This document shows positions 1-32,000 of a DNA stretch of 32,000 nucleotides, one piece after another. This stretch comes from Nitrososphaerota archaeon. Lineage in GTDB: Archaea; Thermoproteota; Nitrososphaeria; Nitrososphaerales; Nitrosopumilaceae. Under the pieces are notes generated by a model. It did no database searches. It was not told where the DNA came from and was given only the letters and a program-made list of their open reading frames with translations. A program made the translations under genes and the position numbers. Position 1 is the first letter of the stretch; each line of letters opens with the position of its first letter. The stretch lies in contig JAGWFT010000001.1 of the NCBI GenBank assembly GCA_028867755.1, forward strand, positions 1,161,992 through 1,193,991. The letters run 5' to 3'.

Positions 1-2
1 GC

Positions 3-494
3 ATGATAAATCCTGAATTAGGTTATGTCATAATGATCATGGATACCAAAGTCGAAAAAATGGGAAAAATTATTGCAGGAGATGGCGGTACTTATCACAG
101 AGTAGAATTCACTGCACTCACATTCCATCCAAAACTTCAAGAGATTGTAAGAGGTGAGATTGTTGAGATTACAGACTTTGGAGCATTTGTAAGAATTGGT
201 GCAACAGATGCATTACTACACTTGTCACAAATAATGGATGATTATCTAAAAAGCGATGTAAAATCAGGTATGATTTTGGCTAACCAGAGTGGAAGAACGA
301 TGAAGATAGGTACAACTCTTCGAGCAAGAATCACTGCAGTGTCATTAGGCAAGACTGCTGCAATGAAAGTAGGTATAACTTGCAGACAACCATTCCTTGG
401 CGCAGACGAATGGATTGAAGAAGAGATAAAGAAAGCAAAAGCCCCTCCAGCACCACAAGCTGAGAAAGTTAAGAAGACCGTAGAAGCCAAGTGA
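3..494 (+). CDS. rpo7: DNA-directed RNA polymerase subunit Rpo7 (E'), 5'-partial
   Basis: The frame is open to the window edge. The S1-fold segment EIVRGEIVEITDFGAFVRIGATDALLHLSQIMDDY is typical of archaeal Rpo7. The Spt4 gene follows 6 nt downstream, as in archaeal rpoE'-spt4 operons. The true N-terminus lies upstream of the window. Confidence 0.85.
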   Translation: MINPELGYVIMIMDTKVEKMGKIIAGDGGTYHRVEFTALTFHPKLQEIVRGEIVEITDFGAFVRIGATDALLHLSQIMDDYLKSDVKSGMILANQSGRTMKIGTTLRARITAVSLGKTAAMKVGITCRQPFLGADEWIEEEIKKAKAPPAPQAEKVKKTVEAK

Positions 495-500
495 TAAAAA

Positions 501-689
501 ATGGTCAGAGAGATGGCATGCCGCAAGTGCAAATGTGTAACCATTGGAAAAGTATGTGCAGTTTGTAAATCAACAGACTTGACACCAGACTGGAGTGGAG
601 CTGTTCTCATAGTAGATCCGATAAATTCGGTCATTGCAAAATCTTTAGGAATAACTGAAAAAGGAAAATACGCTCTCAAGGTAACTTAG
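501..689 (+). CDS. spt4: Transcription elongation factor Spt4 (RpoE'')
   Basis: 62 aa with a four-Cys zinc ribbon (CRKC...CAVC). Size and position directly after rpo7 fit Spt4. Confidence 0.85.
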   Translation: MVREMACRKCKCVTIGKVCAVCKSTDLTPDWSGAVLIVDPINSVIAKSLGITEKGKYALKVT

Positions 690-690
690 A

Positions 691-1518
691 TTGCACAGTC
701 GTGCAAAAAAGGCACTAGAAACATTTCTCAAAGAAGACATTGGCAAAGGCGACATTACAAGTAAGCTTCTTCCTCGAAAAGAAATTTCTGCAACCATAAT
801 TTCTCGCCAAAAAGGCATAGTTGCAGGGACAAAGCATGCCAAAGAAATCTTTACTTTGAGAAATTGTAAGGTCAGAATTTTGAAAAATGATGGCGCAAAG
901 ATAGGACCTAACGATAAAATAATGACAATCTCTGGCTCGGCATATTCAGTCTTGTCATGTGAAAGGACTGCACTTAACTTGCTATCAAGGATGAGCGGAA
1001 TAGCAACCCAGACAAACATGTTGGTAAGGATCATCAAAAGTGTAAATCCAAAAGTAGAACTCTACTCCACAAGAAAGACTGCACCCGGTTTGCGCATTTT
1101 TGACAAAGAAGCTGTTGAGATAGGAGGCGGTAAAAAACATCGTGTCTCACTTGATCAGATGGTCATGATAAAAGATAATCACCTAATGGTTGCAAAATCA
1201 TTACAAGACTTGGTTCGTGCTGCAAAAAAACGATATAATAGATTTGAGGTGGAAGTTGAAAACCTTGATGATGCAGTAATGGCTGCAAGAGAAGGAGCAA
1301 CAATCATAATGCTTGACAATATGCCACCCAAAAAAATCTCACATATTATTCAAGTCTTAAAATATCTTAGTCTTAGAAAGGGGATAAGAATTGAAGCATC
1401 TGGAGGAATAGATACATCAAATGTAAAGTCATACGCTAGAACTGGAGTAGACATGATCTCTATTGGGAGGTTAACTAGTTCTGCACCTGGATTAGACTTG
1501 AGTCTAGAAGTTAACTAA
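691..1518 (+). CDS. nadC: Nicotinate-nucleotide (quinolinate) pyrophosphorylase
   Basis: 275 aa with a TTG start. Type II PRTase pattern: ERTALNLL..SGIAT, TRKTAPGLR, GGG..HR..L.D..MIKDNH, EASGGI. Sits next to nadA and the aspartate dehydrogenase gene. Confidence 0.9.
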   Translation: MHSRAKKALETFLKEDIGKGDITSKLLPRKEISATIISRQKGIVAGTKHAKEIFTLRNCKVRILKNDGAKIGPNDKIMTISGSAYSVLSCERTALNLLSRMSGIATQTNMLVRIIKSVNPKVELYSTRKTAPGLRIFDKEAVEIGGGKKHRVSLDQMVMIKDNHLMVAKSLQDLVRAAKKRYNRFEVEVENLDDAVMAAREGATIIMLDNMPPKKISHIIQVLKYLSLRKGIRIEASGGIDTSNVKSYARTGVDMISIGRLTSSAPGLDLSLEVN

Positions 1519-2449
1519 TTGCTAACATACGCTCAATAGCCAGCTGTGCTCTTTGCGCAATGTTTTTTGGAACCTTGACTTCGTATTTTTCTTCCTTTAG
1601 TGACGAATGGACCTTGTCAAGTGTTATCATCTTCATGTATTTGCAAACAGCAGAGTCGGACATTGGTATGAATTCTTTTTCTGGGTTTTGTTTTCTCATT
1701 CTGTATAGTATTCCTGTTTCTGTAGCTACAACGAATGTCTTTCCGCTAGAATTCTTTGCATGATTCATCATTCCTTCTGTTGACAAGATCTGGACTTGTC
1801 TATTTCCATAGTCTCCACATGCAACATCATACATGATAGATGATGTGCAGCTACATTCTGGATGAACCAAAAACTCAGCATTGGCATACTGGGCTAGTTT
1901 TTCTTGCACTTCTTGTGGTCGTATGCCTGCATGGACATGACATTCCCCTGCCCAGATGTACATATTTTTCCTATCTGTCATTTTAGCAACATATGATCCA
2001 AGGAACATATCAGGTAAGAAGAGAATCTCTTTATTGGTTGGGATTGATTTCACTACGTTAACGGCATTTGACGAAGTGCAGCAATAATCAAGCTCAGCTT
2101 TTACCTCAGCAGATGTATTCACATATCCCACCGTTACTGCTCCTGGATGTTCACTTTTCCACTTGCGTACCTGATCAGCATTGATAGTATCTGCAAGAGA
2201 ACATCCCGCAGATAGGTCTGGAATAAGCACTTTCTTGTCAGGACACGTTATTGCTGCAGTTTCTGCCATGAAATGCACCCCGCAAAATAGAATTGTCTTA
2301 TGATCAGTTTTTGCAGCTTGACGAGAAAGACCTAACGAGTCACCTACATAATCTGCAATATCTTGCACTTCTGGCAGTTGATAATTATGAGCCAGAATTA
2401 GTACGTCCTTTTGTTCCTTTAGTTTAAGAATTTCTGATTTTAAGTCCAT
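1511..2449 (-). CDS. nadA: Quinolinate synthase
   Basis: 312 aa with ILAHNYQ, VHFMAETA and LVHPEC motifs and conserved Cys positions for the Fe-S cluster. Its 3' end overlaps nadC by 8 nt (convergent). Confidence 0.93.
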   Translation of the reverse strand: MDLKSEILKLKEQKDVLILAHNYQLPEVQDIADYVGDSLGLSRQAAKTDHKTILFCGVHFMAETAAITCPDKKVLIPDLSAGCSLADTINADQVRKWKSEHPGAVTVGYVNTSAEVKAELDYCCTSSNAVNVVKSIPTNKEILFLPDMFLGSYVAKMTDRKNMYIWAGECHVHAGIRPQEVQEKLAQYANAEFLVHPECSCTSSIMYDVACGDYGNRQVQILSTEGMMNHAKNSSGKTFVVATETGILYRMRKQNPEKEFIPMSDSAVCKYMKMITLDKVHSSLKEEKYEVKVPKNIAQRAQLAIERMLAIS

Positions 2450-2543
2450 TGTCCAGAATAGAGCTGGCTGTTCTTTCCATTTAAAGGGTCATGATGTTGA
2501 CAAATTTTTGGTCGATAGAATACATTGTGGCAATATTTGCCAT

Positions 2544-3440
2544 TCACGTACCTATGTGAATCTCTCCACCGCATATCTTCTTCAAACACTCTATTGCAGA
2601 AAGAATTGCAAGTCTGCTTGTTTTTGGGTTGCTCTCACTTGGGACATTTTCAATTTTTATGGAAAATTTTCCAAACTTTCCACTTGCTTGTATCTCATGA
2701 GTATTTTTATCAGTTTTAGGATCTGCAATTATTCGTACCATGGTTTTTGTACTTCCAATTCCAGCCAAACTGATAAGTGCTGCAACATTGATGTTTGCTG
2801 GAAATAATCTTACTGCATCTTGTGCAGTTCCTTCATATATTACAGTAGATTTTTTTATTTCGTCTGGATTTATTTTTGAGGTCTCGAAAAATTTTGCACC
2901 TTTTAGTGCTTTTGGATTCTTGGTTGTAACTAAAACTATAGAATCCAACTCATCTTTTACCGCCCTAATGCTATCAAGCCCAGCAATAGCTCCAGATGGA
3001 AGAAATATGCGTTTGTTAAAATCCTTGCAGCCTTCTAGAACTATCTCAAATATGGATTCATCTAACAGCGCACCAACACTCATTATCATTAGATCTTTTC
3101 TGTTTTGGAGAATAGATAGCGCATTGTCTCGTACTGCATCCTGAGAAGCAGCCTCTACTATCAGATCTACTGGAGACGCTGCTAATAGGCCAGCATTATC
3201 TGTTATTACAGGTTTATTTTTTAGTTTTGAAACTAACTTTTGTGATGAATCTTTTGAAAAATCAAACACATGTGTAAGTTTAGCAGGAATTTTACCAGAA
3301 TCTATAGCAATAGCTATTTCTGTCCCTATGGCACCACAACCCAAAAGTCCTATCCTTTTCAAACCAATACTTTTGGTAAACCACCTTGTTAAATCTGTTA
3401 TCGGTTTTTCGTACACATAACACAAAATTGAATTATACAA
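2544..3440 (-). CDS. nadX: L-aspartate dehydrogenase (NAD biosynthesis)
   Basis: Rossmann motif IGLLGCGAIG, plus PSGAIAGLD and FPANINVAA motifs typical of aspartate dehydrogenase. It lies upstream of nadA on the same strand. The start is uncertain: ATG at 3440, or in-frame TTG at 3362 just before KRIGLLGCGAIG, which gives the usual length. Confidence 0.82.
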   Translation of the reverse strand: MYNSILCYVYEKPITDLTRWFTKSIGLKRIGLLGCGAIGTEIAIAIDSGKIPAKLTHVFDFSKDSSQKLVSKLKNKPVITDNAGLLAASPVDLIVEAASQDAVRDNALSILQNRKDLMIMSVGALLDESIFEIVLEGCKDFNKRIFLPSGAIAGLDSIRAVKDELDSIVLVTTKNPKALKGAKFFETSKINPDEIKKSTVIYEGTAQDAVRLFPANINVAALISLAGIGSTKTMVRIIADPKTDKNTHEIQASGKFGKFSIKIENVPSESNPKTSRLAILSAIECLKKICGGEIHIGT

Positions 3441-3475
3441 TTTGCCAAGTTAATGGTGGAGTTTAAATCAAAGAA

Positions 3476-4351
3476 TTGGAGACACATGAATCTACACTTA
3501 TAGAAAAATTTCTTTTCAGAATAGCAAAGCAATGGATTGCTGGAGATACCATGAATGAAGCACTCCAGTCTGCAAAGACTGCAAACAAGAATGGGATGAG
3601 TGCCATAATCAATAGGCTTGGGGAACACATGGTGTCAAAAGAGCAGATCTGCAATGTTGTGTCAGAATATCTCACACTAGTCTCAAACTTGCGTAAATTC
3701 AAGGTAGATGGAGGCATATCAGTCAAGCCAACCCAAGTTGGAATGACTAGAAATGTTGAAGAGTGTACAGCCAATCTTGAAAAAATAATAGAAAAGGCCT
3801 CAATCTCGCAATCCTTTGTTTGGATAGATATGGAGTCTTCAGAGTATACTGATGATACCCTGAGGATCTACTTGAAACTATTTGAGAAATACGAGAGGTT
3901 TGGAATTGCAATACAGGCAAACCTCAAGCGAACTGAACAAGACTTGAAAAGGTTATTGGAACATGGTGCAAAAATTCGACTGGTAAAAGGCGCATATAGA
4001 GAAAATGGCAGAGTGGCGTACAAAACAAGACATGAAGTGGATGAGAACTACAAGAGGCTTACAAGAATGCTTTTTTTAGATGGTAACGAGTTTGCAATAG
4101 CAACTCATGATTCAAAGATGATCGAGATTGCCATAGATCTATCAAAGAAACATGAGAGAAAATTTGAGTTTCAGATGCTAAAGGGAATACGAGATGAGTT
4201 AAAGCCAATCTTGATCAAAAATGGCTTTTCCATATCTGAATACATTCCATATGGAACCAACTGGCTACCCTATTCAATAAGACGACTAAAGGAAAGAAAA
4301 TGTAACATACTGCTTCTTGGTAGTTCTTTTCTTCACTCGCATCGTGTTTGA
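3476..4351 (+). CDS. Proline dehydrogenase (monofunctional PRODH)
   Basis: 291 aa with a TTG start. PRODH TIM-barrel pattern: WIAG.T..EA, INRLGEH, SVKPTQVG, RLVKGAY, IATHD, EFQMLKG, YIPYG..WLPY..RRL.ER. It is convergent with a P5C dehydrogenase gene. Confidence 0.8.
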   Translation: METHESTLIEKFLFRIAKQWIAGDTMNEALQSAKTANKNGMSAIINRLGEHMVSKEQICNVVSEYLTLVSNLRKFKVDGGISVKPTQVGMTRNVEECTANLEKIIEKASISQSFVWIDMESSEYTDDTLRIYLKLFEKYERFGIAIQANLKRTEQDLKRLLEHGAKIRLVKGAYRENGRVAYKTRHEVDENYKRLTRMLFLDGNEFAIATHDSKMIEIAIDLSKKHERKFEFQMLKGIRDELKPILIKNGFSISEYIPYGTNWLPYSIRRLKERKCNILLLGSSFLHSHRV

Positions 4352-5922
4352 GTTTGTTCGCGCATAAATTGGAGCAAATAGTAAGCACCACCTGCTCCCT
4401 TACCTGAGATTCCAGATTCTTTCCACCCTACAAAAGGCTGGGCTCCAACCATTGCTCCAGTAGTGGCACTAGCTGCTCTGTTTGCATATGTGACTCCCGC
4501 CTCAATTCTATTGAAGAACGATTCAATCTCATTTTTGTCTTGACTGAAAATTCCTGCAGTGAGTCCATAATTGCTTTTGTTGGCCTCAGATATTGCTTCA
4601 TCAAAACTATCAAATTCTTCCACACAAAGAAATGGAACAAATAGTTCTTCTTTTACTAGCTCGTGGTCTTTTGGAAGACCTATAACAATTGTAGGCTCGA
4701 CAAAATTTCCGTCCTTGAATTTAGAGTCAGACAAAACTGAACCACCACAAACTATCTTGCCATCTTTTTTTGCAATTTCTGACGCTCTTTGGAATTTTTT
4801 CAAAGCTGTCTCATTTATTACAGGACTAACAAACACATCTTTTTCCCATGGCTTTCCTATCTTCAGTGCCTTGGTCTTTGCGACCAACTTTTCTACAAAT
4901 TGATTTGCAATATCTTTTTGAACATAGACTCTTGAACATGCACTACACTTCTGACCGCTATAACCAAATGCTGCCCTTAAGACCCCATCTGTTGCCTTTT
5001 CCAAGTCTGCTGTTTTTGTAATTATTGCAGGGTTCTTCCCGCCCATCTCTGAGATGAATGGCCTGGGCTCAGCCTCGACAAATTTATCAAAACCTGATAC
5101 TCCTACCTCTTTTGAGCCAGTAAATGCAATTCCATCTACAAGACGACTTTCTAAGATAGTTCTTCCCACGATACTGCCAGAACCTGTCACAAAATTTACT
5201 ACAGCTGGAGGGAGTTTGTGATGTATGGCTTCAATGAATTTGTATGCAGATATCGGAGAATCGCTTGATGGTTTCAATACTGCAGTATTGCCAGTGATCA
5301 GTGCACCAGAAGTCATTCCTATCGATATGGCAGATGGAAAATTAAATGGAGATATTATTCCCCAAACACCATACGGTTTTAGAGTGCTGTATGTTTTTTC
5401 ATTTTGGTTTGCGCTTTGGGTCTCCTTTGAAAAGCCGTGGTTTATCTCAAGTTGTTCTGCATAAAACCGCATAAAGTCTATCGCTTCATCTAAATCACCC
5501 ATGGATTCTAGTCGGTTTTTACCATTTTCAAAACTCAGTATTGCTGCAAGATGAAATTTGTTCTGTGCAAAGGCATCTGCAACACCTCGAAATATTTCGA
5601 CTCTTTTTTGGTATGGCGTAATAGACCACTTTGAAAATGCTTCTTTGGCAGACTCGATTGCATGTAAAACATCTTCCTTTGATGCTAGTGGAAAGTTTGC
5701 CAACACGAGGTTCTTGTCAGCCGGAGAGCGTACTTGAAACTGATTACTAGAAAATATCTCTTTTCCACCTATTATCATTGGATAACTTTTGCCAAAATCC
5801 TTTTTCACTTCCTCTATTGCTTGATCAAATTTACGATGAAATTCATCAGTGGAATGACTAGCCACGTACGTGGGCCAAGTGTTTTCATTTTGGAACATGC
5901 CAATATTAGAACTGACCACCAT
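4333..5922 (-). CDS. 1-pyrroline-5-carboxylate dehydrogenase (ALDH superfamily)
   Basis: 529 aa with ALDH motifs FTGS.EVG, EMGGKNP (catalytic Glu) and GQKCSACSR (catalytic Cys). Length and pairing with PRODH suggest the RocA/P5CDH type. Its 3' end overlaps PRODH by 19 nt. Confidence 0.78.
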   Translation of the reverse strand: MVVSSNIGMFQNENTWPTYVASHSTDEFHRKFDQAIEEVKKDFGKSYPMIIGGKEIFSSNQFQVRSPADKNLVLANFPLASKEDVLHAIESAKEAFSKWSITPYQKRVEIFRGVADAFAQNKFHLAAILSFENGKNRLESMGDLDEAIDFMRFYAEQLEINHGFSKETQSANQNEKTYSTLKPYGVWGIISPFNFPSAISIGMTSGALITGNTAVLKPSSDSPISAYKFIEAIHHKLPPAVVNFVTGSGSIVGRTILESRLVDGIAFTGSKEVGVSGFDKFVEAEPRPFISEMGGKNPAIITKTADLEKATDGVLRAAFGYSGQKCSACSRVYVQKDIANQFVEKLVAKTKALKIGKPWEKDVFVSPVINETALKKFQRASEIAKKDGKIVCGGSVLSDSKFKDGNFVEPTIVIGLPKDHELVKEELFVPFLCVEEFDSFDEAISEANKSNYGLTAGIFSQDKNEIESFFNRIEAGVTYANRAASATTGAMVGAQPFVGWKESGISGKGAGGAYYLLQFMREQTQTRCE

Positions 5923-5987
5923 AATTAGTTAGCTAGGGGATTGATTTTTCATTAACTTGTGGACAAAGATGTTTCAAACGAGAAACA

Positions 5988-5995
5988 TTTTATCT
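5988..5995 (+). promoter_or_regulatory. Candidate TATA box for the nurA operon
   Basis: ATTTTATC lies about 20-27 nt upstream of the ATG at 6015, which fits an archaeal TATA box with a leaderless or short-leader mRNA. Confidence 0.3.
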
Positions 5996-6014
5996 CAGCA
6001 GATAAAGGTGTTTT

Positions 6015-6854
6015 ATGCTCAATACTGTTTATCGCGATGCCTTGAAGAAACGAGAGGAAGCAAAATCTATCTTCAAGGGAGAAACATTTGAACGCATAAT
6101 CCAGGCGGCCAAAGAAAACTGGGTGGATTATTCTCCGCAGAAGAAGGATTCAGTTATTGCTGGTATAGATAGTAGTTATAACAGTACAAAGTTTCAAGGG
6201 CTTGAACTATGGGTGGTTACTGTGGTATCAATCAAATCAGACGGTCAAATCATAACTGAGATGCACAACCAAGGGCTAGGTCAGCCTGCCCCAGAGCTTG
6301 AGACACAGGCAAGCAAGATGGAGGTAGATGCCTGCATTGCTTCAATTGACAAGGCAGACTTGGTAACACTTGACGGTTCGCTTTATTCACAATTTCTCAC
6401 AAGACAGTCTTCACTTGGTAGTTCTATCACTTTGGCAATCAAAAAGAGAGGAAACGTTGTTTTCATATCAAAGACATCATCAGCAAGAAAACAATTTGAA
6501 AAACTAGGCTCTGCAGCAGGAGATATCTTCTATTACAATCATGCGGTAAAAAGACCTGGCTTTAGTAAGATATTTGTGGATAATTCTCTTGGACCAGGCA
6601 AAGTTGTGTCGTATGTCTATGCAAGACTTAGAGATTCCACACCACTAATCAAGATCGAATTGCTTGGCTCCGGCACTAACGAGAATGACATCAAGTCTCT
6701 TTTGGACAGATTGACAAAAAATAGTGTTGGAGGATATCCGTATGCATTAAAGTTAGCACATGAGAATTGTAAGATAACCAATTCAGATTTATCCAGACTT
6801 GTTAGTCTATACGGACTGACAAATGAGATTGGTTCTAGGGAGGTATTGAATTGA
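6015..6854 (+). CDS. nurA: NurA 5'-3' nuclease
   Basis: 279 aa with IAGIDSSYN and TLDGSL motifs of the NurA domain. It is the first gene of a nurA-herA-mre11-rad50 cluster and overlaps herA by 4 nt. Confidence 0.8.
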   Translation: MLNTVYRDALKKREEAKSIFKGETFERIIQAAKENWVDYSPQKKDSVIAGIDSSYNSTKFQGLELWVVTVVSIKSDGQIITEMHNQGLGQPAPELETQASKMEVDACIASIDKADLVTLDGSLYSQFLTRQSSLGSSITLAIKKRGNVVFISKTSSARKQFEKLGSAAGDIFYYNHAVKRPGFSKIFVDNSLGPGKVVSYVYARLRDSTPLIKIELLGSGTNENDIKSLLDRLTKNSVGGYPYALKLAHENCKITNSDLSRLVSLYGLTNEIGSREVLN

Positions 6855-8371
6855 TAATAGGTGTGGTAATTGGCGAATCAAAGCCAACCGAAGTAACAGC
6901 ACAATCGTCAAAACCTCTTTCTGTTGGAGAATACGTCATAATTGATTCTCACGATGGCAAAATTCTTGGCCTAGTTGAAAAGTCTGCAATATCAAGCGAA
7001 GCACTTACAGATATTAGAAATTTTGATGAAGCAATAGAAAGCAAAGAAGTTGCCGAGATTAATTCTAGAGATAAGAATTACAAAGTAAAAATAGGAATAC
7101 TTGGACTTTTGGACAAGTTGCAAAAAGGACACATGATGATTCCTGCAATTCCACCGCTTCCCGGAACTTCAATTCTCGAAACAACACAGCAAGACTTGGG
7201 AATGATATTTGGACCATCTAGAAACGATTGGATCAGAATAGGCTCACTCTTAAGAAATTCAGACATTGAGGCAAAAATAAACATTAACAAAATTGTATCA
7301 CGACACTTGGCTATTCTTGCAATGACAGGAATGGGAAAGAGCAATCTTGTCTCACTCATAGCAAAACATGTTGCAACACTAAATGGTACACTCATCATAT
7401 TTGACTATCACAATGACTATGAAAATCTAGATGTTTCCAAGATGAACTATATGATGGCAAAGATAAATCCTCGACTTTTGCCTGCAGACAAACTAGCCGA
7501 AGTCATAGAGATTCGTGAAAATGCAGACAAACAGCAAAGAGTCTTGCGAGAATCACTTACAGATTCAGTCAAACAGGCAAAAGAATTTTGGTCGTCTTTA
7601 GAAGAAAATGTTACTGCATTTGGTCATACTACAAAGGGTTATGCAGATAGTGCAAGCAGAGTTTTAGACAAGATAGATGATGCCAAGCATAGGTTTTCAG
7701 ATATTCTAGATCCTGACTGCGGAGACCCTGTAGATCTGATAAAGGAAGGCAGAGTAAACGTATTGAACATAGCAGAACTAAGCGAGCGACAAGCAAATGC
7801 TGGATTATCATACTATTTACAAGAACTATTACAGCAGAGAAAAGAATCAGTCTGGGAAAGAAAGGGCAAGTCTACACATAAAAGAAATTACAAGTTTCTT
7901 GCGCCAATATTTGTCATAATAGAAGAGGCTCATGTGTTCATACCAAAAGGAGAACACACAGATACCAAATATTGGGCCTCAAAGGTAGCAAGAGAAGGTC
8001 GTAAATTTGGAATTGGCCTTGGAGTAGTATCACAAAGACCAAGAAACATAGATCCCAATGTGCTCAGCCAGATGGGGTCTCTTGCAATAATGAAGATTGT
8101 ACAAGACGATGATCAGCAACAGATAGCATCTGCTGCAGAGTCATTAAGTAAAGACCTCCTCTCTCAGCTCTCGTCTTTGAATATTGGCGATGCAGTGCTA
8201 ATTGGACAGTGGGTAAACTTGCCTTCCATAGTTCACATAGACGAAATAAAGAGTAAAAAATCTGGCTCTGATCTTGATGCAGTTTCAGAATGGAACCAGA
8301 CAGACAAATTCAAAGACATTGGAAAGGAAACAACACAAGGGCTAATCCAAAAAGACTTGCTGCTTGATTGA
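6851..8371 (+). CDS. herA: HerA hexameric DNA helicase/translocase
   Basis: 506 aa with Walker A AMTGMGKSN, Walker B FVIIEEAH and an arginine-finger region VSQRP. It lies between nurA and mre11. Confidence 0.9.
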   Translation: MIIGVVIGESKPTEVTAQSSKPLSVGEYVIIDSHDGKILGLVEKSAISSEALTDIRNFDEAIESKEVAEINSRDKNYKVKIGILGLLDKLQKGHMMIPAIPPLPGTSILETTQQDLGMIFGPSRNDWIRIGSLLRNSDIEAKININKIVSRHLAILAMTGMGKSNLVSLIAKHVATLNGTLIIFDYHNDYENLDVSKMNYMMAKINPRLLPADKLAEVIEIRENADKQQRVLRESLTDSVKQAKEFWSSLEENVTAFGHTTKGYADSASRVLDKIDDAKHRFSDILDPDCGDPVDLIKEGRVNVLNIAELSERQANAGLSYYLQELLQQRKESVWERKGKSTHKRNYKFLAPIFVIIEEAHVFIPKGEHTDTKYWASKVAREGRKFGIGLGVVSQRPRNIDPNVLSQMGSLAIMKIVQDDDQQQIASAAESLSKDLLSQLSSLNIGDAVLIGQWVNLPSIVHIDEIKSKKSGSDLDAVSEWNQTDKFKDIGKETTQGLIQKDLLLD

Positions 8372-9527
8372 GATGATTTTTTCACACATTTCTGATACAC
8401 ATCTTGGTTTTGTACAATATCACTCAGAAGAACGTGAAGAAGACATCTACCGTGCATTTAAACAAGCCATAGACATTTCAATAAAAGACCATGTGGATTT
8501 TGTAATTTTCGCAGGAGATATTTTTCATGTGCCAAATCCAAGTGGAAAGGCAATAGTAGTGCTAGCAAATGCCCTAAAGAGGCTAAAACAAAACAACATA
8601 GATTCATTTTTCATCTTGGGGGAGCATGACATTAGTAGAATAAGAGGCGTTCCTGTTCCATGGGTCTACCACAATCTAGAATTTTCCAAATACATCGGAA
8701 ACGGCAAATCAGTTCTATACAAAGATGTCCTGATCCACGGATTTGACAAGAAAAGAAAAAGCGAGATCCACATATTTGAAGAAGAGTTTTCAAAAGCAGA
8801 TGCAGAGGCGAAAAATCACAGAGGACACAAGATACTGGTGCTACATCAAGGAATTTCAGAAATAAACAAATTTGCAGGAGAGATAAATTCAACAGATCTC
8901 CCAAAAAATTTTACATATTATGCGATGGGGCATCTTCATGACAAAAACCTAAAAAAGTTTGCACATCTTGGAGGTCCCTTGGCATACCCAGGCTCTATTG
9001 AGATTACATCAAGTGAGACAATAAAAGAAACAGAAAAAGGGTTTTTTGAAGTGGATATATCAAAGGCTGAAGCATCGCCAAACTGGATTAAACTAGATAC
9101 AAGGCCACAGGTCTCTTCGAGGATCTCAGTTGACAAGCTTTCTGATGAGATCAGCACACTTTCTGAGAAGATTAAATCATATAACAGAAAACCAATAGTT
9201 GAGATAAGAATAACTGGAGATGTTTTAGAGCCAGGATTTATCCAAACACAGATCTCACGACTATCTGAACTAACCCTGCGGTGTTTTTGGAAGCATGTTT
9301 CGCCTGATCAAAACAATGGTTCAGTATTCATTGAAAGACCAATAAAGATAGAAGACGAGATATACAAAATAGCAAAAGATATTCTTGGTTCAACTGAGCT
9401 TGCAAATTTTGCCATAAATGAGTTACTGCCGCTTCTCTCAAAAGGAAACATCGAAGAGGCAAATGTTGCAATCAATGAAAACTTTGTACAATTCAAAAAG
9501 GGAATGAGGAATGCTACGATCAGTTGA
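8364..9527 (+). CDS. mre11: Mre11 DNA double-strand break repair nuclease
   Basis: Calcineurin-like phosphoesterase motifs HISDTHLG, GDIFH, GEHD, LHQG and GHLH. The start is either TTG at 8364 (overlapping herA) or ATG at 8373 (MIFSHISDTHLG). Confidence 0.9.
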   Translation: MIEMIFSHISDTHLGFVQYHSEEREEDIYRAFKQAIDISIKDHVDFVIFAGDIFHVPNPSGKAIVVLANALKRLKQNNIDSFFILGEHDISRIRGVPVPWVYHNLEFSKYIGNGKSVLYKDVLIHGFDKKRKSEIHIFEEEFSKADAEAKNHRGHKILVLHQGISEINKFAGEINSTDLPKNFTYYAMGHLHDKNLKKFAHLGGPLAYPGSIEITSSETIKETEKGFFEVDISKAEASPNWIKLDTRPQVSSRISVDKLSDEISTLSEKIKSYNRKPIVEIRITGDVLEPGFIQTQISRLSELTLRCFWKHVSPDQNNGSVFIERPIKIEDEIYKIAKDILGSTELANFAINELLPLLSKGNIEEANVAINENFVQFKKGMRNATIS

Positions 9528-11589
9528 GATAGCGAATTTTCTCTCTCATTCAAACACTAGGCTAGAGTTTGAAAATGGAGTGACAGTATTTGTTGGACCA
9601 AATGGAGCTGGCAAGTCTAGCATAATAGATGCCATAACATTTGCGTTGTTTGGAGAACACATTAGAAAGTCTACAAAAGGCCTATTGCGCAGGGGAAGCA
9701 GTCAAGCATACGCCAAAGTAGAGTTCTCCATAGGAAACAGACAATTCAAGGCAGTTCGTAAAATAGACACAAAAGGAACTGTATCAGCTCAGCTTTATGA
9801 AAAAATTAACGGAGAGACAGTTCCACTTGCTGCAGGTGAGCGAAAACAATTTGGTGAATCCATGACACAGACAATAGAATCTCTAATAGGGCTTGATTTT
9901 GAGAAACTCAAAGTAGCATCCATTGTACAGCAAGGTGAGCTACAATCAATCATTGAAGCAGACCCAAAAAAATTCAAAGAACTTGTCAATGCAATAATTG
10001 GAATAGACAAGCTTGATACTGCATATGAAATTATGAGAAAAACCATTGATGCGTTTAGAATGTCTGTGAGAACAAGAATAGACTATGATGATACCAACAT
10101 AGAGTCTCTACAAACCAAGACAGACTCGATATCAAAAGAAATTGCATCCTTGGAGCCCCAAAAGAGCAAACTTGAAGAAGAAAAGGCAATTCAGGAACGA
10201 GAATTTACTACACTACAGAGCAAGATAGAGAGCGAGGCACCAAAAGAGCTAAAGATAAAAGAGATAGAAAGTAGAAAAGATGAACTTGCTCTATATCTAA
10301 GAAATGCTGTAACATCCATCAAAAGAGAGATTGCCGAGAAGGAGCGAAAATTTGCAGATTGCTCTAATAGCTTACCAATTTTATCCCTCAAGCCACAGAT
10401 AGAATCCGAGTCAAGACAAATACAACATGACATTGAACAAATACGAATAGAATCAACAGACATAGGCGAAAAGATAGCCAAGATAAAAGGACAGCAAGAG
10501 ATTGCTGGCAAGTTGCATATGATAGATGGCAAATGTCCTGTATGTGATTCCAAAGTAGACCACATCAATCCCTTGTTTGAAGAAGAACACTTACGTGCAG
10601 AACTTGATATTCTTGGAAAAAAGATGGTAGTTCTCTCTCAAGAAGAAGTTGTTATTCAAAACAAGAAAAAAGAGATAGATGCAAAGACTCAACAGATCAT
10701 AAAGGCAGAAAGCGTCCTGTCCTCAAACAACATAAAAAACCAAAATGACTTGGTAAGATTAAAAGAAGAAATTTCAAGTTTACAAACTAATATCAAACAA
10801 GTACCCCTCGAGGTCAGCACAACAGGAAATCTAATGCAATTTGCAATAGATGAATATTCAACTGATGCAATCAGAACTATATCATCACTAATAGAAGAGA
10901 CAAAAGACTTTGATGTTGCAAATTTTAGAAATCTCAAATCAAAACTAGAACCACAGCGAAAACTTCTCAATACAATATATCAAGAACTTGGTGCAATGAC
11001 CAATAGGCTAAAGTCACATAAAGAAGAATCAGAAAAAATTTCACAGATACTAGGAGAGTTGCATTATGTAAGACAATACGTCTCAAGTCTTGAGACCATC
11101 AGAGGCCAGATTTACAATAGAGATGGCCCTGTTGCTACAAGTCTTCGCTCGTGGGCACTTGGAATGATATCGCAGAAAGCCTCAGAGTACTTGGCTACAT
11201 TTAACGTAAAGATTCAGAGAATCAACCTAGAGGACAAGGCAAGAGATATTGGAATTACGTGTTACTCTGGTAACACAACACTGGATTTAGAATCATTGAG
11301 CGGTGGAGAAAAGGTCAGTGTAGCACTTGCATTGCGCCTTGGCATGGCTCACCTCATGGGTTCGTCTCACCTGAATTTTATCATTCTTGACGAGCCGACA
11401 ACACATTTGGACCAAGAGAGAAGAAAGTCTCTTGTAAGTGTGCTCTCACAGGCTTTTGAATCAAATGTGGATGCAATATCGCAGTTTATCATAATTACAC
11501 ATGACTCTGAAATCTTTGAAAACTCTAACATTAATGCAATATATGATTTCAAATCAACACAAGAAGGAACACTGGTTACTCCAATTTAG
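9511..11589 (+). CDS. rad50: Rad50 ATPase (SMC-like)
   Basis: N-terminal Walker A GPNGAGKSS, long heptad-rich middle, CPVC zinc hook near mid-protein, C-terminal signature LSGGE and Walker B FIILDEPT. It overlaps mre11 by 17 nt. At 692 aa it is compact for a Rad50. Confidence 0.9.
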   Translation: MLRSVEIANFLSHSNTRLEFENGVTVFVGPNGAGKSSIIDAITFALFGEHIRKSTKGLLRRGSSQAYAKVEFSIGNRQFKAVRKIDTKGTVSAQLYEKINGETVPLAAGERKQFGESMTQTIESLIGLDFEKLKVASIVQQGELQSIIEADPKKFKELVNAIIGIDKLDTAYEIMRKTIDAFRMSVRTRIDYDDTNIESLQTKTDSISKEIASLEPQKSKLEEEKAIQEREFTTLQSKIESEAPKELKIKEIESRKDELALYLRNAVTSIKREIAEKERKFADCSNSLPILSLKPQIESESRQIQHDIEQIRIESTDIGEKIAKIKGQQEIAGKLHMIDGKCPVCDSKVDHINPLFEEEHLRAELDILGKKMVVLSQEEVVIQNKKKEIDAKTQQIIKAESVLSSNNIKNQNDLVRLKEEISSLQTNIKQVPLEVSTTGNLMQFAIDEYSTDAIRTISSLIEETKDFDVANFRNLKSKLEPQRKLLNTIYQELGAMTNRLKSHKEESEKISQILGELHYVRQYVSSLETIRGQIYNRDGPVATSLRSWALGMISQKASEYLATFNVKIQRINLEDKARDIGITCYSGNTTLDLESLSGGEKVSVALALRLGMAHLMGSSHLNFIILDEPTTHLDQERRKSLVSVLSQAFESNVDAISQFIIITHDSEIFENSNINAIYDFKSTQEGTLVTPI

Positions 11590-12080
11590 CCGCCAGTCAT
11601 CTTTGCAAATTTTTCGTTCTTGCAAAGACTTTCCATGAATTTTAGGTTAGATAGTGCAACTACTGCAGAATCACGTACCTGTTCACTTGAATCCAAGAGC
11701 GCTTTTTGTAGTGTCTCCTTTGCGTCCTGAGATCCAATAACTCCAAGGGCAACAGCAGCTTCGTGTCGTACAAACAGACTAGGATCGTTGCGTGTTGCAT
11801 CTTCTAGTGGACCTATTCCGCTTCTCAGACACATCTGCCCCAGAGAAAACGCCGCCTCGTGTCTTACCAACTCGTTAGAATCATTCTTTAGTATATTTGC
11901 AATATACGGAACAACATCTTCTCCGCCCATATCTACCAGTATGCAAACAGCTCTGCATCTAATTACAAAATCTTTGTCACCTAATAGAGTAACAAAGTAT
12001 TGCTTGTCCTTTTTTTCATATCTTTCTTCCATTTCAGATAGGAGCTCAAGGCGGCCATTAGGAATAAGTTCCATGCACAC
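11586..12080 (-). CDS. HEAT-repeat protein resembling one half of deoxyhypusine hydroxylase (two His-Glu motifs)
   Basis: 164 aa with four HEAT/PBS-lyase repeats. The two central repeats read VRHEAAFSLGQM and VRHEAAVALGVIG. See findings. Confidence 0.75.
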   Translation of the reverse strand: MCMELIPNGRLELLSEMEERYEKKDKQYFVTLLGDKDFVIRCRAVCILVDMGGEDVVPYIANILKNDSNELVRHEAAFSLGQMCLRSGIGPLEDATRNDPSLFVRHEAAVALGVIGSQDAKETLQKALLDSSEQVRDSAVVALSNLKFMESLCKNEKFAKMTGG

Positions 12081-12114
12081 AATTTTATAATCGCATATTT
12101 ATTTCAATGACTAG

Positions 12115-12573
12115 ATGAGTCGATTACGATACTGGAAATTAACAGTGGAGGATCTCAGAAAGGCGCAGTATGATCCAAAAAAGGTTCTCATCTGGGAAAT
12201 AAAATGTACCATAGATGAGCAAGGTACACATTTTGGAGTATTTTGTTACAGAAACGGTACTCCGTGGGATTATGCATCTATCCACGGAATTGTCTTTTAT
12301 CACAATCAAATAAGCAAAGAAGAGATAGACAAAATAACAAATTTCCTAAAGGGCAAGTTTGGTGGCGAACCAGCAGAAAAGGGTAGCAGGATATTTTTGA
12401 AGGACTCAAAGGAGATCTATCAACCAAAGGAGATAGCAGACTTGGCAGTTCAGCTGGGAGATACTTTTGAGGCAAGCACAGAACTAACGGTAGAACTTGA
12501 GAACTTTACAATTCCTGAGCAGGAACAAAGCAACTTGCCTTCAAGCAAAATTCTCCCCATACCTGGCAAGTAG
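12115..12573 (+). CDS. Hypothetical protein
   Basis: 152-aa ORF with protein-like composition and no competing frame. It is divergent from the HEAT gene with only 34 nt between starts. No motif recognised. Confidence 0.6.
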   Translation: MSRLRYWKLTVEDLRKAQYDPKKVLIWEIKCTIDEQGTHFGVFCYRNGTPWDYASIHGIVFYHNQISKEEIDKITNFLKGKFGGEPAEKGSRIFLKDSKEIYQPKEIADLAVQLGDTFEASTELTVELENFTIPEQEQSNLPSSKILPIPGK

Positions 12574-12607
12574 ATAAATAGGGTTTTGACAAATTCAAAG
12601 ATCTCTG

Positions 12608-13405
12608 ATGGATAAGTCAATGACAATCATGGAGCATCTAGATGAGCTAAGAAAGCGAGTCTTCAGGATGGTCATTGCAGTTGGAATTATTACTTTCTTT
12701 ATTCTAGGATTTCATTTGACGCCATATACCTACAATGGAATACATCTTTACTATCCAACTTTTAGTCCCTTTGACAACATAGCAGCACAGGCTACTGTAT
12801 CCATGAAACATCATCTGCTTCCTCCTACGGTACAATTAATTCAAACAGCCCCAGGGCAAGCATTTTTTGCTCAATTTTATGTTGCAGTTTTGCTTGGCAT
12901 CGCAATAGGAATGCCAGTAATAGTAAAGGAATTCATTGGATTTCTAACGCCAGCACTTGGCAAAAAAGAGATCCACATAATAAAATCAATCACTGCACCT
13001 GCAATTGGTCTTTTTGCAGCAGGTTGCATATTTTCATATTTTGTTGTCACGCCATACACGCTAGCATTTCTCTACAAGTATGGAGAATCTGCAGGTCTTC
13101 TTACTTTTCTTAACATAGTAGATTTTATCACATTTGTATTGCAGTTTGCACTTGCATTTGGCGTATCATTTCAGCTACCGCTAATAATGTATGCAGTGAC
13201 TGCTTCAGGAATGGTTGGTGAGAAATTCTGGAGAAACAACATAAAGTGGGCCGTAATTGCAATGGTAATTTTAGGAGCTGCAATAACACCTGACGGCAGT
13301 GGTGTGACCATGTGGTTTGTTGCAGGACCTCTCATAGTTCTATACCTAGTAGGCATGTTCCTCTCAGAGAGACATGCAAATCAGATTGCAACACTTAAAT
13401 CTTAA
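12608..13405 (+). CDS. tatC: Sec-independent (Tat) translocase subunit TatC
   Basis: 265 aa, polytopic with six TM segments. N-terminal HL.ELR.R motif and overall TatC pattern. The tatA gene follows. Confidence 0.9.
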   Translation: MDKSMTIMEHLDELRKRVFRMVIAVGIITFFILGFHLTPYTYNGIHLYYPTFSPFDNIAAQATVSMKHHLLPPTVQLIQTAPGQAFFAQFYVAVLLGIAIGMPVIVKEFIGFLTPALGKKEIHIIKSITAPAIGLFAAGCIFSYFVVTPYTLAFLYKYGESAGLLTFLNIVDFITFVLQFALAFGVSFQLPLIMYAVTASGMVGEKFWRNNIKWAVIAMVILGAAITPDGSGVTMWFVAGPLIVLYLVGMFLSERHANQIATLKS

Positions 13406-13426
13406 TCTGCCGCATTAAGAGCACTC

Positions 13427-13603
13427 ATGGCATATGAGAATCTAATAATTGCAGTAGTGATTATCGGTGTATTGATTTTTGGAGCAAAGAAGATCCCTGA
13501 ACTAGCTCGAACATTTGGAAAAGCCAAAGGCGAATATGAGAAAGGAAGAATTGAAGCAGACAAAGAGCTAAAAGAGTTCAAGGACAAAGAAGAACTCAAG
13601 TAA
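13427..13603 (+). CDS. tatA: Tat translocase subunit TatA/E (58 aa, below the ORF-track cutoff)
   Basis: Manual translation gives MAYENLIIAVVIIGVLIFGAKKIPELARTFGKAKGEYEKGRIEADKELKEFKDKEELK. It has a single N-terminal TM, an FG hinge and an amphipathic charged helix. It starts 21 nt after the tatC stop. Confidence 0.8.
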   Translation: MAYENLIIAVVIIGVLIFGAKKIPELARTFGKAKGEYEKGRIEADKELKEFKDKEELK

Positions 13604-13639
13604 AGAACGCTTTTTACCCATACAAAAATAGATATCCAC

Positions 13640-14731
13640 ATGATCAAAAGATCAGAGATTCAAAAAATAGTAAGAGAGTACTCTGATCTTTCCATAGGTG
13701 TTCTTGGCAGCCATTCTGCTCTTGAGATAATGGATGGCGCCAAAGACGAAAATTTCAAGACTAGAGTAGTATGCCAAAAAGGCAGAGAGGTTCCGTATAA
13801 GAGATTTTCAAGAATCGCAGACGAAATTATCATGGTAAACAAGTTCAAAGACATGCTTTCTGCCAAGATGCAATCAAAATTTAGGGCATCGAGTACCATA
13901 ATAGTACCACACCGAGCTCTTACTGCATATCTTGGATATAATGCAGTAGAGAACAAATTCAACGTACCATTGTTTGGAAATCGTGCACTATTTCAGGCAG
14001 AAGAACGCTCATACAAGAAAAACCAATATTATTTGCTACAAAAGGCCAAGATTAGGTTACCGCGAATCTTCAAAAACCCAAAGGACATAGATAGGCCTGT
14101 CATAGTTAAGGTTCAAGAAAAAACACGTAAGCTGGAAAGGGCCTTTTTTATCGCAACATCTTATGCAGATTACAAAGATAAGACAGAGAAGAAGATAAGG
14201 CAGGGGCTAATCTCAAAAGAAGCATTAAAGATTGCAAGCATAGAGGAATTTGTAGTTGGAACCTACTTTAATTTCAATTATTTCCATACACCGATATCAG
14301 ACGAGGTAGATTTTCTTGGAATTGAAAGAAGATTGCAGACAAATGTTCATGATTTTGTTTCATTGCCTGCAAAGCAGCAACTTGAGATAGGCATGGAATT
14401 ACAAAATATAGAAGTAGGCCATACACCTGCCAGCATACGAGAATCGCTGCTAGAAAAAGTCATAGAAGCAGGAGACAGGTTTGTTGCAGCAGTAAGAAGA
14501 GAATACGCCCCAGGCATCATAGGTCCGTTTTCACTTCAGAGTGTCATTACACGAGATCTTGAGATATTGGTGTATGATGTATCCCTTAGAGTTCCAGGCA
14601 ATCCAATTCTTGCAACTACCAGTCCCTATACAAAGTACAAATACGGAACAACTTTTGGCGTTGGCAGAAGGATAGCTATGGAGATAAGAAAAGCTCAGCA
14701 AGAAGGCAAGATCGAACAAATAGTAACCTAG
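13640..14731 (+). CDS. purP: 5-formaminoimidazole-4-carboxamide ribonucleotide (FAICAR) synthetase, ATP-grasp
   Basis: 363 aa. The N-terminus IGVLGSHSALEIMDGAKDENF.T.VVCQKGRE..Y and the overall length match archaeal PurP. Confidence 0.82.
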   Translation: MIKRSEIQKIVREYSDLSIGVLGSHSALEIMDGAKDENFKTRVVCQKGREVPYKRFSRIADEIIMVNKFKDMLSAKMQSKFRASSTIIVPHRALTAYLGYNAVENKFNVPLFGNRALFQAEERSYKKNQYYLLQKAKIRLPRIFKNPKDIDRPVIVKVQEKTRKLERAFFIATSYADYKDKTEKKIRQGLISKEALKIASIEEFVVGTYFNFNYFHTPISDEVDFLGIERRLQTNVHDFVSLPAKQQLEIGMELQNIEVGHTPASIRESLLEKVIEAGDRFVAAVRREYAPGIIGPFSLQSVITRDLEILVYDVSLRVPGNPILATTSPYTKYKYGTTFGVGRRIAMEIRKAQQEGKIEQIVT

Positions 14732-15153
14732 GCTTCCATTTTTTCTTTTAAGAGATTTTTTCTGACAAGTATTGGTATGTTATAAAATGATGCTAGTGCG
14801 ATGGCATCAGAAGCTCTGTAATTTCGCATGACAAGATCATTTTTTCCTGTAAAGTAGAGATTGGCACGCAATACGCTTCCGCTTTCGTACACCTTTATCC
14901 TAACAAGAACAAGCTCATTGATTTCAGCAATCTCTTCAATCATGTTGTATATTGTAGGAATTGCACCTCTTTCTCCTTCAATAAAATTTGTGATGTGTCG
15001 TGCAACTTCTCCTGAAAAAGCTCTCATATGGAATTCTTTACCGTTATCAGCATGCAATACAACTAGCCCTTCTACTCCATATGGATCAACAAAACCAACG
15101 TAAGTTATCTTAGTCTCTGCATAATCAGAATCCTGAGGCTCGTCTATCTTCAC
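14728..15153 (-). CDS. Bifunctional nuclease (BFN/DUF151 family)
   Basis: 141 aa with the pattern LVVL...G.EF.M....GEVARHI, PTIYNMI and RASDAIALA, typical of the BFN domain. Its 3' end overlaps purP by 4 nt. Confidence 0.75.
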   Translation of the reverse strand: MKIDEPQDSDYAETKITYVGFVDPYGVEGLVVLHADNGKEFHMRAFSGEVARHITNFIEGERGAIPTIYNMIEEIAEINELVLVRIKVYESGSVLRANLYFTGKNDLVMRNYRASDAIALASFYNIPILVRKNLLKEKMEA

Positions 15154-15240
15154 GGCTGGTTTCTATCAAGCGTCATTGCAGATAAATACTTTGAAAAAAA
15201 CAGATAGAATTTAATGTCACCATACATCGTTTTTTACTAG

Positions 15241-16083
15241 TTGGAAAAACAGAGTACAGTGCATCGTTCACATCGAGTACTTATCATTATTGGATTTTTA
15301 GCAATTGCAGTATCTTTTCTTGCATACTCAAGAAACAATGAGATCACTGTAACTCCGGCTGCCATGCCTGCACTACGAAATCTAGCACTAGCAACCTATG
15401 TAGTCTTGTTCACTTCATTTGGTGCAATAGGCTGGGGACTGTACAAATTTTACAAAGCCAAAACAGAATTTCCTGACGCATCAACTGCCTCGATAATTTC
15501 CAACGCGATAAACAACAAGAGAGCAAAACAGATCTTTATCATAAGTGCTATAGGATATGGAATATTTTTTGGGTTAACGTCTGGAATAATCCTTTACAAA
15601 CCAGAGATCAATGCTACGGATTATGGCTTTCCAACTCCCCCACATATTGAGCTCTCACCTTGTTGTGATCTGCCAGGCTATATGCCAATGATATTTGCCT
15701 TTTTCACAGAACATGTAGGATTACAGATTGCTCCACTAAACTTGGTTCTTCTTGTTGCAGTATCTTTTCTTGTGGGACTGAATTTTTCCCTCTCGGCTAC
15801 TGCATTTACAGTTGCAAGAAGTGCAGGAAAATTGGGCGCATTTGGTGCGATAACAGGGCTCTTTGTGGGTTGTCCGACTTGTGCAGGTACAGCCTTTACA
15901 ATGCTTTTTGGCCTCGGAGCTAGTGCGACCAGTGTTACATTGTTCTTGACAAGCTATGAAGCCCAGTTACAAACAATATTCATAGCTGCTTCAATTCCTA
16001 TCTTGCTTGCTACACCTTTCATAATGGCAAGAAAGATAAGAAAAACACAGAATGGAAGTTGTGCGTTAGAACCTAAGCAGTAG
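15241..16083 (+). CDS. Polytopic membrane protein with vicinal-Cys (SPCCDLPGY) and CPTC motifs
   Basis: 280 aa with a TTG start and about 6-7 hydrophobic segments. The Cys motifs are LSPCCDLPGY and VGCPTCAG. There is a loose resemblance to CcdA/DsbD-type PC motifs or to metal-binding CxxC. See findings. Confidence 0.65.
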   Translation: MEKQSTVHRSHRVLIIIGFLAIAVSFLAYSRNNEITVTPAAMPALRNLALATYVVLFTSFGAIGWGLYKFYKAKTEFPDASTASIISNAINNKRAKQIFIISAIGYGIFFGLTSGIILYKPEINATDYGFPTPPHIELSPCCDLPGYMPMIFAFFTEHVGLQIAPLNLVLLVAVSFLVGLNFSLSATAFTVARSAGKLGAFGAITGLFVGCPTCAGTAFTMLFGLGASATSVTLFLTSYEAQLQTIFIAASIPILLATPFIMARKIRKTQNGSCALEPKQ

Positions 16084-16363
16084 ATTTTGTGACCTGCGGG
16101 GTTTTCCAGTCACCTATATTGTAACCATCTTGCCTGAGATATTTGAGAGTGAGTTTGTAGACTAGTTCATCATGATCAGATGTCTCAAGAATTTCTGTCC
16201 ATGAAACCACCCCAGTTTGTTCGATCTTTTTTGCAAGTTGAGAGGATACCGATTGTGCTATTTCCTTGCATTGGTCAAACGTTTTGCCATTTTTGTAGGC
16301 TCTAGTGCGAGTATCACAGGCATCCATGGCGTAAAGAGTACAAGACCCAAATAAAAAGTTCAA
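16073..16363 (-). CDS. Hypothetical protein
   Basis: Soluble-looking ORF. The start is either TTG at 16363 (96 aa) or ATG at 16327 (84 aa, MDACDTRTRAYK...). No motif recognised. Confidence 0.5.
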   Translation of the reverse strand: MNFLFGSCTLYAMDACDTRTRAYKNGKTFDQCKEIAQSVSSQLAKKIEQTGVVSWTEILETSDHDELVYKLTLKYLRQDGYNIGDWKTPQVTKSTA

Positions 16364-16418
16364 TTTTTCATCTAATCAATAGAAGAGTTTTAAACCAAAT
16401 GAGATTTTATTTTATCAA

Positions 16419-17327
16419 GTGCCATCAGAGAATAACCAGAAATTTATCAACATAAATCCCTTCAATGCGTTTTTGTGGACATTTCGTCGAAATGAAAATG
16501 ATGTCATAAATCTATATGATGCTCTTTCTTCCCTAATGCAAATTTCTACTGGAAGCAATATGCTCAACTTTGGATACTGGAATGAAAATACGACTAACCC
16601 CTATGAAGCACAAACTGCACTTTGTAAAACTATTGCAAATATGTCTGAACTAGAATCTGCAAGAAATGTATTGGATGTCGGAAGTGGATTTTCTGAACCT
16701 GCAGTCATATGGAAATCAGAGTTTCCTCATATCAAAATTTCTTGCTTAAACGTAAATCCAAAACAACTCAGTTTTGCCTCAAAAGTTCTCAAAAATAATA
16801 CATCAGGTAAGATAAGTTCGAACTCATCAGAAATCAATCTTGTCAACTCTACGGCTACAAAATTACCATTTGCAAACAAGTCCATGGACAGAATAATTGC
16901 ATTAGAGTCTGCCCAACATTTCAAGCCATTTTCTGAATTTGTGTCAGAATGCAAGAGAGTTTTAAAGGACAAAGGTATTCTGTCATTAGCCATACCGACA
17001 CTATCAGGATCAACAAAGTCTTTAGAAATTTTCAAGCTTGGGATACTTTCCTTTACATGGTCATCAGAACATTACAATCTTGAAAATGTCCAAAAGATGG
17101 TTTTGGATGTGGGTTTTGATGTTGTTTCTACAAAATTAGTAGGCACAGATGTATACGAGCCACTTGCTGATTATTACATAAAAAACAGAGAGATGCTAAG
17201 ATCAAAGATACTGCTTCAATATTCGCCCTATGTTGAGAAGATCCTCTTCAATTCATTGTTAAAAATGAGAAAAGTGTGTGAAAACAAGACCATAGATTAT
17301 GTTCTTTTAAAGTGTGTCTTACAATAA
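16419..17327 (+). CDS. Class I SAM-dependent methyltransferase
   Basis: 302 aa with a GTG start, SAM motif I VLDVGSGFSEP, post-I and motif II regions, and an LNFGYW lead-in common in small-molecule methyltransferases. Confidence 0.8.
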   Translation: MPSENNQKFININPFNAFLWTFRRNENDVINLYDALSSLMQISTGSNMLNFGYWNENTTNPYEAQTALCKTIANMSELESARNVLDVGSGFSEPAVIWKSEFPHIKISCLNVNPKQLSFASKVLKNNTSGKISSNSSEINLVNSTATKLPFANKSMDRIIALESAQHFKPFSEFVSECKRVLKDKGILSLAIPTLSGSTKSLEIFKLGILSFTWSSEHYNLENVQKMVLDVGFDVVSTKLVGTDVYEPLADYYIKNREMLRSKILLQYSPYVEKILFNSLLKMRKVCENKTIDYVLLKCVLQ

Positions 17328-17391
17328 AGAACAAACCCTTATTTTCTGGTATGATGTGGTGATATCATAATACCAGTTTGTCTGGTACCCA

Positions 17392-17431
17392 CTGCGTAGA
17401 GTAATTTCTACGCAGGTGCCATTTTATTATT
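17392..17431 (+). terminator. Perfect 9-bp hairpin followed by a T-rich tract (candidate terminator or RNA element)
   Basis: CTGCGTAGA-GTAATT-TCTACGCAG (17392-17415) is followed by GTGCCATTTTATTATT. It lies 65 nt after the methyltransferase stop. Confidence 0.35.
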
Positions 17432-17491
17432 AACCAATGCATCCCAGATCGGAGAAAAAGAATTATTAGCACATTTTAGCTAGTTTGAGGT

Positions 17492-17656
17492 ATGGGCCTG
17501 TTTAAAAAAAAGGAAACCCCCGAAACAAAATGTAAAGAGTGTGGTCTTGAATTCAATGACCCAGTACGTTTAGACAGACATATGAAAAAAGCCCACCGTC
17601 ACGCGCCACAAAGGAAAACCGATGAGCAAGGTTTCACCACTGGCGGCATGTGGTAA
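17492..17656 (+). CDS. C2H2 zinc-finger microprotein (54 aa, below the ORF-track cutoff)
   Basis: Manual translation gives MGLFKKKETPETKCKECGLEFNDPVRLDRHMKKAHRHAPQRKTDEQGFTTGGMW. It matches C-x2-C-x3-F-x5-L-x2-H-x4-H exactly. Confidence 0.5.
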   Translation: MGLFKKKETPETKCKECGLEFNDPVRLDRHMKKAHRHAPQRKTDEQGFTTGGMW

Positions 17657-17700
17657 GACTACGATAGGTATAATTCACGTTTCAAACGGCTATAGTAAAG

Positions 17701-18327
17701 TTGGTTACTGCAGAGATACTTGGTAATTTGACGAATTTTATAATTCAGACTATATCAAACTCTGGTTACATGGGAATTTTCCTCCTCATGGTTGCCGAAA
17801 GTGCGCTTATTCCAATACCAAGTGAGGTCATCATGCCGTTTTCAGGATATCTTGTCTCAACGGGAAAGTTCAATGTTGTATTTGTCATCATTGCAGGGTC
17901 CATAGGAAATCTGGTGGGTGGGCTTATTGCATATTTTGTAGGATCATACCTTGGAAGGGGGTTTATCTTAAAATATGGCAAGTATGTTTTGCTCAAAAAA
18001 TCACACTTGGAATTTGCTGAATCTTACTTTAAAAAATACGGAGATAGATCAACTTTCATCAGTAGGCTTTTGCCAGCGATAAGGACATACGTTTCTTTAC
18101 CTGCTGGAGTTGCCAAAATGAACCTAAAGAAATTCGCAGTTTTTACTCTTGTAGGCTCCATAATATGGAGTACTGCTTTAACATATGTTGGCATAGCATT
18201 AGGCGAGGAATGGAACAGCATCAGAAAGTATTCTAATTATTTTGATGCAATAGTCGTAATAGTCATAATAATTGCCATTATTGTATACTGGAAGAAAAAA
18301 AAGACTACACCAGCCGATGATTCTTAA
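17701..18327 (+). CDS. DedA family (SNARE-associated/VTT domain) membrane protein
   Basis: 208 aa with a TTG start. It has the motif GYMGIFLLMVAESALIPIPSEVIMPFSGYL, then F.SRLLP..R...S.PAG. Confidence 0.85.
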   Translation: MVTAEILGNLTNFIIQTISNSGYMGIFLLMVAESALIPIPSEVIMPFSGYLVSTGKFNVVFVIIAGSIGNLVGGLIAYFVGSYLGRGFILKYGKYVLLKKSHLEFAESYFKKYGDRSTFISRLLPAIRTYVSLPAGVAKMNLKKFAVFTLVGSIIWSTALTYVGIALGEEWNSIRKYSNYFDAIVVIVIIIAIIVYWKKKKTTPADDS

Positions 18328-18595
18328 AGTGAGTTAGCTCTTCAAGTATGATTTTGAACATTGTTTCCTTGTCAAGTAAAACGCATGGAATGTCGTTCTC
18401 CTTGCATGCCTTGCCAACCTCAGTATCTTCAGTTACCATTATCATGCCATTTTCTTCAGCATATCTTATCACCGAATAGTCACTAGTAAGCTTCTTTCCT
18501 TCTGTAATCAGTTTTTTTACGCTAAATGCATTATACCCAAATTCCTTGAGCTTTATGTCCATTCCGTCATACATCTCATCAACTAGCACTTTCAT
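18305..18595 (-). CDS. PIN-like nuclease-fold protein (DUF5615/Mut7-C-like)
   Basis: 96 aa. The pattern MKVLVDE...L...G.......TSD..VIRYAEENGMIMVTEDTE matches the acidic-residue layout of DUF5615/Mut7-C PIN-like domains. Confidence 0.6.
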   Translation of the reverse strand: MKVLVDEMYDGMDIKLKEFGYNAFSVKKLITEGKKLTSDYSVIRYAEENGMIMVTEDTEVGKACKENDIPCVLLDKETMFKIILEELTHFKNHRLV

Positions 18596-18832
18596 ATTGT
18601 AACCTCAAAAGAGCGTGTTATTTTTACCATATGAATATAAAATAGCCTTTGATGATTTAGTTAATATAAAAATGAAAATGGCGTAATCTTACTATTGCAT
18701 ATACGACGTTATTACCTAGATAATAATTATTTGGAATTTAATTAGAATAATACTCTTCCAATATTTCTATCATATTAGAAATTTTTTCAGTACTGATTTT
18801 TGATATAATTTGTAGATCTATATTGAAAAGGC

Positions 18833-18840
18833 GTATATAC
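18833..18840 (+). promoter_or_regulatory. Candidate TATA box for the ABC transporter operon
   Basis: GTATATAC lies about 30-37 nt upstream of the ATG at 18870, at the end of a 274-bp AT-rich spacer. Confidence 0.3.
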
Positions 18841-18869
18841 TTGCCATTCTGCTCCCTAGGTAGATCATC

Positions 18870-19664
18870 ATGAACACGCAAGTCTTTAATGGTTCAAGTG
18901 AAACCCTTGGTGAAGTTCAATTAGAATGCAAAGATCTAGCCTATTCATATTCAAGCTCTCACGTTATTTTCAAGGATATCAACATCAAGACATATACTGA
19001 TGAGCTAGTAGCAATAGTGGGCCCTTCAGGTACGGGAAAATCAACTTTAATTAGAGTACTTGCAAACCTGATTCCGCCTACTGCAGGCCATGTGTTTCTA
19101 AATGGTATTGAAGTAAAAGCCCCGTCTTCTCAGATCTCACTTGTTCACCAATCTATCGCTACTTTTCCGTGGATGACAGCTCTTGATAACGTCAAGATAG
19201 TTTTACGAAACAAGGTCAAAGATGATGAAGCCACCGAGATAGCAAAAAAAATGATTACCTTGGTGGGATTACAGGGACATGAAGACAATTACCCCAAAGA
19301 AATGAGCGGTGGAATGAGACAAAGAATAGCTATTGCAAGGGCACTAGCAGCTTCTCCAACTATAATGTTGATGGACGAGCCCTTTGTGCATCTTGATGAA
19401 CTTACAGCAAACTCACTTAGAAGTGAGATCTATTCGATTGTCTTCAACCCTGAAAACGATCTAAAATCAGTAATTCTTGTATCACATAATTTACATGAAG
19501 TGGTCCAATTGGCTGATAGAGTTTACGTGATGGGCGGTACACCTGCACAAATTATAAATGAAATCAAAATTGATTTGCCCCGACCAAGATCGGAGGAAGA
19601 ACCCATATTTTATGAATATGTCAAAATGTTGTACAATGATCTAATACCAAAAGAATCACGGTGA
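18870..19664 (+). CDS. ABC transporter ATP-binding protein (NitT/TauT-like)
   Basis: Walker [10 protein letters not shown], signature MSGGMRQR, Walker B MLMDEPF and H-loop VSHN. The overall look is that of nitrate/sulfonate/bicarbonate-family ATPases. Confidence 0.9.
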
Positions 19665-19671
19665 TTGATGA

Positions 19672-21300
19672 TTGGAATTAGACACTATAGCTCTTGCTAC
19701 CCTCGCAAGTTTGGGCAGAGTTATGGCTTTGATTCTAGTTTCCATAGTTAGCGGCTGGTTTCTTTCCTATGTCGCAATAAAGAGTCGAAAATTCGAAAAC
19801 ATCTACATTTCATTTGTAAACATATTTGAGTCAATTCCAGTGATAGGTTTTCTCCCAATCGTTTTGGTAGTCTTCATTTCAGGACTTGGAGGAACGCTGG
19901 GAGTAGAGGTTGCCGCAGACTTTCTTGTCTTTGATGCAATAGTCTGGAACATCTGGATTGGACAATATCAAGCATTCAAGACAATTCCACAACCTCTCAT
20001 AGAAGTTTCTGAAAACTATGGTTTTGGATGGTGGGGTAAGATGAAAAGCCTTTACATACCGTTTTCATATCCAAGGGTTTCATCTGATATATTTCCAAGT
20101 TTTGCTGATGCATTGTTCTACATCATGATAAGCGAGGTATTTTCAGTTGGAATAACTGCATACAAGGTCTTTGGTATTGGCACCTTGATAGTTCAAGCTA
20201 CGTCCGCAGGAGATCTAAATAGTGTGTATGAGTGCTTGGGTGTTCTGGCAATAGGAGTTGTTTTGATTACTCTGGCATTTAGCAATTTCAGCAAGTATGC
20301 GGTTGCAAAATATGGCCTCAATACATCAACAGAGATTAAACGACACGTACGTTACTGGAGACCTCACATCATAAGATGGCGTCCTACCGCCAGTCCAACA
20401 TTTCAGTTTGCACGATACACCACTAAAATGAGAGCCGGAAGAGAAAACATACAATCAGCAATGACCAAAGTGCGGGCAAGCCACTCATTTGAAAGAACAG
20501 GAAAATACATCGGTACGGCAATAGCGTGGCTCTTTCTCATCTTCATCGGATATTCGTCAATTCAAGTTATGTTATCTGTCCCTCACTCACAGTGGATTAA
20601 CTACTTTGCACAGACACCAAATCTTTTGTATCAGATGGGAATTGACTACATAAGGGTACTTGTTGTTACAGTAGTCTCGTTTGTCTTTGCAATATCACTT
20701 GGATACTACCTTACAGTTCATAAGAGAATAAGCATAGCGTCGCTGCCAATAATACAAACAATCTCAGCTTTTCCAGCACCTGCTTATTTTCCACTAGTCT
20801 TTGCTGCAACAGCATCATTTTTAGCACATACTATACCATTTGCAGAAACTGAGATCTTTGTCATGATCTTGTGTTTTCTTGGTACGTTTTACTATGTATT
20901 TTTTGGATTCTGGGTTGGAGTAAGAGCTATACCAGTAGAGTTTCTAGAATTGACACAAAATTACAAGATAGGCTTTTTCACCAAGATGAGGAGGATAATT
21001 ATTCCAGCAACTTTTCCGTATCTAGTTACTGGCCTTTCAAGTACGATTAACAGTGCATGGGGTGGATTGGCAGTAGCCGAGTACTGGCCTAACATCTTCG
21101 GGAACCAAACTCTACAGGTACATACAGGCATGATGAAAATAATCTCTGCAGGTCTTGTCAATGGGAATATAGGACTTGCAGCTTGGGCCTCATTACTATT
21201 TGCCATCGTAGTTGGCGTTTACAGCATAGTATTTACAAGAAATCTAATGGATCTTGCGCGCAAAAAGTACGTAATAGAAGAGGGGATCTACGCCGCATAA
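19672..21300 (+). CDS. ABC transporter permease, fused tandem membrane domains
   Basis: 542 aa with a TTG start. Two polytopic halves are joined by a basic soluble linker (RHVRYWRPHIIRWRP...). It starts 7 nt after the ATPase gene. Confidence 0.82.
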   Translation: MELDTIALATLASLGRVMALILVSIVSGWFLSYVAIKSRKFENIYISFVNIFESIPVIGFLPIVLVVFISGLGGTLGVEVAADFLVFDAIVWNIWIGQYQAFKTIPQPLIEVSENYGFGWWGKMKSLYIPFSYPRVSSDIFPSFADALFYIMISEVFSVGITAYKVFGIGTLIVQATSAGDLNSVYECLGVLAIGVVLITLAFSNFSKYAVAKYGLNTSTEIKRHVRYWRPHIIRWRPTASPTFQFARYTTKMRAGRENIQSAMTKVRASHSFERTGKYIGTAIAWLFLIFIGYSSIQVMLSVPHSQWINYFAQTPNLLYQMGIDYIRVLVVTVVSFVFAISLGYYLTVHKRISIASLPIIQTISAFPAPAYFPLVFAATASFLAHTIPFAETEIFVMILCFLGTFYYVFFGFWVGVRAIPVEFLELTQNYKIGFFTKMRRIIIPATFPYLVTGLSSTINSAWGGLAVAEYWPNIFGNQTLQVHTGMMKIISAGLVNGNIGLAAWASLLFAIVVGVYSIVFTRNLMDLARKKYVIEEGIYAA

Positions 21301-21443
21301 ACCAAAAGCAGATGAGTAATCCACGATTAATAAGATTCAATGTTTTAAACTAATCTCTTATTTTGTTTCCATTTATTTTATGAAATTCGATCAACTTCAA
21401 TAAAACTGACTCTAATTAGGCATAAATTCAAAATATCTCTATT

Positions 21444-23216
21444 TTGTATAGAAAATCAAAGGTTCATAAATCGAATTCACTAACTCTCGGAGAATTGCAG
21501 ACCGTGAAAGAATTTGGAACCCTAGAGTATGTTTTAGACACATATTCAAAAAACTGGACTTGGAAACTAACTGGCTCAAGAGCTGTTAGCATGGTTGCTC
21601 GAGTTATACCCCAGGCGTGGTATGGAGATGGTCCTGATGAAGCAATAGTACCTGATACAGAACACAATGTTCAGAAAATTAAATGGATAATGGAGACCTA
21701 TCCTCTTGAGATAAGATCTAGAAACATTTGGCAGAGAAAGACAAGGCACATGAAAGTACCAAAAAGAAAATGGACGAGAATAGAAAAATTACGAAAAGCA
21801 AATCCAGATGAACAATTTAGGGGGACTCTGCTTAATTTCCAAAGAGAGGGATTAGACTTTTTGCTAAAATCTTCCGGTAATGCACTATTAGCTGACGAGA
21901 TGGGATTGGGCAAAACTGTGCAAACCTTAGCATATCTTGCAACAGAAAGACAAACATTTCCAGCTCTTATTGTTGCCCCTCTTGTGACTTTGAGCAACTG
22001 GCAAAGAGAGATTCAAAAGTTTCTCAAAAGAAGAAGCAGAAACGGAAGAATAATTGATTTAGAGTATCCGACATCAGTTTTAATTCGTACTGGAAAATCA
22101 CAGGAGATAGGCAAGCATGACATTTACATCATAAACTATGATCTACTGTACAAGAGACTAGATGATCTTTCCAAGTTGAACATAAAGACTCTTGTGTGCG
22201 ACGAGGTCCAACATCTCCGTTCAAAATCAACCAAGAAATATTCTGCCGTAAAAAAACTTGCTACAATGGAATCTGTAAAATATAGAATTGGATTGTCTGG
22301 TACTCCAATCTATAACAGAGGTTCAGAGATTTGGCCCATAGTAGACATACTTAGACCTGGTCTACTTGGAAGCTTTGAGGAGTTTTGCGAATATTTTTGC
22401 TATGTTAACGAAAAAGGCAAGGCGATAGTTCTTGAAAACAAGCGCGCTAGCCTAGGAGAAGAATTAAGAAAGCATGTAATGTTAAGGCGCAAAAAATCAG
22501 ATGTACTAAAAGAGTTGAAAGAAAAGGTACGATACAAGGAATTCATAGAATCTGATATCAACTATTATCATGCCGAGCTTGATAAGATATGGAAGAGATT
22601 AGAGGAAGAGCAAAAGGCCGCAACTTCAGCATTTGATAAGTTTTCATCATACAAAAGGGCAATCCAGAGTGAGAGACAGGCAGCAGGAGCTGCTAAAGTT
22701 CCCCATGTTATCGAGTTTGTCAAAAACATTATGGAGATAGAAGAGAGTGTTGTAGTATTTTGTCATCACAAGGCAATTCATGGATTGTTGCACAAGAGCC
22801 TTCATGAGTATTCACCATCTTCAATCATAGGAGGACAAACAGACAAGGACAGACAAAATAACATAGACAGGTTCCAAAATGGAGAGACAAAGCTAATGAT
22901 AGCAGGACTCAGAGCAGGTAATGTTGGAATCAACCTTAGCAGAGCAAGATATGTCATATTTGCAGAACTTGATTGGAGCCCGGCAATTCACAGACAGGCC
23001 GAAGATAGACTACATAGAATAGGCCAGAAAAACACGGTATTTGCATATTACCTGATAGGCAATGGGACGCTAGATGATCACGTGGCAAATGTACTAGTTG
23101 ACAAGAGTTATGAGATTGATGCCATCATGGATGAGAAAGAAGAGCCTTTTGAGAACAAAGACAAGGCAGAGCTTATCTTGGCTCAAATTCATGACAAGCT
23201 TTCAGCCAAACGCTAG
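21444..23216 (+). CDS. SNF2-family DNA-dependent ATPase, SMARCAL1/ZRANB3 (annealing-helicase)-like
   Basis: Motifs LLNFQREGLDFLL, LLADEMGLGKTVQ, LVCDEVQHLRS, LSGTPI and VIFAELDWSPAIHRQAEDRLHRIGQ. These are close to the SMARCAL1 motif set as I recall it. The N-terminal ~130 aa are unassigned. The start is ambiguous: TTG at 21444, with an alternative in-frame TTG or GTG shortly downstream. Confidence 0.88.
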   Translation: MYRKSKVHKSNSLTLGELQTVKEFGTLEYVLDTYSKNWTWKLTGSRAVSMVARVIPQAWYGDGPDEAIVPDTEHNVQKIKWIMETYPLEIRSRNIWQRKTRHMKVPKRKWTRIEKLRKANPDEQFRGTLLNFQREGLDFLLKSSGNALLADEMGLGKTVQTLAYLATERQTFPALIVAPLVTLSNWQREIQKFLKRRSRNGRIIDLEYPTSVLIRTGKSQEIGKHDIYIINYDLLYKRLDDLSKLNIKTLVCDEVQHLRSKSTKKYSAVKKLATMESVKYRIGLSGTPIYNRGSEIWPIVDILRPGLLGSFEEFCEYFCYVNEKGKAIVLENKRASLGEELRKHVMLRRKKSDVLKELKEKVRYKEFIESDINYYHAELDKIWKRLEEEQKAATSAFDKFSSYKRAIQSERQAAGAAKVPHVIEFVKNIMEIEESVVVFCHHKAIHGLLHKSLHEYSPSSIIGGQTDKDRQNNIDRFQNGETKLMIAGLRAGNVGINLSRARYVIFAELDWSPAIHRQAEDRLHRIGQKNTVFAYYLIGNGTLDDHVANVLVDKSYEIDAIMDEKEEPFENKDKAELILAQIHDKLSAKR

Positions 23217-23221
23217 ATTCT

Positions 23222-23395
23222 TTATTCTTCGCGTATCTCGTATTTGTCAAAAAAGTCTTGTCCTTCTCCCAGTCCTTGTTTGAGAAATGACTCTAGTTTT
23301 TTTATTACATCTGCACGATTCATTCTTCCTTCTGTAGATACATAATATTCTGCATGTGACTCGCGAAATTTCTTGTAGTTTATCCCTTTTGTCAT
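23222..23395 (-). CDS. Hypothetical small protein (57 aa, below the ORF-track cutoff)
   Basis: Manual translation gives MTKGINYKKFRESHAEYYVSTEGRMNRADVIKKLESFLKQGLGEGQDFFDKYEIREE. Its composition is more protein-like than the overlapping 71-aa track ORF. It starts 38 nt downstream of the J-domain/TPR gene on the same strand. Confidence 0.35.
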   Translation of the reverse strand: MTKGINYKKFRESHAEYYVSTEGRMNRADVIKKLESFLKQGLGEGQDFFDKYEIREE

Positions 23396-23433
23396 CACAT
23401 ATCATACTACGGAATAATATATAATAAGAGATC

Positions 23434-24171
23434 TTATCGTCGCAGTTTTTTTGCTTTTTCAATACACTTGGTGCCTTCGCTTTTTCTTTCTAGTTTGAGT
23501 AAAAGATTTCCCTTGTTATACCAAGCATTGGCAAAATCTGGATCAAACTTTGTTGCCTTGTCAAACGATTCCAGTGCTTCATCGTATCTTTTTAGATTGT
23601 AAAGACAGACACCATTTAGGTTCCATATTGCTGCATGTCTTGGGTTAATTACCAGTGCTTTGTCAAAGGACTCCAATGCTTCATCATACCTTTTCATGTC
23701 AGAAAGGCAAATACCCTTGAGGTTCCACGCACTCATAGAGTTAGGTTCGATCTCAAGCACTTTATCATAGCATACCAATGCTTCCTCGTGTCTTTTCAGA
23801 TTGGAGAGGCAGTCTCCTTTCCTAAGCCATGCATTTGTGTATCTGGGTAATTGCATAGTCACTTTGTCATAGTATGCAACAGCCTCATCATACTTGCGGC
23901 TGGCAAAAAGCGCTTCAGCTTGATCATACAATGATACAGCATCCTCAGGATACAAATCAGCAAATTTTTTGCTTGATTTTGCCTCTACTTTGTGTTGATT
24001 TCGTAATGTGTGGTATGCATCTGCAATTAGTTTGAATTGAACATCATCTTTTTTTGAAGAATTCTTATCAGGATGGTATTGAAGTACAAGTTTTCGATAT
24101 GCTGCCTGTATCTCTTTCATAGACGAGTCTGACTTTATACCCAGAATCTCATAACATTTTGAGATATTCAA
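23434..24171 (-). CDS. J-domain protein with C-terminal TPR repeats
   Basis: N-terminal YEILGI....EIQAAYRKLVLQYHPDKN contains the HPD motif. It is followed by about five 34-aa TPR units (repeated YDEALESFDKA... and W.NKG motifs). Confidence 0.85.
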   Translation of the reverse strand: MNISKCYEILGIKSDSSMKEIQAAYRKLVLQYHPDKNSSKKDDVQFKLIADAYHTLRNQHKVEAKSSKKFADLYPEDAVSLYDQAEALFASRKYDEAVAYYDKVTMQLPRYTNAWLRKGDCLSNLKRHEEALVCYDKVLEIEPNSMSAWNLKGICLSDMKRYDEALESFDKALVINPRHAAIWNLNGVCLYNLKRYDEALESFDKATKFDPDFANAWYNKGNLLLKLERKSEGTKCIEKAKKLRR

Positions 24172-24418
24172 TGCGTATCACCTTTCAGAGCATTCAGCTC
24201 TAAATCTAGTTTGCAAAAACTTCCATTAAATTGGGCTTCCACGACATAACATTACTAATTTTAGCATGTATAAATGTAAAAACTTCTACTTTATGTAACA
24301 TTTAACAATAATCCAAACTATATGGATGAAATTTTACTTGTGTTGAATTTTCTTTAATTCAAAGTATCAAAAAAATTATTCCTAAGAAATAAATTTAAAA
24401 ATATTTTAGCGAAGTGAA

Positions 24419-24583
24419 ATGGTAAATCAAACAATAAGTGAACTTGTCAAAATGGCTGATAGGATAGTAATTGACCAAGTAAAGGGAAAGAAAGTGACTT
24501 TGAAGATAAGCTGGTTTGATCTCAAAGGAGCAAGAAAATCAAAAAAGTTTTTGCTAGAAGAAAAGGAAAAGATCGAGTTTTAG
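24419..24583 (+). CDS. Hypothetical small basic protein (54 aa, below the ORF-track cutoff)
   Basis: Manual translation gives MVNQTISELVKMADRIVIDQVKGKKVTLKISWFDLKGARKSKKFLLEEKEKIEF. It is preceded by TTTAAAAA about 18-25 nt upstream and followed by T-runs. Confidence 0.35.
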   Translation: MVNQTISELVKMADRIVIDQVKGKKVTLKISWFDLKGARKSKKFLLEEKEKIEF

Positions 24584-24711
24584 ATCTTACCTAATCACCT
24601 TTTTTGTTTTATTTGCGATCTGATTTTTATTAAAAAATTCCTCTTGTTTCATAGAATAAAAATTTTGTTCATAAATCAGTCCTAGTACTAATATAAACAA
24701 AAAAGATATTT

Positions 24712-24866
24712 CCAAGCACGGCGAACTTTCTTGTTTGTGAAGACAAGAACTCAGACTCACCACCATGGTCTGAACGATCTACCCCCCACAGACAAGGAAC
24801 GCCTACATTTGATGAGCCAGGCATTGTACGAACAGACGCCATGAGACAGAAGGGCAAGTCTTGTTA
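24712..24866. other. GC-rich non-coding island (candidate RNA or gene remnant)
   Basis: A stretch of about 155 nt is visibly richer in G and C than its AT-rich, stop-dense flanks. It contains local hairpins (TTCTTGT/ACAAGAA at 24728-24749; TCAGAC/GTCTGA at 24751-24773). No convincing ORF. Confidence 0.3.
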
Positions 24867-24883
24867 CATATTTTTTATAACAT

Positions 24884-25078
24884 CTAGCGAAATGCCCAAA
24901 ACTTGTGATGACGTAATATCATTTGATGAGCTTTGTGCTCTATAACAGAAAAAAAGGCATGTATAGAAAGTTGTTTGTACTGTATTCTAGTGATTATGAA
25001 ATAGATGACGATGAAGACTAATACAATAATAAAACCATCAATAAACGTCATAAATAAGATATGTTTCATTTTATCCAT
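24884..25078 (-). CDS. Hypothetical small membrane protein
   Basis: In-frame ATG at 25078 or 25069 (MDKMKHILFMTFIDGFIIVLVFIVIYFIITRI...). It has one strong TM followed by a His/Lys-rich tail. The plus strand carries stop codons across most of this stretch. The AT-rich context makes it uncertain. Confidence 0.3.
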   Translation of the reverse strand: MDKMKHILFMTFIDGFIIVLVFIVIYFIITRIQYKQLSIHAFFSVIEHKAHQMILRHHKFWAFR

Positions 25079-25313
25079 GAATAAACACGAAACCAACAAA
25101 AAACTTCTTGATAAATTTACTCTAAGCCAGTTACATGATTTTTGCAAGACACATAAAAGAGAGATGAGCGCAATTGACTATAATGACAGAGTAATTCTTG
25201 GCGAATCAGATCCTGAAATAATAAAGAAACGATTCATCCCATACATGGTTGGCTTTTTTGATCAATCTGAAATCGTAGAATACGCTAGAAAATTCCAAAT
25301 AAAGATAGACTAG
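25005..25313 (+). CDS. Hypothetical protein (likely starts at ATG 25077, 78 aa)
   Basis: From the internal Met the product MNKHETNKKLLDKFTLSQLHDFCKTHKRE... is soluble and protein-like. The upstream 24 codons are low complexity. Confidence 0.45.
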   Translation: MTMKTNTIIKPSINVINKICFILSMNKHETNKKLLDKFTLSQLHDFCKTHKREMSAIDYNDRVILGESDPEIIKKRFIPYMVGFFDQSEIVEYARKFQIKID

Positions 25314-25331
25314 TTCTGAGAAATTAAATCC

Positions 25332-25988
25332 CTACTGCCCTAACGAAGACTGGTTATTTCCTGTAGAATTTGTTGCATTAATAGACTTGGTAGAATTGTC
25401 TCCCATTCCAATATTACCTGAATATAACAGTCCTGCTACAGACATTCGTGCTTGAACCAGCATCAGTTGTTGCTTGACATCTCCATAATTTTGTGTCAAC
25501 TGACAATCCCACTTGCCTTTTCCAAATACAAGATTTGAAAATTCTTCAAGGTTGTAATTTTTCTCATAAGAATATGGTATTAACCCCAACACCTTGGTTT
25601 TTATCAAAAGCGTTGAATTAAAATCAGTGCCAGTTTCATTTGATATGGTCCAATCGACAAATGTCTTCATGGCATCAAAGTCTACAAAACTTAATGTTCC
25701 CTGTAACTTTTCTTGGGAATAAGGTTGGATGGTTTTTCCTGTCATCTCAAGTGAACCATAATCATTTGAGATACCATGCATGTCAGATTCTATGCTCTCA
25801 ACAGTTACAGGCACAAAAGACGGGTTACACACAGCCAAATTAACATCTATTTCAGATGCACTAACTTGACCTAGTCCGCCTCCAGCAAACTCGAGGCCTC
25901 TTGCTGACTGGGACACTTCAATGTATAGTCCTGTTATTACCACTGCCATTATCACACCAAATATTGCCAGAGATCTTTTCAAAACCAC
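25332..25988 (-). CDS. Membrane-anchored protein with LEA_2/WHy-like domain and Asn/Ser-rich tail
   Basis: 218 aa with N-terminal anchor LAIFGVIMAVVITGLYI. The segment VNLAVCNPSFVPVTVESIESDMHG resembles the NPN-strand motif of LEA_2 domains. The C-terminus is NSTKSINATNSTGNNQSS. Confidence 0.55.
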   Translation of the reverse strand: MVLKRSLAIFGVIMAVVITGLYIEVSQSARGLEFAGGGLGQVSASEIDVNLAVCNPSFVPVTVESIESDMHGISNDYGSLEMTGKTIQPYSQEKLQGTLSFVDFDAMKTFVDWTISNETGTDFNSTLLIKTKVLGLIPYSYEKNYNLEEFSNLVFGKGKWDCQLTQNYGDVKQQLMLVQARMSVAGLLYSGNIGMGDNSTKSINATNSTGNNQSSLGQ

Positions 25989-26238
25989 ACTAGATTATCC
26001 AAATGTCAATAAATTTCTTGATGGAGTCTGAGAGAAAAAACACTAAAAAAACAAATTGCAACTCTAAATGCCGCAATCAAAAAACTAGAAACAAAATAGA
26101 AATTCTTCAGATTCACGTATTTACCTCAAGTGAGATAAAAGACCAAAGCAATGACGGAAACCTTGAATTGTCAGTCTATTCCCGGTTGTTCATGGATACG
26201 TTGTTTGTGTCGATGATCTGTATGAGGAATACCATACC

Positions 26239-26493
26239 ATGAAACGTGGATACGGTATCCTGATAACTGGCGCAGGAATGCTAGTTATTGGTCGTTTTCT
26301 TTCACAATGGATAGTAAACAGCATACCCACCATCAATCCCTCACACTCATCCATGATGGCAGACGCCCAATATCACATGTTGTCATGGAGTAACCAACTA
26401 GATACAATCAGCCAGTGGGGGATAATTGTTCTTGTCATAGGCGGATTTGTGACTGTACTTGATAGAATAAAAAAACCAAAGACATCTCTCTAA
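26239..26493 (+). CDS. Small two-TM membrane protein
   Basis: 84 aa with hydrophobic segments ILITGAGMLVIGRFL and WGIIVLVIGGFVTVL. It ends in KKPK. Confidence 0.5.
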   Translation: MKRGYGILITGAGMLVIGRFLSQWIVNSIPTINPSHSSMMADAQYHMLSWSNQLDTISQWGIIVLVIGGFVTVLDRIKKPKTSL

Positions 26494-26515
26494 ATCCTTA
26501 AATCAAATTACGGAT

Positions 26516-26785
26516 ATGTTACATAACATGTCTGCAAAAACAATCGGAATTATACTGGCCGGTTTTGTCGGCGGTGTGATCGCAATAGGAATTGCAATGT
26601 CAGCTGGATCCGGATGGGAGCAGCCAGGTACGTATACAGGAGTAAGCAATGCAGCACACACTGTAAACGACTCTGCACATTGTTATGCATTTCAGACTGG
26701 ATGTAGTGTTTCAAACTATGGTACAACCACATCTGCTTCAGACAATAGTGGAGCAGCTTTAAGTGGCAGTTATGGCGGCCCATAG
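26516..26785 (+). CDS. Small secreted or anchored Gly/Ser/Thr-rich protein with two Cys
   Basis: 89 aa with N-terminal hydrophobic segment TIGIILAGFVGGVIAIGIAMSA. The tail of about 55 aa is GSGWEQPGTYTG...HCYAFQTGC...SGSYGGP. It starts 22 nt after the preceding membrane gene. Confidence 0.5.
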   Translation: MLHNMSAKTIGIILAGFVGGVIAIGIAMSAGSGWEQPGTYTGVSNAAHTVNDSAHCYAFQTGCSVSNYGTTTSASDNSGAALSGSYGGP

Positions 26786-26860
26786 ATAAAATCCTAATTA
26801 TTTTTTAGTTTGAACTGTTAGTTGGCACAGTTTTTCAAGCAGTTTTCTTAATTACGTAGA

Positions 26861-27091
26861 TTAGTGTTTTATCGAAAGAATCTTGTCGCATTCTTTGCAT
26901 ATGATAAGATTTTCTTTTTTATCAATGCTATCAGAACCGCATCTTATACAGATAAGAATGTGCTTTCTTGAGTTTTTCATGCCAAAAAAGTTCAAAAGAT
27001 CATGCTTACGACTTGATGCCATTTGTACCAAGATCGAATAGTCACGATATAATTTAATCACTAGGTATGCATTGAATTGCACTGCAAACAT
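26861..27091 (-). CDS. Small zinc-ribbon protein (probably 53 aa from ATG 27022)
   Basis: CIRCGS-x15-CKEC forms a CxxC...CxxC ribbon. The 23 codons upstream of the internal Met look non-genic. Confidence 0.45.
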   Translation of the reverse strand: MFAVQFNAYLVIKLYRDYSILVQMASSRKHDLLNFFGMKNSRKHILICIRCGSDSIDKKENLIICKECDKILSIKH

Positions 27092-27313
27092 TTTAGAGAT
27101 TTCTGACTACAGGCAAAAGATTTGGTGCTGGGATCTAAAAAATATGTCTCCATGCCTATTTTAAATAATAAACATGGAGGTAGCGAATGATTGTTTAGCC
27201 GATTAAGTTGGGCTAGAGTCTGTAATCGCTCGGAGGTAAGCTCTGACACTTGGTTTTTGCATCGTATAATTAGTTTTAAAGATTCAATTCAAATTGTTAC
27301 AGCTATAAATCAA

Positions 27314-27532
27314 TTATAGTTTAACGCCTTTTTTGGAATTTTTTAACTTTTTCTTGTCAAGTTGTCTGATTCCAAAACCTGCAAAAAAGAGCAGCCATCC
27401 AAAAATTGTTACAGTTCCCAAGGTACCTTTTATAGACTGGAAGTTTGCTGCGTTTGAAAAAGCTGAAGAGAGTATCCAGTTTACAACCTGCATAGCAAGA
27501 CCAATTGCCATGATGATTGTACCACGTTGCAT
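27314..27532 (-). CDS. Small two-TM membrane protein
   Basis: 72 aa with IIMAIGLAMQVVNWILSSAF and VTIFGWLLFFAGFGI segments and a Lys-rich C-terminus. The antisense 69-aa ORF looks like a shadow. Confidence 0.5.
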   Translation of the reverse strand: MQRGTIIMAIGLAMQVVNWILSSAFSNAANFQSIKGTLGTVTIFGWLLFFAGFGIRQLDKKKLKNSKKGVKL

Positions 27533-27616
27533 ACAGTCATAGATTTCATACAGATCTTAAAGGTTCCTCAATAAATTACGAAGCAATTTAGAATATGGAC
27601 TCCATCTAGCCCCACC

Positions 27617-27624
27617 TTAAAATA
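27617..27624 (+). promoter_or_regulatory. Candidate TATA box
   Basis: TTAAAATA lies 22-29 nt upstream of the ATG at 27646, consistent with a leaderless archaeal mRNA. Confidence 0.3.
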
Positions 27625-27645
27625 CGATTTCTGTGTAATTATATC

Positions 27646-27999
27646 ATGCAAGGTTCAAGTGCGCTAGATAATTATGATTTAAGAAAAGCACATCAAGCTT
27701 TGAAAATGCTTCTTATCGATAGAAGTAATGAGTTTCGCATACTTGCTCTAGGCATAGGGTATCCAATCAATACCAAAGACTGGGAATTAATAGTCCTGAA
27801 TTTTTGCCTTGACTTTATAGAGTGTTTTCATACATGGTCAGATGATAATCCGCCTGATCATTATCATATTCACAAGTGTATGACACAGATGAGGCAGATG
27901 GCTAGAGGAAAATCAACCATGACTGAAGTCACACATCTTCAAAATACCGCATACCTAATTGCAGAGGATTTTAAAGCAATTTACAAGAGAATGGAATAG
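27646..27999 (+). CDS. Hypothetical protein
   Basis: 117-aa soluble-looking ORF with no competing frame. No motif recognised. Confidence 0.55.
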   Translation: MQGSSALDNYDLRKAHQALKMLLIDRSNEFRILALGIGYPINTKDWELIVLNFCLDFIECFHTWSDDNPPDHYHIHKCMTQMRQMARGKSTMTEVTHLQNTAYLIAEDFKAIYKRME

Positions 28000-28061
28000 G
28001 GCCTTTTTAGAAATTTAACATAGTGATTCTTTTTACATTTTAGACTCAAGTTTACTCTTTT

Positions 28062-28244
28062 TTATCGAATAAGATAGAAACAATTCCATTTCATATGAGG
28101 AATTGATTGCATACTAGGCTGTACACAGTGTAGGATGTAATGTTCTGGCATATGTGGCGTTACAAGGAAATGCACTGTAGCAATTGCAGTTCCTATTCCA
28201 ATTAATACTGAAATTATTGATATCGCAATAACCGATTTATTCAC
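28062..28244 (-). CDS. Hypothetical single-TM microprotein
   Basis: 60 aa with N-terminal TM VIAISIISVLIGIGTAIATVHFLV. It lies downstream of the protease gene on the same strand. Confidence 0.35.
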   Translation of the reverse strand: MNKSVIAISIISVLIGIGTAIATVHFLVTPHMPEHYILHCVQPSMQSIPHMKWNCFYLIR

Positions 28245-28345
28245 AATATAATTACGTCAGCATTAACTTTAAGGATTCTTCAACAAATCATAACGCATTC
28301 TATAACGTAGTGTTGATGTGTTTTCGCAGAGCAGGCAGACTAATG

Positions 28346-29005
28346 TCAGCTGACACTTTCTTGATACGAGCTTGAAACCTGACCATCGTATAGCGCTTCA
28401 AGTGCACCTTCATCGCATTCTGAAATTTGCGAGATAGTTGGATCAACCTCTGGGTACATGATATCACCATACAAGGTAGAGTGCCCAAGACCCAATGCAT
28501 GACCAAACTCGTGTCTTACTACCGCACCAAATTCTTCATCGGTAAGATGATCTACTTGAAATATAACGATACGTGCGTTTGTTACCATTTCACCCGTTCG
28601 AGTAAACGTAGTCAGACCAGAATATCCTAGTTCATTCTTGTCTGTTGTCAATATGATAGTTATCTGAGATATATCATTAGACGAGTTTGTTATCTTGATG
28701 TTCTCTGGAACAAAAAATAAATGATGATTAGCAGAGGCCTTGAGCAGTACTCCTTCCCAACCTATGAAGACCAACTTTCCATCGTGCTCATAAGAACCTG
28801 TTGAGAATATGGCTTCTTTTAGCATGTTAATTTTATCAGTAGATACTGGCTGGTTTGCAACAATCTTGATTAGTAATGGGTTATTGTTTGGTACCACAAG
28901 AGGAAAATGTGTGGTTATTTTGTCGTATTCTTGTTGAGACCAGACATTTGTAGGAATGATGCACAAGAATGCAAAAACTGGAACAAGAAAGACTGATTTC
29001 CACAT
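28346..29005 (-). CDS. Secreted zinc metalloprotease, matrixin-like metzincin (M10-like catalytic domain only)
   Basis: Signal peptide MWKSVFLVPVFAFLCIIPTNVWS, zinc motif HEFGHALGLGHS, Met-turn IMYP, then SECDEGALEALYDG, which resembles the MMP LSxDDxxGIQxLYG tail. No cysteine-switch prodomain is visible. Confidence 0.85.
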   Translation of the reverse strand: MWKSVFLVPVFAFLCIIPTNVWSQQEYDKITTHFPLVVPNNNPLLIKIVANQPVSTDKINMLKEAIFSTGSYEHDGKLVFIGWEGVLLKASANHHLFFVPENIKITNSSNDISQITIILTTDKNELGYSGLTTFTRTGEMVTNARIVIFQVDHLTDEEFGAVVRHEFGHALGLGHSTLYGDIMYPEVDPTISQISECDEGALEALYDGQVSSSYQESVS

Positions 29006-29139
29006 TTGGAAAATAGATCGTGATAAACAAGATAGGATCCATTGTGTAATAGTAAGTTACATACTGCAAATGATGTCTTTGTTTTACAGAATGAGACAAA
29101 GTTTGACGTTGTAATGGTTTTTCTTACCTTTGAGAGTCA

Positions 29140-29406
29140 TTAGTAATCTGAAAATTTCTTATTCCATTCGTTTGACCATTTCCTAATGAAAGGGACTGGA
29201 AGTATAATGAAAATCACCAAACCACCAATTAGACCATAAGGCCATGGAAAAATTATTTGAAGAACTATGCTAGATGCCAATGTTATGGGTATGAAAATCA
29301 GTCCAAACACAAGCTTTTCAATTCTATAAAATGCATAAATCCAAACATACGGTAGCAAACAAAGAATGGTTTGTACATTTACATTCACAGGTTCTTGTTT
29401 TACCAT
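29140..29406 (-). CDS. Small three-TM membrane protein, translationally coupled to the upstream nuclease gene
   Basis: 88 aa with three hydrophobic segments. Its ATG overlaps the upstream stop codon (ATGGTAA, 7-nt overlap). Confidence 0.55.
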   Translation of the reverse strand: MVKQEPVNVNVQTILCLLPYVWIYAFYRIEKLVFGLIFIPITLASSIVLQIIFPWPYGLIGGLVIFIILPVPFIRKWSNEWNKKFSDY

Positions 29407-29921
29407 TGAGAGTCATCCATTTCGTCCAACATCTCGTAATCCTGCCGTACTGTATTCCAAAATATCTCTACATCTTCAGGAGAATCAGTGACATTTGGAA
29501 TTCTACATATTAAAAGCGGAATCGTTACATTTTTTGAATTTCCATACTGGTTTTGAGTTAGTCTACTTTTTCCAGTCTTGACCTCTACCCATTTGAAATC
29601 CTCTGCTTTTACATCATCAAGAATTCTCGGATTATCACTCTCATATGCCTTGCAAGCAAGAAAATCATAAACAAATGAGGGATTTGCTTCACTGTTGTTT
29701 GATGGTACTGCCAAACTTTGGATTTCATTTCTTAGTTCCGAAGGAATTTTTACCATTATTCTTTCAAATCCAAACTTGAATTCCAATCTGTCATTTTGAA
29801 TCTTATTTTTGTAAATTTGTTCTAAAGATGTGTATGCCCATCCACGTTGTGCACAATATTCTTTGTAATAGCATTCGCCAAGAGATCCTTTCAATTCATT
29901 TGTGATCTCAACTTTACCCAT
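29400..29921 (-). CDS. PD-(D/E)xK nuclease-fold protein (Hjc/VRR-NUC-like)
   Basis: 173 aa with the motif order KGSLGE..(helix)..QRGW, then VYDFLAC, then WVEVKTGKSRLTQNQ. This corresponds to GxxxE ... D ... ExK plus the trailing L..xQ seen in VRR-NUC/Hjc-type nucleases. Confidence 0.55.
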   Translation of the reverse strand: MGKVEITNELKGSLGECYYKEYCAQRGWAYTSLEQIYKNKIQNDRLEFKFGFERIMVKIPSELRNEIQSLAVPSNNSEANPSFVYDFLACKAYESDNPRILDDVKAEDFKWVEVKTGKSRLTQNQYGNSKNVTIPLLICRIPNVTDSPEDVEIFWNTVRQDYEMLDEMDDSQW

Positions 29922-30000
29922 TGTAAAGTAGCAGAACTTCTAAACCATAACCTTTACGACAACAGCATGTTTCTACGAGTAAAAAGGGGGTAAACCATTT

Positions 30001-32000
30001 TTACTCTTTATCCACAAACTCGTCTGCTGTCGGAGGCTCTGGGCTCAGACCCTTTCTCTTGCGAAGATCACCTATTATAGTAGGCAAGATAGAGTTTGGA
30101 ACTGGCGTCCAAGCTTTAAAGTGCGTGTTCCACATTGCTTTTCCGGCAGTCTGTCCACGCATTATCTCTGACAAGTCAAATGTCTCAGATGCAGGAATCT
30201 CTCCTGTTATAATATTTACAACACCTTTTTGCTCCATGTTTAACACTTTTCCTCTCTTTCCTGATATCACACCTGCAACGTTGCCGATTAGTTCCTGTGG
30301 TATTCTAACCTCGATTCCAAGTGTTGGCTCTAGCAGTACAGGCTGGGCAAGCAACATGGACCCCATGCATGCACGTCTTGATGCAGGACCTAGTTGTGAA
30401 AGACCCCTGTGTGCCGGGTCCTCGTGAGGAACAAAATGGTGGAATGTAAACTTGCATCCTCTTACCTGTTCTCTTGTCAAAGGTCCTTCCTTCATGGTAT
30501 CATCAAATCCTGACAGTATGGAATCAGTTGATTCCTGAACAAACTGGACACCTTTTGTGCCATCAACCATAACATTTCCTCTAGTATCAAATCTCATTAC
30601 ACGCTTGGCATCATCTCCATCCCAGCCAGCATCTTTCAATATTTTCTGTACTTCCTTTTTGTCCTTGTACTCGTTTAGTGTTCCGTTTCGTATCATCTCG
30701 GCAACTTTCTCGTCGAGCGGTTCGACTTTCATGAATATCTTGTTGTGTCTGTTTGGTGACTTGGCCATGATGGGTCCTGCAGATCCTCGAATTGTCTCTC
30801 TGTAATTGATCAAGGGCTGCGAAGTAACGATATCCACCTTGGCATCAGCAATCAGTGCAGTTGCAATCTCAAGGTGAAGCACACCCATGCCAGCAATCAC
30901 AGTCTCTCCGCTTTCCTCGTTTATCTTTACTACCAAGTTGGGGTCTTCAATTGTAATTCTGTTTAATGCCTCGACTAGTTTTGGCAAGTCTTTTGGATGC
31001 TTTGGCTCTACTGCAATTTGCACAACTGGTTCTGACACATACTGGATTCCCTCAAATGTATGAACACCTGGCACTGTAGATATTGTCTGGCCTGCTCTTG
31101 CATGTTCCAGTCCGAGAAGCGCTGGAATGTTTCCCGCTGCAAGCTCGCCCACCATCTCTCTTTGGTTGCCCATGAAAAAGTTGACAGACTGGATTCTTCC
31201 TTCTCGCTTTGTATCAATGATATGAATTCTATCACCGTCTTTTATTCTTCCAGAAAATAATCTTCCTATTGCAACAGGACCTGCAGCTGGGTCAACTGTC
31301 ATGTTTACAATCATCATTATAGCAGGACCATTATCGTCACAGTTTAGCAATGCCTTTCCGATATCAGATTCAAGGTCGCCTTTCCATATTTTTGGAATTC
31401 TGTACTTTTGTGCAACATCAGGCGGAGGATGGTGCTTTACTACCATTCCAAGAACTGCGTCATATAGTGGAGCCTTTTCTGCAAGGGCCTTGATATCGCC
31501 CCCTTCAGAATATGCAGTATAGATGTCTTTGAATGATATTCCTTTCTTTTTCATTACATCTGCATTAAATCCCCACTTGTCCTTTGCAGAACCAAATGAG
31601 ACACTGCCATCCTGAATGCTTACCTTCCACTTGTCCTTGTATTCGGGCTCTGCATAAATCTCAATTAATCTATTAAAGTTGGTAATAATCTCAAGTAGCC
31701 ATTCTTGCATCTTTTCTGGAGGCAGTCTTAGCTCCTTTATGAGACGGTCAATCTTGTTGATATAAAGTACTGGTCTGACCCTCTCCTCTAGTGCTTGACG
31801 AGTTACTGTTTCTGTCTGTGTCATGATGCCTTCTACGGAATCTGATACCACAACTGCACCATCGATTGCCCTAAGGCTTCTAGTTACACGACCTGTAAAG
31901 TCAATGTGTCCTGGAGTATCAATCATGTTAATGACATATTCTTGATTATCTTTTTCATAAAGTAAAGTAACATTTGCCTGAACAATTGTCATCTGTCTGT
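30001..32000 (-). CDS. fusA: Translation elongation factor 2 (aEF-2), 5'-partial
   Basis: The frame is open to the window edge. It has the GTPase motif MIDTPGHIDF, NKIDR, and domain II-V patterns including the HEDPAHRG diphthamide loop. The N-terminus lies beyond position 32000. Confidence 0.95.
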   Translation of the reverse strand, partial: RQMTIVQANVTLLYEKDNQEYVINMIDTPGHIDFTGRVTRSLRAIDGAVVVSDSVEGIMTQTETVTRQALEERVRPVLYINKIDRLIKELRLPPEKMQEWLLEIITNFNRLIEIYAEPEYKDKWKVSIQDGSVSFGSAKDKWGFNADVMKKKGISFKDIYTAYSEGGDIKALAEKAPLYDAVLGMVVKHHPPPDVAQKYRIPKIWKGDLESDIGKALLNCDDNGPAIMMIVNMTVDPAAGPVAIGRLFSGRIKDGDRIHIIDTKREGRIQSVNFFMGNQREMVGELAAGNIPALLGLEHARAGQTISTVPGVHTFEGIQYVSEPVVQIAVEPKHPKDLPKLVEALNRITIEDPNLVVKINEESGETVIAGMGVLHLEIATALIADAKVDIVTSQPLINYRETIRGSAGPIMAKSPNRHNKIFMKVEPLDEKVAEMIRNGTLNEYKDKKEVQKILKDAGWDGDDAKRVMRFDTRGNVMVDGTKGVQFVQESTDSILSGFDDTMKEGPLTREQVRGCKFTFHHFVPHEDPAHRGLSQLGPASRRACMGSMLLAQPVLLEPTLGIEVRIPQELIGNVAGVISGKRGKVLNMEQKGVVNIITGEIPASETFDLSEIMRGQTAGKAMWNTHFKAWTPVPNSILPTIIGDLRKRKGLSPEPPTADEFVDKE

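Follow-up and report, generated by a model that had tools for sequence, protein, structure and literature searches.

The gene examined here lies on the reverse strand of the window (the whole 32,000-nucleotide stretch of Nitrososphaerota DNA that was analyzed, from a Nitrosotalea-like archaeon) and encodes a small HEAT-repeat protein carrying two His-Glu (HE) dyads, referred to below as the HE-HEAT protein. Its features and those of the adjoining divergent gene are collected in Table 1. The open reading frame list gives a frame from 11586 to 12080 on this strand, from which the first-pass annotation had taken a 164-aa product. The frame is present, but the length is probably 162 aa: the close orthologues listed (120/120) are all called at about 162 aa and begin at the Met that corresponds to the ATG at 12074. 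Judged from these orthologues, ATG 12074 is most likely the true start, and the residues earlier numbered H74, E75, H106 and E107 therefore become H72, E73, H104 and E105. The positions given earlier for the dyad codons, nt 11861-11856 and 11765-11760, were exact, as read from the sequence.

Table 1. Features of the HE-HEAT locus, in window positions
Feature	Position	Strand	Basis or remark
HE-HEAT protein CDS, 162 aa	11586..12074	-	ORF list and sequence; ATG 12074-12072, TAA 11588-11586
In-frame GTG-TGC 5′ of the ATG	12075..12080	-	mechanical ORF start; probably untranslated
N-terminal helix, residues 6-20	12015..12059	-	invariant M15-E16 in 'EME.RY' motif (alignment); modeled as a helix by AF2 in the corresponding half of P0121
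HEAT repeat 1, residues 24-50	11925..12005	-	helix B IRCRAVCILVD; alignments
HEAT repeat 2, residues 52-82	11829..11921	-	helix B VRHEAAFSLGQM; HE dyad 1 and invariant G79-Q80
HE dyad 1 codons CAC GAG, H72-E73	11856..11861	-	aligned to human DOHH H56-E57 and H207-E208
HEAT repeat 3, residues 84-114	11733..11825	-	helix B VRHEAAVALGVIG; HE dyad 2
HE dyad 2 codons CAC GAA, H104-E105	11760..11765	-	aligned to human DOHH H89-E90 and H240-E241
HEAT repeat 4, residues 116-149	11628..11729	-	helix B VRDSAVVALSNL; concave-face positions D-S
C-terminal tail with conserved K(M/K)TGG end	11589..11627	-	alignments
Divergent intergenic region, 34 bp, common to the HE-HEAT and 152-aa genes	12081..12114	.	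sequence read
Divergent gene for a 152-aa protein	12115..12573	+	no Pfam/NCBIfam match

The stop codon of the HE-HEAT gene overlaps that of Rad50 by 4 nt, and Rad50 lies tail-to-tail with the gene in 61/62 loci; because the two genes are convergent, this synteny was set aside as a functional link. In the intergenic region on the opposite side, A+T-rich TATA-like boxes are located approximately 25-28 nt upstream of each ATG, a spacing that suggests leaderless transcripts. The divergent 152-aa protein shares 48% identity with the product of the equivalently placed divergent gene at a P0133-clade locus (L102), and the gene pair was found in 43/80 AOA loci. Because the two genes also occur together in another genomic context, the 152-aa protein is a possible partner of the HE-HEAT protein, although its membership of a common system is uncertain. 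Genes for hypusine, polyamine or iron metabolism were not found in the window.

The protein has an all-alpha HEAT-repeat fold and, by its sequence matches, belongs to the generic HEAT_PBS repeat superfamily (Pfam PF03130/PF13646), with hits to the Pfam families HEAT_2 (E=7e-23, 81.1 bits against a gathering score of 27.7), HEAT_PBS (50.6 bits against 20.9) and HEAT repeats. The architecture read from the letters in the first-pass annotation, four HEAT repeats of which the second and third each carry an HE dyad on helix B, at a spacing of 32 residues, was confirmed, and the four helices quoted for it are all present in the translation. The repeats are preceded by an N-terminal helix, which may serve as a dimer or partner contact, and are followed by a tail whose K(M/K)TGG end is replaced by KMPHP in Nitrososphaerales.

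Both dyads, with the 32-residue spacing, are present in 120/120 close orthologues listed and in 120/120 distant family members listed. Conservation of the dyads in orthologues, on which the earlier proposal depended, extends to 242/242 members examined (Nitrosopumilales, Nitrososphaerales, HR01, Caldarchaeum), down to approximately 44% identity. One degenerate family member (P0246) was found, which resembles a decaying copy. As a background, 140 generic HEAT proteins, the best matches among 1.8 billion, were scanned at the two dyad positions, which are hypervariable in the generic HEAT_PBS repeat class. HE occurred in 9/1629 helix-B motifs (0.55%), five of the nine being in one internally repetitive protein, in agreement with the expectation that generic repeats lack the dyad. 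Given this frequency and the conservation, a chance origin of the dyads was ruled out.

Comparisons with deoxyhypusine hydroxylase (DOHH) used the human reference sequence, which is identical to PDB 4d4z over residues 1-289 and in which the human motifs given in the first-pass annotation proved correct. In BLASTP, the window protein aligned with the N-terminal half of human DOHH at 35% identity over 113 aa and with the C-terminal half at 37% identity over 104 aa, and in each half both dyads fell on HE pairs, bearing out the proposed match to one half of the enzyme. Human DOHH was the best natural PDB sequence match (E=3.6e-19, 72 bits, versus 27.8 bits for YibA and 14.8 bits for MTH187). The DOHH metal ligands, H56, H89 and E90 in one arm and H207, H240 and E241 in the other, come from the strictly conserved His-Glu motifs in repeats 2 and 3 of each arm; E57, the counterpart of E73, binds substrate and not iron. 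Further DOHH-like features, at concave-face positions that are otherwise hypervariable, are an R in repeat 1 (C-R in the window protein versus F-R in DOHH repeat 1 and Y-R in repeat 5), an aromatic residue and the invariant GQ after the first dyad, and an acidic-Ser/Thr pair in repeat 4 (D-S versus E-T in DOHH repeat 4 and E-S in repeat 8). These matches were verified against approximately 47 eukaryotic DOHHs, using the alignment in the supplement of PMC3306375.

Searches in the two directions gave a mixed picture of whether the protein stands nearer to DOHH or to ordinary HEAT proteins. When the DOHH halves were the query, the family occupied ranks 1-7 (N-terminal half) and 1-5 (C-terminal half), above approximately 1600 generic HEAT domains, and it was still roughly within the top 7-8% after HE had been mutated away. 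When the family profile was the query, the human DOHH halves came 26th and 82nd among 1428 HEAT domains; HE alone supplies approximately 16 bits of these scores, and with HE mutated the halves dropped to 252nd and 415th of the 1428. In overall similarity, the best generic HEAT proteins are at least as close to the family as DOHH is. That raw similarity alone would pick out DOHH was rejected, as the search clustered at 50% was dominated by giant HEAT proteins and many generic domains outscored DOHH with the family profile. Neither Pfam nor NCBIfam contains a dedicated DOHH model. The automatic orthology-based annotation of JGI independently labels many family proteins 'deoxyhypusine monooxygenase', which qualifies the statement that no DOHH has been assigned in archaea; the literature agrees with that statement, describing deoxyhypusine synthase (DHS) as known in archaea and archaeal DOHH as unknown (PMC5178350, PMC6105217, PMC8153317).

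A natural tandem fusion of two family units, P0121, was found on a DPANN contig (loci L081/L086). It has 363 aa, eight repeats and four HE dyads; its halves share 61-62% identity with the window protein and have the same HE, GQ and D-S signature, and unlike the window protein it carries a hydrophobic N-terminal extension. The fusion was seen on this one contig only, and scans of metagenome and viral sequences for further fusions returned only two short single-unit fragments of AOA type, neither of them viral. P0121 was modeled with AF2 as a stand-in for a homodimer of the window protein. In the first model it formed a DOHH-like clamshell (TM 0.62/0.77 to 4d4z), and DOHH was the only global match. 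In the second, built with an alignment (A4) in which all family rows fell on the C-terminal half only, pTM was 0.56, the clamshell was absent and TM to 4d4z was 0.33/0.41; helix pairs had pLDDT above 90, the domains being confident and their orientation uncertain, and each half superposed well on alphaReps. Because the second model is no longer globally DOHH-like, structure was not counted as support.

Linkage to DHS was found in other lineages. In archaeon HR01, the family gene and a DHS gene (SWGK motif) are transcribed divergently across a gap of 75 bp, and a second DHS paralogue adjoins. On the DPANN contig, P0121 closes a row of genes for DHS, Orn/Arg decarboxylase, CN-hydrolase and agmatine deiminase, with two IF5A-like genes as flanks; this cluster is a singleton, and at the loci of its closest DHS relatives only DHS and the decarboxylase are paired and the HEAT gene is absent. 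In Caldarchaeum, DHS is 7.2 kb from the family gene. No DHS linkage was found in 5/8 lineages, that of the window included: neither DHS nor aIF5A occurred within 8 kb in the 80 AOA loci or anywhere in the window, and neither was near the family gene in Nitrososphaerales or in the P0133, P0165 and P0517 clades. Genes for NifU_N and ferritin adjoin the family gene in the P0165 and HR01 clades.

On balance, we favor, with some confidence, the reading that the window gene encodes a DOHH-like iron enzyme of half the usual size that presumably works as a homodimer. Each 162-aa chain would form one four-HEAT-repeat arm, the equivalent of half the eight-repeat eukaryotic enzyme. If human DOHH is a guide, one Fe(II) would be bound on the concave face by H72, H104 and E105, and E73 would assist in holding the substrate amine. 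Since a chain has a single four-repeat unit with two dyads, a dimer would be needed for a di-iron site with four; two chains are predicted to pair concave face to concave face about a two-fold axis, their two irons making an O2-activating di-iron center. Acting on the deoxyhypusine side chain that DHS has added to aIF5A, the dimer would complete the conversion to hypusine by hydroxylation.

A different metal-dependent function is unlikely but is the most serious competitor. The protein might be a mono- or dinuclear oxygenase with a substrate other than deoxyhypusine, or might chaperone, buffer or sense iron; within a single chain, two His and one Glu could make up a 2-His-1-carboxylate site, no dimer being required. 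Such a role would account for dyads that are conserved while most lineages have no DHS linkage, and it is in line with the NifU_N and ferritin neighbors and with a clamshell that the second P0121 model did not reproduce. It leaves unaccounted for the match to DOHH at non-ligand positions (GQ, the aromatic residue, acidic-Ser and E73), the position of the gene beside DHS in HR01, and a two-unit fusion inside a cluster of DHS and IF5A-like genes. We judge it improbable that the protein is a HEAT_PBS scaffold or adaptor of the ordinary kind, without catalytic activity, that uses the HE residues for protein-protein contacts. Pfam matches to generic HEAT families only, scores of giant HEAT proteins and of alphaReps designed from a consensus that equal or exceed those of DOHH, and the superposition of the P0121 halves on alphaReps would suit it; two His-Glu pairs invariant across the phylum at positions hypervariable in the repeat class, their exact positional agreement with a known metal site, and NCBIfam lyase and NblB scores far below cut-offs (37 bits against 300) argue against it. 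We give little credence to a regulator or assembly factor that binds DHS or aIF5A without hydroxylation (a DOHH-like pseudoenzyme or evolutionary precursor), which would suit DHS linkage alone with catalysis only putative, and a hydroxylation that is not always needed, yeast tolerating loss of DOHH (PMC8153317), since catalytic residues are usually lost in pseudoenzymes and all four are invariant here.

The first-pass annotation had named the gene a candidate for the missing archaeal DOHH. As a candidate, the half-size DOHH-like enzyme is strengthened by HE conservation, by the DHS linkage of two or three further lineages and by the eight-repeat, four-HE fusion, but the family cannot be the general archaeal answer to hypusine formation, because the named hosts among the matches listed are all Nitrososphaerota, with the one DPANN contig in addition, and some archaea are reported to form hypusine without oxygen (PMC7432094). 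Most of these hosts are aerobic, which fits an O2-dependent enzyme. Hypusine is present in some archaea although no DOHH is known there (PMC5178350, PMC6105217, PMC8153317, PMC7432094). Literature searches for a measurement of hypusine versus deoxyhypusine in Nitrososphaerota found none, and nothing relevant on DOHH or hypusine in Thaumarchaeota, Asgard archaea or AOA came up in the literature searched.

Over some twenty years, archaea have repeatedly been described in papers as having DHS and lacking DOHH, and the family offers a concrete, clonable candidate in a globally abundant phylum. If the assignment is right, this would be the first di-iron oxygenase with an active site shared between the two HEAT-repeat arms of a homodimer. 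Eukaryotic DOHH would then be shown to have originated through duplication and fusion, and full hypusination would be located in archaea related to the neighborhood of the eukaryotic ancestor. A bolder version, which we regard as possible but doubtful, is that the 162-aa proteins are the ancestral homodimeric DOHH, that Nitrososphaerota fully hypusinate aIF5A through an O2-dependent di-iron site across the dimer, and that the eukaryotic enzyme arose by a tandem duplication and fusion replayed independently in a DPANN archaeon; the full two-step route to hypusine would in that case be older than the eukaryotes. Even so, hypusine in Sulfolobales or in anaerobes would be left unsolved, and another route probably operates there.

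Among known systems, the phycobiliprotein lyases and NblB (CpcE/CpcF, CpeY, NblB) have PBS-lyase HEAT-like repeats in common with the family. Identity with them was rejected on NCBIfam scores far below the cut-offs (NblB, 37.2 versus 300; CpcF, 18.3 versus 220; CpcE, 16.8 versus 330; CpeY, 16.3 versus 600), and the hosts are non-photosynthetic archaea without phycobilisomes. Prokaryotic HEAT_PBS proteins and designed alphaReps (MTH187, 1te4; E. coli YibA, 1oyz; alphaRep, 3ltj) have the same repeat type and length and the highest raw sequence and local structure scores to the family, but have neither the HE dyads nor the other signature residues of the concave face, positions that are hypervariable in them. 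Eukaryotic DOHH has eight HEAT repeats per chain in a symmetrical 4+4 dyad (PMC3306375, PMC8153317). The window protein differs from this chain of approximately 300 aa in being one four-repeat unit of 162 aa, the 4+4 arrangement occurring only in the rare fusion P0121; in having an extra N-terminal helix and the K(M/K)TGG tail and no inter-domain loop; and in being much nearer to the HEAT_PBS consensus than DOHH is. With the eukaryotic enzymes (human 4d4z/4d50, yeast Lia1) it shares HEAT_PBS-type repeats, helix-B HE dyads in repeats 2 and 3 at a spacing of 32-33 residues, equivalents of H56, H89, E90 and E57, the GQ after dyad 1 and the acidic-Ser/Thr pair in repeat 4.

The open reading frame of the HE-HEAT protein (four HEAT repeats, two His-Glu dyads) was called mechanically from a GTG. 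The ATG at 12074 is the start in 120/120 close orthologues (each called at ~162 aa), and therefore the 162-aa numbering was adopted, which makes the dyads H72-E73 and H104-E105. The frame and the four helix-B segments quoted in the first-pass annotation were all present in the translation, and its dyad codon positions were exact (CAC GAG, 11861-11856; CAC GAA, 11765-11760). Its nearest relatives, at 91% identity, belong to the acidophilic ammonia-oxidizing archaeon (AOA) Nitrosotalea, of the Nitrosopumilales. Pfam returned generic HEAT families only (HEAT_2, E=7e-23; HEAT_PBS; HEAT), and scores against the NCBIfam phycobilisome-lyase and NblB models were far under the cut-offs.

Coordinates of features in the window and in retrieved loci (L086, DPANN contig; L083, P0165 clade; L089-L092, Woesearchaeota; L096 and L097, archaeon HR01; L102, P0133 clade)
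Feature	Location	Strand	Basis or remark
HE-HEAT gene, mechanical call	window 11586-12080	-	ORF list and translation
C-terminal tail of HE-HEAT protein	window 11589-11627	-	
NurA-HerA-Mre11-Rad50 operon, complete (DNA-end resection)	window 6015-11589	+	
152-aa protein	window 12115-12573	+	divergent from HE-HEAT gene, 34 bp apart
152-aa protein homologue	L102 7437-7895	-	48% identity
IF5A-like paralogue	L086 4857-5468	-	matches TIGR00037
IF5A-like paralogue	L086 11222-11902	-	matches TIGR00037
Genes adjoining fusion cluster	L086 3480-4727, 1-3322	-	
Fusion protein P0121, residues 1-45	L086 10001-10135		
DHS-decarboxylase pair	L089-L092 ~7001-8984		
HR01 DHS paralogues	L096 6000-7925		also L097
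LDcluster4 and ferritin genes	L083 2700-4698; L096 8498-9554		after HE-HEAT gene

The human deoxyhypusine hydroxylase (DOHH) query was checked against PDB 4d4z and was identical over residues 1-289. The eight HEAT repeats of DOHH form a symmetrical 4+4 dyad with four strictly conserved HE motifs, and the iron ligands of the enzyme are H56, H89, E90, H207, H240 and E241 (PMC3306375, PMC8153317); these six are split over two arms, each supplying a single iron with two His and one Glu. By BLASTP, the HE-HEAT protein aligned with the N-terminal arm at 35% identity over 113 aa and with the C-terminal arm at 37% over 104 aa, pairing H72-E73 with H56-E57 and H207-E208, and H104-E105 with H89-E90 and H240-E241. 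For repeats 1-4, the residue pair that follows the helix-B Arg reads C-R, H-E, H-E, D-S in the HE-HEAT protein, F-R, H-E, H-E, E-T in the human N-arm and Y-R, H-E, H-E, E-S in the C-arm; an aromatic residue and GQ after the first dyad are common to all three. In a ~47-species DOHH alignment (supplement of PMC3306375), the concave-face pattern is kept in animals, fungi, plants, kinetoplastids, oomycetes, microsporidia and Plasmodium, except that the repeat-5 Arg varies in plants and some protists. Within the archaeal family, the Nitrososphaerales deviate at repeat 1 (V-H, Arg to His) and repeat 4 (G-S, acidic residue to Gly), with the repeat-4 Ser invariant. The C-terminal tail is clade-specific: it closes with K(M/K)TGG, conserved across Nitrosopumilales, Caldarchaeum and HR01, or with KMPHP in Nitrososphaerales.

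The background set consisted of 140 long generic HEAT proteins, the best matches to the HE-HEAT protein among 1.8 billion cluster representatives, in which 1629 canonical helix-B motifs were located. The residue pair following the conserved Arg was highly variable in these proteins and was HE in 9 motifs (0.55%), five of the nine in one internally repetitive protein. The latter (P0224, 1029 aa) contains five near-identical WVRHEAAQALG repeats, HE having spread by repeat amplification. Both dyads, 32 residues apart, were found in 120/120 close orthologues listed and in 120/120 members found by searching with a profile built from the two most divergent homologues, and Gly-Gln followed the first dyad in 242/242 family sequences. 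The observation of the paired HE dyads is confirmed, on a statistically solid footing. Matches listed came from Nitrosopumilales, Nitrososphaerales, the deep-branching archaeon HR01 and Candidatus Caldarchaeum. The sole family sequence seen without intact dyads (P0246, 233 aa, metagenome; HH-G and P-E, aberrant termini) is probably a copy in decay or an assembly error.

The search of representatives also recovered P0121 (363 aa), in which two units are naturally fused in tandem and each unit retains both dyads. Its gene closes a co-directional row of deoxyhypusine synthase (DHS, PF01916), Orn/Arg decarboxylase, CN-hydrolase and agmatine deiminase, flanked on both sides by divergent IF5A-like paralogues. 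These match TIGR00037 (E=2e-7 and 6e-5), have hypusination-loop-like sequences (LKAGKHGGPK and AKTGKQGHIK) and long acidic N-termini, probably disordered, and could be unconventional DHS substrates. With 73-77% identity of its DHS to Woesearchaeota/Nanoarchaeota enzymes, the contig was assigned to a DPANN archaeon; in the nearest relatives of this DHS only the DHS-decarboxylase pair is kept, and the full cluster is so far a singleton. On the Woesearchaeota contigs this pair is conserved and tightly packed, linking polyamine supply to deoxyhypusine synthesis. The P0121 cluster also has neighbors that are unusual in a DPANN genome: genes for cNMP-binding proteins, for a GBBH/TauD-type Fe(II)/2-oxoglutarate dioxygenase, and for a >1000-aa protein in which HEAT/Adaptin domains occur together with cNMP-binding ones. 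The N-terminus of P0121 is hydrophobic and signal-peptide-like, has no counterpart in single-unit homologues, and may reflect a miscalled start or genuine targeting. Each half is 61-62% identical to the AOA protein and 57% to the other half, a pattern suggesting that a gene acquired from an AOA-like source was later duplicated and fused. As a 'Rosetta stone', the fusion indicates that two units would work together.

In archaeon HR01, a single-unit gene is divergent from a DHS gene (SWGK catalytic-lysine motif) across a 75-bp gap, with a second DHS paralogue adjoining; the arrangement was seen again on an independent ENA contig. The HR01 paralogues (303 aa, EAITWHK; 345 aa, EEGKSWGK) are adjacent, overlapping and convergent. 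The family gene of Caldarchaeum has a DHS gene 7.2 kb downstream. No DHS linkage was found at the loci examined from Nitrososphaerales or the P0133, P0165 and P0517 clades of the family, giving two tight and one loose linkage among eight sampled lineages. A rough chance estimate (2-3 of 8, at an assumed <1% chance per genome of falling only a few genes from DHS) is of order 1e-3 to 1e-5, in which HR01 and Caldarchaeum may be non-independent. In the P0165 and HR01 clades, a ferritin gene and a conserved LDcluster4 (LOG-like) gene come after the family gene, and at L083 NifU_N precedes it, an iron-related neighbourhood.

An AF2 model of P0121 made without an alignment (pLDDT 70, pTM 0.67) was compared with all PDB chains: only human DOHH matched globally (TM 0.62 query/0.77 target, 306 columns), versus TM <=0.49 for the continuous-solenoid alphaReps (designed HEAT_PBS scaffolds). 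With a 72-sequence alignment, both halves exceeded pLDDT 90, pTM fell to 0.56 and the match to DOHH (TM 0.33/0.41) was no better than to alphaReps; the face-to-face arrangement is therefore not robustly predicted. AF2 is unable to place bridging irons. Iron loss is reported to alter DOHH conformation (PMC8153317).

Against 1428 domains of the 140 generic proteins, a family HMM ranked the human DOHH N-arm 26th (61.1 bits) and the C-arm 82nd; when HE in DOHH was replaced by RA, ~16 bits were lost and the ranks fell to 252 and 415. Judged by overall similarity, the best generic HEAT proteins are at least as close to the HE-HEAT protein as DOHH is. In the reverse test, each DOHH arm was searched against the generic proteins with eight family members added; the family filled ranks 1-7 (N-arm) and 1-5 (C-arm), and with its HE mutated, ranks 11-107 of 1612 domains (N-arm; exception, the P0121 N-terminal unit at 329) and 10-106 of 1257 (C-arm). 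The outcome differs with the direction of the search: DOHH arms ranked the family first, whereas the family HMM scored many generic domains above DOHH. On the simplest reading of these ranks, the archaeal family would sit near the HEAT_PBS consensus, hence the wide resemblance of other HEAT proteins to it, and DOHH would be a divergent offshoot with the family as its nearest prokaryotic relatives within this sample. Such a placement would be expected of an evolutionary intermediate, though it falls short of proof.

In the window, the HE-HEAT gene is alone on its strand, convergent with the NurA-HerA-Mre11-Rad50 operon and divergent from the 152-aa gene, which is followed by TatC, TatA and PurP. 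The Rad50 stop overlaps the HE-HEAT stop by 4 nt, and this tail-to-tail order is kept in 61/62 informative AOA loci. The rest of the 32-kb window contained no hypusine, polyamine or iron genes, and no DHS or aIF5A gene lay within 8 kb in 80 AOA loci. The 152-aa protein had no match in Pfam or NCBIfam. Its pairing with the HE-HEAT gene occurs in 43/80 AOA loci (missing from marine AOA and some Nitrosotalea) and recurs divergently in the P0133 clade, where all other neighbors differ; the 152-aa protein may be a functional partner.

From the residues, their conservation, the alignment to DOHH ligands, the two-unit fusion and DHS linkage elsewhere, we infer metal binding, dimerization, catalysis and substrate as follows. 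Each chain would bind one Fe(II) via H72, H104 and E105; two chains would pair, concave face to concave face, into a di-iron center; E73 of each would help hold the deoxyhypusine amine; and O2 would be activated and the side chain on aIF5A hydroxylated. Among the matches listed, the family is confined to largely aerobic lineages, consistent with a reaction that needs O2: AOA are obligate aerobes (e.g., PMC4129164), and the HR01 gene lies among genes for multicopper oxidase, SCO1 and peroxiredoxin. A metal protein with another role would account for the NifU and ferritin neighbors and for the majority of lineages without DHS linkage, but it explains less well the whole set of findings: agreement with DOHH at both ligand and non-ligand positions, the two-unit fusion and the genes adjacent to DHS. 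Against the same set of findings, a plain scaffold and a non-catalytic partner of DHS or aIF5A also fare worse, and all three are kept as less probable alternatives. We lean toward a DOHH-type hydroxylase of aIF5A as the somewhat more probable identity, a reading that the first-pass annotation had proposed and that is partly supported, with the gene linkage, new to that annotation, strengthening the case.

The absence of a known archaeal DOHH is a long-standing gap. The earlier statement that none has been assigned holds for papers up to 2022, which found no archaeal orthologue (PMC5178350, PMC6105217, PMC3306375, PMC8153317, PMC7432094), but not for JGI automatic annotation, which already names many family proteins 'deoxyhypusine monooxygenase'. 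A literature search found no paper linking DOHH to Thaumarchaeota; the label stands in databases without published analysis or test. Among the matches listed, the family is limited to Nitrososphaerota and one DPANN contig, and hypusine is reported in Sulfolobales and anaerobically grown archaea (PMC5178350, PMC7432094); the family cannot be a universal archaeal DOHH. The HE-HEAT protein carries the ligand residues of exactly one DOHH arm; unlike DOHH, it does not have eight repeats in one chain, a defining feature of that enzyme, and it is therefore classed as a candidate DOHH variant and not as a plain member.
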